Shown: one piece after another, positions 1-64,000 of the stretch | Position numbering within the stretch: position 1 is the first letter of the stretch | Layout: each line of letters begins with the position of its first letter | Assembly: GCF_036365525.1 (NCBI RefSeq) | Contig: NC_090403.1 | Location: 47,927,095 to 47,991,094 of the forward strand | Length of the DNA: 64,000 nucleotides | Source: Heterodontus francisci | Lineage: Eukaryota | Direction: 5' to 3' | The notes under the pieces: generated by a model | The model's database searches: none | What the model was told of the DNA's origin: nothing | Seen by the model: only the letters and a program-made list of their open reading frames with translations | Program-made: the position numbers and the translations under genes

Positions 1-3
1 CAC

Positions 4-111
4 CAGCTGGAATTCAGTCAAGGTACACCTGCTTATTTGAACTGACATTAAGTTTTGGGATTCTGCCAGCAAGCCCAGTTGATCTTCGTACAAGTATGGA
101 TACTCGAGTCT
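4..111 (-). CDS. csf3: G-CSF (CSF3)-like cytokine, exon 3; gene continues beyond the left edge of the window
   Basis: Acceptor ttgccttttctttccggccacAG and donor CTG|GTG; 108 nt, phase 0-0. RLEYPYLYEDQLGLLAESQNLMSVQISRCTLTEFQL aligns without gaps to the 36-aa human CSF3 exon-3 peptide (shared Y4, LxLL, C29 and terminal QL). Confidence 0.8.
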
Positions 112-299
112 CTGTGGCCGGAAAGAAAAGGCAAGTCAGCTACAAAATCGACTACTGCTCTTATGCATGGGGCAAAACCCATTTCCTAACTAGCTTTACA
201 TCCAGAACATCTGCTCTTGAGTATTTTTATAATAAAGTCCCTTTTTATATGGACAGGTTGTTAGCCTGACTCACAATTTGCTACCAGGAGAACTAGCTG

Positions 300-415
300 G
301 GTGCGAGGAGGAAGAGGTGGATGGTAGAATGGGGTGAGGGTAGGGGGGGGGGAGGTGAGGAGAGGGGTTGGGGGAGGGTGAGGAGGGGGGTTGGGGGAGG
401 GTGAGGAGGGGGGTT
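300..415 (+). repeat. G-rich low-complexity tandem repeat (~22-nt unit GGGGAGGGTGAGGAGGGGGGTT)
   Basis: Repeated G-tracts visible directly, inside csf3 intron 2. Confidence 0.75.
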
Positions 416-1043
416 GCACTGCACTCCCGTCAAACAGGAGTATGCTGCAGCCCAGTATTCCGAGACCAGAACGCTCGCCTCTGCTCAATGGGGCTGTCTT
501 GAGTGGGACTCACTCCCAATAAAACTTTGATTAACCCAATTTATCTGAAATATTGGCACCGCAGTCATTCCAGTGTTCACATGTTCAGCTCATTCACTCT
601 GGCTTCTGCAAATGCCGAGGTTATGATTTGGATCCACAGTGTTATGGAAGTGACGGTACAATTACTGCTACTTAAGAGGTTCTAATATTAAGCTGCCATC
701 TCATTGGGAAGGAACTCACTGGGTTCTGCAGGCAAACGCAACATGTTTTGAAACTGAACTATAGAGACCACGATCATCTCCGTTTCCCTCGCTGGTCTAC
801 AGTGAGGTAGCCGATCAGGCCTGGGATGCTACAATTGCTCTCAGTTTCCTAGGCTGGGAGGGAAGGGAAATCACCCAGGGTTACTTGCTTCTGACCACTA
901 GCCAGTGACCCATTGCTGTGTGTGAACATTGACTGGTGTCAGCATTAGCTTCAAGAAGTTATATAGTCCATTGATGCTGGCCAAGCATCCACATGAAATG
1001 GCCACAATGATGAGGGAAGTGCTGGTGGAGTGCTAACACACAT

Positions 1044-1365
1044 GGGCAACACAGTGGCGCAGTGGTTAGCACCGCAGCCTCACAGCTCCAGGGACCCGGG
1101 TTCAATTCTGGGTACTGCCTGTGTGGAGTTTGCAAGTTCTCCCTGTGACCACGTGGGTTTTCGCTGGGTACTCCAGTTTCCTCCCAAAGCCAAAGCCTTG
1201 CAGGTTGATAGGTAAATTGGCCATTATAAATTGCCCCTAGTGTAGGTAGGTGGTAGGGAATATGGGATTACTGCAGGATTAGTATAAATGGGTGGTTGTT
1301 GGTCAGCACAGACTTGGTGGGTCGAAGGGCCTGTTTCAGTGCTGTATCTCTAAAATAAAATAAAA
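1044..1365 (+). mobile_element. tRNA-derived SINE (HE1/V-SINE-like)
   Basis: A box TGGCGCAGTGG, B box GGTTCAATTC, CR1-type 3' tail and A-rich end; five more similar copies in the window. Confidence 0.85.
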
Positions 1366-1889
1366 ATCCATACCCTTGCATGAGTGATAGCCTTACAACT
1401 TAATTTTCACTACCAGAAGTAGATATGAAGCCAGTTGCAATGTTTGTCCAAAACATGTAATAAAGCTGCTTTGGACACCAGTGGAGGTACCCGGCAGGTA
1501 TTTTAAATGCAAATGGGACCACTACACTGAAATTGGAGTACAGTTATCTTAGGCTTAATTTCTGTGAATGTTTCCCAATAGTCCCCAATAACTTCAGCAT
1601 AGGAAGTGCTCAGCAAACAATGGTGTTGACATTTATCAAATGGTATTAATTCTGTTCTCCTGGAATGTGGCATGTGGTTCCTATATAGATTCACAGCCCC
1701 TGCAATTCGACAATATCTTATGGATAGCTCATTAAGTGGAAATTTCAAACATTTTCCAAGCGTGCATTACATTTTGGAGGGAAAGTGTCGCCAACGTAAG
1801 CAAACTGAGTTTGCTTGAAGTAGTCCCCTAACTTTTGATTGGGTCTCACTGAACCAAAGGATAGCAAGTAAAAATTTCCTTGATTTCAT

Positions 1890-2165
1890 AGATTTAGAGT
1901 GAGAGGTAGGAGGTTTGGAGGGGATTGGAGAGGAGATTTTTCACCCAGATGGTGATGGGGATCTGGAACTCTCTGCCTGAAAGGGTGGTAGAGGCAGAAA
2001 CCCTCATAACATTTAAAAGGTACTTGGATATGCACGTGGAGTGCCTGAACCTGCAAGGCTACAGACCAAGAGCTGGAAAGGGGGATTAGGCTGGATGGCT
2101 ACTTGTCAGCTGGCCTCACTGGGCACAATGGGCCGAATAGCCTCCTTCTGCACTGTAAACTTCTA
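1890..2165 (+). mobile_element. CR1 LINE 3' fragment
   Basis: Similar to the 3' end of the CR1 at 58440-58730 (FFTQ..V.IWNSLPERVVEAE motif). Confidence 0.7.
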
Positions 2166-3050
2166 CAATTTCCCCACCACTGAATGAAAACAGGCAGACA
2201 ATCCAAATCAAGATTTTTTTTTAGCAACATTTCCTCATTGTAAACGGTACAACTCCACAAGTGGTCATTTGCGTGTGGCTATTTAATTTTGAGGAACACC
2301 ACTACCAGCCTGATGCTGCCCTTAAGTGACATCCACGCACGTGAATTTTCTATTAGGTACCAGTAGGTAAGCAAACAGAAGCAGGAACCCTGGTCCTTAC
2401 CCAAGCATTGGTGAAACCTTCGGAAGCACCTTTACAATGGCCCTAGTTTAGATCAGCTAACTCAAAACGAACTTGCTCCCCACAACCGACACCAAAGCAA
2501 CCTTCGTGACCTCATTGCTATGAAGTAAGCCCACTTCAAACGGATAGAGCCAAATGAGAGTTCACCTGTCTTCGATCCATCAGCACATTTTACCAGCGCA
2601 GTTAAACGTTACTGAATCGAAAAACTTTGCACTGACGTGACTTCAGGAAAGAGGATCTTTGGTGCAGTTTTAAGCGAATGCCATTAATTTGAAATGAACA
2701 AAAATCCCAACACGATGTAACTGAGCGCTGTCGGGGATAACTGGGGTAAGCGAATGACTCCTGATCAGAAACTGCACCGGACTGAGTCCCGATTTTAAAC
2801 CGGGCCAAATTTACAGTCCGGAGCAGAAATGTTCCCTAAATCAAACAGCAATGTTGAAATATAGTTTACAAACGTTTCGAGAGAAGAAAAAAAAATGCAT
2901 ATTTCATTTTTGATAGTCTCAATTCCAAAATGGAATTTATCTTTGCAATATTGCATTCGTTACTCAATAATTTACAGGTGATACATTGAACGACCCAGGG
3001 TTTGAAAGTGACAGGAACGCAGTTGAAATTGACCCCCTTGTTTTACTCAC

Positions 3051-3220
3051 GTGCATTTCCAGCAGCATTTGAATGTTATTCCAGATTTGAAATGCAAAGT
3101 TCTTGTTTCTTTCCACTCCGTCCCGGAACTCCGGCGGCAACTGGTCGCCCGAAATCTCCAAGGGCAAGGTTGGAGCAGCCCAGAGACTGTTTTGCAGCCA
3201 AGAGAACAGCATGAAGAGAG
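3051..3220 (-). CDS. csf3: G-CSF (CSF3)-like cytokine, exon 2 (end of signal peptide and helix A)
   Basis: Acceptor tccttgtcatccccAG and donor CAC|GTGAGT; 170 nt, phase 1 to 0. APTLPLEISGDQLPPEFRDGVERNKNFAFQI resembles the chicken G-CSF/cMGF N-terminus (APLAELSGD..DFQLFLHKNLEFTRKI, from memory). Confidence 0.8.
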
Positions 3221-3586
3221 CTGGGGATGACAAGGACGAGAGTGCGGTTACAAGATCAACGGGGATGTCCGCAGCAGGCAACGTGTCGCAAGTCTGGGCT
3301 GAGTTTTACATTTTCCTTTCTCGGCTTTATCTTCTCCCTCTCTTACCCATCATCTCTCCCCTCTACTTATGTTGATGCCCCTCTCTTGTTGCCACGCTAT
3401 TTCTCCCATTCCCCATCGTTTGCCTGGAACTGTATCCTCATCTCTTTCTGGCACCACAATATTACACGTCATCACACTCCAGGCCAATGAGGAAGCAGAC
3501 ACTATACTACTTATAAAAGTTCTTTTTTGGAAAAAATATAGCCGATTATTAATAACCCGGCCCTTACAGGTTAAACACATACATAC

Positions 3587-3602
3587 CGATGATAGAATTC
3601 AT
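3587..3602 (-). CDS. csf3: G-CSF (CSF3)-like cytokine, coding exon 1 (MNSII+G, phase 1)
   Basis: First ATG downstream of a TATA box, with A at -3, followed by a G|GTATGT donor. Splicing to exon 2 gives the signal peptide MNSIIALFMLFSWLQNSLWA|AP. Two weaker alternative phase-1 mini-exons exist (3568-3580, 3347-3353). Confidence 0.6.
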
Positions 3603-3706
3603 ATTGAGAAGATCTTCACTTGTTAGTAGCTGACCAGCTCTGTTGTGGGGAAATTGACAAGTGGAAGTGTAGGAGGTTAGTCTGAAAGCTGATAAATGTG
3701 CTGCAT

Positions 3707-3957
3707 CTATATAGTGCCTGATGTGCTGATTAGTCAGCTATTTTCCAGTAAAGTAGGCAGTATAGCATCCAATTTTAAGGAAATGAAACAAAGTAGAAAA
3801 TGTAAGTGGGAAATCCAGGAAAAATAAGAGAATAGATTCAACATATAAAAATTGCAAAGAAGGGACAGTCAAAGGTATGTCAGAGAAGAAGCTAATTTCA
3901 ATTAAATAAAAATGAAACAAGCCCAGATAAAATGGCTGGAGTGGGTAATTGAGAAAT
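3707..3957 (-). promoter_or_regulatory. Putative inducible cytokine promoter of the csf3-like gene
   Basis: TATATAG at 3707-3713; AP-1-like TGACTAA at 3730-3736; ETS-IRF composite GGAAATGAAA at 3779-3788; NF-kB-like GGGAAATCC at 3808-3816; C/EBP-type TTGAGAAAT at 3949-3957. Motif matches only. Confidence 0.5.
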
Positions 3958-4065
3958 AAAATAGTTCACAAACAATGGGAAATATTTGAGTACGATTGAT
4001 TGTGATGGCACTGCATATAACAGGCAGCCCATGCGATATTGCCCATTCAATGCCGCAGTTATGGA

Positions 4066-4425
4066 TTTGAGTTCCATTCCAGAACATGAACACAAAAATC
4101 AAGGCTGACACTTCAGTGTACTACTGAGGTGTGCTGCACTGTTGGAGATGCCGTCTTTCAGATGAAACATTAAACAGAGGCCCCAGCTGTGCTTTCAGGT
4201 ATATGTAAACAATCCCATGGCACTATTTCAAAGAAGAGAGGAGTTCTCCCCAGTGTCCTAGTCAATATCTATCCCTTAGTCAACATCACGAAAACAGATT
4301 ATCTGGTCCTTATCACATTGCTGTTTGTGGGAGCTTGCTGTGTGCAAATTTGCTGCCGGATTACATTACAACAGTGACTACACTTTGAGATGCCTGCTGG
4401 CTATGGAAAGTGTTATATAAATACC
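4066..4425 (+). mobile_element. Deu-domain SINE (SacSINE1-like)
   Basis: Contains the ATCCCATGGCACTATTT..GTGTCCT core shared with copies at 24860, 32330, 32735 and 52535. Confidence 0.7.
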
Positions 4426-5199
4426 CCTTAGGGTACAAACTCGGCAAGTCCACACGAGGAGTGAAGGAGGTGCAACAAAAGGTGGAGTTCTTTAGATAAG
4501 TAGAGAACTTGAAATTAAAACAAGACTTTAAAAAGTGCAACATTATGAATACAGGAATAATAACACAAAATGAATCAAGAACACAATGGGAAATTTAGTG
4601 AGAAAGTAAAACAGATTAGAAAAGCTGAGGAGGTACAAAGAAAGACTGTCAGGTAATGTAAAGAGACGTTGTAAATGTCTTTACAAACATATAAGTAAAA
4701 TAATAGCTTAAAGGTAGAGAGGTAAAAAGGAAATCTTGTGATGAAAGGATGGTGGATGTATTAAAATGGCTTAGAAAAGTGTGTTAGTGGGAATTCAAGG
4801 ATTGAAGGGATGGAGGTGAGGCAATTAGGATAATTATACAGAAGCGAGAAGTTCTGAAAACATTACAGAACTTAAAGTGGAAAAGTGCACCTTAGATGCT
4901 TATACTATGGTAGTGATTAAGGGATAATTGTCAGATAATTGTAACTGCAGTCTCCGTCAGGGACCATTGTTGGGACTATTCTCTTGTCATTATCTAGGAA
5001 TGATCTGCAACTGGTTATATGGGATACAATATCAAAATTCAAACACAAAAATAGGGAGGGACTAAAGAAATTGGCCTTTTTGTAGCACATGAAGGCTAAG
5101 AGGCAATCTGGTAGAGGTCTTCAAATTATGAGGGGTAAACTAGGAAAAAAAGTGCTATTTCCATTGGTCGATGAGCAAATGCTGCTTTGCTTTAGATGG

Positions 5200-6220
5200 G
5201 TGTGGAACTCTGAGGGTGTACACATTTAAGGGTGTTAGAGAGGAAAGAGATGTCAGAGCTGGGGTGGTAGTTGGACAACACAGATGGGTTGAAGGTGAAC
5301 GTTTGAAGATGAGGTGATGATAACAGTTTTTGAAACGGAGAGGGAAGATGCCTGAGGAAAGGACGGCAATAACAATCGCAGCTAGTATGAAGGGCGGGAG
5401 AGAATGTTGAGTAATGAGGAGTTGAAGGAGGAGGATCAAGGGAGCAGGAAATAGGTCCCAGGGAAGACTAAAGTTAGAGAAAGCATGTGGAAAGTGGGGA
5501 TGAATGCAGAATATCAGGATCAGAGCTGGATTGGGTGGGAGACGAGGAAAGAGGGAAGGGAATGGAGAAGAAGGGGCAGAGACAGTTTCATGGACAGTCT
5601 TAATTTTACTGTCAAAAAAATCCATGAGGTCCTTGCATTTGGTGTTGGATGTGAAGGAACAGGAGTTGGGGAACAGAGATTTGAGGAGGAGAAGGCAATC
5701 TACAAGGGGTCAAAGCTGGAATGGGTTCCCTCCAGGATGATCTTGGAATAATAGGAGATTTTGAGTCCAGAGACTGAGACACAGTAATGTTTGGCAACTC
5801 TGGCAATTAATAGCAAGACCAACTGTGCCCCATGTGTATTCAAGTTTCCAGCTCTTAGAATTAAGAAGAAGAAAGATGATAAGATTGAGAGGATGGCCAT
5901 TACTGTGGGTATGGGTGGAGAGTTAATGTGAAGGGTGAGCTTGAGAGAGGATAGAAGAATTGAAGGAGAGGAGACTAGGGAGTTTGTCTAGGTTGAAGCC
6001 ACCAAGGATGAGGAGATGCTCATTAGAGAGCATAAGAAAGGAGAGAAGACTGGAGGTAAATCAGCATGGAGCTTTAGAGGAGGCACCAAAAAGGAATTTT
6101 AAAGAAGAGGCTGGGTGGGGTTAAAGATGGTCATGGTCCAAAGGATTAAAGGAAAGGGACCAAGGTTGGATTTGGGACCAGAGAATGAGAGCTATGCCAT
6201 CACTGCAGCAATTTGGGGGG
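5200..6220 (-). mobile_element. Old L2-like LINE fragment
   Basis: Degenerate pre-RT motifs on the minus strand (FFDSKIKTV, LSSGIFP..FK) and purine-rich plus strand. Confidence 0.5.
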
Positions 6221-6227
6221 TGCAAGT

Positions 6228-6566
6228 TGTTGTGTGATTGCCTTTGAGAGTGATGTTCCTTTAAGATCTTAGTATGCTAATGAGCCATGTGCCAGGATGC
6301 AGTCATGTGACTCAGAGCCAGAGTCACTCTGTAACTGTAACGCCTAGAGGCTGGTCCTGTATATAGTTAGCTCTGTACTGTATATATTAGTTTAGCTGTA
6401 ATAAACCTGTTAGAGATCTTCAACCACCTGGTCTCCACACATCTCATTTATGTTAGCTTCAGTGATTGGGAAGGAATCAAAAAAATGGGAGTACTCACCA
6501 TGGGAAGGAGTAGAAAAAGGAATCCAAAGGGAAAAGTAATGTGGGTTTTAATATATAAAACCATCA
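6228..6566 (+). repeat. 5' LTR, with its last ~30 bp replaced by a 111-bp copy of the 3' flank
   Basis: 6228-6454 matches 9191-9417 with about 19 mismatches counted by eye; terminal CA at 6565-6566 abuts the PBS. Confidence 0.85.
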
Positions 6567-7332
6567 TGGTGGCAGCTGTGGTGAGAAGACAGAATTTAAG
6601 ATTGAAGGCCACAGGGAAAACTGCTTTAAAAACTGCCTCCCTACAGCTAAAAGGGAGAAAGTAAAATAAAATACTGGCCCAAACAGCGAAAGAAAGAAAC
6701 ACCTACCTCAAGCTGTAGAAGACAGAGTGCTGAACGACAGGCTGCAAATCAATCACTGCAATCGGGTGAGTCATTGTCCCAATGGTCCAGGAATCCCTGT
6801 TGAAAGAAAGCTTTGAGATGCTTGCAAAGTTGATTTTTTTAAAGGCTCAGTAAAAGAAAAAAACAGGGAAAACCCAATCTCTATCTCAGGCTGATTGATT
6901 GTTTTCAAAGACTCCCCTCCCAGGCTGATTGAAGTCGGTGCCATTACAGGAGGCGTCCGACAGCAAAAAATGCAGGAATCCTCCAGCTTGCAGCTAAAGC
7001 TTTAAAAAAAATCATCAAACCACGTAAACACAAAAAGCTTTCATTCACGCAGACAGAGTTTTTAAAAACTCATAAAACCACCCAAGCCTGAAGAATTGCC
7101 TATTGAACAGCTGTATAAACAAACTGAAGCAGAAAAAAGCACTTGAAATGCCTATTGCACATCTGTGTAAACAGACAGACAAGAGTGCTGGAAGCTAGAT
7201 AAACAGACAAGCACTGGCAAACACCTGCTCCTGTCCATCAAAGCAGCCAAGAGAGTTGTTTTTAAAGGGAAAACAGCACAGACTCATAGAATAAGGCTTA
7301 AAGCAGGTTTTAAGCAAAAGAACAGCAGGAAT

Positions 7333-8560
7333 ATGGATACCAAATTTCCCAGCATGAACTGGAAGGCCATGGATATCCTATCCAAGTGCCAACTTTTCAA
7401 AGGATGCAGTTATGCTGCACAGATCAAATAATTGTAGAACCAGAAAAGCAAGCTGTAAAAATACTAATAGCAATTGGAAATGAGGGATTACACAGAATCA
7501 ATACCTCAGGCTTATCTGACAAGGACCAGAAAGATACCACAAAGATAGGGAAAATGCTGGAAGATCAGCTCAGATTAAGAGCGAATTTTCAAATTCATCG
7601 CCTGGAATTGATGTCCACATTCAACCGCCACAGGAATCAATAGACCTGTTTGTCAGTAGATGCTGTAGTAAGGGCACTGTATGCGATTTTTCAGAAGCTG
7701 AGCTTTCAGACAGAGTAATAGAGCTGGTGATTGTATCAAAACCTATTGAAGCGTTTCAGAAGGACCTCTTGGGGAAAAAGAAAGGCCGCAGCATTGATGC
7801 ACTATTGGAAGATGGCAGGAAATAGGAAGCCATTGTAGCTGGACAACAGCATCTGCAAGCAAAGTTGCAGCCAACAGTATCGGCATGACAACCAGGTCAA
7901 AAAGAGCAAGCAAGATGTGTGGTAAGTGTGGTTGGTCCCACTCACCACGACGTTGTCCTGCATTTCAAGACCTGTGCAAGGCATGCGGTGCAAAAGGTCA
8001 CTGGACCCACCTATGCAGGAAATCTGGCTCCAAAGATGCAGCCAGAAGCCACAGTAGGACACAAGCAAGGGGCAAGGAAAGCAGCAGAGACCTGCGTAAA
8101 TGTAATCCGATACATGAAGTCCATTGTGAAACGGACCTGAGACAAGACTCAGAGAGAAGCAATTCCCAGGCAAAAGATGAACAGGTGTTCCTTATTGTGA
8201 ACCTGACACATCATGTTGATGAAGTCAAATAACTGGAAGCTTTCGCCACAATTAACATCATGTGCCCAAAGAAAGCTGGCAAATATACACCGGCATTAGT
8301 GCAAATATCCTACCAGTCCGAATACTCAAAGATATGTGCTGGAGTCATTGGAAATCAATGATACAACTGACAACTGCCAAGTTATCTGCATACAATGGGT
8401 AACCCATCCCATGCAGTGGCACACTGGCAATGCAATGCAGATATGGCAAGTTAGCGTGGAAACTACAAACATTCTACCTAGTAGATGCGAGCAGAGCAGC
8501 AGTGGCAGGACTACCAGCGTGTAAGCACCTCAACATCATCTACAACCACGAGAGCATTGC
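7333..8560 (+). pseudogene. Disrupted Gypsy gag and aspartic protease
   Basis: Gag motif ESIDLFVSR..CDF and twin zinc knuckles CGKCGWSH..RCPA..CKACGAKGHWTHLC. Protease remnant (D)TGISANILP...FYLVD..AVAGLPACKHLNII. Several stops and frameshifts; the catalytic Asp codon appears deleted near 8288. Confidence 0.8.
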
Positions 8561-8569
8561 CAAGGGGAA

Positions 8570-9052
8570 ATCTCCAAGGACCAGAACCCTCTCGCAGACT
8601 CTGACCAGCATCAAACGGTGCAGTCTGGAAACTCAGCAACAGCACAACTACGCCACACCTTCACTTCTGCTATCTAGAGAACCGCCAGCACCACGCGAGC
8701 CAGAACTGACAGGTACCGCCATGAGGCCACGTACTCTTCCCCAAACAAGTCCTTGACCATGAGCCCAAGCCCTTCAGATGTGGAGGATGAGGAGAGGCGA
8801 TGGACATGCAGTGCCTTGAGGAGGCAGAGGAGGAATGAGTTGAAGCATTGTCTGTTGGCTCTTCGAGATGAGGTGCTGGAACTTTCCAAGAATGATAAGG
8901 CCTCAAAAGTGGTCATCTTAAGAAAAGCAACACAGTATGTTAGCAGGCTGAAGGCAGAGCAACAGAAACTGAATGCAGAGAGGGAGAAACTTCAGAAAAA
9001 TCGGCAACAGCTGAGACGCAAATTCCCCGAGCAAGAGTTGTCAAACCACTGA
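8570..9052 (+). pseudogene. Captured Myc-family C-terminal fragment (Myc box IV and bHLH-LZ)
   Basis: KRCSLETQQQHNYATPS (Myc box IV) is in the protease frame. After a one-base frameshift near 8753 comes [49 protein letters not shown] plus a leucine zipper, then a stop at 9052. Confidence 0.9.
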
Positions 9053-9190
9053 GACGATATATGGACTTTTGAGCTGCTATATTTTTAAATTTCACAATCT
9101 CTATCCATGTGTAAATAATTTTGATGTTATTTAATTTTATGTGTATTTTTACTTTTAGCATACGAGGCTTATCTTTGGAAAGAAAGGGGA

Positions 9191-9448
9191 TGTTGTGTGA
9201 TTGCCTTTAAGAGTGATGTCCCTCGGAGATCTTAGTATGCTAATGAGCTACGTGCCAAGATGCAGCCATGTGACTCAGAGCCAGAGTCACTCTGTAACTG
9301 TAACACCTAGAGGCAGGTCCTATAAATAGTTAGCTTTGTAGTGTATATATTAGGTTAGCTGTAATAAATCTGTTAGAGATCTTCAACCAACTGGACTCCA
9401 CACATCTCATTTATGTTGCATCAGACAACATAAAAAGAACTCATTACA
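9191..9448 (+). repeat. 3' LTR (258 bp)
   Basis: TG...CA ends, preceded by the polypurine tract; contains TATAAA and AATAAA. Confidence 0.9.
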
Positions 9449-10419
9449 CAAGCAATGGAATCTCTAGCTTCAGTGATTGGGAAGGAATCAAAAAAATGGG
9501 AGTACTCACCATGGGAAGGAGTAGAAAAAGGAATCCAAAGGGAAAAGTAATGTGGATTTTAATATATAAAACCATTCGGAAAGAAGCCTGGGAGTTCAGG
9601 TCTTCTGATTTACTATTTCTGACAGTCCAGTGGATGTTTCTGTTGAAGATGAAGGACCGGATTGTTTTTCATCTAATCATGATTTTTATTAATTACCATC
9701 TTATATGTACCTGGAAAGTTACTAAACGATGCTTTTGACCATTTTCTACAGAAACCTGTTAAAAAAATGTATATTGGTTGGAGCTGCATGGTAGGAAGAT
9801 TTGAAATTCAATTAAACATTCCTTTCCAGTTTATTTTGCAAATTAAGGTTTGGAAGTTCTTCTGAAACCTTGTTCTCTTCTTTTTGATTTTATTTTCACT
9901 AACCATGCTCTATACGAGGACATATTTTCTTGTTCTCATTGCAGAAATTAACAAAGAATTGAATTGTAAAACTTATCTTCAATGTACCCAGGCAATTCAG
10001 TTGATTCAGGCAATTCAGGCAATGATAGTTTAAGATTTCAGAAGGTTTTCATCTATACTAAATCAGTGAGTTTGTTCCCTCAGTGGTAAAGTTCCAATAT
10101 AGGCAGGTGTAAGTTTGAGAAGTTTTTTTTTGTACTCAATTGGGACATTCAACCCATTGGATGGAAGTGAGCTTGACTGTACAATACTTCAAGAATGGCA
10201 ACTGCAGTTGACTTTTATTTCGATATATTAATACATAAGATACAGGTAATATTTGGTCTGATGATGAAATTCATGGACAGGATGGAATCTAAAACAAGAT
10301 ATCACCGTGAACATAAGAGTTGTTTTTTAATAAAAATATTGTGCATTGATGATATTTATTACCTTAGCTTATTACCTTAGTTTTTCTTCACTCCTGCTAT
10401 AAAGGTACTGAGTCTTACT

Positions 10420-10640
10420 ATAATAAAAACAAGAAATGCTGGAACCACTCAGCAGGTCTGGCAGCATCTGTGGAGAGAGAAGCAGAGTTAACGTTTCGGG
10501 TCAGTGACCCTTCTTCGGAACTGACCCGAAACGTTAACTCTGCTTCCCTTTCCACAGATGCTGCCAGACCTGCTGAGTGGTTCCAGCATTTCTTGTTTTT
10601 ATTTCAGATTTCCAGCATCTGCAGTGTTTCGCTTTTATAT
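10420..10640. mobile_element. Penelope-derived palindromic element
   Basis: About 80-bp near-perfect inverted repeat centred near 10512, containing GACCCGAAACGTTAAC; same family as 51604-51848. Confidence 0.7.
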
Positions 10641-11489
10641 TACTGAGTCTTACTAGTTGCAGTTCTGTAGGGTGTTCTGTGCCCTCAACTAGCTCAGCAA
10701 AAACTGTCAAGTGATCTTGTGGCCTTTATGGTCTGTGTGTCTTTGATCCACACCAGATACGCTTGTCTAATTTTTATTCAGTGCTGTAAAAGGTGACTTT
10801 CCCTTTGTGACTTCTTAGCTTTGTATTTTGAGAAGTAAAGATGGCCTCCCTAAAAAGCAATTTTTGATATCCTTATTGCCAGCTTGTTAAAGTTAAAAGG
10901 AGATTAGAAATGCCATTTGTGGAAGGATGTGGGTTACATGTGATTTCCCCAAGTGCAGAGCTGTTAATGTCTGGGAAATATTTAGCGTAACCTTTGTGAT
11001 TGGCAAGAGTGATGCATATGTGGCAACTCAGATATTGATAACAGGTACAGGTGCCATGATGACTGAGTGAGTACAGATCAGAGAGTCCCAGGTTCTGTTT
11101 CTGGCCAAGCTGAGTTAGCTGATCTCAACTGCGCAACAGTGTCCCTGGGCTAGGGAGGGGCAGATATTGCTTCTGAATTGGTGTGTGTCTGTATGGATGT
11201 TGGGTGACGAAAAGAGTAGGCTCAGCTTTGATTCCTTTCCTGGACAAATAGCTTATTGATGCTCTAGATTTACAGGTGAAGATTGGTCACTCGGATATAG
11301 TACTGGAACAGTGCTGAGACATGTGGGTCCATAGCCCATGTCTCCAGAAGAGGAGAGGGGAGGACTGAAAATTAAAATGTAAGAAGCTGTGGTGATTTGT
11401 CACACTGCTTGCATCAAAATAGGGCACAATTCTCACCAGCAAACAAAATGAAATTTCATATGAACAGGAGTAGGGCCATTCAGCTTAAA

Positions 11490-11890
11490 TTAGAAACAGA
11501 AAATACTGGAAATACTCAGCAGGTCAGGCAGCATCTGTGGAAAGAGAAGCAGAGTTAACGTTTCAGGTCGATCACCTTTTATCAGAATTGGGAAAAGTTA
11601 GAGATGTAACAGGTTTTAAGCAAGTACAGAGGCAGGGATAGGGAAGAGGGGAGGGTAAAAAAAGAGAAGGTCTGTGATGGCGTAGAAGGCTGGAGAGATG
11701 TAAAAGGGATGATGGTGCAATCAAAGCGGGATGGTAATGGGACAAGTAAAGAAACAGAAAATGGATGTAGAGGAGGTGTAAATGGGAAAAGTAGAATCAT
11801 CAGTAACAGCTGCTGTCCACAAAAAATGGGGGCAGAGGTGATGATCTTAAATTGTCAAATGCAATGTTGAGTTCAGAAGGCTGTAAAGTG
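11490..11890 (-). mobile_element. Penelope-like terminal-repeat fragment
   Basis: Shares the AATACTCAGCAGGTC.GGCAGCATCTGTGG...GTTAACGTTTC motif with the palindromic elements. Confidence 0.6.
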
Positions 11891-14679
11891 CCATTCAGCT
11901 CAAGTTTGTTCTTCCAATCAATTAGATCATGACTGATCTGCATCTCAACTCCATTTATCTGACTTTGCCCTATATTCTTTGATACTCTTCTTACTACATA
12001 TCTACACACATTCCTTTCAGTATTATTAAAAATTAATAACTTTTTTGAAGATGTAGTTGTGGAGGCAAATGCAGCAGCCAATTGCATTTGGCAATCTCCC
12101 ACAAATGGCAAATGAGAGGAATAGCCTTTTAATCTTGGTATTGGATGAAGGATGAAAGTTAGCCTGGTCATCATGCAAACTGTCTTTTCCCTCAACATTG
12201 TGTGAAATGCTTTAAGCTCTTTTGACATGATAAACTGCGATATAAATGCAAGGATCATTCTATTATTAATAATTGCAGCAGTTTTGAAGCAACAGCTTTG
12301 GAAAATGAACATAAAGATTTAATTTGGCAGATTATATCACATGATTACTGATATACAGAAGAAGAAGCAACAAAAATGATAAAATTAACATCCTTTGAAT
12401 TTCTCTGGGGGTTTACCATGATGTGTAGTAAGTTGTGGCTACAACACCAAACTTGATTGCTTCTCTTTTTGAGATTTAGTCAGATGAAAAGGAAAAAAAA
12501 AAACAATCTTTCAATTGTGGGAATGTGGGTGGATTAAGAAGAACATTGTTTCAGAGCAATCAGAATCTCTGATGACACAAACAATTGACCTTTCTATTTG
12601 GAAATTTAAAATTCTGTAGAAAGATTGGAATTTTAAAAAAATCAAACAGCATTTACTTTCGCTTTTGTGCATATTGTGATGGGCTGACTCAAAGTATGGA
12701 TTGGGGTTCATTAGGTATGAATGGTGGGCTCCTGGAACCAAGACGATGCCCACCATTGCACAGCTGCCAATTCCTGGCAGTGGGACCACTGATGCATTGT
12801 CAGAATGGGTGACTGGGCATTTAAAGAAGTGTCCCAAAGATCTGCACAGTGGTAGCCATATAGACCTTGGCAGTGATGTAGAATGCAAGGAAAGAGGGCC
12901 AGTTCAGGAGAGAAGGCTGCTATAAAGCGCTGTCTTTACACAAGAGAACATCAAGCTCATTACCTTTGGTTCCTGGAGCCAACTGCCACCTTCCATATAT
13001 TGGCCGAGGAAGAGATTGTAGAACAGATGGACACAAAATAAATCTGTCTGGGACCTGTTCCACCTGAGACAGAAGACAGTTTAATGTCTTATCTGAAGGA
13101 TAGCACCTCCAACAGTACAGCATTCCCTCAGTACTACACTGGAAGTGGCAGCCTAGATTTTGTGCTCAGGTATTTGTAGTGGGACTGGAACCCTGCCAAC
13201 TCAAAGGTAACTGAGTCACGGCTGACACATGATGCACAATAACGCAGTCTGAGAAAATTATGTCATCTCTGAGGCAGAATCAGATTTTTTTATTTGTAAA
13301 TCAAGATCCTCAATTTCTGGCTCACTTCCAGCGTTTGGTTGGCACGCAATAGGTCATGCACTAAGCATTTGGTCATTTGGCATTCCACCTGAATAAGATA
13401 CACATCAAAGCTCTAGTGATGCAACCAAACCTCACTGGAGAACAACGCAGCAGCTATTGCAATAACATCACCACTACACTCCAAGTCAATTTTCAATGTC
13501 GTAAACATCCCAAGTGTACGTGGCGGCATTCACTGTGAATGTAAAGTGTGCAAGTGTGTTCTAACCAGATTAAAATTGCATTTAAAAGGAAACAAAAAAA
13601 ATTTCCAATATCATACGATACAGTTCCATGAACCCACTGCGTCTGACAATTGTGACTGGCAGGTGTGGGTGGACCCATAGCTTGACCAGTTCCCCAGGTA
13701 ACAGGTAACAATGAGTCATTTGGCTCATTACCCTGTCAACCAAAGAAATATAGATGCATTTGGGATGTAGTTGGTTTGGTTTTTGGGGTTATGCTAATAA
13801 GAACACAAGAATATAAGAAAAAGGAGTAGGGGTCAGCCATTCGGCCCTTAGAAATTGCTCTGCCGTTCAATATCATGGCTGATCATCTACCTCAACTTCA
13901 CCTTCGTGCACTATCCCCATATCCCTTAATTCCCTTAGTATTCATAAATCTATCTGTCTCAGTCTTGAATATACTCAATGACTGAACATCCACAGTTCTC
14001 TGAAACAGACAAGTCCAATGATTCATAACCTTATGAGTGAAGCAATTTCTCCTCATCTCAGTCCAAATGGCCAATCCCTTATCCTTAGACTATGGCCCCT
14101 GGTTCTCCCTGTGCCAGTAAGGGATGTATGCAATTGTGGGTTTTCCTGATGAAGGAATGCCCTATCCCAACGATCCTTGTTGAAGACCCTGAAGTGGGTG
14201 AGATAACCACAGCACCTGCTGGATGATGTGGGCAAGAGGCATGAGCCATTGTTAGGTCCGTGGCCTTATGTTCATGTGATGGATGAGCTGTCACTGCTCC
14301 TCGGCTTTTGACAGCTCGCTCATTGGGCAATATTGGCGGGTGAGTGGGGTGGGGGGGGGGGGAGAATTCAGGTGGGAGTGAGGCCATTTAAAGGCAGCCT
14401 TGATCTCTTAAAGGGGAGAAGCCCTTTGCCTGTGCTGTGTAGTTGATAATTTAAAATTGAAGACAATATGAGGGCTTCCATTTTCAGACAATACCATAAA
14501 ATTCATGAAGGGTTCAGATCGAGTAAATAAAGAGAAACTGTTTCCAATGTCTGAAGGATTGATAACTAGAGGACACAAATTTAAGGTGATTGGCAAAAGA
14601 GCCAGAGACAACATGAGGATAAACTTTTTTTCACACAATGCGTGGTTAGCATTTGGATAAATACTTGAATGAAAAAAAG

Positions 14680-17002
14680 TCAAGGAGGTTAGCTGAAGGG
14701 GGTCCTGTTCCAGCTAGAAAAAAGGTGCCAAAGCAAATAGCCTGGCAACAGTGGGAAGAGGTGACTAAGCAGGTGAATACTCACATAGCATTACACCAAA
14801 AACCTGATAGCAACACCCCCAAAAATACAATGACTTGACCAGAGCTGCTAAAGTAAAACCCCTACTCACACCTCTCTTACCAGCCTCAACCCTGCATCAC
14901 TTATCGACTCAACACTCAAAAGCCTTCTCTGCCCTGCTGCCCCTCACTCTCTCCAAATACAACAGCACACTTCACTGAACCTCCTTCTACTGCCACTTGC
15001 ATATTCTGCACCTTCCACTGTTTTCACTATTATTCCCCTCCCTGCCCCAAACCCGTGGCTTCTTTCAAGCACTGTCCAAGCTATGCTACCCTGACTGCTG
15101 GTTAAATTTAGGGCATTCATCTGTAGAGTGGAAGGATTGGGTGTGATGGTAGAAGGCATGATTCAGCCAAAGTGTTCCTTAATATCCTGCTGGGATACAG
15201 GTGTGGCAACAGGCAGGATTGGTGGCTCTTGACCATCCTTGGAGTCCTGCTGTTCTTCTTCCTGTGCCACCTCTACATCCTCCCCCACAGGTGACTCTGA
15301 GGGTTACCCACTTTGCAGAAGAACATGATGGAGTGAGCAGCAGACAACAGTGAATCTGGAGTCTCTCTGATTCCTACATTGCGCCATATCTCCAGACTGA
15401 TCTAAGCAGTGGATCCTCTATTTCGGGGATACTGATGGTCCACTCAATCACAGTGCTGGTGGAGGTGTGGCTATGATTGTGTGACCTCTGCATGGGTTCC
15501 TGACAAGTGTCATGAGCTACGTGTTCAGGCAATACCTTGTGCCCAGACATTCACCAGCTGGGTGGGAAAGAGTGGAGGACTGAGGTCTGGCGCAGGATGA
15601 AACCATCATGACAACTGGCAGGAAACAAAGTGTTGACCTGCCTTTAGTTGCACAGCAGCTGTACGCTCAATGAATGAAAGCTGTTCCTCTTCATATATAC
15701 TCCAAGGTCTTGATATGGAGCGCACAAGTTTATGGAGGTGCAGTCATTAATGCCCTACACCTAGGGGAAACCAATGATCCTGCTTAATCCCAGAGTCCTG
15801 TCTCCCTGCCTCCATAGGGAAGGAGATGAAGTCATTTGCTTTGGTAAAGAGTGCATCAGTGGCCTGCTTGATGTGAACATGCATTGCAAATTGACTTAGG
15901 TTGATAATGCCAATTGTTGTAGCCCAGTGTGACCTTGCTGAGGCATAGAATTTTTTTTTTTGAAATTCGTTTGTGGGATGTGGGCCAGCATTTATTGTCC
16001 ATCCCTAATTGTCCTTGAACTGAGTAGCGAGTGGCTTTCCAGGCCATTTTAAGGGTCAACCACATTTCTGTGGGTCTGGAGTCACATGTAGGCCAGACCA
16101 AGTAAGGACGGCAGATTTCCTTCCCTAAAGGACATTAGTGAACCAGATGGGTTTTTACAACAATCGACAATGGTTTTATGGTCACCATTAAACTAGCTTT
16201 TAATTCCAGATTTATTAATTGAATTCAAATTTCAGCATCTGCTGTGGTGGAATTCAAACCCAAATCCCCAGAGCCTTAGCCTGGGCCCTGGATTATTAGT
16301 CTAGTGACATTACTACCTTGCCACCGCCACACTCACCTAAGGAGCCACAGGCAATGGAGTATGTGACTTGAGGCTGGGCTGCAGTTCAAACTGCAACAAC
16401 CAGCATAATTCTGTCACAGCGAAGGTGTAGCTACAGGTCTCTGCACTCTTGCTTACTGCTGCTGGCCTATGAGCCATAACGGCAGAAAGCGCAGCATACT
16501 CATGTAACCAGAGGAAGGCTGTGCAGAAGCCCCAGGACAGAAATCTTCTCCCAGCTCCAAAAAAAAACTTGCCACAAATTGTGTAGCCAGCTGTGGCAGC
16601 CAATACAGCCTGATGTAGGCACAAGTGCCCAGTCGCAATCTAAAATGACTCACCAGGTACTTATCTACTTGCTGCCGAGAATCTCTTCAAATAAGGCTGG
16701 TCCAGCATCCCTCATGACTGTTTCTTCTCAGGAATTTGTAGGCAGATTTTAGAGTGGGTGAATCCAGCGCTGAGGAAATTGACAATGGCAGTAGGGTCCT
16801 GAAACCAGGGAAAGACCCTCATTCACATATAAGTATCAGGAATCCACCAGTTTCATGCTGGCGTCTTGGGCAATTAAAATGTGCCCAACTCAAAGTGGTG
16901 CTGGATGCACCTGTTTGGACATTGGGTGCGAGAAACCCCCAGACAACATTTGGAGCCTGGCATCTATTTTTCGAGTGCTAAATGGGTTGAAAATCCTACC
17001 CC
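14680..17002. mobile_element. Degenerate Harbinger/PIF DNA transposon, interrupted by a SINE
   Basis: Plus strand Myb/SANT-like remnant (WQQWEEVTKQVN...KYNDL, ~14740-14840). Minus strand transposase remnants: LQPS..PLPVA (~16345-16390), FYAS...SQ..H..IKQATDALF..NDFISFP (~15815-15950), GFP*V*GINDCT (~15735-15785). Confidence 0.6.
15950..16335 (-). mobile_element. tRNA-headed SINE, bipartite derivative of the LINE at 36160-39410
   Basis: Head and body match 39085-39400; tail matches 36165-36235. Confidence 0.8.
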
Positions 17003-17024
17003 TGACACTGGCTGGGTATTGACA

Positions 17025-18455
17025 ACATACAAACATACGAATTAGGAGCAGGAATGGGCCACTCAGCCCTTCGAGCCTGCTCCACCATTCAATAAGTTCA
17101 TGGCTGAACTGATTACTCCACATTTCCACCTACCCCGATAACCTTCCACCCCCTTGCTTATCAAGAATCTATCTTTTTTTTTTATTCATTCATGGGATGT
17201 AGGCGTCACTGGCCAGGCCAGCATTTATTGCACATCCCTAATTGCCCTCTACCTCTGCCTTAAAAATATTCAAAGACTCTGCTTCCACCGCCTTTTGAGG
17301 AAGAGAGTTCCAAAAACTCACAATCCTCTGAGAGAAAAAAATTCTCCTCATCTCTGTCTTAAATGGGCGACCTCTTATTTTTAAACAGTGACCCTCTAGT
17401 TCTTGATTCTCCGACAACACGAAACATTCTTTCCACATCCACCCTGTCAAGTCCCCTCAGGATCTTACATGTTTCAATCAAGTCGCCTCTTACTCTTCTA
17501 AATTCCAGCAGATACAAGCCTACCCTGTCCAATCTTTCCTCGTAAGACAGCCCGTCCATTCCAGGTATTAGTCCAGTAAACCTTCTCTGTATTGCCTCCA
17601 ACGCATTTACATCCTTCCTGAAATAAGGAGACCAATACTGTACACAGTACTCCAGATGTGGTCTCACCAATGCCCTGAAAGCTGAAGCATAACCTCCCTA
17701 CTTTTGTGTTCAATTCCCCTCGTGATAAACGATAACATTCTATTAGCTTTCCTAATTACGTGTTGTACCTGCATACCAACCTTTTGCAATTCATGTACTG
17801 GGACACCCAGATCCCTCTGCATCTCAGAGCTCTGCAATCGCTCACCATTTAGATAATATGCTTTTTATTTATTCTTCCTGCCAAAGTGGACAATTTCACA
17901 CTTTCTCACATTATACTCCATTTGCCAGATCTCACTTAATCTATCTATATCCCTTTGTAGTCCCCTTCACAAGTTACTTTCCTACCTATCTTTGTGTCAT
18001 CAGCAAATTTAGCAACCATACCTTCGGTCCCTTCATCTAAGTCATTTATATAAATTGTAAAAAGTTGAGGCCCCAGCACAGATCCCTGTGGCACACCACT
18101 CGTTACATCTTGCCAAACAGAAAATGACCCATTTATGCCTACTCTCTGTTTCCTGTTAGCTAGCCAATCTTCTATCCATGCCAATATGTTACCCCCTACA
18201 CCATGAGCTTTTATTTTCTGCAATAACCTTTGAAGTGGCACCTTATCAAATGCCTTCTGGACATCGAAGTACAATACATCCACCGGTTCCCCATTATCCA
18301 CAGCACATGTAACTCCCTCAAAGAACTCCAATAAACTGGTTAAAAATGATTTCCCTTTCACAAAACCATGTTGACTCTGCCTGATTACCTTGAATTTTTC
18401 TAAATGCCCTGCTATCACCTCTTTAATAATAGCTTCTAACATGTTCCCTAAGATA
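17025..18455 (-). mobile_element. CR1 LINE (HER1-like) 3' portion
   Basis: RT motifs QHGFVKGKS, KAFDKVP, GVPQGSVLGP, KFADDTK, VRPHLEYCVQ. A short SINE/LINE tail is nested at ~17175-17246. Confidence 0.9.
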
Positions 18456-18884
18456 GCTCATCCAAATTAATATCGCTCCACACATGAACCTAAACAGAAG
18501 GTCACGTAACATAGTCTGGATGACATCACAGTGGAGTTCCATTCCTGTTCCCCACAAGCATACACATGCCAAGTGAGCAGTATGCTAGCTAACCCACTCA
18601 TCTTGGTTCCTCATAGTGAAACTCCCAATTAATACCACTCTGCTTTTCCCTCTCCCCCTGGTGTATGTGTGTGTGTAAACTCTCCCAAAATTTTCTGACT
18701 CACTTCCTCAAGCATTATTCTACTTCTCGATTTTAATTCAACTTCCAGGGAATTCAGGCTTGAACTCAGTCAGAAGCTGAATAAGTCAGCATGTCTTGGT
18801 GGGGAAAGAAAGATAAAATAATATTGGTCTTCCTGCATGTACTGACCACTACAGTTCTGTCTTGTGGTGTATATATCTAATGAC

Positions 18885-19985
18885 TAATACTGAAGAAGAA
18901 ATTTTCCTCCACACAAGATCAAGGTTGTTCAACCTTGCCCGTCTAAGAGTGAAATCCAAAGTACGGAAAGTCCTCATCAGGGAACTCCTCTTTGCTGACG
19001 ATGCTGCTTTAACATCTCACACTGGAGAGTGCCTGCAGAGTCTCATCGACAGGTTTGCGGCTGCCTGCAATGAATTTGGCCTAACCATCAGCCTCAAGAA
19101 AACAAACATCATGGGGCAGGACGTCAGAAATGCTCCATCCATCAATATCGGTGACCACACTCTGGAAGTGGTTCAAGAGTTCACCTACCTAGGCTCAACT
19201 ATCACCAGTAACCTGTCTCTCGATGCAGAAATCAACAAGCGCATGGGAAAGGCTTCCACTGCTATGTCCAGACTGGCCAAGAGAGTGTGGGAAAATGGCG
19301 CACTGACACGGAACACAAAAGTCCAAGTGTATCAAGCCTGTGTCCTCAGTACCTTGCTCTCTGGCAGTGAGGCCTGGACAACGTATGTCAGCCAAGAACG
19401 ACGTCTCAATTCATTCCATCCTCGCTGCCTCCGGAGAATACTTGGCATCAGGTGGCAGGACCGTATCTCCAACACAGAAGTCCTCGAGGCGGCCAACATC
19501 CCCAGCTTATACACACTACTGAGTCAGCGGCGCTTGAGATGGCTTGGCCATGTGAGCCACATGGGTGATGGCAGGATCCCCAAAGACACAGTGTACAGCG
19601 AGCTTGCCACTGGTATCAGACCTACCGGCCGTCCATGTCTCCGCTTTAAAGACGTCTGCAAACGCGACATGAAGTCCTGTGACATTGATCACAAGTCGTG
19701 GGAGTCAGTTGCCAGTGATCGCCAGAGCTAGCGGGCAGCCATAAAGGCGGGGCTAAAGTGTGGCGAGTCGAAGAGACTTAGCAGTTGGCAGGAACAAAGA
19801 CAGAAGCGCAAGGGGAGAGCCAACTGTGTAACAGCCCTGACAAACAAATTTTTCTGCAGCACCTGTGGAAGAGCCTGTCACTCTAGAATTGGCCTTTATA
19901 GCCACTCCAGGCGCTGCTCCACAAACCACTGACCACCTCCAGGCGCTTACCCATTGTCTCTTGAGATAAGGAGGCCAAAGAATTG
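18885..19985 (+). mobile_element. 5'-truncated RTE-clade LINE (BovB-like)
   Basis: LLFADDAAL, FTYLGS, RLRWLGHV, GRP..RFKD and a C-terminal CxxC..H..C knuckle; one internal stop at 19729-19731. Confidence 0.9.
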
Positions 19986-21659
19986 TAAAACTAGATAAAT
20001 TATATAAATCCACTTTGTATAGGATAAATAAATATTTCCTAAAAATATATATAAAAATATATGTATTCTACAGTAAGCAGAAAATAGGATCACATGGGTG
20101 ATTTGTTTCGAACAGGTAGCTTCGGTTGAATAAAGTGCAGACTGAAAGCAGGGCTACAACATTGCAACACCAATTCTTCAACTCATATCCCTATTAGCTG
20201 TAATATTGTGAAAATTCATCATTAATGAAAGAAGTCCTGAAATTCTGAGTTAATTTACCCATCTAGATAAACATTGTAAGGTAAACTCTTGCCCCTCCCC
20301 CTCTCCTACCCTCTCTGGAACTTAAGAGATGCCGAGTCATAGGTCTTTTACAACTCAATTCCTTAGCTATGATGAAGGGTTATACCCAAAAAAGTGAATC
20401 ACTTCTCTTTACAGACGCAGACTGACTTGCTATGACCTTCAGGGATTTGCAGTCTTTGTTTAAGATCAGTTTGCTACCACAGACCATAAATTGAAGCTGG
20501 TATTATTCTGATCTTAAAAAGGAAATCAAAATGGATCTGATATTGTGCAATTCATTTTTGAGATGTCTCTCAGAGCCAGCTTTAAATACTCATGAAACTT
20601 ACCACCTCCTAAGAACTTAATGGCACTGCCCAGTGTAGCATACATACTGGAAGATGGTTATGAAAGATTTCTTGGTGGGTATTTTTGTTCAAGAAAGGCC
20701 AGAGCTACCATAGGATTTTTGGGGGTCTCTAGTGAGGTTAGTTATGGGGTCACTTACCCACCTTACCCTTTCTGCTCTGATACCTATCCCACCGCCTGCC
20801 TCCCCCCCCACCGCCCCCCACTGAACACCCCGGGACAGTATGACAGACATGGGTGACAGGGTGGCCATTCACATGGAGGAGGGAGTTGATATGGAAGGTG
20901 GAGATTGGTGAGGGGTTAAGAAGAGGAAGGATGTCAGGCAAAGAGGGAGCTCGAGTAAAATTGAAACTGTCATGTAGGAGGAGAGGTAGTTTGGTGCAAA
21001 AAATCACCAAGTGGGACAGAAGGGAGGAGATTTGATCAGAAGATGCCTGGGGCATGGATGATAGACGGGGAATAGCGTGGTGAAAAGATGGGGGGTGGCG
21101 GAGGGTGAGGTGTTTAAATGAGACGAAGCAGTTGGTGGAACGTGACAAAAGGCCGATGTGCGATCTTGATATAAGCATCACCCATTATGCTACTGTCCAA
21201 CTGCATGACACAATCTATTTTTTTTATTCGTTCATGGGATGTGGGCGTCGCTGGCAAGGCCAGCATTTATTGCCCATCCCTAATTGCCCTTGAGAAGTTC
21301 CAAGACTGTAACGTTTATTCACGGGCTGTGACCCACATCACCATCCAGGGTCCCCTTTAGCAGTAGGTTTCATGAGTACTTAAGGCTGGCTCTGAGAGAG
21401 ATATTAAACATGAATTACACAGCATCAAAAACACTCTTGATCTTTTTGAGACCGGAAAAGTACCAGGTTCAATTTTTAATCTGTGGTGTGCAAACTGACC
21501 TTAAACAAAGACTGACAATGCTGGAAGTCCATAGCAGGTCAGTTCAGCCTACATTTGAAAAGATAAAAATTTGATTCTTATTTTGACGGCTAAATAATCG
21601 AGTTGTAAAAGACCTAGGATTCTTAGTAGGCTTGGAACCTCAAATGTCCAACCAATATA

Positions 21660-22200
21660 AAGCAGCCATCGACAAAATTAATTGAATGTAGAACTCTATA
21701 GTCAGAGTACCGTGGAAGTCTGAGGAAGTCATGATCGAGCTGTACAGCTCTCTGATCAGACCACCCTTGAGTTCTGCGTCCAGTTATTCTTACTGAGAAG
21801 CAGGGAGACATTCAGCACTACAGGTAAGTGTGGAGAAGAGCCAGGGGTTTGATCCCCCAGTCTTGGGGGGTCTCAGAGATATGAAAATACAGGAGAAACT
21901 TGGGCTTTCCATCCTTGAAAGGAAGTCTCTGAGAAGTGATCTTAAAGAGACATAGGAGGTTATAAACGGTATGGGAAAAGAAAAACCTGGAAAATTGCTT
22001 TGAACTGTCAGAGTAGGACAATGGGCCACAGGTTTAAAATAGCAGTGGGCGCATTTGGAACTGATATCAGGAGATCCTCCGCACGAAGACTGATCAATAC
22101 ATGGAATGGAAGCGAAAATCTTAGGATCATTTAAGAACTGATTGGATGCTGCTTTGAGTGGATTTTCATAGAATCATAGAATGATGCAGCACAGACGGAG
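21660..22200 (+). mobile_element. Old CR1 LINE 3' fragment
   Basis: Degenerate LY..LIRP.LEFC and LRSDL.ET motifs. Confidence 0.55.
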
Positions 22201-23875
22201 GCCATTCAGCCCATCATGCCTGTGCCAAACTTTAGGGCCATTCTGGACGGATGAGCTGGATGGGCTCCCTCGTATGTAATTATCCTGCACTCATGGTCTA
22301 TGGAAGGAGTGGGTTTGATGGGCTCAAGGGCCTTTTCTTATTCCATGTTTTCTAAGAGTCTAGCAGTCCACTGACTGCAGAATTTTTCAGTTAATAGCAC
22401 CACCTACAGGCCAACTGAAGCAAGTAACAGAATGGGAACAAATCAAAACCTCCGAATTCTTAGTCCAAATGTTTACCAGCAACATTTTTCCTTCCTCTGA
22501 CAGCCAAGAAATATCTGATCTCCCAGTGGCTCTCAGCATAAGTGTCTTACCTGATGTGGAGTTGAGACAATCAAGCAAAACAGTCTCAGGTCTGCGCTTG
22601 AGTCAGCCAAGCTCAGCCAGGGCAGTGAAGGGGCCATAACAACTGACCTCAGTACTCGTGACCTAGGGAGTGGAACAATCAGCAAGAAGTCCCACATCAA
22701 TGAGCCCTACTCATTGAACGTGCATGTGTGGACAGCAGGTGAGGACAGGTTCAGCTATGACGCTTTGTACAGTTGAATATCTCATTGACACTCGCTGTCT
22801 ATATTCACAGATAAAGAATGGTGATTTGAATGGGTTTCTTCTTGACTTCCTCAATTCTTTAGTAACAGTGAACTTGTCTACCTTCCAAATCTCACCCGAA
22901 AATTGTTACTTTTCCTTGTCAATTTTCTCTGCCAATTTTGCTTCCCTCTCCCCCTGTCCTGAAGACATTGCCGCCTCATTGGAGAAAGCGAGACATCTGC
23001 TGGTACCCCACCCAAATTGCCAAGATTGTTGTCACATTATCCAACATTACGACCCATATGTGCCAAAATTTCCTCCAGATTAATGGCAGTGGGGCATGAA
23101 AGCCATCCTCCAGCTACACAGAAAGGTTCCGCAAACAGCAATGAAATAAGTAACCCGTTGAGCTGTTTGAATGCTGTTGGTTAAGAGGTGAGTGTTGGCC
23201 ACAACACCAGCAGCCCTCCTCTGCTTTTGTCCAAGTACCATCGGATCTTCCATGTCCAACTGAACAGATATGTGGAGTTTCAGTTCAACATCTCAACCGA
23301 AAGACAGCACATCCGACAACGTAGCACTCCCTCAGTACTGCACTAAAGTGTCAGCTCAGTTACATGCCCAAGTCAATAGTGAAGCTTGACCGGACAACTC
23401 AGCAGCCAATTGGTGCACTACCAAGTTCCACAAACAGCAATGACATAAATGACCAGTAAAGATGTCTTGGTAGAGTGCCCCCATTCAGCCAAGTTGACAA
23501 TTTAAATCTGTATGCCTTTCCGGCTTTTGTGTTTTGCAGGCAGACATAACACATAAAACTATTTGCATATCTCCCTACCCCTTGATATTTATTCTTTTTT
23601 TCCTCATCTAATTCCACCCCACTCCCTGCTATAATCATGTTTCGCTGAATTGACTCGCCTCCTGTATTTCAATCTGGATCAAAATGGGGAAGGGCCATTT
23701 ATTAGTGGGGAAGAATTATGATCAAATCTGAATCTGGCTTCACCCAAACAACTGCACATGCACTCCTAACAGTGGTCAGTCATTAGTTCAACAACCCTAC
23801 TAATGTTCCTCCTCCTTGTAAGGTTGCCAACTTTGGTTGGAAATGTTCCTGGAGGTTTCATTACCTGACCTGATT

Positions 23876-24213
23876 TGATTGAGAGATACAGCACTGAAAC
23901 AGGCCCTTCAGCCCACCGAGTCTGTGCCGGCCATCAACCACCCATTTATACTAATCCTACAGTAATCCCATATTCCTACCACATCCCCACCTGTCCCTAT
24001 ACTTCCCTAATCAATAACCTATACTAGGGACAATTTATAATGGCCAATTTACCTATCAACCTGCAAGTCTTTGGGAGGAAACCGGAGCACCCGGAGGAAA
24101 CCCACGCAGACACAGGGAGAACTTGCAAACTCCACACAGGCAGTACCCAGAATTGAACCCGGGTCGCTGGAGCTGTGAGGCTGCGGTACTAACCACTGCG
24201 CCACTGTGCCGCC
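23876..24213 (-). mobile_element. tRNA-derived SINE (HE1-like)
   Basis: Reverse complement of the 1044-1365 family, with intact A and B boxes. Confidence 0.85.
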
Positions 24214-24429
24214 CTCTTGCCTCTAAACGCCCTGCTCAATCAGGCTTTTCTCCTCAACTCTGATATTTTTTATAATAAATAAGTAAAAGTATTCAATGAA
24301 AAAAAAACACTTTTTAATGACCCCATGATTTTTTTCCCCTCCTGGGAGCAGGGTCCAAGAAAATCATTAAATTTCTGAAGACTCCAGGGCAGTCCAGGAT
24401 GGTTGGCAACGAGCAGGCTGAGACCTTTT

Positions 24430-24648
24430 TTGTGTCGCGCAGCCCTCCGGTCCAGTGGGTGGCGCGCTAACTCGGTGTGTGGCTTGTGATTGGCTGCCGT
24501 ACGTTTCATTCTGATTGGCTCTTCTCGGCAAGGCCCCCGGGTTCGGCTTTAGGATTGGTCAGTTCTGTGCTTCTCTCTGATTGGGAGGGCTGGTTGGGAC
24601 GAATCGGGGGTCGGTTTGCTGTGGGGTGTTTGTGAAGATGGCGGCGCT
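24430..24648 (+). promoter_or_regulatory. CpG-rich MRPL10 promoter with four inverted CCAAT boxes and a YY1 site over the ATG
   Basis: ATTGG at 24489, 24514, 24554 and 24580; AAGATGGCGGC at 24635-24645; no TATA box. Confidence 0.7.
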
Positions 24649-24674
24649 GTGCGGGTGGCTGCTGAGTGCCAGAG
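24638..24674 (+). CDS. mrpl10: Mitochondrial ribosomal protein L10 (uL10m), exon 1
   Basis: MAALCGWLLSAR+G, good Kozak context, donor G|GTGAGA; phase 1 fits exon 2. Confidence 0.85.
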
Positions 24675-24859
24675 GTGAGACTGAAACAAAGAACAGAAAA
24701 TGAAAATGTGCAGAATGTACAAAAAGAAAAAGCAGCTTAATGTTCTGCCTCTTTGTAGAGCTGCCCTGATCAAAACATTTAATATTTTCCTCCTTTTAGA
24801 TCCAACTGCTCTGTGTATTTCCAAATCTCACAACCACATTATGTTCCACTTTATAACCA

Positions 24860-25235
24860 ATGAAGTACTTTTTAAAGTGTAGTCACTGTTGTAATGTAGG
24901 AAACGCAGCAGCCAGTTTGTGCACAGCAAGCTTCCACAAACAGCAATGTGATGAAGACCAGATAGTTTGTGATGTTGATTGAGGATGAAATATCAGCCAA
25001 AACACCAGGGAGAACTCCACTGCTGCTCTTTGAAATAGTGCCATCTACATCGATCAAAGAGAACAGACAGGGTCTCAGTTTAATGTCTCATCTGAAAGTC
25101 AGCATCTCTGACAGAGACAGCATTTCCTCAGTACTGCACAAAGTGTCAGCTTGGATTTTTGTGCTTAGGTCCTGGAGTGGGACTTGAACACACAACCTTC
25201 TGACTTGAGGTGGGAATTTTACCGACTGAGCCACG
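24860..25235 (-). mobile_element. Deu-domain SINE
   Basis: Reverse complement of the 4066/52535 family, with a B-box-like GTTCAAGTCC head. Confidence 0.7.
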
Positions 25236-27616
25236 GCTGGAAACAATAAGCAAGATAAACAGGGATGAGGAAGGCCGTTCAGCCAAACTGATTCATTCAT
25301 CCACCCAGGAAGACCTTCCAGTGTCACCTTCAAGCAGCATCCAATGGTTTCCTTAGAGAGTTTCCATTTAAGAAGATAATAGGAGCTGGAGTAGGTCATT
25401 TGGCCCTTTGAGCCTGCTGCTCCATTGAATAGGACCTTGGTTGATCATCTACCTCAACTCCACCTTCCCATATTATCCTTATATCCCTACATTCCCTTAG
25501 TACCCAAAAATCAAGTTACATTTGATCTGTTTTTCCAATTAAATTGAGGCCCCATCTGTTCTCTCATGTGGACATAAACGATCCCATGGCACGATTTTTG
25601 AAGAAGAGTTATACCCAGTGTTTTGGCCAATATTTATCCCTCAATCAAGGTCACAAACAGATTACTGGTCGTGATCACATTGCTGTTTGTGGGAGATTGA
25701 TGTGTGCAAATTGATTGTTGCGTTTCCTACATTTCCACAGTGACTACACCAAATAATACTTTATTGGTTGCAAAGTGCTGTAATTGTGAAAGGCCCTATA
25801 TAATTGCAGTTTTTTTTGATACACAGAATATTGTTGTAGTAGCTCAGTGAGGTTTCTCAGGTGATCACCTAAGTCATGAAATTTTGGATGATCCTCTGTG
25901 TCCCACTAATAGCAGGAAGGAAAGTATGAGTTATTTTGCAAACAGCAGTTAATGTTCAATCAATTGTAAATGTTGGATCTGAGATTGATAGATTTTTGTT
26001 ATCCAAAAGTTTTAAGCAAAATGGTGCAAAGGCAGGTATATGGAGTTAGGTCACAGATCAGCTGCGATCTCATTGAATGGAGGAACAGGCTCGAGGGCTA
26101 AATGGTCTACTCCTGTTCCCATGTGAGAGAGGATGATAGATTGTCCTAGCTGCAGCAAAGCATTTCAAAGCAAGCGAAAATCCATTCAAAAAAGGTCATA
26201 GAAACATCTCTGAAATGTAAAATAGTGAAATTTTGAGCAAGTGTACTTGTACTGGACTTAATTCTCAAGACCTCTCAAGATTTATTGAAGCATTGTTACA
26301 TTGTCTACCTGCTGGGTGAAAGCTCTGTCTCTGCTGTTCTACAGTTGATCACGGACTGGACTTTAAAAAAATTAGTAAATAAAGAATTCAGTATCTGATT
26401 TCCATCAAGCAAGTATTGAGTAAAATGTTTTAGATTTTGGAGTTGCAAGTACATGGTCTGACTCTTAGAGCATTCAAGTCCCTGCTAAACTGTAGTTTTG
26501 GTGAAATAACAGGATGTACAGCACTGAAAGAAGCCACTTGACCCAGCTGATGCATGCCAGTATTTATGTTCCGCATGAGCCTCATCTCACCCTATCAGCG
26601 TAGCCTTCTGTTCATTTTTCCCTTGTGTTTATCTAGCCTCCCCATAAATAGCATCTGTGCTGTTTGCATCAACTACTTGTGGTAGTGTGTTTCACATTCT
26701 AATTTCTCCAGATAAAGATTGGGGTGTCAGTTGTGACATCATTTGAATCTAAAATCTATGACTGGGTTCACTACCTGTTTTGGTGCGCAGCTAGAGGAAA
26801 GTCCGAGGTTAAACTCTGGTCTTTGCTAAATTAGCTAATTTCAGCCAGAACTGTGCTACTGGTAACAGCATTATCTTCACTGTCCTTGGGAAAGGATTAA
26901 AAATAGACTGGGGTCCCCATTTCTGATCGCTTTTCAGTGATTCAGGTGGGAAGTGCACCTGCAGCCACTAGACGAGAACAGGGTCACATTTGGCTATAAT
27001 GCACATCATGGTCAAACTTTCATTGTTCTTGGCTCCCGTGAAAAATGACCACTTGTGTGTGATACAGAAAGCGCAGTTGACACATGTGCAACTGTGAATT
27101 GATGCCTTTAGAAAAGGTGTCTCTGAGCATAGCATCCTGCACATGTTTTGTTTTTTAAAAAAAGTCTTAATTCCGGCCTTTCTCAAAACAAAACAGACTG
27201 GCCATTATGTGCCCTCACCACCTTATCCTTTTCGAGATGATCTAAGTAGGTACTTAAGAATATTTCTGAAAGATGTTTTCTTGCTTTCCTGATCACTCCA
27301 CCCCACCTCTTCTGTGCCCAAAAGCATGGCCAGTTCTTCACTCTCAGGTCTATGAAAATGTTGTCCTGAAGTAGGTTACCAGGAGGGGCCCATGTAATGA
27401 CTTCTGCCTTAAGTTTTCCTTCTCTCCCTGTGTTGAATCTCTAGGTCTCCGTTTAAGCCCAATCCCATGATTGGATGACCGAGGTTAGCATTTCAGTGAG
27501 CATGTGTTGCAGTGAATGGCACGAATAAAGCCTTTTTTAATTGCTTGAATTGTAAGTACTTAGCTTCTTAAGAGCCTGAGGGGTTCACTAAATCCAAGTG
27601 TTTTTGTTTTTTCAAG

Positions 27617-27786
27617 GGTGGCTTCCACCCCAACAGATTGTGCGTCATGGATCCAAGGCCGTCACCCGCCACCGCAAAGCCATGCACTTCCTGCGTCAGA
27701 AACTGCTCGCTGTCACACAATATATCCCTCCAAAGCCTGCCATCCCAGAAAGATGCATAAAACCTAGGAAGTGGGAGGTCCACGAG
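27617..27786 (+). CDS. mrpl10: MRPL10 exon 2
   Basis: [36 protein letters not shown] matches the MRPL10 N-terminal motif; AG/GT boundaries, 170 nt. Confidence 0.95.
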
Positions 27787-28254
27787 GTGAAGATATTTAA
27801 TGAATGTGGCTTTGTGCTTTAATTGACATTTCTTCCCTGTACTGTGTGTAGCTGGGGGAAAGAGCCTGAATCAGGCCATATTCTGTTTATGGGATGAAGT
27901 CTTATTTATTTGATGTGAACATTCCTGGCAGGGGTCTGTTACTGTTACTGATAGATCTCCTGTGCTATTACTCACAGCTGGTAGGAGCACGGATACTTGT
28001 TATGCTCCTCAGTAGCAAAGCATAATCGATATAGAGATGTCAAGGGTGGGGACAAGACGTCTGCTGTTGCACACTTTCTTACGGAACTCTCATTCATGCA
28101 GTCACAATATTTTATAAGTTTATAAGAATTAAGAAAATATGGTTTAAGGAAAGGCCGCTAAATTCTTTTCATATGCAATACACAATCTACACTATTGTGG
28201 ACTCGCTGTTCTGAGTAAGGTCACTAATCACAAGAACAACTGCCAAACATGCAA

Positions 28255-28895
28255 AATTATGAAGAGAGAAACATAGTTAACATTTCAGGTCTGACCTTTC
28301 ATCAGAACAGATGAAAGGTCACATCTGATGAAAGGTCATAGACCCGAAACGTTAACTCTGTTTCTCTCTCTGCAGATGGGAAGGCGATGGCGTAGTGGTA
28401 TTGTCACTGGACTAGTAACCCAGAGACCCAGGGTATTGCTCTGGGGACATGGGTTCAAATCCCACCACAGCGGAAGGTGGAATTTGAATTCAATTAATAA
28501 ATCTGGAATTAAAAAGCGAGTCTAATGATGGCCATGAAACCATTGTCGATTGTTGTAAAAACCCATCTGGTTCACTAATGTCCTTTAGGGAAGGAAATCT
28601 GCTGTCCTTACCTGGTCTGGCCTACATGTGACTCCAGACCCACAGCAATGTGGTTGACTCTTACATGCCCTCTGAAATGGCCTAGCAAGCCACTCAGTTG
28701 TATCTAACCGCTACGAAGTCCAAATGGACTGCAGCTGTTCAAGGGCAATTAGGGATGGGCAGCTGGCCTAGCCAGTGACGCCCAAATCCCATGAATGAAT
28801 AAAAAAAAAAGATGCTGCCAGACCTGCTGAGTATTTCCAGCACTATCTGTTTTTATTTCACATTTGCAGCATCTGCAGTATTTTTCTTTTATTAT
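28255..28895. mobile_element. Penelope-derived element split by a SINE insertion
   Basis: CTGATGAAAGGTCATAGACCCGAAACGTTAAC at 28325-28356; the element resumes at ~28811 (GATGCTGCCAGACCTGCTGAG), with GATG duplicated either side of the insert. Confidence 0.65.
28378..28810 (+). mobile_element. tRNA-headed SINE, bipartite derivative of the LINE at 36160-39410
   Basis: A box TGGCGTAGTGG, B box GGTTCAAATCC, poly-A end; 5' part matches the LINE head and 3' part the LINE tail. Confidence 0.85.
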
Positions 28896-29724
28896 GCAAA
28901 ATCATGAAACTTTCTACAGACTGGAATCGAGTGAAAACTTCCAGATATTAATCTGATGTATTTTGCAAGCTGAGATTCAGCACTGATTCACTGGATCCCA
29001 CAGATGACCCTTCCATAGACTCAGCAACATAGAAACTGTTGGGGTCCATGTGTTAACATGCCTATTCATAATATTCAGTTCTGTTAAACACTTTCTTTTG
29101 TAAAGTTGGGGAGAGAGCTGGTTACCATAAATCTTTGCAAATAACACATCTTCTTGCCCCTGCAACCCCTCCTCCACCCCCAGCCTCAGTACAAAAAGTA
29201 GGGGTGCACATTACGCATGGCTACTATCTGTTATTCATTCATGGGATGTGGAGCATCACTGGCGAGGCCAGCATTTATTACCCATCCCTAATTGCCCTTC
29301 AGAAGTTGTTGGTGACCTGCCTTCTTGAACTGCTGCAGTCTGTGTTGTATAGGTACACCCACAGTGCTGTTAGGGAGTTTTAGGATTTGACTCAGCAACA
29401 GTGAAGGAACGATGGAAGAGGAGCTGTGATGTCAGGCTTGGCTCAGTGGTAGCATTTTGCCCCTGAGTCAGAAGGTCATGGATTCCCTCCCATTCCGGAG
29501 CACATAATCTAGGCTGATAATTCATTGCAGTACTCCTCTCTCAGGAAGGCATAAAAGATCCCAGGGGACATCCAGAGGACATGAAAAGTGCTAGTGATGG
29601 GTAGATTAGAAGGTAAAGTCAGTGAATTTAAAGCAGCAGAAACAGAAGGAACAATGTAATATATTAATGAGTGAGCCCACTTAAGACTGGAATAAATTGC
29701 ATTCTGGATATTCTATGGAAACAG

Positions 29725-30075
29725 CAACCTGTATTTATATATAGCACTTTTCCAAGGCACTTAACAGGAGTTTTATAAAACAAAATTGACATCGAGCTAC
29801 ATAAACAGATATTACGGCAGATGGCCAAAATCTTGGTCAAAGAAGTAGGTTTTAAGGAGTGTTTTAAAGGAAGAGAGAGAGGCACAGAGGTTTAGGAAGA
29901 GAATTCCAGACTTTAAGGCCAATGCAACTGAAGACATAGCTACCATTGGTGGAATGGTTAAAATCAGGGATGCTCAAGAGGCCAGAATTAGACATCTCAG
30001 AGCATTGTAGGGCTGGAGGAGATTACAGAGATAGGGAGGGGTGAGGCCATGAGGGATTTGAAAACAAGATGAGAA
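29725..30075 (-). mobile_element. L2-like LINE 3' fragment
   Basis: Similar to 34360-34750, 59690-60100 and 61905-62265 (LWNSLP...LK..LFDQ type ending). Confidence 0.6.
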
Positions 30076-30943
30076 AGGTGTCTAAAACTGTTAACTTGTT
30101 AGACTTTGAACTTGACCAAGCTGAATTCCCTCGCCATCAATCTTTTTCACTAGACCTGAAAAAAAGTCTCCTTCCAAAGAGAATGTTTTGGGAATATATT
30201 CCTTTATAACTGGACAAAGAGAGAAACGGAGACCACACAATACTGTGGGATGTTGTGTTTATGGTGCTGCAGTACTTGATCTGCACCACCAGAGGCCCCT
30301 TGTGAGCCACATAAATGTAGTGACCTCAAGTAGCAAAAACTAGATGCTGAAACAGTGGTTTGCAGTTTACAGTCCCTTTCGTTTACGGTAAATGAAAACC
30401 TGATAATATCCCGATTTATAGATGCAGTTGATAAATCATCTGACCAGTGTGGAATTGTGTCATGGGGACCAGGAAGATTTCAAAATATATCTCGGGTGTG
30501 AGTTGAGTTAGCTACTCTTGGCTGGGGCAGCTGATAGGAGTACAGCAACTGGCCTCAGTGCCCTCTGAATAGAGAGAGGAAAGGTCAGCTGGGGTCTCAT
30601 TTCTGATTCCTATTCGGTAACCCTGATGGACGAGGCACAACTGCGGATTTCACAAGAGGAAAGGTGTGGGCTTGGCTGTGATGCTGCTCAAGGTCAAAAA
30701 ACCTGTTAATGGTTGCTCCCTGGGAGGTACAAATGGCCAGTTAGGACTCGGAGAACTGTACCTTGGTAGTTTCATGAGACTGGAGTGGTAAATAACTGCA
30801 TTTTTTCTAGCTGTATGTAATACCCACTTCTGGTTGTTAACAAAAGTACCTGTCTTTCCTATAACATGTAACAGCATTTCACTGTTTTCTATTAGACGAT
30901 GAGAAGCCATATCTAACAATGTTTGTGTAAATCTCTCCTTTAG

Positions 30944-31108
30944 CCAACTGGTTTAGAAAGGTTCCTACGTCGTGACGTGGAGATGACATTCAGAGAGAAT
31001 AAAATGATTGCCTTTTTCCAGAACAACTCCATCACCTCCGAGGAGCTGAGGCTTCTTCGCCATCGATTATTGAAACACGATATTCGCATGAAATTCTTTC
31101 CTAACCAG
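30944..31108 (+). CDS. mrpl10: MRPL10 exon 3
   Basis: PTGLERFLRRDVEMTFRENKMIAFFQNNSITSEELRLLRHRLLKHDIRMKFFPNQ; AG/GT boundaries, 165 nt, phase 0-0 (not in the ORF track). Confidence 0.95.
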
Positions 31109-31529
31109 GTTTGTGTTAACTTTGCATCCTATGTATCGTTCTATAGCTGACGCGTTCGTAGAATTACCGCAGCCTGGTTAGCAGCGTTTGTTTCATAGCT
31201 AGTCTTTTCTTCAACTCCCAGGTATTTCTCCAGAAGACGTCAACTTTTCTTGAAGGTTCCACAAGTATCTGTAGCTCTTCATTATCTTGCCTAAGTGGAT
31301 GTTCTCCATGTGTGACCCTAACTAGTGGCCTGGGCTGAAAATCGCATGCTTGTAGTTTCATGAAGACTTGGTTCTAATGCCACTCACAATTGTAGTCTCA
31401 GCTCGTGTGGAGAATAATATTTGGATGGTGTAAAGGGGACCAATTGCCAATGTCTGTGGCATTACACACTTGAGATGATGTGGAAAGACAACAAACCAAA
31501 AAGAAAATTAGTTCCCATTCAGAAGTACA

Positions 31530-31860
31530 GGGTATGATAGCTTAGTGGTTATGTTACAGGGTAGTAATCCAGAGACCTGGACTAATTTGGTGATATGAGT
31601 TCAAATCCAGCAGCTGGGGAATTTAATTTCAGTTGATTAAATAAAATCTAGAATAAATAAAATCAGTAATGGATTGTTGTAAAAACCCATCTGGTTCACA
31701 AATGACCTTTCGGGAAGGAAATCTGCTGTCCTGTATGGTCTGTGTGTGACTCCAGACCCACAGTAATGTGGTTGATTCTTAAATGCCCTCTGCAATGGCC
31801 TAGCAAGTCACTCAGTTGTTTCGAGGGAAATACTTGCGAGTAATGCTTACATCCTGTCAA
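31530..31860 (+). mobile_element. Diverged tRNA-headed SINE (28378 family)
   Basis: Shared AAAAACCCATCTGGTTCAC...GTGACTCCAGACCCACAG body. Confidence 0.75.
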
Positions 31861-32329
31861 TTAAGAAAATTTTACAAGGTGGGGATAATCGAAACAGAAT
31901 ACAGAAATGTAATTCAGAACCCATATCAAAGTCATACATTCTGTCAATTTGATGTTTCCATTATCAATTCCTATCTCCACCTTTATAATAGAAACTGCTT
32001 ATGTAAACTTGTCATGCTATAATTTCACTCTCTTGCTACAGTCTGGAGAAGGGCAATTACAACCTGACAAGTTTGCATCCATTATAAATGTGAGCATAGG
32101 AATTTATCATGCAACAATTTTACAAGACGTTCTTGCAGATGCAAGATTTTTAATATATTTTCAATTTACTTATGAAATATTAGATATAAAGTTTAAATGA
32201 AGGTGAGGAGGTAAGGCCCATATGCTGTTTATGGTGCTCATCAGGACTTGCTTGCAGCTTTGCTTGGTGTTGTGAAGTCTAACTGTATGTTCTATGTTTT
32301 ATAGGCAAACTCAATTGTCAATTTATACA

Positions 32330-33150
32330 CAGCCAACTTCCACAAACAGCATTGGGATAAATGACAGATAATTTGTCGTGTTGGTTGAGGAATAAATGTT
32401 GGCCAGGACACCATGCACTTCTTCAGATAGTGCCATGGGATCTTTTACATCCACCTGAGAGAGCAGACATCTTATCTGAAAGATGGCATCTCCAACAGTG
32501 CAGCAGTCCCTCAGTACTGCACTGAAGTCTTGGCCTAGCTTTTGTGCATGCGTCTCTGGAGTGGGACTTGAACCAATAACCTTGTGATTTAGAGGCAAAA
32601 CTGTTACCACTGAGCCAAGGCTGACACAGCAGTAAAACTGGCCATGCATCATATTGCTGTTTGTAGATATTGCCTGTTTAAGTCAAGTCTGTGTGATATT
32701 TTAATATTACATTTCACTGTATAAATAAAAAAAAAGACTTCTATTTATCTCGTGCTTTTCATGACCACTGGATGTCTCAAAGTACTTTACAGGCAATGAA
32801 GTAGTTTTGAAGCACAGTCACTATTGTAATGTAGGAAACACAGCAGCCAATTTAGCACACAGCAAGCTCCCTCAAACTGCAATGTGATAATAACCTGATA
32901 ATCTGTTTCTGTGATGTTGATTGAGTGATAAATATGGGCGGTTAACTCCCTGCTCATGTTTGAAATTGTGCCATGGGATCTTTTACATCTACCAGAATAG
33001 GCAGATGGGGCTTCAGATCGCAGCTCTGACAGTGCAGCACACCCTCAGAACTGCACTGAAGTGTTGATCTCAAGTCCTGGAATGGGACTTGAAACTGGAA
33101 CCTTGTGATTCAGAGGCAAGTGTGCTACCAACTGAGTGACAGCTGATACT
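32330..33150 (-). mobile_element. Two adjacent Deu-domain SINE copies (~32330-32625 and ~32735-33150)
   Basis: Both contain GTGCCATGGGATCTTTTACAT and GGGACTTGAA. Confidence 0.75.
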
Positions 33151-33220
33151 GTCTTAGTCTTGGTGACGGCGTATTTCATGTTTACATATTGTAATGTCAC
33201 TTGTTATCTCTCTGTCTCAG

Positions 33221-33365
33221 ATCCTGCGTTCGTATCTAGCAGACACCAAGTACAAAAATCTGTTGCCCTTGTTTATTGGTCACAATATCATTATCGTGAG
33301 TAAGGAACCCAAAGCAAAAGAGCTGCTGCAGACCGTGCGCAGTACAACTCAGATCAGTTTACTGG
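33221..33365 (+). CDS. mrpl10: MRPL10 exon 4
   Basis: ILRSYLADTKYKNLLPLFIGHNIIIVSKEPKAKELL...LLG; donor G|GTAAG, 145 nt. Confidence 0.95.
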
Positions 33366-33762
33366 GTAAGAGCTGCTTTAGAGCAATGGCAGAGCTAGGT
33401 TCACATTGGAACCTATGTTGTTTACAATTTCCAATTGTGTCTGATTCCAAAACTTAATTTCACAGGTTTCATTAGCTTGCATGCTCTCTTTTACAGAGCT
33501 TTAGTCTAACAATTGCTTTACGTCACTGGACTGAAACTGATGTTGTATTCAAGAACATCATTCATAAATTTCATGCTTACGTTATTATAATATGAATGGT
33601 TGTGGAACTCAGATTACCTTATAGATGAGTGGATCCCACCAAAATATGTTTAATTGTTGAGGATTTCAGCTCTTCTTTAATATTCCTTAGCATTGACCAC
33701 CACTGTCTGTCATGCCTTACACTCTGGTCACACACTCATACATAGTAAAAAGGGGTTACTGG

Positions 33763-34074
33763 TAAAGCCTGGCTACTCGACCCAAACCTGACTAAACCCG
33801 ACTGCATGTGTTGGGTGCAGGTCAGGTCGAATTTCCAAGTCCAGCATTCGGGCTCGGGTCGGGTTGGGCCGGACACTGCTTCCAGGAAGTCACGGGATCA
33901 GGCTTACCCATGATTCTCCACAATTCCAGCTGCAGGAATATCCTGCTGCCGGAACAGATGAAGGAGATTCGTGTAGGGTCAGGTCAGGCGTGAAAAAAAA
34001 TTATTGGGTTCGGGTTGGCTGTGGTCGGGTCAGGCCCGGGTCGGGTTTTAATTTTATAGCCGAGCCAGGCTTTA
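33763..34074. mobile_element. hAT-type non-autonomous DNA transposon (MITE) in mrpl10 intron 4
   Basis: 12-bp terminal inverted repeats TAAAGCCTGGCT/AGCCAGGCTTTA, 8-bp TSD GTTACTGG/GTTACTAG, and CCCGA/TCGGG subterminal repeats. Confidence 0.85.
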
Positions 34075-34359
34075 GTTACTAGTGTCTGGGCATAAAATAC
34101 ATTTATTGTAATTTTATTGCTGGCTTGCTGCTCACTGTCTTTATGTTTGTGGAAACAATGTTTCAGTGAGCAAGTGGTCATCTATGAAATGACTCCCGAG
34201 GGAGAAGATAGAAACAGTTAATATTGATCATTCAGATGTAAATTAGATAGATTTCATACAGAAAAATAACATTTTGGGATACAGTGCATGAGTAATTTGA
34301 GACATGACATTTGGTAAGTGTAGTGTACTTTGGACCAATGGTTCCCGAAGCTCTCCACC

Positions 34360-34750
34360 ACTGGAGTTTTGACACCAGGTTCCATTGCCCATCACCTCTG
34401 TGCTCGCTGACCTACATTGATTCCTGGTCTGGCAATGCCTCAATTTTAAAATTCTCATCCTTGTTTTCAAATCCCTCTGTGACTTCACCCCTATCTCTGT
34501 AGCGTCCTTGAGCCCCCCTTTAAAATCTCTGCACTCCTTCAATTCTGGCCTCATGCATTCCCAATTTAATCGCTTCACCATTGGGGGCTGTACCTTTAGT
34601 TGCCGAGCTCCAAAGCTCTGGAATTCCCTCCCTATATCTCTCCCCCTCTCTACCTCTCCTCCTTTAAGATGCTGCTTAAAATCTACCTCTTTGACCAAGC
34701 CTTTGGTCATCTGTCTTAATTTCTCCTTAAGTGGCTCGCTGTCAAATTTT
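34360..34750 (+). mobile_element. L2-like LINE 3' fragment
   Basis: ITSVLADLH..FKILILVFKSL..APKLWNSLP motifs. Confidence 0.7.
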
Positions 34751-34856
34751 ACTTAAGAACATGGGAAATAGGAGCAGAAGCAGGCGATATAACTGCCAGC
34801 ATTTAGAAGGCACTAAGTTTCAACCCTATTGATTGTATTGTCTGCTTCCTGTGCAG

Positions 34857-35119
34857 GTGCTTGTATCGAAGATGTACTCTTCAGCAGACAGGGAGTGGTT
34901 AACTATTCCAGACTCCCGGGAATGCAGATCATCCGTGGGGAGATTGTTGGTGGCCTGACTCTTATGACATCACAGACATGCCAGCTTCTGCAGACTGGCC
35001 CCATGCGTCTTGCTGCCTTACTGGAGCAGTACTTGAAACAGCAGAGTGAAGCTGCCACTGGACTAAAGGAGACAGAGAATCTTGAGCAGAAGGAAATACA
35101 GGGGAGCCAAGGATCTTAG
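34857..35119 (+). CDS. mrpl10: MRPL10 exon 5 (terminal coding exon)
   Basis: ACIEDVLFSRQGVVNYSRLP..GEIVGGLT...LLEQY, stop TAG. The spliced CDS totals 780 nt (259 aa plus stop). Confidence 0.95.
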
Positions 35120-35193
35120 GGCTTTTGGCATTTGGGCATTTTCTGGGTGACAAAATATCTTTCTCTCTGTAGGGTTAAATGAATTGAAGAGGA

Positions 35194-35199
35194 AATAAA
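35194..35199 (+). terminator. Candidate polyadenylation signal of mrpl10
   Basis: First AATAAA after the stop, followed by GT-rich sequence; further AATAAA near 35800-35840. Confidence 0.45.
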
Positions 35200-36159
35200 A
35201 CCAAGTGTTTGTTCACAAATAGAGGGCTGTTTAACTATTGAGCAGTAACAGTTTTAAAACACACATCTCCCTCTTTCCAAATATATTGCTTTTACCATCT
35301 GTGACATTACAAGTGAGATGGATCTTCTGCACAGATATAGATTAAAACAGTTCCCAGAATATATGAACAAAAGGCAAAGGTTGAATCTCAACAAATTGTG
35401 ATATAAATGTTAAACCTAAATATCAGTTATTATCTTCCAATTGCATATGTTCATCTTTCAGGTATAATTTGATCAATGTGGAATTTGGCTCCACAATTGG
35501 GATTGACTGACTATGCCAGTTTTAGTTTCCTAGACCATCCTGTTATGGGATAAAAAGGAAAAGCGGAACGCTGGGTACCTGAAAATGCGCAGTCAACATC
35601 TGAACCAGAAAGCAAATATCATTGTTTGGAAATTTATAATGGAAAATTTCTCTGTCTTTCAGAGGCTGACAGAATTCCTGTGTATTTCCAGCATTTTCGG
35701 TTTCTATCTTATTCTGAGCCAGTTGGTGGTAATGGACGATATGTTAGAGCATTGATCAAGCAAATGTACTGGACCAGCTTGTTTTAACACACGTACTCTG
35801 AAATAAATCGGTTGAATTTTACGTGGCCCCATTAGAATAAAGTGTAGAACCTAGGGAATATAACACTCTTCTAATACTGTTAAATGTGTTACAGGCTGTC
35901 ACTGTAATCCACAATGAGTCGAGGGTAATTGATCCTTTCTCAGAATTTTGGAAATGGACTCAATGGCAAGGCACATGATGTTTAAAAGACGAGACAAAAC
36001 ATACAACAGCACTGTAAGAAAAAAAGTTCTATCATGCACATTAATTTGGCAGGCTCCTGAGTACTTTTCGGTTTTACCAATCAAAAGTAGGACAGAAGTT
36101 TGATTCCTGCTCCATGTTGAGTTTTCTGGTTTCAGTAGAAATGCTATAATTGAGATTAA

Positions 36160-39100
36160 TTTTTTTTTAATTCAGTCATGGGATGTGGACGTCGCTGGCT
36201 AGGCTAGCATTTACTGCCCATCCCTAATTGCCCTTGAGAAGGTGATGATGAGCTGCCTTCTTGAACCACTGTAGTCTGTGTGAGGTAGGTACACCTACAG
36301 TGCTGTTAGGAAGGGAGTACCAGGATTTTGGCCCAGCGACAGTGAAGGAACGGCGATATAGTTCCAAGTCAGGATGGTGTGTGACTTGGAGGGGAACTTG
36401 CAGGTGGTGGTGTTTCCATGCATTTGCAGCCCTTGTCCTTCGAGGTGGTGGATGTTGTGGGTTTGGAAATTGCTGTCTAAGGAGCCTTGGTGTGTTGCTG
36501 CAGTGCATCTTGTAGATGGTACACACTGCTGCCGCTGTGCATCGGTAGTGGAGGGAGTGAATGCTTGTGGATGGAGTGCCAATCAAGCGGGCTGCTTTGT
36601 CCTGGATGGCGTCGAGCTTCTTGAGTGTTGTTGGAGCTGAACCCATCCAGGCAAGTGGAGAGTATTTACACTCCTGACTTGTGCCTTGTAGATGGTGGAC
36701 AGGCTTTGGGGAGTCAGGAGATGAGTTACTCGCTGCAGGATTCCTAGCCTCTGACCTGCTCTTGTAGCCATGGTATTTATATGGCTACTCAGTTCAGTTT
36801 CTGGTCAATGGTAACCCCCTGCATGTTGATAGTGGGGGATTCAGTGATCGTAATGTCATTGAATGTCAAAGGGAGATGGTTAGATTCTCTCTTGTTGGAG
36901 ATGGTCATTGCCTGGCATTTGTGTGGCGTGAATGTTATTTGCCACTTATCAGCCCAAGCCTGAATATTGTCCAGGTCTTGCTGCATTTCTACACGGAATG
37001 CTTCAATATCTGAGGAGTCGTGAATGGCGCTGAACATTGTGCAATCATCAGCGAACATCCCCCTTCTGACCTTATGATTGAAGGAAAGTCATTGATGAAG
37101 CAGCTGAAGATGGTTGGGCCTAGGACCCTACCCTGAGGAACTCCTGCAGTAATGTCCTGGAGCTGAGATGATTGACCTCCAACAACCACAACCATCTTCC
37201 TTTGCGCTAGGTATGGCTCCAACCAGCAGAGTTTTCCCCCTGATTCCCATTGACTTCAGTTTTGCTAAGGCTCATTGATGCCATACTCGGTCAAATGCTG
37301 CTTGATGTCAAGGGCAGTCACTCTCACATCACCTCTTGAGTTCAGCTCTTTTGTCCATGTTTGAACCAAGGCTGTAATGAGGTCAGGAGCTGATTGGCCC
37401 TGGTGGAACCCTAAACTGAGTGTCACTGAGCAGTTTATTGCTGTGCAAAAGCTGCTTGATAGTACTGTCAATGATACCTTCCATCACTTTACCGACGATT
37501 GAGAGTAGACTGATGGGGTGATAATTGGCTGGGTTGGACGTGTCCTGCTTTTTGTGTACAGGACATTGCCGGTTAGATGCCAGTGTTGTAGCTGTACTGG
37601 AGCAGCTTGGCTAGGTGCATGGCAGGTTCTGGAGCACAGGATTTCAGTACTATTGCCGGAATATTGTCAGGGCCCATAGCCTTTGCAGTATCCAGTGCCT
37701 TCAGTCGTTTCTTGATATCACGCGGAGTGAATTGAACTGGCTGAAGAATGGCATCTGTGATGCTGGGGACTTCAGGAGGAGGCCAAGATGGATCATCAAC
37801 TCGGCACCTCTGGCTGAAGATTGTTGCAAGTGCTTCAGCCTTATCTTTCGCACTGATGTGCTGGGCTCCCCCATCATTAAGGATGGGGATATTTGTGGAG
37901 CCACCTCCTCCAGTTAGTTGTTTAATTGTCCACCACCATTCACAGCTGGATATGGCAGGACTGCAGAGCTTGGATCTGATCCATTGGTTATGGGATCGCT
38001 TAGCTTTGTCTATCGCATGCTGCTTATGCAGTTTGGCATGCAAGTAGTCCTGGGTTGTAGCTTCAACAAGTTGACACTTCATTTTGAGTTATGCCTGGTG
38101 CTGCTCCTGGCATGCCCTCCTGCACTCTTCATTGAACCAGGATTGATGCCCTGGCTTGATGATAGTGGTAGAGTGGGGATGTGCCAGGCCATGAGATTAC
38201 AGATTGTGGTTGAGTACAATTCTGCTGCTGCTGGTGACCCACAGCACCTCATGGATGCCCAGTTTTGTATTGTTAAATCTGTTCGAAATCTATCCCATTT
38301 AGCATGGTGGTAGTGCCACACTACACGGTGGAGGGTATGCTCAATGTGAAGGCAGGACTTTGTCTCCACAAGGACTATGCGATGGTCACACCTACCAATA
38401 CTGTCATGGACAGATGGATCTGCAGCAGGCAGATTGGTGAGGATGATGTCAAGTATGTTTTTCACTCTTGTTGGTTTCCTCACCATATGCCGCAGACCCA
38501 GTCTAGCAGCTATGCCTTTTAGGACTCGGCGAGCTTGGTCAGTGGTGCTACCGAGCCACTCTTGGTGATGGACATTGAAGTCCCCCAACCAGAGTACATT
38601 CTGCGCCCTTGCCACCATCAGTGCTTCCTCCAAGTGGAGTTCAACATGGAAGAGTACTGATTCATCAGCTGAGGGAGAGTGGTGGGTGGTAATCAGCAGG
38701 AGGTTTCCTTGCCAATGTTTGACCTGATGCGATGAGACTTCATGGGGTCTGGAGTCAATGTTGAGGACTCCCAAGGCAACTCCCTCCCGACTGTATACCA
38801 CTGTGCAGCCACCTCTGCTGGATCTGTCCTGCTGGTGGGACAGGACATACCCGGGGACATTGTCTGTAAGGTATGATTCGGTGAGTATGACTATGTCAGG
38901 CTATTGCTTGATTAGCCTGTGGGACAGCTCCCCCAACTTTGGCATAAGCCCCCAGATGTTAGTAAGGAAGACTTTGCAGGGTCGACAGAACTGGGTTTGC
39001 CGTTGTCACTTCTGGTCCCTAGGTCGATGCCGGGTAGTCCGTCCGGTTTCATTCTTTATTGACTTTGTAGCGGTTAGTTACAACTGAGTGGCTTGCTAGA

Positions 39101-39410
39101 CCATTTCAAGGGCATTTAAGAGTCAACCGCATTGCTGTGGGTCTGGAGTCACATGTAGGCCAGACCAGGTAAGGACAGCAGATTTCCTTCCCTAAAGGAC
39201 ATTAATGAACCAGATGGGTTTTTTACAACAATCGACAATGGTTTCATGGCCATCATTACACTTGCTTTTAATTCCAGAGTTTTTTTATTAATTGAATTCA
39301 AATTCCACCTTCTGCTGTGGTGGGATTCGCACCCATGTCCCCAGAGTAATACCCTGGGTCTCTGGGTTACTAGTCCAGTGACAATACCACTACATTCACC
39401 CCTTCCCCAG
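36160..39410 (-). mobile_element. Near full-length single-ORF LINE (APE and RT, CR1/Jockey-group-like) with tRNA-like 5' head
   Basis: Endonuclease motifs LGDFNVHH, PTR..NILD and (C)DH; RT motifs GPDNIP, ALDI, GVPQG.VLGP and MFADD; multiple frameshifts; A-rich tail at ~36160. Confidence 0.85.
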
Positions 39411-41378
39411 GCTAGAGAAAGGAAAAATAAGGTACTGTCCTTGCTGGCAATTGCTATCTATTAATTCATGCTGGTGAGTGCGTATGTGCAGATATCAGGT
39501 AAAGGTCGTGATCCAGGACACTGCTGACTCTCTGTCTTGGCTTACACAAGAAAAATGACTACTTGTGCAAAATACTGGTGGAACAGTGGTGCACGTGGAA
39601 CTGTACTAGAGTGTGAGGGAAGGGAGGGAGGGAGGAAGGTGGAAAAAGAAAAGGAAAATAATGGACAACTATTTTCAGGGCTAGTTAATGAGCTGATGCT
39701 GTTGAATAAGCTGAGCTGAGTTGGTTTAGATGAAAGATTCAGAGAAAGAGGTTAGACTAGCTAGTTCATTTAGTTAGAAAACACCAAGGTAAGGAGCTAT
39801 GCTTATAAAAATTACCTACAAAGAATAGCTTCGCATACAAAATGTGGCTTCATTTGCTTGAATGAGTTGATTAGTATTTCCACTGTAAATAATGTATTAC
39901 TGTTGCATATTTGCTTTACCTTTTGTACAGTAAATTGGTTTAGTCATTAAAAACCTAAAGCAGGTCTGTTGTTGTGAAGCTCTACTACTTTTTAAAGATA
40001 GGAGAAAGTTCCTGTGGTGGCACATAACTGTGAGCTAAAGGGTTAAACAAAGATATTGACCTGGGTATATTATCTGAAACTTATTTGGATAACGGCCAGT
40101 GACTGTAGGGAGCTATGACTTACCTATGAGAATAATCTAACATCAAACAATACAGAAGCTAAGGAAGGAGAGGCTAAAAAGACCCAAAAATGTGATTTTA
40201 GTCATCATTGAAGGTGCTGACCTTTGCCCGAGATGTTCAACTGAGGCCCCATTCAGGTAGACATTAGCAGTAGGTGAACTGCGCTGATGCCTTGGCAACA
40301 TCTTTCCTTCAATCAAACCCTGAAAGTGCAGATTAACTGGTTATTCATCTCACTGCAATCTGCCCAAATGGTGCTATTTTTGTCTATCAAACAGTGATGA
40401 CTACATTTCAAAGGAATTTGTTGTAAGTGCTTTGGATTCACTGAGAGACCTGTTAAGTGCTATAAGTTCGTTCTTAAGTCAGGAGGAGCCTTTCAATATA
40501 TGGTTGCTATGCTTTCTGCTTCAGGGAAGTGTCTGCACAATGCATTAGTGAACTGTTAAATAGCAATGCTCTTCTTTGAGACAACTTGCACTTGTGTCGT
40601 AGCTTTAACATAGTAAAACATCCAAAGGCATTTAACAGGAGCAATTATCAGACAAAATTTGACACATTTGGGACAAAGTGATTTTTGTATTTACTTTAGC
40701 TACGGTAAATCCAATCTACAAATAGCTGCAGTCAGTTGGACTCAGAGGATTCTTTTATTCATTTGCAAATACATATGACTGCAAACAATTAAACCTAGTC
40801 ATTGTGTTCAATTTGAAACATCTGTCCTAAATGGGCTTATTTTGTTGTTTCATTGCTTTTGTTGGGAAACCAGTTAAGTCAAAAAGTTGTTTGATTATTG
40901 GAATGGCTGATTTGAAATATTAATGAAGCAGATTAACAGATGTGAATAGGTAATTCTAATCTTTAAACGCTGATCTATTCAGGATAATATATCCAGGTAA
41001 TCGCTGTATACAGACTGTAGCATGTCACCTTACAAGTTATAAGATCTGTTGAACTCTCAGTCTGTTTATATCATAAAGAAATAGCTGTAAAATGAAAGAC
41101 ATCCCATGACATATAGCACAGCTGTGATTGCTCAGATTTAGTTCTGGCATGGGATCTGAATTCTATACGTGAACTGGAATGACCTTAGAAGCAGCACCTC
41201 AAGTGGATAAGACGATTAAAAAAAGTTAATGAAACTGGGTTTATGAAAAGCAGCTGATCTGTAATGTTGAATCTTTATAAAACTAATAACAAGATAGTTA
41301 GAATTCTGTTGCAGTTTTAGCTCCATACTCTAGGAAGGAAGTTGGGGCAATAGAGAGGATGCAGTTCAGATTTGCTAA

Positions 41379-42056
41379 GGGCTGAATTTTCACTTTGGGG
41401 GTGGGAAATAGGAGCCGGGTCTGTTTCCGGGTCCTGAACCCGTCCCTGGGGGCAAACAGACGCTTGTTGGAATTTTGACCAGGGCGCTCCCTTGATTGGC
41501 ATGGAGGCAGGTTCCCTGTCCAATTAAGGGTGGCGGCGGGCTGAAGGGCTGATCAGAGCCCTTCCACCTTCAGAGGAACATTCAGCTGCAATAAAAGGTA
41601 AGTAACTGAGAGGGTGTTTCAACATGAAGGTGCCCACTCAGTCACTTCTTAAAAAATATTTGATTAAAAAATAAAGCAGCCAGGCCATCACTGTGAGGGC
41701 AGGTGGGGGTGGAACCATTAACTGCACCCCCATCTGGGCAGGCAGGGAGGGCCTGAAGGCCTGCCTAGAGCTCTGGCACCCCGGCCTGCTGCTGTATGCC
41801 TGCCTCCAGGCAGTTGATCTGCACCCCTGTTGCGTCGGGAAACCAGAGGCTGACTGGAAAATCCCAGTTCGCCTCTTTAACTTACCTTTAACAAGGCTCT
41901 AAAAGAGCCTAATTGGTGCTCACCTTGTGAAAGGTGGATAGCCCTGCCGGGCCCGATTCTGCCTCGGCCTAAATGGGGTCGGGAAACCAGCACATAGCCG
42001 GGTCTGGTATTTTCAAACCCTGTTCGCGATCCCGTCGGGGCCCAAAATTCCTGCCC
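41379..42056. mobile_element. Harbinger-like non-autonomous element inserted in an old CR1 fragment
   Basis: Imperfect inverted ends GGGCTGAATTTT...AAAATTCCTGCCC; TAA on the left flank; GC-rich interior. Confidence 0.5.
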
Positions 42057-42839
42057 GAAGATGCTGCTTGGGAAACTAAGCACAAAAAAAAAATTTGAAA
42101 ATTGAGGTTGTTTTAATTGGAACTGAGGAAATGATGGAATAGCTGTGTTTAAAATTTCGAACGGTTGGGACAGAGTAGATGTAGACAGCACTTGAGGAGT
42201 TTAGAACTAGGGGACATAATTTAAGATTAAATATAAGAGAATTATGACTGAGAGCTGGTGAAATCTTGCATTTTAGGAGCTGCGAGAAATTGTGAAATGC
42301 ACTCCGGGTGATCGTGATTAATAATTTAGATCTTTGAAGGAAAATGAAATGGAGGAGTATGGGAATGAGGGTGGGCACGTGAGAGTAGGACTATTGCTCA
42401 TGTAGAGCATAAACAAGAACTGTTTCGGCTGAATATTTGTTTCCATATTGTAACTTCCTTGTATTCTACTTGATACAGAGTATACTGGTGAGCTATATTG
42501 TAAGTATATATAAGTTAAGAGTAAAGGGGATAGGAGAAACAGCAGATACTCCAATTAGGTTAACCTTTACTAATCTTTCAGGTTTCATCGACCTGAAGCG
42601 TTAACTGTGTGTCTCTCTCCACAGATGAGGTCTGACCAGCTGAGCATTTCCAGCACCACTTGTTTTACTTTCAGATTTGCAACATCTGCAGTATTTTGCT
42701 TTTGCTTTAACCTTTATTGATGCTGGCCTATATATTTCCAAAAATTGATGCCAGCGTCCATGATAGAATAATATGACTGCAAAGGGGGTAATATCAGGAT
42801 TTATTTCAGTGCATGTTATGGAAAGATATCAGTTGCGTT

Positions 42840-43680
42840 AATGTCCCACTTATTCCATGGGCTTTAACTTTGCTGATAAGCCTGTTATGTGGCACTTTCT
42901 CAAACACCTTTTGGAAGTCCTTGTACACCACATCAACTGCATTACCCTCATCAACTCTGGAACCTCATCAAAAAAATGAATCAAATTAGCTAAGCACAAT
43001 TTTCCTTTAACAAATCCATGTTGGCTTTCCTTAATTAATCTACATTTGTCCAAGTGACTGTTAATTTTGTCCCAGATTATCGTTTCTAAAAGCTTTCTCA
43101 CCACTGAGCTTAAACTGACTGGCCTGTAGTTGCTGGGCTTTTCCTTACACCCTTTTTTTAAAACAAGAGTATTACATTTATAATTCTCCAGTTCTCTGGC
43201 ACCACACCTGTATCTGAGGAGGATTGGAAGATTATGGCCAGTGCCTCTGCAGTTTCCACTCTTACTTCCCTCTGTATCCTCGGTTGCATCTGATCCAGTC
43301 CTGGTGACAGATCAACTTCAAGTCCAGTCAGCGTTTCTAATACTTCTTTGGATAGATCGATAGAGAGAAATTGTTCTTGGCAGAAGAGTCAAGAACCAGA
43401 GAACTCCGATTTAAAGTGATTGGCAAAAGAAGCAAAGGCGACATGAGGAATTTTTTTTTAACACAGCTAGTGATTGCGATCTGGAGTGCACAGCCCGAGA
43501 AGGTGGTAGAGTCCGATTCAATCGTGACTTTCAAAAGGATAAGCACCGGAACACACAATATTTGCAGGGCTATGCGGAAAAGGTAGGGGTGTGGGACTAG
43601 CTAAATTCCTCTTCCAAAGAGCAGGCATGGGCTTGAAGGGCTGAATAGCCACCTTCTGTACTATGACCATTCTATGAATC
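42840..43680. mobile_element. CR1 fragments in opposite orientations (minus ~42840-43340, plus ~43345-43680)
   Basis: ESQHGFVKGK on the minus strand; FKVIGKR..NFF.TQ on the plus strand. Confidence 0.7.
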
Positions 43681-43859
43681 TGAGTTTGATATGCATTGTA
43701 TTGCACTGTTAAGGGACAGGCTGGGCTGCATTTGGCTGCACACCAGTAAATGCACTTCATTATTTATCACGCTGACATGAATGCAGCCTTTTGATCAGTG
43801 TATGTGCTTGTTGGTTGGTTTGACCTGCCAGTTTGACCCCTGGGTGTAATCCAAGTGCC

Positions 43860-44330
43860 TTCGTTTGCTATTGGCTCCAGCCGAATGTGTCCATTTCCTA
43901 TTGGTGCCTGACCATTGGATTGTGATGTTTCCATTTTCTATTGGTTGGCTCACGTTCGTGCCGCTGTCTTATTGGCCGCGATGTTGTAGCCATCTTCCCC
44001 CATTGGCTGCGACTTTGTATCCATTTCCCCATTGGCCGTGATACATTGTATCCATCTCCCCATTGGCTGATATATCCATGGGGAGAGGGCGGGGATTGAG
44101 CGCTGATTGACAGGATAAGGCGAGGGAGAGGAGGCAAAGCCTGAGGAGGGGGAGGGAGATGAGATAGCTGCCGGACACGGAAGAGGAGAGAATAAGTTGC
44201 TGGAGGGGATTGCGCCAAAAAGCTAACGCTCCCTATTGGAGCTGGAGGAGGGGCTTCGCCGGAATTTGGACCTCTCGGAGGTTTGAAAGAGTGTGTGACT
44301 GGGGGAGAAAAGCCGTCCTGACACGGGAGA
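43860..44330 (+). promoter_or_regulatory. CpG-rich promoter with periodic CCAAT array; downstream gene not identified (OSBPL7 expected from human synteny)
   Basis: ATTGG at 43870, 43900, 43914, 43940, 43971, 44002, 44031 and 44062; GC box GGGCGGGG at 44087-44094. Strand is inferred by analogy with the mrpl10 promoter. Confidence 0.65.
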
Positions 44331-47300
44331 CTGGGGCAGGAGGAGTTTGGAGCTTTGACCCACTTGCAGGTGGTCAGGCTTGGAGTTGACGTCTTTTCCT
44401 GGGATATATTTCCATTATTTCTCCTGCCTTTTTCCCTCCTGAGGAGAATCTGATCTGTGGGATTCCCTGGAGCCTGAAGCAGCAGCTGTGAATTGTGAGA
44501 GGGCGCCTGCGTTTATTTATAAAGAATATATCATCAAGCTTGCAGACATCTGAGCTGTCAACATCTGAGTTGCACTGTAACAAGGTCAGAGAGCGTTGCC
44601 AACACTGTCCGGCTTTGTGAAGTTGAAGCGAGGAGAGGTTGGCAGAAAGGAATGAGAATGTGCTGAGCCACTGAGACTCTCAGAAGTGGCTCCTTTCATA
44701 CACCGGTCTCACTGCTAATAACTGAGACTCGACAGGTTTGAATGCCTAGACGTGGAATTGTGAATGTTGTGCCTGGGACTTGGGGGAGGTTGGATTTGTT
44801 AGCAATGTTGTGTACGCTGTTCATAATTGTGAGACTGCTTTGCAATGAGCTTTGTGCAGGATGATCTGTTAAGAACCCGGGAAAGTGGGTCAAGGGCTGT
44901 GATGTAGGTTTGTGCCCACAGTTCCCTCACATGTGGTGTTCAGTTTACATTTCTGGGCTGTGTTACAGTGGGAAGGGGCTGAATAAATGGCTGGTGCTTC
45001 CATCCCCCTCTTTCGCCCCTCCTTTCGCACCCCTTACTCACCTGCCTCCTTCCACACGCGCACACTCCCCAATAAAGGGGAAGAAGTGTCAAGATCACCT
45101 TGGGTGCAGTATCACTGCCCTTTTGATAGGTTACAGCTGGGGTGCGACTTGAGGTCCCCCAGTGGTCACTGCCTTTGACCAATATACTTATAGCCTAGTC
45201 CCTGGTTCAATCCCTGATCTGTGCTCTGTTGGCTGATCTCAATTGGGACCAGAGGTAGCGGGTTTTTTTGCTTTTTAAAGGCTATTTTAATAGATCTGGA
45301 ATTATTCAGTAAATTAATCCTGAGGGTTTCTTGACCAGCATTCAAGGTCAAGAACATAAGAGCAATGGATGGACATAGGCCTGGAATATTCAGCAGCAAG
45401 GAAGATTTTCCTGGCCCACCACAAGGTTTCCTTCTCGTCCCTGTTGTGTGTTTGCTGCATATCTTGAATGTTTGTTAGTCCACTGTCTGCTTCATTCTAC
45501 CGACAATCCTCTCCTGTCTCACGTTCCTCTGGCTACTCTGGAACAGTAGTAAATATCCTCAGTCCATGCATGGCTTGGATTTCATCTTTTAATGACTAAT
45601 TGATCATCTGGTGTTGTTTGACGACTCGTTTTCCTTTATAAACTTGACAGATTCAACATGGACTTTGTACGTGGCCCCGCAACCTCCTGAAATGTCCACA
45701 ACTTTAACCACTAAAGCATGCGATACGAACCTCGCCATTGGTCTGTGCTGACAAGGCTCTTCTTTGTCCTAGGGTTAGGGAACAGAGTGTGGTTAGGTTC
45801 CCCACTTGTGATCACTGTGCAGTGACACTTACTGGGCATGTATGGACATCATGTAAGGACTGGATTGAGCTTGGCTGTCATGTCTTTCATAATTTGTTAG
45901 GCTACCAGGGTTTGCACCTGAGCTTGCATCTTTTAAATTCGCTTGTTATTTCTTGTCTCAACCTTTTTCCAACCTCTCTCTGCTGCTTCTGTAGATGTCA
46001 AGTTTACCAGAAAGTACACAAGGCAATATGGAGCCATCTCTGACTGCAACCCTCCAGAGTGCTGCCAAAGCTGACCTCTGACAGGGAAGATTCATGTGTT
46101 CTGGTGTTTGTGCGCTTCAGTTGAATCAAAGCTTTAATTGTTCCAAGTTAGATGATGGTTATCCGTTATGAAAATTTTAAGGAAGGCTAAAACGGTCACC
46201 AGATTTCTTGCCACAAGTTTTTGGAATGAGACCTGCCTGATGCGATGGTGCTTCTTGGCCCTGCCAGCAGCAATGGATGCTGCATGCAGCTGTTTTGTAT
46301 TGGCAATGGTCAGGCTGAGCTGTCAAACAGGCTGACAATGTGGTTTTTGCATCACTGGTCTGTCTGAACCTTCCCCTGGCATCAGGGGAAGACTGCAGGC
46401 AGGATTTGAAGCTGGGAAAATGACTTCAGAGCATTTGCATCTCCATGTCCGGGATCACATGCGACCTTTTTAAAGCGAGCAGTTGAATAGCTCTGCCTGC
46501 CCAGTGTCTCCAATTATAGCCTGGGTCCCAGCTTCTGATGGAACTGGGGCCTGATTTCAAAGCACTGGTGACTGAGTAACTTGAGGAGGAACCATCACTT
46601 GAGCCGGGTCTACTGTAATGTGGTGGGCATGTTGAGGTTTTTTTTTAAATTTGCTCACCAAGTCAGGGAGACACTGGCAAGGCTGCAGTTTATTTGCCCA
46701 TCGCTCGATGTGCTGGGGTGGTGATGATGGGCTGCCTGCTTGAACCACTGCGGTCCTTGTCATGCTGCTGCTCCCACAATAGTGTTAGGCAGAGACTGCA
46801 ATGGAAACGGCACGACTGAGTAATCATCAGCTAATTCTGATGTGGAACTTTCAGGTTCTTCATGCCTCGTGAAAGCTACTTATGTCTTTAGCATTTCCTT
46901 AAGGAAACCATCCGAACCAACCTGAAGCTGAATGTGATTATGGCATTTCCAAGTTGCGTGTTGAGACCTGTGATGAAACTGCATGCAAGCGTGTTTAAAC
47001 CCCACTGGGGGGCGGGTAGTTTCCTCATAAGGAATCCTCTTAAAGCATAAACCGTTAAGAGGAGTTTGTGTTTTCAGATGAACCTTCCCTGATATCTGAG
47101 TAAGGTTCACACAGAGCAGCAATGATTAACTTTTTTTTTTAAAAGAAGCATAGCAATATGACTGGGCCTTTGACTGGGAGGGGCTGTTTTAGGCAGCACC
47201 TTACGCCCTGTTCATTTGGGCAATATTCAAAGGAACCTGGTGTTAATGGTGTTAATACTCCTACTGTTTGAAACTGTACTAGCAGAACTCATAAAACCAT

Positions 47301-47944
47301 AAAGTTCATTCTTTGTAATCACCGTTCAGTGATTCATCAAACTATTCAAAAGAAAGATCAGTAAGGGGGAAATTTACTAGAGAGAGAGAGGAGAATGTGT
47401 GCTTTCCCTCCTATCAGCAGGCTTGGTAACAGCATGCAGTTGAACAATGAAAGGGTAACTCAAAAGTATTTTTCTCTTCGAACACCTTCTGCCATACAGA
47501 ACCCTGGCTGTGTGATAACCCCCACCCCCTCAGATTTGAGTCTCAGTTTTTAACACTCCTGGATGGTACTTTCTCTGTTTTCTTTGTGAAGTGTTTTATA
47601 AGACTTGCAAAATTTGCCCGCATACATGCAAGTGTTCAGCAGTGTCACATGTCTGTTCTTTTGATGGTTGGGAGGGAGCAAAATTTTAAGTGAAGTGCAA
47701 ATAATTTTGCCCATCACTAATTCTGTCTGAAAAGCTGCAAGGAACAGTCTGCACCTAGAGTGCTTGTGTATGAAAAGCATGTTTTAATGAGGTTCATATG
47801 ACTGGTTTTAGAAGGGTCTGCAAGATGAGAACTGGGGTCATGAGGGAGATTGTAGCAAATACCTCAGCGAGCATTAGGGCTAGTATATCAATGTTATGTT
47901 AGGGTAAGATGTCTGCGAATGTGGGGGTCATTGCCCACCGTGTA

Positions 47945-49410
47945 CTAAGAATGTAAGAAATAAGAGCAGGAGTAGACCAGACAGCCCCTGGTGCCTGCTC
48001 CACCATTCAATACAATCATGGCTGATTTTTCTGTCTCAACTCCATATACTGTCTGCTTCCAAATTCCTTGATTTCCCACTAGAAACCAAAAAATCTGTCC
48101 ATCTCGGCCTTGAATATACTCAACGATGGAGCATCCACCACAACTCTCTGGGTTAAATAATTCCAAAGATTCACAACCACCCCCCCCACTGCCATATCAG
48201 TCCTAAATGATCGACCCCTTATCCTAAGACTGTGCTCCCATGTTCTGGATTCCCCAGCTAGGGTAATCAACCTCTCCGTGTCTACCCTGTCAAGATCCTT
48301 GAGAATCTTGTATATTTCAATGTGATCACTTCTCATTCTTCTAAAGTCCAGAGAGTGTAGGCTGTACCTGCATGCTAACATTGTGTTCTTAGTACGAGTA
48401 CACCCAAGTTTCTCTGAACATCATTTTGAAGTTTCAAGCCTTTTTAAAAAAAAAAAAAAAATTCTGCTTTTCTGTTCTTGCTACCAAAGTGAATAGCATC
48501 ACACTTCCCCACATTATATACATCCATCACCTTGTCCACTTAACTTATCCAGATCTCTTTGCAACCTCTTTGGGTCCTCCTCACAGCTCATATTCCACCT
48601 GGCTTTGTATCGTTAGAAAAACTGGATAAATTACTCTTGATCTCTTTGTCTAAGTCATTAATTTAGATTTGTAACTAACTGAGGCCCCAGCACTGATCCT
48701 TGTTGCACTCCACCAGTTACAGCCCCGGTTATCCCTCCTCTCTGTTTCCTGTCCATTAACAAATCCTCAATCCATGCTAATGTACTACCCCCAACTGTTT
48801 GAGCCCTTTATGTGTTAATCTTTTGTGTGGTGCCTTATCGAATGCCTTTTGGAAATCCAAGCATGCTACATCTATTGGCTCCCCTTTATCTACCTTACTA
48901 GTTACATCCTCAAAAAACTCTAATAAATTTATCAGACATGATTTCCCATTCGTAAACCCATGTTCACTTTTTCTGATCATTCTATGATTTTAGAGTCATA
49001 AAATCATAGAGAGATACAGCAGTGAAACAGGCCCTTCGGCCCACTGAGTCTGTGCCAGCCATCAACCACCCATTTATACTAATCCTACATTAATCCCATT
49101 TCCCTCTCACATCCTTACCTTCCCCCAATTCTCCTACCACCTACCTACACTAGGGGCAATTTACAATGGCCAATTTGCCCATCAACCTGCAAGTCTTTGG
49201 CATGTGAGAGGAAACCGGAGCACCCGGAGGAAACCCACACGGTCACAGGGTGAACTTGCAAACTCCGCACAGGCAGTACCCAGAACCGAACCCAGGTCAC
49301 TGGAGCTGTGAGGCTGCGGTGCTAACCACTGCATTTTCTGAGTGTATTAAGACTTCTTTAATAATTGATGTCAGGCTAACTTTGCCTGTAGCTCGCTGTT
49401 TTTTCTCTTT
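47945..49410 (-). mobile_element. Fragmented CR1 LINE with nested HE1-like SINE (~48991-49332)
   Basis: HGFTNGKSCL..DFQKAFDK motifs; the SINE matches the 1044 family. Confidence 0.8.
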
Positions 49411-50606
49411 CTCCTTTATTTAATAGCAGATTTATGTAGTTCCCCTCCTAGAATCTATATTGAGTGTTTAACTGGATGTGTAACATATACTTGTTGCTGT
49501 GTGCTTATTATAATCTTGATCATAATGGGCTAGAGACTGAGCTTGTACTGTCGGAAGGCAGGTTTGAATCTAACCCAGGCAGGTGAGATGGAAGAGTCCG
49601 CTATATCTAGAAATCCATTTCTTGGGGATTAGTTAATGCCAAGAATTTTTTTTGTGGTAGAATATTTTGATTTGAAATAGTGACAATTGAGAAGTGATGG
49701 TGAAATTGAGACTTGAGAGCTTTTTTAATCATAAACTCGCTTTCCGAGTCCACAGAGAGAGAAAGGTCCCAGGTTCTATCCTGCATCTCGAGTGAATAGA
49801 CTGACCTTGGATGGCGTGCTGGAAAGGGTCTTGCAATTGGCTGAAAGTACGGGGGAGGAACCAAACCAGACCGCTAACTTGACTTTTATTTATTGGCTCT
49901 TGTTTGGAATGTGCACTTGTGTGATTGTCGATGATAATTATGATGCCTGTTTTGCCAAATAGCTAGACAGGGATCTGCATGCATAATGTAAATTAAGGGG
50001 GTGGGGGGGGGAGAGGGGACAGAAAAGTCGATCCCAACAGTCTGTTATCAATCAGTCAATACAAGCAGTTGCAGCTGGGGTCAGGAACCATCCCTTGAAG
50101 TGGGAGAGCTGCGCTGGGATGTCACCACGCCGCCAGTCCCAGACGAGATTTGGCAGCAGGCTGTCTGTCTGCCTTTTCTCTCACCTGGTGATGATCTCCT
50201 GCAAGAGAGCAGAGAGAATGGGGGTGAGAAAATGTAGAAGTCTTATTTTTAGTAACAGTATTGATGCTGAAACTCCTTTTTTAAGTGGCATAATATGCCT
50301 TTGGATTGAAATGAGGGAGAAATGTGGTAAATTTTAATAGAAATTGCTCAGGTTAATGTTATTTCAAATGACATGCCCTGTGTCTCAGCTCCCAGACAGA
50401 TGTGATGTGTGTAAACTGTATCCACTTAATTGATTATTGCACATTGTACTTTTGGCAATTATCTGAGCTTCAGGGTTTTACACTTAAGCAGTAAATTGCT
50501 CTCATTTACTGGATGGAAGACTTATGGGACATTCAGAGCTGTATTTACTCTGTGCTTTTGCAAACCGAGGTGGATATAGTGTGAACAAGCCTTTTGTGTT
50601 ACTGCT

Positions 50607-50963
50607 GGGTGGCACAGTGGCGCATTGGTTAGCACCGCAGCCTCACAGCTCCAGCAACCCGGGTTCAGTTCTGGGTACTACCTGTGCGGAGTTTGCAAGC
50701 TCTCCCTGTGACCGCGTGGGTTTCCGCCGGGTGCTCCGGTTTCCTCCCACAGCCAAAGACTTGCAGGTTGATGGGTAAATTGGCCATTGTAAATTGCCCC
50801 GAGTGTAGGTAGGTGGCAGGAGAATTGAGGGAAGGTGGGGATGTGGTAGGGAATATGGGATTAATGTAGCATTGATATAAAATGGGTGGTTGATGGTCGT
50901 CACAGACTCGGTGGACCAAAGGGCCTGTTTCAGTGCTGTATCTCTTTGACTCTCTATGACTCT
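50607..50963 (+). mobile_element. tRNA-derived SINE (HE1-like)
   Basis: Same family as 1044-1365, with a short-repeat tail. Confidence 0.85.
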
Positions 50964-51603
50964 ATGCTGCATGGGGAGGGTTTGAGGGGTGAGGAATGTA
51001 CAATTCATTTTCTGGATTATGCGAGAAATGCACTTCTTGTGTTGAAAATATTCCTGTGACCTTATTGAGGAGCCTTAGCAGCCCTGCCCATAACCGCCCC
51101 CCCAGCCCCACCAGGTGATTTCTGCACTTTGTTTTGTTCCTTTATACTTCCTTAGGCCTTGTGCTGACATTTAACTTTTAGTAGGGAGATCAGTGTTTCA
51201 CCATACAGTACCTTCTTGCACTGAGCCATTGGCAAGAACTGGTTCCAGTGTCGTGCAACCACAATCAAATTTCAAATGAAAGTAAGGCTTCATTTAAGGC
51301 CTTGGTTTAGTGGGTAACACCTTCACTGTTGAGTCAGAAGTTTGTGTATTCAACTGCCACTTCAGAAACCTGAGCACGTAATCAAGGCTGACGCTCCTGT
51401 GCAGTACTGAGCGAGTGCTGCACTGTCAGAGGAACTGTTTTTTGGATAAGTTGCTAAACTGGAGGTCCTTTCCACCTTCTCTGGAGGATGTACAAGATCC
51501 CTTGGCGCTATTTCAAAAATAAAGTAGGGGCGTTCTCCCTGGTGTCCTGGTTCTAGTCTGTACTGCCAGGGGAAATGGCCTCTTAGCAAGTGTGTGTATA
51601 GGG

Positions 51604-51848
51604 ATAAAAGCAAAATACTGCGGATGCTGGAAATCTGAAATAAAACCAAGAAATGCTGGAACCACTCAGCAGGTCTGGCAGCATCTGTGAAAAGAGAAGC
51701 AGAGTTAACGTTTCGGGTCAGTGACCCTTCTTCGGAACCGAAGTTCAGTTCTTCAGTTCCGAAGAAGGGTCACCGACCCGAAACGTTAACTCTGCTTCTC
51801 TTTTCACAGATGCTGCCAGGCCTGCTGAGTGGTTCCAGCATTTCTTGT
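51604..51848. mobile_element. Penelope-derived palindromic element
   Basis: About 90-bp near-perfect inverted arms (~51647-51738 and ~51756-51848), almost identical to 10420-10640. Confidence 0.75.
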
Positions 51849-52534
51849 GTATAGGGATGTTGGAAAAGGGCAGAATTCAGCTGGGTTTCACTTCCCCTGC
51901 CTCCCCCCCTCCCCCCCCCCCCCCAATCTCAATGGTTTATTACAATAAAGATAGTCAGCAGGATAAAGACTGTGCCATGGTATAGCAGGCCTACCAGAGT
52001 CTGTGGAACAGTGTCTCAGGAAGGAGTTAATTATTTGAAAAGGGCCTGTGAACTTGTTGCTTTAAGGCTTTTTGGGCTTTACCATCTTGGACATTCTCGT
52101 GAAATGAGGATCAGTAATCTGCCGGAACCTCCCTGTCAAATGTGGTATTGTGCAGCATTTAACCCTAAATAACCTAGTTCTGGATCTCTCAGGGCCGCTG
52201 AGCATGTCAGTTAACATACTTGAAACAAATAAAAGACTCATTTATTTAAGACATCTTTTCGGAAGGATTCCGATAGGTAATTCCCCTTCTTTGGCCCCAC
52301 CACTATATCAAAAATTCTTTGTGGCATTTTTTCAAATCAGCCTTGTGCCAGTTTGAAGTGGAGCTGCAGGTCAGTGTCCTAGATAGTCTGTAATTATGTC
52401 GCAGTAAATGGCTTGTTCATGTAGGTTGGCTGTACTCCAGGGATTTGCTGTGCAATCTACATTCTGCAGCAGAGTTTACAGTAAATATCTACCCGCATAA
52501 AAATTCCTGAATAGGAATTTGCCTCAATGAGCCA

Positions 52535-52930
52535 GTGCCACTCCAGAGACTTGAGTACATAATTCAGGTTGACACTCCCCTGTGCATCATTGAGGAGGTG
52601 CAGCAATGTAGGAAGTGTATTCTTTCGGACAAGTTGTTTAAACTGAGGCCCCGTCCACCCTATTGGGCAGACGTAAAAGGTCCCATAGCACTATTTTGGA
52701 GAGAGAACTCCATGATGTCCAGGCCACTATTTATTTATCCTTCAACCAATGCTGACAACAGATTTTCTGGCTGTTTTCACATTGCTATTTGTGGAATCTT
52801 ACTGTGCACAACATGGCTGCCGTGCTTCCTGTTACAACAGTGCGACACTTCAAAAGTACATCATCGACTGTAAAGCGCTTTGGGGCATCCTGAGCTCATG
52901 AAAGGCGCTATATAATGCAAGTTATTTTCT
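52535..52930 (+). mobile_element. Deu-domain SINE
   Basis: GTAAAAGGTCCCATAGCACTATTT core and an L2-type tail GAAAGGCGCTATATAATGCAAG. Confidence 0.75.
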
Positions 52931-55900
52931 TTTCCCTGTTATAGACCACTCCCACCCACTCACCACCTCCCTCAATCCCTTTGTCTGTGCAGGATGTTGG
53001 ATATCCTCCTGGGAAAGCAGACACGTTTTGCATGCAGCTCAGGTCAGTTTAAAGCACCTACTTTCTCTCCCCTTCCTGTCACCACATCAAAGGACACACC
53101 AGCTATAAGACTTGACGAGGATCAAAGCTCCTGCTCTATTGAATTCCTGTGAGTGATCTGTACTTCGTTGGTATCTTTCCATGAAAACAATTGGGGGAAC
53201 TTGCAAGTATATCTGAAGACCCTTTGTGGCTTGTTTGTTTGGTTTTTGTGCATTTGTGAACAACAGGGAACATTTCTTTGTAGTAATTTCCCCTCAAAGC
53301 CCAGTTCTGCAGAACCTGTAGCATCCCCTGCATCAGCTGCTGTAAGAAATTGGGACAGACAGAGTGAATTACTAACTGGAGCATGTAACGGGGAAGAGGA
53401 AAATCTCCCCTGGCCACCACCTTTTGAAAATTAGAGTAGCATTTAAATCCCAGTCAAAGGAATTGGAGGGTTATGAAACTGTTTCCATTGGCGAGAGGGT
53501 CTGTAACCAGCGAACACTTATTTAAGGTAATTGGCAAAAGAACCAGAGGGGAGATTAAAGATTTGTTATGAATTGGAATACACTGCTTGAAAGCATGGTG
53601 GAAGAAGATTCAATAGTAACTATCAAAGGGAACTGGATTCATACTTGGATTTTTTTTTTGCAGGTGTGTGGGGAAAAGGAGTGGGATTAATTGGATAGCA
53701 TTTTCCAAAAGCTGGCACAGGCATGATGGGCTGAATGGCCTCCTTCTGTGTTGTATGATGCTATGATTTTCTATTATCTTTACCTGATAAAAGTAGGATT
53801 GCGTTTGGCTGCAGTAGCATAGACAGCATTTACTGTCCACTTTTGTTCATGAGTAGTGGCCATGTGTGCTGTGCATGTGGGATACTGTTTCCAGAGTGAT
53901 AAAACCTCCTAAGGCACTTGAGAGAAACCAATGTCGAGCCAAAGAAGGAAGTCAGAAGGGAATATTTTCAAAGAAACTTAGTCAAGGGGAGGTTTTTATT
54001 TTACAAAAGGTCTTGCGGTGGGGAGGTTTATGGAGGGATTGACAGAGTGTGACTCCAGTGGCTGCAGACACGATTACGAACAGTGGGGGGTGGAGAGAGT
54101 GAGGTTTACAAGAAGCTGCAACCAGAGGGTTTGGGACAGGAGGGTTATTACAATGGAGGAGGTTACAGAAATAGAGAATGGCAAGGCCATGGAGGGATTT
54201 ACACAATCAGGATGAGACTTTTCAATTGGAGATATTTGAAATGTGATGTCTCATTTAAAATTTAGAGGGGTGAGAGGAAAAGGACAACAGAGAATGTAAT
54301 CTTAGTAGTTATGCCAGTACTCTTGGAGGGTGAGCCCGAGTTGTACCTGACTTGTGTACTGTACTGTTGGTGACTGATCTGTGTAAGCTTCTGGAAATGG
54401 TATCAGTGATGGAATTGCTCTTAAGTTGCAGTTCTGTTTGCCAGTCTGCTCCATTGTGTAACTGTCATTCAACACTACCCAAGACCCCACAGGTAATTTG
54501 CTTAAGTCCAGTGTTCTCTTACTGCACTGTGGTGTACCTTACTTTAAAACAGAGCCCCGGGATATAGAATGGAACCGGAGAAACTGAACTTTACAGTTAG
54601 CCTTTGATAACATTTTGTGCATTTCAGCTCTTTCCCTCCTGACTCAGACAATACAAAACCAGAGTTCCTGCTTGATATTTTTTGTAATGGGATGCTTGAA
54701 ATTCCAGAACTGATGATTGCATTTCAAGACTGGTGTTCCTTAGTAGCGACCTTGTCGGTTTTATATACTGTGCTGACGTATTTATTTCATTTAACGCATG
54801 CTCTCTCTTTTCCCACCCCCCGGTCCCCTTGCTTTCTCACTTTCGCCCGTTGCTCTCCTGCCCTCTTTTTTTTTTCTCTTCCCTATCCCACCACCACCCT
54901 CCCCCTGCCCAACACCATCTCTCATGATACATCCCTGGTATAGTCAAGCCGTGGATCAACAAAACGTTCATTTTGAGTGTGTTGGCAGGTGTGCATCTTT
55001 GTTGTGCCATATTGTGTCACAGGGAGGGGAAATCAGCGAGCTGGAGTTTCAGTTTGGGTATCAGTCCAGTCTAAAAAGGCACTGCGGTAGTAAATTGGAG
55101 AGCATGTAGAAACATGCTGTTGGCATGAGTGGCTAATTTCCCACCCTTCTGTAAATGTTATATGGTGTTGTGCCATGTACTGAAAGATAATGAGAAAAAG
55201 AACTCCTGTTGTATTACCTGGGGACTCTGAGGACAGTTGCAGGTACTGTATCCCTGCGCTACAGACAGCCTCTCCACCGTATCTGTAAATAAACAACAGG
55301 CTGTTATTTTACAAGTCGCTGCTAGATATCTGCTGTTAACCTTGGTTGTTGCTCCAGCTTTGGCTTCAAGGCTAAGTAATCTTAGACTAAATGATTCCCA
55401 TGTCTTGTTTCTTTGCTTTTCTCAAAACAAGAAGTGCTGGCTGAGAATAAGCCTCTTCCTTAGCGTTCCCTCTCCCGGCTGTCTGCTCAAACTGAATCCA
55501 GCAATGGCCAACTTCAGCGTCCTAAATAGATTTTCGTGAAGCAAGGGTTACTGAAGCAAGGCGGCTAGATGGAGTTAAGATACAGAGCAATTAGTTGTCT
55601 AATTGAATGGTGGAGCAGGCTGGAGGGGCTGAGTAACTTCAGTCCTGACATTCTGTTACATACTAAGTTGCACTCACCATCACCGCAATTCTTGTCAGCC
55701 TCCACTGATTCTCCATTCGATTGATTTCTAAAGGCTCTTTGTTCTAACTTCATCCTACCTCAGCCATCAGGTCCATTCTGTTGATTTTAGTTCCCCCAGC
55801 TCCCGGGTTTGGATCAGTCCCCACCACCCCCATCAATGCCGGAATCTTCACCTGTTGCAGATCTGCACTCTGGTGCCCTCTTCCTAAACCCCTCTTGCAT

Positions 55901-56294
55901 CCACATTCCTTCGATCAGCTTGCCAAGCTCTCTCATTGTGCTCACTAATTAATCCCTTTTATGAAGCAGTTTGAGATGTTGTGCTTTATGAGGCCGTGTT
56001 AGTTGTTTAGCTCCACTGAAGCCATTGCCCACTGGATTATATAAAATATTTAAATTTTTTTTAAAAAATGACTAATATTGTAGACTGTCACTGAGTAATA
56101 TATAATTATTTCGTATGTCTGATTTTAAAATGTCAGATTTTCTTGGCTTGCCCCCAGTGGTTTAGTGCTTAAAGGAACAGTGAATTGAAGTGCAAAGCTA
56201 TGCAGACAGAGTCTCTCATTTGATCCCTGGTCTGTGCTAAGTGAGTTGATCACTTTTGGGGGATTAGGTGGGTTCTACAATTTTGTTTTTTAAA

Positions 56295-56645
56295 TATATT
56301 TTTCTTGGAATGTCAGTGTCGCTGGCAAGGCCAGCATTTATTGCCCACCCCTAATTTCCCTTGAACTGAGTGGCTTGCTAGACTATTCAGAGGGCAGTTA
56401 AGAGTCAATCACATTGCTGTGGGTCGGAATTCAAATAGGTCCAACCAGGTAAGGATGCTAGTGAGCCAACAATCTTGTAGTTTCACGATTATTAATTAGA
56501 CTAGCATTTCATTGGAGATTTATTAATTGATTCATTTTAAATTCCCACAGCCGCCATGGTGGGATTTGAACTCATTGTTTCCAGAGCATTAGTCCAGGGC
56601 TCTGGATTACTAGCCCTGTAACATAACCACTATACTACCGTCTCC
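56295..56645 (-). mobile_element. Diverged tRNA-headed SINE (28378 family)
   Basis: Head, body and tail similarity to 15950-16335. Confidence 0.7.
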
Positions 56646-57559
56646 TTGGTGAACTATGGCAGGTGAATGTTTCATACCCCTGATGACTACTGCAAAGGGT
56701 GTTGTGTGGAGATTGAATGTGGGCAAGATAGGCTCAGCTGTGATGGTTTTAACAGTTGAATAGCCAGCCATTGTTATCTTGGTTAACTCAGGCCAGCTGG
56801 TCTTTTCCTGTTCGACATTGTCACATGATCGTATGAAGAACGGGTGGCGTATTGTTGGAGGGCTGTAGCTGCATGAGGATCTGCACTCGAGCAAGGGTTG
56901 GTCCCTTCAGGCAAGCCGAGGAGATAGTGGGGGGCAACTCGGGGTAATGATCAGAGGCAGGGCCTGAAACACACCCGCTTTAGTTAAATAGACAGAAGGT
57001 GCTCTACAGAGAAGTAATTTACAAGGGGAAGATTCCACCAAACTAAACAAAGGGCATGGGGTGAAGGAGAGGGGCCTCAGACCTCTCACAGATGCTGCCT
57101 CAGTTAAAATGAGAAGAGACGGAGAATGTGCATCAAACCTCTTTATAAACCCAGTGCAAGATTGGGTTCCAAATGTCTTTCAGTGGGCAGTCATTATCTC
57201 TCTTCAATGATTCATTTATTTATTCCACAGGTTCCAGTGAGGCTCTGACCTGTAATTTTGCACCAGTGCTATTAACTGACTCAGTTCCCATTAGGTGTTT
57301 GATAATTGACGAATCCGACAGCAGAACTTTCCAATTTTTTTTTGATTTATGTCCAATGTATAGCACAGAAACAGGTCCATGCCTGTGTTTATGAACTACG
57401 CGAGCCTCCTCCCACCTTACTACTGCTCTCCCCATCAGCATATCCTTCTATTCCTTTCTACCTTGCATACTTGTATTTTTTATATTTCTCTTATATTTGG
57501 AATCAAATGTACTGTTGCAGTTTACACTGTGCTTTATAGTTCTGATAAGTATCGTTCTG

Positions 57560-58730
57560 GTGAAGGTCCCATATGGCAGACTTTCAAAAAAAAAAAAAAA
57601 TCCCATGCAATCCAGGGAAATGCACCAAGGTGGATACAAAATTGGCTCAGTGGCAGGAAACAAAGGGTAATCGTTGACGGCTGTTTTTAGCAATTGGAGG
57701 GCTGTTTCCAGTAGCGTTCACAAGGGCTCAGTACTGGGTCCCCTGCTTTTTGTGGTGTATATTAATGATTTGGAAATAAATGTAGGGGGCATGATCAAGA
57801 AGTTTGCGGACGACATAAAGATTGGCCGTGTGTTAGATAGCGAAGAGGATAGCTGTAGGCTGCAAGAAGATATTGATAGTCTGGTCAGATGGGCAGAAAT
57901 GTGGCAAATGGAATTCAAACCCGGAGAAGTGCGAGGTGATGCATTTGGGGAGGTCAAACAACGAAAAGGAATACATGATTAATGGGAAAATACTGAGAAG
58001 TGTAGAGGAAGTGAGGGACCTTGGAGTGAATGTCCACAGATCCCTGAAGGTAGCAGGACCGGTTGATTTAAGATGGTTAAGAAGGCATATGGAATCCTTT
58101 CCTTTATTAGCCAAGGTATAGAATACAAGAGCAGGGAGCTTATGCTGGAACTGTATAATTCATTGGTTAGGCCACAATTTGAATACTGTGTGCAGTTCTG
58201 GTCACCTCATTTAGTGCAATTACATCCTTTCTGTAGAGAGGGTACAGAGGAGATGTACGAGGATGTTGCCAGGACTAGAAAATTGCAGTCACGAGGAAAG
58301 ACTGGATGGGCTGTGGTTGTTCTCCTTGGAACAGAGAAGGCTGAGGGGAGATCTGATTGAAATGTACAAAAATTTTGAGGGACCTGGATAGAGTGGAGGT
58401 GAAGGGTCTATTCACCGTGGCAGAGAGGTCAGTGACGAGGGGGCATAGATTTAAAGTGATTGGTAGAAATATTAGAGGGGAGATGAGGAAAAACCTTTTC
58501 ACCCAGAGGGTGGTGGGGGTCTGGAACTCACTGCCTGAAAGGGTAGTTGAGGCAGAAATCCTTAACTCATTCTAAAGGAGTCTGGATATGCACCTCAAGT
58601 GCCGTAATCTGCAGGGCTACGGACCAAATGCTGGAAGGTGGGATTAGAATAGGTGGATCGTTTTTTGGCCGGCACAGAGATGATGGGCCAAGTGGCCTCT
58701 TCCTGTGCCTTAAATTTTCTATGATTCTCT
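57560..58730 (+). mobile_element. CR1 LINE 3' portion
   Basis: WIQNWLSGRKQRV, GSVLGPLLF, KFADD, VRPQFEYCVQFWSPH. Confidence 0.9.
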
Positions 58731-58744
58731 GAGTATAGTTCTGA

Positions 58745-59125
58745 TGAAGGAAATATAGTGGTCATTTTACTGAGCTAGTAATCCATAGGCCTGGACTAAT
58801 GATTCAGAGACAGGAGTTCAAATCCCACCATGGCAACTGGGGGAATTTAAATTTGGTTAATTAAATAAATCTGGAACGTAAAGCTAATGTCCATGACCAT
58901 GTAACGACTGAATTGTCGGGAAAAACCCATCTGGTTCACTAATGACCTTTTGGGGAAGAAAGTCTACCTTCCTTAGCTGACCAATATGTGATTTCACAGC
59001 AATGTGGTTGACCCTTAACTGCCCTCTGAAATGGCCTAGCAAGTTATTCAGTTAAAGGCAGTTCACGGTGGACAATAAATGCTGGCCTTACCTGAAATGC
59101 CTGCATCCTGTGAATGAATAATAAA
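58745..59125 (+). mobile_element. Diverged tRNA-headed SINE (28378 family)
   Basis: GAGTTCAAATCCCACC head, shared body, and GAATGAATAA tail. Confidence 0.75.
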
Positions 59126-60216
59126 AATGGTCTTTTCTAACTAGCCCAAATGACCACATTATATAAGGATGAGCTGTCCAAAGCAGTGGTACAGTTCGAA
59201 CAACTTTAGTAGATAGAATGTGAACATCAGAAACAAAATCCATCTTTCTATTTGCCTCAACTACTCCTGTGATGGCAAGTTTCTCATTCTTACCACTCTC
59301 TGGGTAAAGAGGTTTTTCCTGAATTTCTTGTTGGATTTATTCGTGGCCATCATACGTCTATGACCTCTAGATTTGGACAAATTCAATGGGCCAATAATTT
59401 GACAGAGTTATCGGTAATAAAATGTAAATGGACCTCTCTCGCCATGTATAATAAGCCATCAAAGTCAAGATCCCAGCTTCAATTCTTGGTTACTGCTGAA
59501 TTAGCTGGTCTTAACCGGGGCAGCAATGGGGGCCTGCGCTACGGAGTTGGGGTGGAAATTGTGCCAGAGTTCCTGCTCCTAACTGTACATATGTGAATGT
59601 TGGTTTGTCTCTAGTTCCCTGTTTGGAGATCTGTTCCACAGTGACCACCCTTTGCTTGACGAACACCCATTCCTAAATTTACTCTTCAACAACAACAACT
59701 TGCATTCCAATAGTGTCTTCAATGTAGAAAAATATCTCATGGCACTTCACAGAGATGTAATCAGACAAGAAATGGACGCTGAGCCAAAGAATGAGATATT
59801 AGAAAGAAGAGGAAGAGGTGGGTTTTAATAAAAGTCTTAAAGGAGTGGGGGGCAAGAAGAGGTGGAGCAGTTTAGGGGGAAATGCCGGAAAGTTGTGCCT
59901 GGATGGCCAAATGCGTAGCCACCATTGTGGCGAGGAGGAGGAATGCACGAGGCCAGTTGGAGGAGCGAAGAGTGGAGGGTTTGAATGGATGTAGGAGATT
60001 AAAGATGGTGATGAGGCCATAAGGAAATTTCAAGACGAGGATGAACATTTAACTTGAGGTGGTGAGGGACCAAGAGCCAGTGTTGGTTGGTCAGCAAGGA
60101 CATGTGCGATGGATGGGTGGGATGTTGTGTGGGATAAGTCAGCGGAGTTTTGTTTATTCTTTCATGGGATGTGGGCATCGCCAGTAAGTCCAGCATTTCT
60201 TCCCCGTCCCTGGTTT

Positions 60217-60551
60217 TAGAGTCATAGAGAGATACAACACTGAAACAGCCCCTTTGGCCCACCGAGTCTGTGCTGACCATCAACCACCCATTTATACTAA
60301 TCTTACATTAATCCCATATTCCCTACCACATCCCCACCTTCCCTCAATTCTCCTACCATCTACCTACACTAGGGGCAATTTACAATGGCCAATTTACCTA
60401 TCAACCTGCAACTCTTTGGCTGTGGGAGGAAACCGGAGCACACGGCGGAAACCCACGCGGTCACAGGGAGAACCTGAAAAGTCTGCACAGGCGGCACCCA
60501 GAACCGAACCTGGGTCGCTGGAGTTGTGAGGCTGCGGTGCTAACCACTGCA
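60217..60551 (-). mobile_element. tRNA-derived SINE (HE1-like) nested in an L2-like fragment
   Basis: Reverse complement of the 1044 family. Confidence 0.85.
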
Positions 60552-61077
60552 CTTTTGGATAAGCTTAAGTTCTCTTGAGTGTGGAGGATGGGACGCTGGC
60601 CGGGAGAGCATTGGAATAGTCAAGTCTGGAGGTTAAAAAGGCGTGAATGAGGGTTTCATTAGCATTTGGGCCAAGGCTAAGTGGATGATCTTAGTGACAA
60701 AGAAATCTGAGGTATTTTTTTTGCATTGTCCTTGTGTCTCGACTGGGTTAAAATGCAGTCAGCCTGCAGTATTTCTGAACAGTACCTTCTGATTGGCAAA
60801 CAACCTTTTTGAGCTTGTGGTAGACCTACCCATAAGGCTCAGCTTCCAGACTTTCACCCTCTTCAACTGATACCTTAAACTTCTGCTGTGAGTTGCTGTT
60901 AAAATGCCTCTTGTACCACACCCAAATAAAACTATGTTGTGGCTTTTTTTTAAAGGAAACACAAAACTAGCCACATATTGCAGGCTAGAATGTCACAGAA
61001 GACTGAATTTTTTTTCTGTAGTCATTAATCCTTTGTATACCTGACAGCTTGCAAGTTACATACAATTGAAATGGAGA

Positions 61078-61403
61078 GGGTGGCGCAGTGGTTAGCACCG
61101 CAGCCTCACAGCTCCAGCGGCCCGGGTTCAATTCTGGGTACTGCCTGTGCGGAGTTTGTAAGTTCTCCCTGTGACTGCGTGGGTTTTCTCCGGGTGCTCC
61201 AGTTTCCTCCCACAGCTAAAGACTTGCAGGTTGATGGGTAAATTGCCCCTGGTGTAGGTAGGTGGTAGGGGAATTGAGGGAAGGTGGGGATGTGGTAGGA
61301 ATGTGGGATTAATGTAGGATTAGTATAAATTGGTGCTTGATGGTCAGCACAGACTCGTTGGGCCGAAGGGCCTGTTTCAGTGCTGTCTCTTTAAATAAAT
61401 AAA
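61078..61403 (+). mobile_element. tRNA-derived SINE (HE1-like)
   Basis: A and B boxes, (TAAA)n tail. Confidence 0.85.
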
Positions 61404-62589
61404 CCCAAGAGAGATGATTGAACAGCCATAATTTGTGTTCTGTCCATTTGTGCTCTCACAATGAATGTCACTTGAAAGATTTGCAAACCTGACTGGACTT
61501 GGTTTAAGTCAGCTCGCATTTTTTTTTTAAAACGTCAATCCCCACGTACCAAACATCTCTCTTCCCTACTCGGCCCTCTCCAGCTTCCTACCAGAGGCAA
61601 GGAACCCAGACACCTGTACCAATTTACGAGTCCTTTGTTTTTCCTTAACCCCATCCTACACACGAGAGACTAGGCAAGTCCCAGGAGGTCCTCGATCCAT
61701 GCATTATTTTCTAGAATGATTTTGTGTTGCAATCCATATGTTGGGACTGCCTCCTTTTCCTGAACTCCATCTAATTGTATGCAAAGGACTGAAAGAAGTC
61801 TGTCTCTGCCTTCACCAGAACCCTGTTGTACTGGTCAATCACCATCTGGTGAAAGTATGTAATTAACAATTAAACTCAATTACTCCTAAACTAGCTATTT
61901 CAACAACAACAACTTGTATTTACATAGTGGCTTTAATGTAGTCCCAAGGCACATCACAGGAGTGTTGTCAAAGAAAAGAATTGACACTGAGATGCAGCGA
62001 TATTCAAACATGTGACCAAAGATGAGCGATTTAAGGAGAGTCTTAAAGGAGGAAAAAGAGGTAGAGAGGTTTAGTGGCGGAATTCCAGAGCTTAGGATCT
62101 AGGCACAGCTACCAACGGTGGAGTGATTAAAATCAGGGATGAGCAAGAGGTCATGATGGGAGGAGTATAGAGATCTCAATGTTATAGGGCTGGAGGAGGT
62201 TATAGCGATGAGGAGGGATGAGGCCATAGAGGGATTTAATATCGAGGGTAAGAATTTTAAAATCTATCTATGTCTTTAAATAGAAAGAAGTGTTAAAGCC
62301 ATGTTAGTTAGAGCCCTGAGCCAACTCCCTACTCTTTGACTAATGCCATGTGATCTCTTGCATTCCCCTGAAGAGGTCTCGTGATTGTCGTCTCCTGAGA
62401 AGACAAGACTTGAAAACTTAACATTCCCTCAGGCTTGCACTGAAGTCTCGGCCTGGATTGTGTGCTCAGCCCTGGGGGTGGGTGGGTGGGGGAGCTTAAA
62501 TGACCCCACCACCCACAACCTGACTCTTGAGATGAGTGTGCTACCAGCTGACCTGAGCTAAATGTTGATGTTCGGAGAGACTTGGCTGT

Positions 62590-63255
62590 GCATGTACGGA
62601 GACCACAAAGTTAGCATTCAGGTACAGCAAGCAATTAGGAAGGCAAATAGCCTGTTGGCCTTTTTTGTAAGAGGATTGGAGTACAAAAATAAAGAAGTCT
62701 TGCTACAATTGTACGGGGCTTTGGTGAGGCCACACCTGGAGTACTGTGTGCAGTTTGGTTCTTCATATCTAAAGAAAGATATACTCTCCTTGGAGGCGGT
62801 GCTGCAAATGTTAACTAGATTGCTTTCTGAGATGAGAGACTGAGTAAATTGGGCCTATACTCTGCACTTTAGAAGAATGAAAGGTGACCTTTTTGAAACA
62901 TACAGGATTCTGAAGGGTTTTCACAGGGTAGACACTGAGAGGTTGTTTGCCCTGGCTGGGGAATCTAGAAAATAGAAGCGCAGTCTTAGAATCAAAGGCC
63001 AATCATTCAGGAGTGAGATGAGGAGAAACTCCATCACTCAAAGAGTTGTGAATCTTTGGATCCTCCTACCCCAGAGGGTTGTGGATGCTCCATCGTTAAA
63101 TATATTTAAGGCTGAGATGGCCAGACATTTGGTCTCGGAATCAAAGGATATAAGGAGCAGGTGGGAAAGTGGACCTGAGGGAGAAGATCAGCCGTGATTG
63201 TATTGAATGCCGGAGGAGGCTTGAGGCGCCGAATGGTCTATTCCTCCTATTTCTT
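62590..63255 (+). mobile_element. CR1 LINE 3' fragment
   Basis: QVQQAIRKAN..LVRPHLEYCVQF motifs. Confidence 0.85.
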
Positions 63256-64000
63256 AGGTGAAGCTGATGTAATTGGTTCCTCCTTTTTCTCCTACTGATG
63301 AAGGTTTCTTGGATCTTCTGCTCCCACCCACCACGAGAAAGAGTTTGAGCCTGTAATATAATATCATTATTAGTTATTACGGACTCTGAACTCCTGTCCA
63401 GAGGGTGGTTCACAAGACTTTATAAAAAAAAACGCTTCCACTTCTAAGTTGCGCTGCTATGTAGTACGGGGCAGCCCAGTGAACATTTTAGCAGTGGACT
63501 TTGGCAAAGTGAGTAGCCAATATCCATACTGTGTAATCATGACCACTCAGTCATTAGAGCTGGTACCCCTCTGACTAGTTTCTGTTCATCTTCATAGCTG
63601 TTCTTAGATTGACTGACTGAGGTTGGTGGCAGCTGCCTGTTTTGGGTTAGTACCCTGTGATTTCTGCTGAGGAGTGCACCTATATGGAGCATGGTTGAAG
63701 ATGGGATTGGGTTAGCATGATGCCCACAGTGGTTGAGCAGCTTGCTGACGTTCCTCACCTAGGTTGTTGCAGGAAAAAGGGCCATCGGGTCATAGTACTG
63801 ATAGAGTCTCTGCTTTCAGAAGACAAGATGAGACAATTAATTGTTGGCAAAAACAAGATTTTATATTTAGGCTAAATTGCCGATGCCATACTTTGTGGCT
63901 CCTTGTCATTCACTTCAGCAGGAATTTGTTTAATCAGACACCAGTGCAGATACGTATTGTACAAATGAGAGACTGAAATACAAAGGGTTGTTCTGGTGAC

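Follow-up and report, generated by a model that had tools for sequence, protein, structure and literature searches.

LTR elements in animals are reported to produce retrocopies of partial mRNAs through template switching at microsimilarities, and in this LTR-mediated retroposition (Tan et al. 2016, PMC5131818) the partial mRNA replaces internal ORFs, often in frame, with about 6 nt of microsimilarity at both switch points, and the product can move as a non-autonomous element. Crocodilian endogenous retroviruses (ERVs) have been described that captured KIT-ligand and nectin3 mRNAs (Chong et al. 2014, PMC4299795), and MC29 and its relatives are described as defective genomes with a gag-myc fusion and a dependence on helpers (PMC13431497). 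Host-mRNA capture by LTR elements and the gag-myc fusion are thus already known, and the Gypsy family bearing a piece of mych that we report here is one for which we found no description. An earlier reading of this DNA from its letters alone (the sequence-only reading) had been aware of no such case in a vertebrate Gypsy element. Our literature search, mainly of openly readable papers, likewise returned no published description of the family, which may be catalogued in repeat libraries without comment; mRNA capture by vertebrate LTR elements is in print (PMC5131818, PMC4299795).

The window, that is, the whole 64,000-nucleotide stretch of Heterodontus francisci DNA analysed here, contains at 6228-9448 a single, decayed member of a non-autonomous Ty3/Gypsy family (Table 1), with the hallmarks of such LTR elements: TG...CA LTR ends, a primer-binding site (PBS), a polypurine tract (PPT) and a target-site duplication.

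Table 1. Features of the mych-bearing element and its borders, in window positions.
Feature	Position	Strand	Basis or remark
5′ target-site duplication, CAAGT	6223..6227	+	4/5 letters agree with 9449-9453
5′ LTR, 3′ end replaced	6228..6454	+	227 nt, 92% to 9191-9417
Copy of 3′ flank (9465-9575) replacing 5′ LTR end	6454..6564	+	111 nt, 99% alike
Primer-binding site	6567..6584	+	same motif directly 3′ of 5′ LTR in other copies
5′ untranslated leader	6585..7332	+	without long frame; 72-83% alike in other copies
gag, two Cys-His knuckles (7918-8016); frame changes and stops	7333..8190	+	Pfam, polyprotein comparison
Probable retropepsin-type protease; catalytic motif damaged in window copy	8191..8551	+	motif in other copies; position before RT
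Captured mych exon-3 fragment: Myc box IV (~8634), NLS region, bHLH (8795-8953), leucine zipper	8552..9024	+	89.2% to host gene L031 over 474 nt; Pfam; tree
Integrase-tail remnant, out of frame in short subfamily	9025..9075	+	matches parent's tail; spacing 59 nt in 19/21 measured
Polypurine tract	9177..9190	+	same in parent L063
3′ LTR, one GTCATGTGAC-type site also present in parent LTR	9191..9448	+	repeat comparison, other copies
3′ target-site duplication, CAAGC	9449..9453	+	4/5 agreement with 5′ side

Other copies define a family LTR of about 258 nt (TGTTG...TTACA) that ends at 9448 in the window, and the primer-binding site is presumably of the tRNA-Leu type; no tRNA gene was found in the window, nor a second family copy elsewhere in its 64 kb. 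The LTR-PBS-gag-protease-Myc-PPT-LTR order proposed by the sequence-only reading is there, and the Myc sequence does lie wholly between the LTRs, but the last ~30 nt of the 5′ LTR have been replaced by the flank copy, which leaves this copy slightly short of complete, and the target-site duplication is inexact (Table 1). This 111-nt insert was not seen in the other copies and is a later, copy-specific event; being 99% like its source, it should be younger than the insertion of the element, and it resembles templated repair. Elsewhere in the window, a near-perfect 84-nt inverted repeat (10422-10603) consists of two head-to-head copies of a short repeat, and 18817-19728 and other long frames appear by eye to be LINE-like reverse-transcriptase/endonuclease fragments.

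Pfam matches in the window include a gag zinc knuckle (PF13917, E 2e-5) and an HLH domain (PF00010, E 3.5e-10), with a weak match for Myc box IV (PF01056, E 0.02). A full Gypsy polyprotein aligned to the window over gag and protease only, which bears out the proposed lack of reverse transcriptase (RT) and integrase except for a remnant of ~50 nt of integrase tail after the Myc piece. The reading frames of this copy are broken, including the protease motif, and there is a frame change near 8690 within the Myc piece. The putative retropepsin-type protease is recognised from its relatives: an IDTG[AS] motif lies within an open frame in 7 of 20 fetched copies, DTG is invariant or nearly so in 32 protease homologues, and the homologous region precedes RT in full polyproteins, a position between gag and RT that fits a retropepsin. 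Direct domain matches are weak (Pfam aspartyl protease in 3/32 homologues at E 0.03; Ddi1 in the PDB at E 0.24).

The captured fragment is a piece of a host Myc gene, as had been proposed, and phylogeny identifies the donor as the lineage's own copy of mych, which is the fourth Myc paralogue, and not as c-myc. Among cellular proteins the closest are shark sequences named 'myelocytomatosis oncogene homolog' (mych), and the host mych gene (L031, at G000:C16), whose two coding exons are separated by a 1.7-kb intron, shares 87-91% DNA identity with the element pieces. In a 22-row protein tree, eight element rows and the mych of the same genome formed a clade with support 99/98, separate from the mych of other sharks and from the genome's two other Myc genes. 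Since the elements group with their own genome's mych and apart from that of other sharks, the capture occurred within this lineage.

A Myc_N search recovered three two-exon Myc genes (C5, C3 and C16), and no MYCL-like gene was among the 118 matches listed (119 of 1,624 candidates scored). Element-derived gene models carry the label Heterodontus francisci: seven 'N-myc-like' or 'myc-like' models (P0001, P0002, P0023-P0025, P0027 and P0029) group with the element and mych rather than with MYCN or MYC, and several of them show further in-frame deletions. Many 'N-myc-like' gene models of this species are explained in this way, as element copies and not as Myc paralogues. One further model of 1,346 aa (P0022) joins two TRIM-like units to an apparently element-derived Myc piece and is either an annotation chimaera or an exonised copy.

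All 21 short copies, of the window type, span host positions ~2837-3310, in exon 3 only. On the proposed absence of an intron the window copy is therefore uninformative, and it is the longer relatives that demonstrate the loss. These also include the final ~190 nt of exon 2, fused to exon 3 (4/4 in one set and 12/13 in another), and the spacing between the two exons equals that of the spliced host message (240 nt) in 6 of 14 copies and lies within 3 nt of it in 13 of 14 (17 tested). The 1.7-kb intron is thus missing from the long copies, which shows that the template was an mRNA.

A parent element, L063, located by pattern, has the order gag-PR-RT-RH-IN-tail-PPT-LTR and no mych; it shares gag, protease, integrase tail and LTR with the Myc elements at 74-87% and matches P0114, in which RVT_1, RNase H and integrase follow in order, collinearly over residues 138-1244. 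An earlier candidate partner (L036-L041) was set aside as a sister Gypsy family with RT, its gag and protease being only 64-75% alike, and a search with the integrase tail yielded Myc-bearing copies at 13/13 new loci. The search for a pol-bearing partner recommended by the sequence-only reading was answered by the L063 type. Parent and host have in common the microhomologies GGATGCA (7 nt) at the 5′ switch point and CAAATT (6 nt) at the 3′ one, both codon-phased. The inserted piece extends from roughly codon 118 through the last residues of the zipper, in phase at both ends; it displaces RNase H, the integrase core and all of RT except its first ~25 codons. Poly-A and an inner duplication are absent at the capture; the internal ORF is replaced, with microsimilarity at both switch points. 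Natural frames cross the junctions as 321 aa of protease-Myc (L012, in which a single frame spans the end of gag, protease and Myc), 308 aa of RT start-Myc (L033) and 294 aa of Myc-integrase tail (L032).

The exon join and the comparison with the parent uphold the idea of a capture from mRNA, in place of pol, in a Gypsy element. On this evidence a mych message, already spliced, was taken up by a Ty3/Gypsy element in exchange for most of pol, and the derivative went on to more than 1,000 sites, shortening stepwise to the window form, with the protease fused straight to exon 3. We consider this origin and the mobilisation, presumably in trans, highly probable. The mRNA would have been packaged in a particle, with two template switches at the microhomologies during reverse transcription, as the junctions suggest. 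To judge from its anatomy, the derivative would have supplied its own Gag and protease and borrowed RT and integrase from the parent.

Junction patterns, allowing up to 2 mismatches, counted 862 short-form, 160 long-form and 977 pol-bearing parent sites in the genome, with 0 for each control; because the patterns were not equally strict, the counts are minima and can be compared only approximately. Junction DNA searched against the 6.0-Gb genome gave 5,072 first-look candidates, 40 of which were scored and yielded 39 other full-length matches at 86-88%. Twenty of these 39 other loci were analysed in full, the copies being chosen as best matches and not randomly, and together with the window they provided 12 copies with two usable LTRs. 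A 5-bp target duplication with at least 4/5 matches was found in eight of the 12, all different; one had 3 matches and three did not match, one of these because it belongs to a tandem array. That the same junction recurs at 862 dispersed sites with distinct target duplications confirms the transposing, multi-copy family that had been supposed, and excludes the case of a single junction left by a processed pseudogene. It is accordingly extremely improbable that the structure reflects one processed pseudogene in an old element, a segmental duplication or an assembly error, despite the odd duplication in the 5′ LTR of the window copy: besides the dispersed copies, both short-form junctions are bridged by contigs of a second organism (X5 records 11 and 15).

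A contig of a third organism (X8) covers the Myc part, with no bridging piece among those listed, and run X1, which may be the assembly's own sample, supports the left junction; the flanks had no cover in X5, X8 and X9. Summed contig depth was left out as a measure of copy number; that X5 and X9 are RNA runs is a guess, and their Myc depth includes a contribution from host mych contigs. As weak negatives, none of the 150 listed protease relatives had a Myc match, and Myc fusions in three protein searches bore a single species label among the matches listed. Some loci had irregular structures: L021 has a 3′ LTR followed by another primer-binding site (4802-5066), a tandem array; L045 has an LTR piece joined directly to the Myc part (754-1044); and two long-form junctions identical in their letters on one contig (G000:C40:1267942 and C40:2531675) are probably a segmental duplication.

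LTR pairs diverge by 0.066-0.168 (K2P, median 0.105, n=12; L026, whose 5′ LTR is mostly missing, was left out) and, in three long copies, by 0.11-0.17 over short overlaps. Shark substitution rates are slow, which would place this divergence at tens of millions of years or more, on an uncalibrated rate. The copies closest to the host mych exon have 90-92% identity among the best 39 matches, none exceeding 92%, and the best parent RT matches have 87-89%. Given these low identities, the Myc-bearing and parent families both look extinct, with the Myc family decaying.

The copies fall into forms with nested losses. Long-A has the RT start, the exon 2 part, exon 3 and a long integrase tail; form B has the tail shortened in frame; in form C the tail is cut, and the frame shifts, immediately behind the zipper; and in the short form the protease is joined directly to exon 3, with 72 nt between protease and Myc anchors in 21/21. 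From these losses we infer the order long-A, B, C, short. As far as and including the tail of the long form, the modal distance at each junction preserves the frame, and the sole out-of-frame junction lies after the zipper, the frame stopping 5-17 codons later. The protease tree places short copies beside parent L056 and long ones beside parents L057, L059 and L060, and a constraint holding the 32 Myc-bearing rows together against five parents was rejected (p-AU 0.0097). The Myc-bearing copies are thus not one protease clade, which points to exchange with helpers, in which the 5′ half of the element would have been swapped with parent lineages. One capture followed by such exchange is the simplest reading; the exchange rests on one parent row (L056) in the short clade and on 305 nt.

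What the Myc piece did can be approached through what it kept. In every long copy examined the host match begins at 890 or later, so that the capture point is downstream of Myc boxes I and II; these boxes form the activation domain (PMC7226237). The short form has no EEEIDVV (WDR5) box. The NLS Lys is kept in 10/14 long-A and 2/21 short copies, the E-box-reading His in 12/14 and 1/21, and the E-box-reading Glu in 3/14 and 0/21 (4/38 overall); the Glu site is Lys or Arg in 18/21 short copies, so that the E-box readers were mostly swapped for basic residues, and the third Arg is kept in 38/38. Enrichment of the lost residues at conserved sites was not significant (6/11, p 0.085).

These losses bear on whether the family underwent oncogene transduction as in MC29, with the Myc fusion driving proliferation of carrier cells and thereby spreading the element. 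The layout is that of a defective gag-myc virus with a helper (PMC13431497), the earliest long copies retain His, Glu, NLS and WDR5 box, and mych is reported to be anti-apoptotic in early zebrafish embryos (PMC3958507). Yet boxes I and II were left behind, the most numerous subfamily lost its DNA-reading residues, and the element is without an envelope gene. Such transduction is most improbable for the family as a whole, and for the short form it can be taken as largely refuted. The proposed analogy with oncogene transduction accordingly survives for the gag-myc-like layout and is not supported for function, given a mych donor, uncaptured boxes I/II and the loss of His, Glu and NLS Lys. By comparison, v-myc of MC29 keeps its activation domain.

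Selection was assessed against 40 neutral simulations, the first simulation set having pooled fixed differences and the later one being the valid test. Gag was under purifying selection during the spread (0/40 simulations as low under either model). For the Myc part, 8 and 1 of 40 simulations were as low in the short form and 4 and 4 of 40 in the long form, which is not significant alone; the protease, expected to be constrained, gave 4 and 3 of 40, and since its signal is as weak as that of the Myc part, the power of the test is low. Shared Myc-part changes lean synonymous in two subfamilies (16N/18S and 8N/9S, against 162/66 and 182/59 for single changes), and within-family Myc dN/dS is 0.47 and 0.59 compared with 0.70-0.78 in shifted frames. 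A raw shared-versus-single test (pooled p 7e-5) was discarded because, as the neutral simulations revealed, recurrent transitions bias it. Net long-versus-short divergence (dN 0.019, dS 0.037) was not significant, and constraint specific to the zipper gave no sign. HLH/zipper hydrophobic residues are nevertheless kept at 87% and backbone Arg at 98%, versus an average of 82%. Selection on the Myc part is only suggestive.

There is about an even chance, in our judgement, that the Myc piece was translated as a polyprotein tail and served mainly as in-frame filler, with loss of its harmful features. A Myc fragment without the activation domain would interfere with host Myc-Max, so that lineages stripped of the WDR5 box, NLS Lys and E-box His/Glu may have been tolerated or favoured. 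The synonymous lean of the shared changes, the retention of Arg and a dN/dS below that of shifted frames speak against mere filler and fit some protein constraint. They would also fit a possible but doubtful alternative, in which the protease released a Myc bHLH-zipper that bound Max, was blind to the E-box and did not activate, acting as a dominant negative on Myc/Max in embryo or germ line and helping the element through less silencing or a permissive cell state. The frame kept at 5/5 junctions up to and through the Myc piece of the long form, the HLH/zipper and Arg retention above average and the purifying trend all agree with such a decoy, as does the report that human Myc without His359 and Glu363, the same two residues, cannot support growth and, on over-expression, acts as a dominant negative (10.1101/2020.05.04.076190). 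Against it, the selection signal is not significant relative to the neutral model, the short form lost the NLS Lys, and the LTR has no canonical E-box beyond those of the parent. Autoregulation of the LTR through two canonical E-boxes was itself rejected: site 1 is E-box-like in only 6/29 short-form LTRs, and site 2 is CATGTG in 22/29 and never CACATG, and is also present in parent LTRs. We regard only tentatively, too, the fuller proposal that a captured proto-oncogene became an accessory protein, a protease-released Myc bHLH-zipper that turned step by step into an E-box-blind decoy binding Max and let a defective family match the copy number of its parent.

Alternatively, the zipper and basic helix could have replaced RT/integrase structurally, as a dimerisation or nucleic-acid-binding module for protease activation or particle assembly. 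Zippers can drive dimerisation of retroviral proteases, and here the protease is fused directly in frame to the Myc piece (21/21 short copies) and the former E-box readers are mostly basic. Myc zippers homodimerise poorly, however, and the zipper shows no constraint of its own; we judge this reuse unlikely.

In more than 1,000 germ-line copies of an envelope-less Gypsy element, the family records the event that gives rise to acutely transforming retroviruses. One genome contains the donor gene, the parent element, the two junctions and the graded derivatives, so that it can be tested directly whether a captured proto-oncogene is retained, disarmed or given a new use in the course of a long spread.

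Compared with known systems, the motifs of the backbone suggest the Mag clade of Ty3/Gypsy: gag and pol share one frame, there are two Cys-His knuckles, a 5-bp duplication and a TRSGR-type tail, and relatives have the order PR-RT-RH-IN. The capture is of the LTR-mediated retroposition kind, but the cases in section 5 of that paper are young, with one or few insertion sites, whereas the mych family has more than 1,000 copies, a subfamily series and a polyprotein fusion at both ends (PMC5131818). With the crocodilian ERVs it has in common an old germ-line family in a non-mammalian vertebrate and a growth-related host mRNA; those are retroviruses described in 9 and 6 copies, with KIT-ligand as an extra ORF, in contrast to an envelope-less Gypsy element in which a transcription-factor fragment replaces pol (PMC4299795). 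Like the Myc HEA mutant and Omomyc, which are dominant negative in their setting, it has a bHLH-zipper lacking activation or E-box contacts, but those proteins are engineered and the basic substitutions of the shark element are natural (10.1101/2020.05.04.076190, PMC7226237). Finally, MC29 is described as an infectious transforming retrovirus with c-myc, whereas the mych family is without boxes I/II and has lost E-box reading (PMC13431497). The in-frame gag-...-myc fusion replacing pol is common to both (protease-Myc in frame in 21/21); a retroviral backbone with an enveloped helper is absent, since in L063 the integrase tail is followed by PPT and LTR, which leaves no space for env, and so is a Myc with activation domain and E-box reading, boxes I/II being uncaptured and Glu kept in so few copies.

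Follow-up and report, generated by a model that had tools for sequence, protein, structure and literature searches.

MC29-like transforming retroviruses carry an intron-less myc that is fused in frame to gag and replaces pol, and they depend on a helper. Host transcripts are also captured by LTR elements of animal genomes. In the LTR-mediated retrocopies described in the available text of PMC5131818, partial spliced mRNA replaces the internal ORFs between the LTRs, microsimilarity at the switch points has a median of 6 bases, and the products spread secondarily without autonomy; maize Bs1, in the same text, has 1-5 copies. The crocodilian elements CrocERV29 and CrocERV31 hold the mRNAs of KIT-ligand and nectin3, respectively. 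As far as the available part of PMC4299795 describes them, both are retroviruses, present in 9 and 6 copies, with near-whole ORFs for which purifying selection is reported.

Here we analyse a window of 64,000 nucleotides from the 6.0-Gb genome of the shark Heterodontus francisci. At 6228-9448 it contains a decayed non-autonomous Ty3/gypsy LTR element from which RT, RNase H and integrase are absent, with part of the host mych gene in place. The family to which it belongs works like gag-myc transduction of the MC29 type, with an in-frame gag-myc fusion in place of pol and helper dependence, yet it lies outside the transforming-retrovirus group and is not of retroviral origin. Unlike those viruses, it descends from elements with an RT nearest Ty3, has no env, keeps the protease and has no Myc activation domain; moreover, most copies have lost the basic-region Glu, and the spread was through the germ line, without infection. 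The family has the marks of LTR-mediated retrocopies: an intron-less partial mRNA, microsimilarity at the switch points (7 bases here) and secondary amplification with common switch points. It differs from the cases in the available text of PMC5131818 in its cargo, a member of a proto-oncogene family, in its at least eight amplified junction types and in the apparent movement of the cassette among gag-protease backbones; the 1-5 copies of Bs1 compare with ~2,600 candidates here. Like CrocERV29 and CrocERV31, it combines a germ-line LTR element with a captured growth-related host mRNA, but in contrast to those two, in so far as the available part of PMC4299795 covers them, it is a gypsy element whose captured fragment sits within the polyprotein as a fusion, and purifying selection is not significant. 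The literature searched, with most subscription journals, Repbase and Dfam outside its scope, held no description of a myc-carrying shark family.

RESULTS

Structure of the element in the window

The element has paired TG...CA LTRs, a primer-binding site, a polypurine tract (PPT) and a short target-site duplication. Its parts are as follows.

6223..6227, plus strand: 5' target-site duplication, identical to 9449-9453 at 4 of 5 bases (one mismatch)
6228..6454, plus strand: 5' LTR, final ~30 bases missing; 92% to the 3' LTR over 227 nt
6454..6564, plus strand: 111-base copy of the downstream flank 9465-9575 (110/111 identical), at the expected 5' LTR end
6567..6584, plus strand: primer-binding site; 10 other copies have an identical 10-mer after the 5' LTR
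7333..8229, plus strand: gag remnant with two zinc knuckles (zf-CCHC_3, Pfam E 2.2e-5)
8233..8551, plus strand: putative aspartic-protease remnant, collinear with parent copies that run on into RT
8552..9024, plus strand: captured part of mych exon 3 (89% identity with the host gene), its frame broken at 8692-8696
9033..9072, plus strand: last codons of the parent pol, in a different frame from the Myc piece (T5 junction)
9173..9190, plus strand: PPT
9191..9448, plus strand: 3' LTR, 258 bases, TG...CA

We take the primer-binding site to be of the tRNA-Leu type. Among other full-length copies, 13 of 19 have 4 or 5 of 5 flank bases matching. The flank copy at 6454-6564 is far closer to its source than the two LTRs are to each other, and is either a much later rearrangement (a templated insertion) or an assembly artefact. 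The rest of the window (17248-18448, 18817-19731, 38079-38900 and many repeats of 50-340 bases) abounds in dispersed repeats and longer open frames, which are probably LINE/SINE remnants.

The captured piece of 473 bases encodes box IV, an NLS-like linker, the bHLH and most of the zipper, and the final 8 host codons are absent. The box IV region gives a weak Myc_N Pfam match (E 0.02). The bHLH ORF at 8678-9052, picked out in an earlier sequence-only reading of this locus, is real (Pfam HLH E 3.5e-10), and that reading was also right that the protease-like stretch from 8289 shares one frame with Myc box IV, with a single stop at 8400. It had the gag frame reach the protease across a small deletion. 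That deletion is present near 8290, where it shifts the frame and takes the codon of the catalytic Asp, but gag itself is broken: judged against one parent copy, it has frameshifts near 7398, 7617 and 7862, stops at 7823 and 8230 and an in-frame loss near 8070. An extra base near 8752 had been thought enough to join box IV to the bHLH; alignment to the host exon rules out a break there and puts it ~60 bases upstream, at 8692-8696. Nor is 9050 the stop of Myc. Similarity to the host ends at 9024, beyond which lies the pol tail in another frame, and the Myc frame of this copy stops at 9050 inside element sequence.

Altogether, five frameshifts and three internal stops disrupt the window copy, which is dead. 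Its lesions are private or rare: of the 68 copies in which the codon at 8400 is aligned, two have a stop there, the window copy being one, and an indel in the bin of the Myc break occurs in 3 of 135.

Parents, family size and age

First-look searches gave candidate counts that are lower bounds and not copy numbers: 4,942 for the Myc-to-PPT stretch of the window, 2,594 for a 190-base probe of host exon 3, 950 for an exon 2 probe and 1,727 for the RT stretch of a parent, a count that is less sensitive because the query is decayed. We typed 148 exon 3 copies, the window included; they are the best matches to the window, the host gene or Pfam, and therefore not a random sample.

Myc-free relatives (median ~5.1 kb) run on into RT, RNase H and integrase within the same LTRs. 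In one such parent, L113, the domain order is RVT_1, RT_RNaseH, Integrase_H2C2 and rve, with a protease ahead by motif alone. The parental RT is nearest Ty3 (chains at E 8e-18 and 6e-17), with an 'Enzymatic polyprotein' chain at 2e-17 and Pr125Pol-type chains at 5e-10 or weaker. The parental pol tail extends to the PPT, leaving no env, and one parent has a single frame from gag to RT with scattered stops, as in a single-ORF gag-pol. Pfam recognised no protease in the window copy or in one parent copy; the putative identity comes from a D-T/S-G motif and its place between the zinc knuckles and RT. Another Myc-free copy, L054, has an internal deletion that takes part of RT and RNase H, so other non-autonomous derivatives exist.

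The sampled copies are all old and differ little in age, with mean LTR-LTR distances of 0.113 for type C (n = 21), 0.110 for A (8), 0.115 for B (8) and 0.129 for the parents (4). A processed pseudogene inside one LTR element is ruled out by the recurrence of the same junctions at many loci, each flanked by LTRs and target-site duplications of its own. Over 5900-9800, two other organisms yield contigs of the family, single ones spanning the Myc end together with the short tail (8987-9223 in X5 and 8993-9184 in X8). The capture is therefore not limited to this species label. These contigs leave the flanks uncovered and so show no orthologous insertion; their RNA status is a guess, depth cannot rank the parts, and the host gene also matches this stretch.

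A decayed RT/integrase copy (L115, G000:C7:124358000-124366600) has a pol tail that switches into an exon 3 Myc piece and the short tail, where the junction, judged on the nearest long block, does not keep the frame. Its junction has no second copy among the other 39 of the 40 scored matches in which an RT-bearing class with Myc was sought, and it looks like a one-off recombinant of helper and cargo.

The donor is a spliced mych mRNA

A Myc_N search found three intron-containing host myc genes, on C5 (L001/L003), C3 (L002/L004) and C16 (L050), which are MYC-like, MYCN-like and mych; a separate MYCL-like gene was not seen among 119 scored of 1,624 candidates. The donor is the C16 gene. Its 89% match over 8552-9024 and its product, P0003, labelled mych of Heterodontus francisci, exclude a MYC- or MYCN-like donor. 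We found orthologs of mych in five other sharks, while proteins of the element type bear the Heterodontus francisci label alone among the matches listed.

Exon 2 abuts exon 3 without the intron in 77 of 79 copies that have both exons, and the template was therefore a spliced mRNA. Since the type in the window has exon 3 alone, intron loss is established on two longer types, A and B. Even the longest type begins late in exon 2, past a box II-like motif, so that the N-terminal activation boxes are absent.

Junction types and reading frame

Three 5' junctions are common. In B, the longest type, a 7-base overlap links pol to late exon 2; A, with an overlap of equal length, leaves pol 31 codons sooner; and in C, the type found in the window, the end of the protease meets exon 3 with 1 base in common. 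In clean alignments, which leave aside 23 unclean and 2 unclassified clean ones, the junction is in frame in 12/12 A, 43/49 B and 61/62 C copies.

At the 3' side, with 20 copies untypable, there are five types. T1 runs from the zipper end into the full pol tail and is in the pol frame in both of its 2 copies. T2 and T4, with parts of the pol tail deleted, are in the pol frame in 16/20 and 11/12, and T3, which combines a pol-tail deletion with the loss of 7 zipper codons, in 5/5. The commonest type, T5, keeps the last codons of pol alone and, in 72 of 77 copies, is shifted relative to the pol frame; its frame ends ~21 codons later, near the natural stop. Of the window-type copies, 22 of 42 extend ~21 codons beyond the Myc end and 13 stop at the position of the window copy. 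The longest 3' junction also has an overlap at the switch point.

Seven of the eight amplified junctions are thus in frame (three of three 5' types, four of five 3' types). The sequence-only reading had taken the in-frame fusion as a hint of selection that chance would also give one time in three. The case against chance is stronger than that because there are eight amplified types, seven of them in frame: of the words that parent pol has in common with mych, 33-42% are in phase, and under that null at least 7 of 8 has P 0.003-0.012, for a tally that is post hoc and made on nested, not independent, types.

At the level of the family, per-copy counts support one frame from gag through protease to Myc. 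After the gag Met, no frameshift is common to more than 5 of 39 window-type copies, and no high-frequency frameshift or stop is common in Myc or gag-protease, where few are expected anyway. The idea of one ancestral polyprotein of about 570 codons thus holds as to the single frame, and its length, counted on one parent copy and the host exon, is nearer 600.

Could the Myc piece be a pure passenger, with no selection on frame, its phase set by chance and by microhomology and its spread owed to the ease with which short non-autonomous elements copy? The in-phase bias is appreciable (42% for shared 7-mers), the 5' junctions alone give P 0.04-0.07, and T5 is out of frame. Further, in the available text of PMC5131818, 14 of 17 young fly retrocopies have their longest ORF in frame with the parent protein, and non-autonomous elements are argued to multiply with ease. 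Against this stand the four additional in-frame 3' events, which bring the combined P to 0.003-0.012, and the lack of high-frequency lesions, though few would be expected. We regard the passenger without frame selection as unlikely.

Selection on gag-protease and Myc

Trees of the copies were close to star-like, the Myc tree giving no usable subfamilies and the gag tree parting most B from many C. We therefore used pairwise net divergence, obtaining dN/dS from pairwise distances of natural copies with the internal branch taken as between-type minus within-type divergence. For gag-protease, dN/dS between types was 0.21-0.50 and significant, so constraint is within reach of the method. Between B and C, net dS is 0.116 for gag-protease and 0.023 for Myc. 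This fivefold difference means that the cassette probably changed backbones, that the gag-protease constraint may therefore belong to helper lineages, and that an origin of A and C from B by deletion alone is doubtful. A 12-base in-frame deletion in the gag spacer, present in 13 of the 39 copies of type C and in 2 of the 8 parents, likewise hints at recombination of type C with several lineages of helpers.

For Myc, dN/dS between types (0.45-1.4) was never significantly below 1, at low power (net dS 0.01-0.03). Net values for exon 3 were 0.69, 0.72 and 1.36 with 80 copies, and 0.45-0.73 with 110 copies in four groups (bootstrap P 0.06-0.33), the synonymous signal being absent for one pair. The net value from early to late types was 0.45-0.51 (bootstrap P 0.06-0.15), so weak constraint is possible; the within-group baseline was 0.72-0.90. 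Paths from element to host gave 0.18-0.48, as expected with a constrained host gene. Non-CpG changes that rose in the element lineage number 9 non-synonymous to 2 synonymous, compared with a terminal ratio of 2.25 (P 0.52). Such a count is improbable under strong constraint (P 0.0008-0.006 for dN/dS of 0.2-0.3) and less so at 0.5 (P 0.05). Seven of the 9 amino-acid changes fall at residues invariant in six sharks, with 56% expected under neutrality. The sequence-only reading had named neutral evolution of the myc part among subfamilies as what would refute it, and that is the pattern seen, at low power. A useful Myc finds no support.

Loss of the basic-region Glu abolishes E-box recognition. 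The His5-Glu9-Arg13 motif of bHLH proteins serves DNA binding, according to the available part of PMC8250158. In the window copy the His and the Glu are both gone, and with them the motif. Across the family, the Glu is kept in 11/40 B, 0/16 A and 0/63 C copies, against a background retention of 82%; the His is kept in 13/63 type C copies, and Arg13 mostly.

These losses could reflect selected disarming. Having no activation domain, the Myc bHLH-zipper is likely to be dominant-negative, and the intact, translated domain might have harmed germ cells, so that lineages without DNA binding spread best. Retention of the Glu in B but in none of 79 A and C copies, the His counts in C and the 7 of 9 changes at invariant residues agree with this, as does the rank of the shortest type as commonest (26 of 39 exon 3 probe matches). 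However, neither the excess at invariant residues over 56% nor that over the ratio of 2.25 is significant, and serial founder effects give equal fixation. We consider selected disarming very unlikely.

Possible release of a Myc fragment

The catalytic Asp is present in 27/36 C, 13/15 A, 15/21 B and 6/8 parent copies, so the founders of each type probably had an active protease. The type C junction presumably lies near the protease end, by analogy with retroviral proteases. Beyond that join A retains 17 and B 48 more pol residues, so a natural cleavage site could survive, and protease-mediated release of the Myc piece is plausible.

A released C-terminal fragment might then have been useful to the element and selected for, for example by binding Max or changing germ-cell growth. 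The in-frame junctions, an Asp frequency like that of the parents, a bHLH-zipper retained in nearly all shortened types and the early-to-late dN/dS are all compatible with this, and by rough candidate counts the Myc-bearing class is at least as numerous as the RT-bearing one (2,594 vs 1,727). But purifying selection is not significant, DNA-contact and other invariant residues have been replaced, boxes I-II were never captured, and one amplified type lacks 7 zipper codons. To us a useful fragment appears very doubtful. Its boldest form, in which gypsy independently reached the gag-myc design and the released bHLH-zipper was tuned into a germ-cell modulator that binds Max, raising Myc elements to or above helper numbers, strikes us as quite improbable.

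DISCUSSION

The account that we hold to be probable, though with considerable reserve, is that the Myc piece is translated passenger cargo: the frame was selected to stay open, and Myc activity was not. The observed structure, intron loss, junction overlaps, common frame, spread and decay would follow if a single-ORF Ty3/gypsy element packaged spliced host mych mRNA, and RT switched onto mych and back at short shared words within the particle, as in the model set out in the available text of PMC5131818. RT, RNase H and the integrase core would thereby have been replaced by ~240 Myc codons with both ends in frame. The product would then have been copied by autonomous relatives and shortened several times, and the divergence between backbones suggests that the cassette moved to other gag-protease backbones by recombination.

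The variants that spread kept the frame open nearly to the PPT. A likely cause is that translation had to proceed almost to the end of the RNA, which may have served, for instance, to escape decay of messages with long 3' UTRs or to provide Gag-protease in cis; the literature searched on decay and translation held nothing relevant to this point. In either case the Myc residues would ride along and decay. What weighs against translated cargo is that T5, the most frequent 3' type, departs from the pol frame, that the 7/8 tally is post hoc, nested and drawn from a best-match sample, that the early-to-late dN/dS of Myc is as low as 0.45-0.51, and that the gag-protease constraint may be that of the helpers.

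For the annotation of this genome, at least six proteins labelled 'myc-like' or 'N-myc-like' (P0001, P0002, P0004, P0005, P0007 and P0013) look like copies of the element and appear not to be new paralogs (P0001, P0002, P0004, P0005 and P0007 were inspected). Capture of host genes by LTR elements is known, with 1-9 copies in the cases cited, as given in the available text of those sources; here a myc-family fragment came to thousands of germ-line copies by way of a gypsy element. The nested series of junctions records both the trimming of a captured gene and its passage among helpers. Whether such cargo is kept for its protein or for an open frame alone can now be tested, and the present data favour the frame.

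Follow-up and report, generated by a model that had tools for sequence, protein, structure and literature searches.

A Ty3/Gypsy element of Heterodontus francisci carrying a captured mych tail with altered E-box-reading residues

The window considered here is a 64,000-nucleotide stretch of the genome of the shark Heterodontus francisci (NC_090403.1 of assembly GCF_036365525.1, positions 47,927,095-47,991,094, forward strand). Positions 6228-9448 of the window are occupied by a decayed, non-autonomous Ty3/Gypsy element in which reverse transcriptase (RT), RNase H and integrase have been exchanged for spliced mRNA of the host gene mych. Two LTRs of the form TG...CA, a primer-binding site, a polypurine tract and a short target-site duplication are all present, and every feature of the element given below lies on the forward strand. 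The left target-site duplication, CAAGT (6223-6227), agrees in 4 of 5 letters with the right copy, CAAGC (9449-9453), and 5-bp duplications also fit the flanks of many other element copies. The 5' LTR (6228-6453), from which the final ~30 nt are absent, has the same base as the 3' LTR (9191-9448) at 206 of 225 aligned positions. Its end is replaced by a 111-nt duplicate (6454-6564) of the 3' flank (9465-9575), seen in this insertion and perhaps the result of a templated repair. The primer-binding site, TGGTGGCAGCTGTGG (6567-6581), which we take to be tRNA-Leu-like, recurs with identical letters after the 5' LTR in most of the other two-LTR copies listed, while the polypurine tract (9177-9190) was recognised by its sequence. 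Elsewhere in the window, frames at 17359-18457 and 18817-19731 resemble fragments of LINE reverse transcriptases, presumably CR1-like and RTE-like, and many SINE-like repeats are found throughout.

The coding portion of the element begins with gag (7333-8232), which in this copy contains several frameshifts and stops, and which includes zinc knuckles at ~7915-8064 (zf-CCHC_3, E 2.2e-5). A broken aspartic protease region (8260-8551), presumed to be such by its DTG motif and giving no Pfam match, follows in frame with gag across the family. Next comes a short form of the captured mych exon 3 piece (8552-9024), which is without Myc boxes I and II and the EEIDVV box IIIb. The frame at 8678-9052 reads through an altered Myc basic region (8795-8836) and then an intact HLH-zipper (8837-9019), with matches to Pfam HLH (E 3.5e-10) and to c-Myc chains (E 2.5e-19), and ends in a short tail (9025-9052) that stems from the integrase end of pol, in a different reading frame, and includes the stop. 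The preservation of HLH and zipper noted in the original prediction is thus upheld, with 10 of 75 bHLHZ residues differing from the donor, as is the replacement of two of the three residues that read the E-box: the His site at 8807 is Cys (TGC) and the Glu site at 8819 is Arg (AGG), the third reading residue, Arg 8831, being retained. The canonical basic region given for comparison is exactly that of the donor. In the case of the QHNY motif of Myc box IV, its retention was correctly read (8640-8651, in the protease frame), but a frameshift near 8695, absent from the 29 nearest copies, puts QHNY and bHLH in different frames in this copy.

When 37 copies were chosen by gag-protease alone, 18 carried mych exon 3 and 11 carried a common pol region. 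The pol-bearing relatives have the same LTR, gag and protease as the Myc element, and their Pfam matches to RT, RNase H and integrase stand in Gypsy order (gag, protease, RT, RNase H, integrase); the RT_RNaseH and Integrase_H2C2 matches are taken by us as Gypsy-type. Because relatives with Pfam-recognised RT, RNase H and integrase share its gag-protease, the Myc element is, judged by these relatives, derived from a Ty3/Gypsy family and non-autonomous. No env was seen in the four translated pol-bearing copies, in which ~100 nt or less lie between the integrase tail and the 3' LTR. The integrase tail ends in TRSGRVVKPP (3' ends of L038, L080 and L056; pol-bearing L125, L139 and L153). This motif, whose TRSGR portion presumably has a chromatin role, is found in frame behind the zipper in long Myc forms, and the medium and short forms read another frame there.

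The donor of the Myc piece is the host gene whose protein carries the database name 'myelocytomatosis oncogene homolog' in Heterodontus francisci. The piece has 89% nucleotide identity to host mych, versus 67% to a c-Myc-like gene, with the best copies at 89-92% to mych. Of 84 amino acids in the window copy, 71 are those of mych, whereas the other two host Myc genes match at 37 and 45; in a tree of 20 bHLHZ rows (none of them L-Myc) the element rows fall among shark mych with support of 92/87 and 87/80. Only three loci, c-Myc-like, N-Myc-like and mych, match the N-terminal part of Pfam Myc_N among the 119 best candidates, which were the ones scored, and a separate L-Myc locus was not seen among these. 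L-Myc had been entertained as the donor and was dropped, the database name of the host protein being mych.

In long and medium copies the end of exon 2 (190 nt, host 2690-2880) directly abuts exon 3 (4584 onward) with the intron absent, and it was therefore a spliced mRNA that was captured. The captured portion begins immediately past Myc box II, where a 7-nt word, GGATGCA, is common to pol and mych at the 5' junction; at the 3' junction, Met-Gln is common to both partners, at the protein level only. That the captured piece is without Myc boxes I and II, as originally predicted, is confirmed: with the donor's box I-II stretch as DNA query, that part was matched in the host gene only, and the other 39 of 40 scored hits (from 101 candidates) started downstream. 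In animals, LTR-mediated retrocopies are described as template-switch captures in which a piece of spliced host mRNA replaces part of the internal ORFs (PMC5131818), and by analogy the mych capture fits this route. The retrocopies described there are alike in the short shared words at switch points and in later copying as a non-autonomous element, but each is present at one or a few sites (PMC5131818). The shark chimera, in contrast, exists in thousands of copies, its single frame has survived repeated deletions, and its cargo is a Myc-family domain.

Three forms of the Myc element can be distinguished. Protease and Myc piece are separated by a modal 516 nt in the long form, about 387 nt in the medium form and 138 nt in the short form, and each distance is divisible by three and in frame. 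Despite decay, 98 of 150 copies remain in frame, and off-mode copies are mostly accounted for by private indels. Five junction types are in frame (long 5', long 3', two medium, and short), although the second medium junction is found in few copies only. In the long form the Myc piece runs back into the integrase tail in frame, whereas the pol frame was lost through a shared deletion behind the zipper. The gag start, an ATG in 48 of 55 copies read, falls in the same frame as the knuckles and the protease at the modal distances. No common frameshift was found in 462 nt of Myc coding sequence (105 copies) or in 240 nt of protease, as against several shared indels in the 3' UTR and LTR, a contrast with p 0.02-0.10. 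Because the frames align at modal distances and no frameshift is shared, it is most likely that active elements made a Gag-protease-Mych polyprotein. An apparent out-of-frame sub-family of five Glu-keeping long copies (distance 514) was rejected since the indels are at different sites and hence private, and a stand-alone mini-Myc starting at Met 8759 was rejected for the family, the ATG being found in 1 of 70 other short-form copies read. At host exon-3 positions -22, -19 and 42, short-form copies often have the host base where long-form copies differ. The forms are therefore mosaics; copies may have recombined with one another, or host mRNA may have been encountered a second time.

The replacement of E-box-reading residues extends across the family. 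A census of exact genome-wide matches to one 24-nt motif gave 746 element copies, in which the Glu site is Lys in 591, Arg in 116 and Glu in 39 (40 including the host gene), such that Glu is lost in 707. The Arg found in the window is the marker of a sub-lineage beside the commoner Lys. Copies keeping Glu are mostly of the long form (18 of 29 sampled), and Lys copies are mostly of the short form (21 of 30). The His site has CA in 25 of 38 long-form copies, and in 75 short-form copies it has CG in 32, TG in 19 and CA in 12, which resembles the mix that decay has produced at true CpG sites (868:684:561). Since the short-form His site mirrors this mix, His had, on the codon counts, changed to Arg in the source elements of the short form before that form spread, and the Cys of the window fits CpG decay of such an Arg codon. 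The order of events recorded in the copies was loss of Glu first, inside the long form, followed by loss of His. The E-box-reading set of His, Glu and Arg is incomplete in most of the family, although Arg is kept. In c-Myc, the corresponding H359 and E363 touch E-box bases (10.1101/2020.05.04.076190), and MAX E32K is reported not to discriminate the E-box from scrambled DNA (10.64898/2026.04.01.715400). The host mych protein and nine orthologues read retain His and Glu.

The original prediction finds partial support. The basic-region changes are close to fixed across the family, and the refuting case it had named, that other copies keep HxxxE, is untrue for most copies. On the other hand, the particular letters of the window (Cys, Trp, Ser and Ala) are not the family state, the Trp, Ser and Ala being minority states seen in 4, 1 and 7 of the 29 nearest copies, respectively. 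The reservation that the substitutions might be post-insertion decay applies to Cys, a CpG change, and probably to Ser and Trp, and fails for the losses of Glu and His, which are lineage-wide.

Selection was assessed in 150 copies by setting changes found in 15% or more of the copies of a form against rare ones, CpG sites excluded; 20 of 170 copies had no assignable form and were left out. Gag-protease gave 39:38 for shared changes versus 2493:873 for decay (omega-like 0.36, p 2e-5), indicative of purifying selection and of the ability of the test to detect it, and the protease region alone was likewise purifying (0.35, p 0.004). Myc exon 3 gave 24:12 versus 2208:976 (omega-like 0.88, p 0.72), rising to 1.40 at a 25% threshold, although mixed positive and purifying selection could be hidden inside this value. 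The exon-2 piece is purifying (4:6, 0.24, p 0.026), and the parts of exon 3 gave 6:6 for the HLH (0.51, p 0.24), 5:1 for the zipper and 3:0 for the basic region (p 0.29). No shared stop was found among 36 shared non-CpG changes in exon 3, which is weak evidence because only ~1.2 would be expected. Depending on the threshold, 8-16 of 154 codons show frequent amino-acid change, and both His and Glu belong to that set (P 0.007-0.03), a probability that is somewhat optimistic since the sites were picked for being changed in the window copy. Fixed synonymous differences from the host gene (5 of 7) were considered as a sign of selection and set aside, as the host branch by itself would account for about this number. 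The evidence is mixed, in that the frame is open and DNA reading was specifically lost, with the rest lacking clear conservation.

By sequence, the HLH-zipper dimer interface is intact across copies. Among 13 dimer-core positions, frequent change is found at two, both conservative (V to I/L at 49 and L to M at 73), and a Leu-to-Pro change in the zipper is common to 6 of 26 medium-form copies. Engineered c-Myc with H359A/E363A (Myc-HEA) co-precipitates Max and keeps non-specific DNA binding, and is reported as dominant-negative only when over-expressed (10.1101/2020.05.04.076190). Binding of Max by the element's Myc tail is thus plausible and, given the preserved interface, would be expected. 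QHNY, the HCF-1 motif of Myc box IV (PMC7793627), is retained in 58 of 82 copies, yet box IV as a whole is not kept better than the HLH or the zipper, and the proposal in the original prediction that the product tethers the particle to chromatin via HCF-1 finds no specific support.

The following history would account for these observations. A Ty3/Gypsy element would have co-packaged spliced mych mRNA, and while the capture itself is evident, it is presumably by template switching of the reverse transcriptase at short shared words that RT, RNase H and most of the integrase came to be replaced by the 3' portion of mych, from just past Myc box II to near the stop. The resulting non-autonomous element, its copying presumably dependent on pol-bearing relatives, would have lost further stretches by in-frame deletion, all the while specifying, in an evident frame and presumably in translation, a single Gag-protease-Mych polyprotein with a Myc tail that may still pair with Max but has no activation domain. 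Variants without Glu, and later without His, then became dominant, presumably either because a DNA-blind tail is less harmful to the germ cell than an E-box blocker or by hitchhiking.

What benefit, if any, the Myc tail brought to the element admits several readings. About an even chance is given to the reading that the tail was a passenger: translated and competent to bind Max, weakly constrained, and with its reading of the E-box lost. Against a passenger of this kind are the enrichment of change at His and Glu, which exceeds the expectation for pure hitchhiking, the purifying signal in the exon-2 piece and the leaning of the HLH in the same direction.

A selected Max decoy is a distinctly less probable reading, but one to be taken seriously. 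Here the Myc tail, possibly freed by the protease, would draw off Max in germ cells, at the expense of either Myc or Mga/PRC1.6, and thereby favour expression or copying of the element, with loss of E-box reading turning it into a pure dimer sink. The setting for such a decoy is provided by mouse cells, where Max with Mga in PRC1.6 represses germline genes (PMC4820925), and by zebrafish, where mych mRNA is maternal (PMC2323570). In agreement with this reading are the five in-frame junction types (allowing that the second medium type is on few copies), a dimer core mostly unchanged or conservatively changed, the place of His and Glu among the most frequent changes, and the precedent of Myc-HEA, which binds Max and is dominant-negative on over-expression (10.1101/2020.05.04.076190). 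In addition, purifying selection on the Gag-protease of Myc-bearing copies shows that the polyprotein was selected in cis. However, the exon-3 piece lacks overall amino-acid constraint at either threshold, the zipper lacks any (5:1), a proline is found in the zipper of some medium-form copies, and pol-bearing relatives persisted without Myc. A diffusible decoy would, moreover, help all elements alike, making selection on any one of them weaker. That the element was selected for the Max-sequestering role suggested in the original prediction receives no support from the amino-acid selection test. In its fullest version, and equally tentatively, the element may have served as an anti-Myc tool, in which only the Max-binding half of mych was captured and kept in frame through every later deletion while E-box reading evolved away. 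The resulting Max sink could then relax Max-dependent control, by Myc or by Mga/PRC1.6, in the germ line of the shark, and so help the family to reach thousands of copies.

It is improbable that the Myc piece was pure stuffer, irrelevant as protein, with its frames due to chance and to microhomology of coding sequences and its basic-region changes the random marks of successful source elements. The neutral-like ratio of exon 3 would suit such a piece, as would the weakness of the missing shared stop and of the contrast in shared indels. But five in-frame junction types would be expected at 0.4-1% by a one-in-three rule, before microhomology bias, and the exon-2 piece has a purifying signal; moreover, the deletion behind the zipper did leave the pol frame. 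Slightly less probable still is that the basic region was repurposed, its added positive charge making it a non-specific nucleic-acid binder or a nuclear import signal for the particle that acts other than through Max. The change of Glu to Lys or Arg in nearly all copies, that of His to Arg in the short form, the non-specific DNA binding kept by Myc-HEA (10.1101/2020.05.04.076190) and the integrase-tail TRSGR being no longer in frame in medium and short forms are in line with a basic patch, yet only three or four substitutions are involved, the basic-region test is not significant, and Gag has zinc knuckles already. Private post-insertion decay of the window copy can be dismissed as the explanation of the Glu and His losses, refuted by the census at Glu and by the CpG-like mix at the short-form His site, while holding for Cys, probably for Ser and Trp, and also for the frameshift and the Met.

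Capture of Myc by retroelements has well-known counterparts. The v-myc transducing retroviruses such as MC29 make a Gag-Myc fusion and are defective and helper-dependent, and transforming retroviruses capture Myc in an activating form. Like the shark element, viruses of the MC29 type have spliced myc in frame behind gag, replacing pol; the shark element differs in its Ty3/Gypsy order, in having no env seen, in its germ-line spread and in having mych as donor. Because the activation domain was never captured and E-box reading was lost, the shark element should not transform. Here a germ-line Gypsy element multiplied the opposite form of Myc, one that has no activation domain and that eventually lost E-box reading too, until it was present thousands of times. 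If selected, such an element would amount to a decoy for the Myc/Max network that is encoded by a transposon, and even as a passenger it shows a transcription-factor domain surviving inside a selfish element.

Omomyc-type mini-proteins consist of a bHLHZ in which dimerisation is kept and specific E-box reading is lost. In this respect they, Myc-HEA and MAX E32K are like the shark tail, for which dimerisation is predicted, but all of these are engineered or tumour variants, unlike the shark element, and the zipper changes of Omomyc (chain 5i4z) are not among the frequent changes of the shark family. Myc-HEA is altered at the same two positions as the shark element but keeps the activation domain (10.1101/2020.05.04.076190).

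Host-gene capture by LTR elements is, from the published descriptions, already known (PMC4299795, PMC5131818, PMC13317346). The crocodilian ERVs and maize Bs1 are, like the shark family, endogenous LTR elements carrying host mRNA (PMC4299795, PMC13317346). For instance, crocodilian ERVs with captured KIT-ligand or nectin3 are reported to number nine and six, and their near-whole ORFs to be under purifying selection (PMC4299795). The shark family, by contrast, numbers thousands of copies, and what it carries is a truncated transcription factor whose exon-3 ratio is neutral-like. A literature search at the level of titles and abstracts found no Gypsy family spreading an activation-less, DNA-blind Myc; repeat databases (Repbase, Dfam) and supplements, which could hold the family, were outside its scope.

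With respect to the size of the family, the exact matches of the census, together with about 6% decay per copy, suggest roughly 3,000 copies. Only the best of 4151 and 2893 first-look candidates were scored, which biases the copy sets, and duplicated loci were removed (4 in one set, and 7 plus the host gene in another). Copies differ by 11-12% at non-CpG sites, 6.4% in the closest pair, and the Myc piece is broken by a stop or frameshift in 78 of 82 copies, as it is in the window; by these figures the burst is old, as is every copy examined. Contigs from organism B span the short-form protease-Myc junction, and contigs from organism C join the Myc end to the 3' region of the element. With such element-specific joins in two other organisms, the family probably predates a species split. 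A longer Gag-Myc protein from another species was not among 7 hits out of 1081 candidates, which is weak evidence. Contigs of runs guessed to be RNA hold many divergent pieces over the stretch, from which strand, level and protein are not readable.

The element has also left a trace in the public annotation of the species. Public Heterodontus francisci gene models named Myc-like or N-myc-like (P0001-P0004, P0006, P0008 and P0078) are copies of it, and six such proteins explain spurious 'N-myc-like' entries. Of these models, P0078 is 1346 amino acids long and has a Myc-like piece beside RING and SPRY-type Pfam matches.
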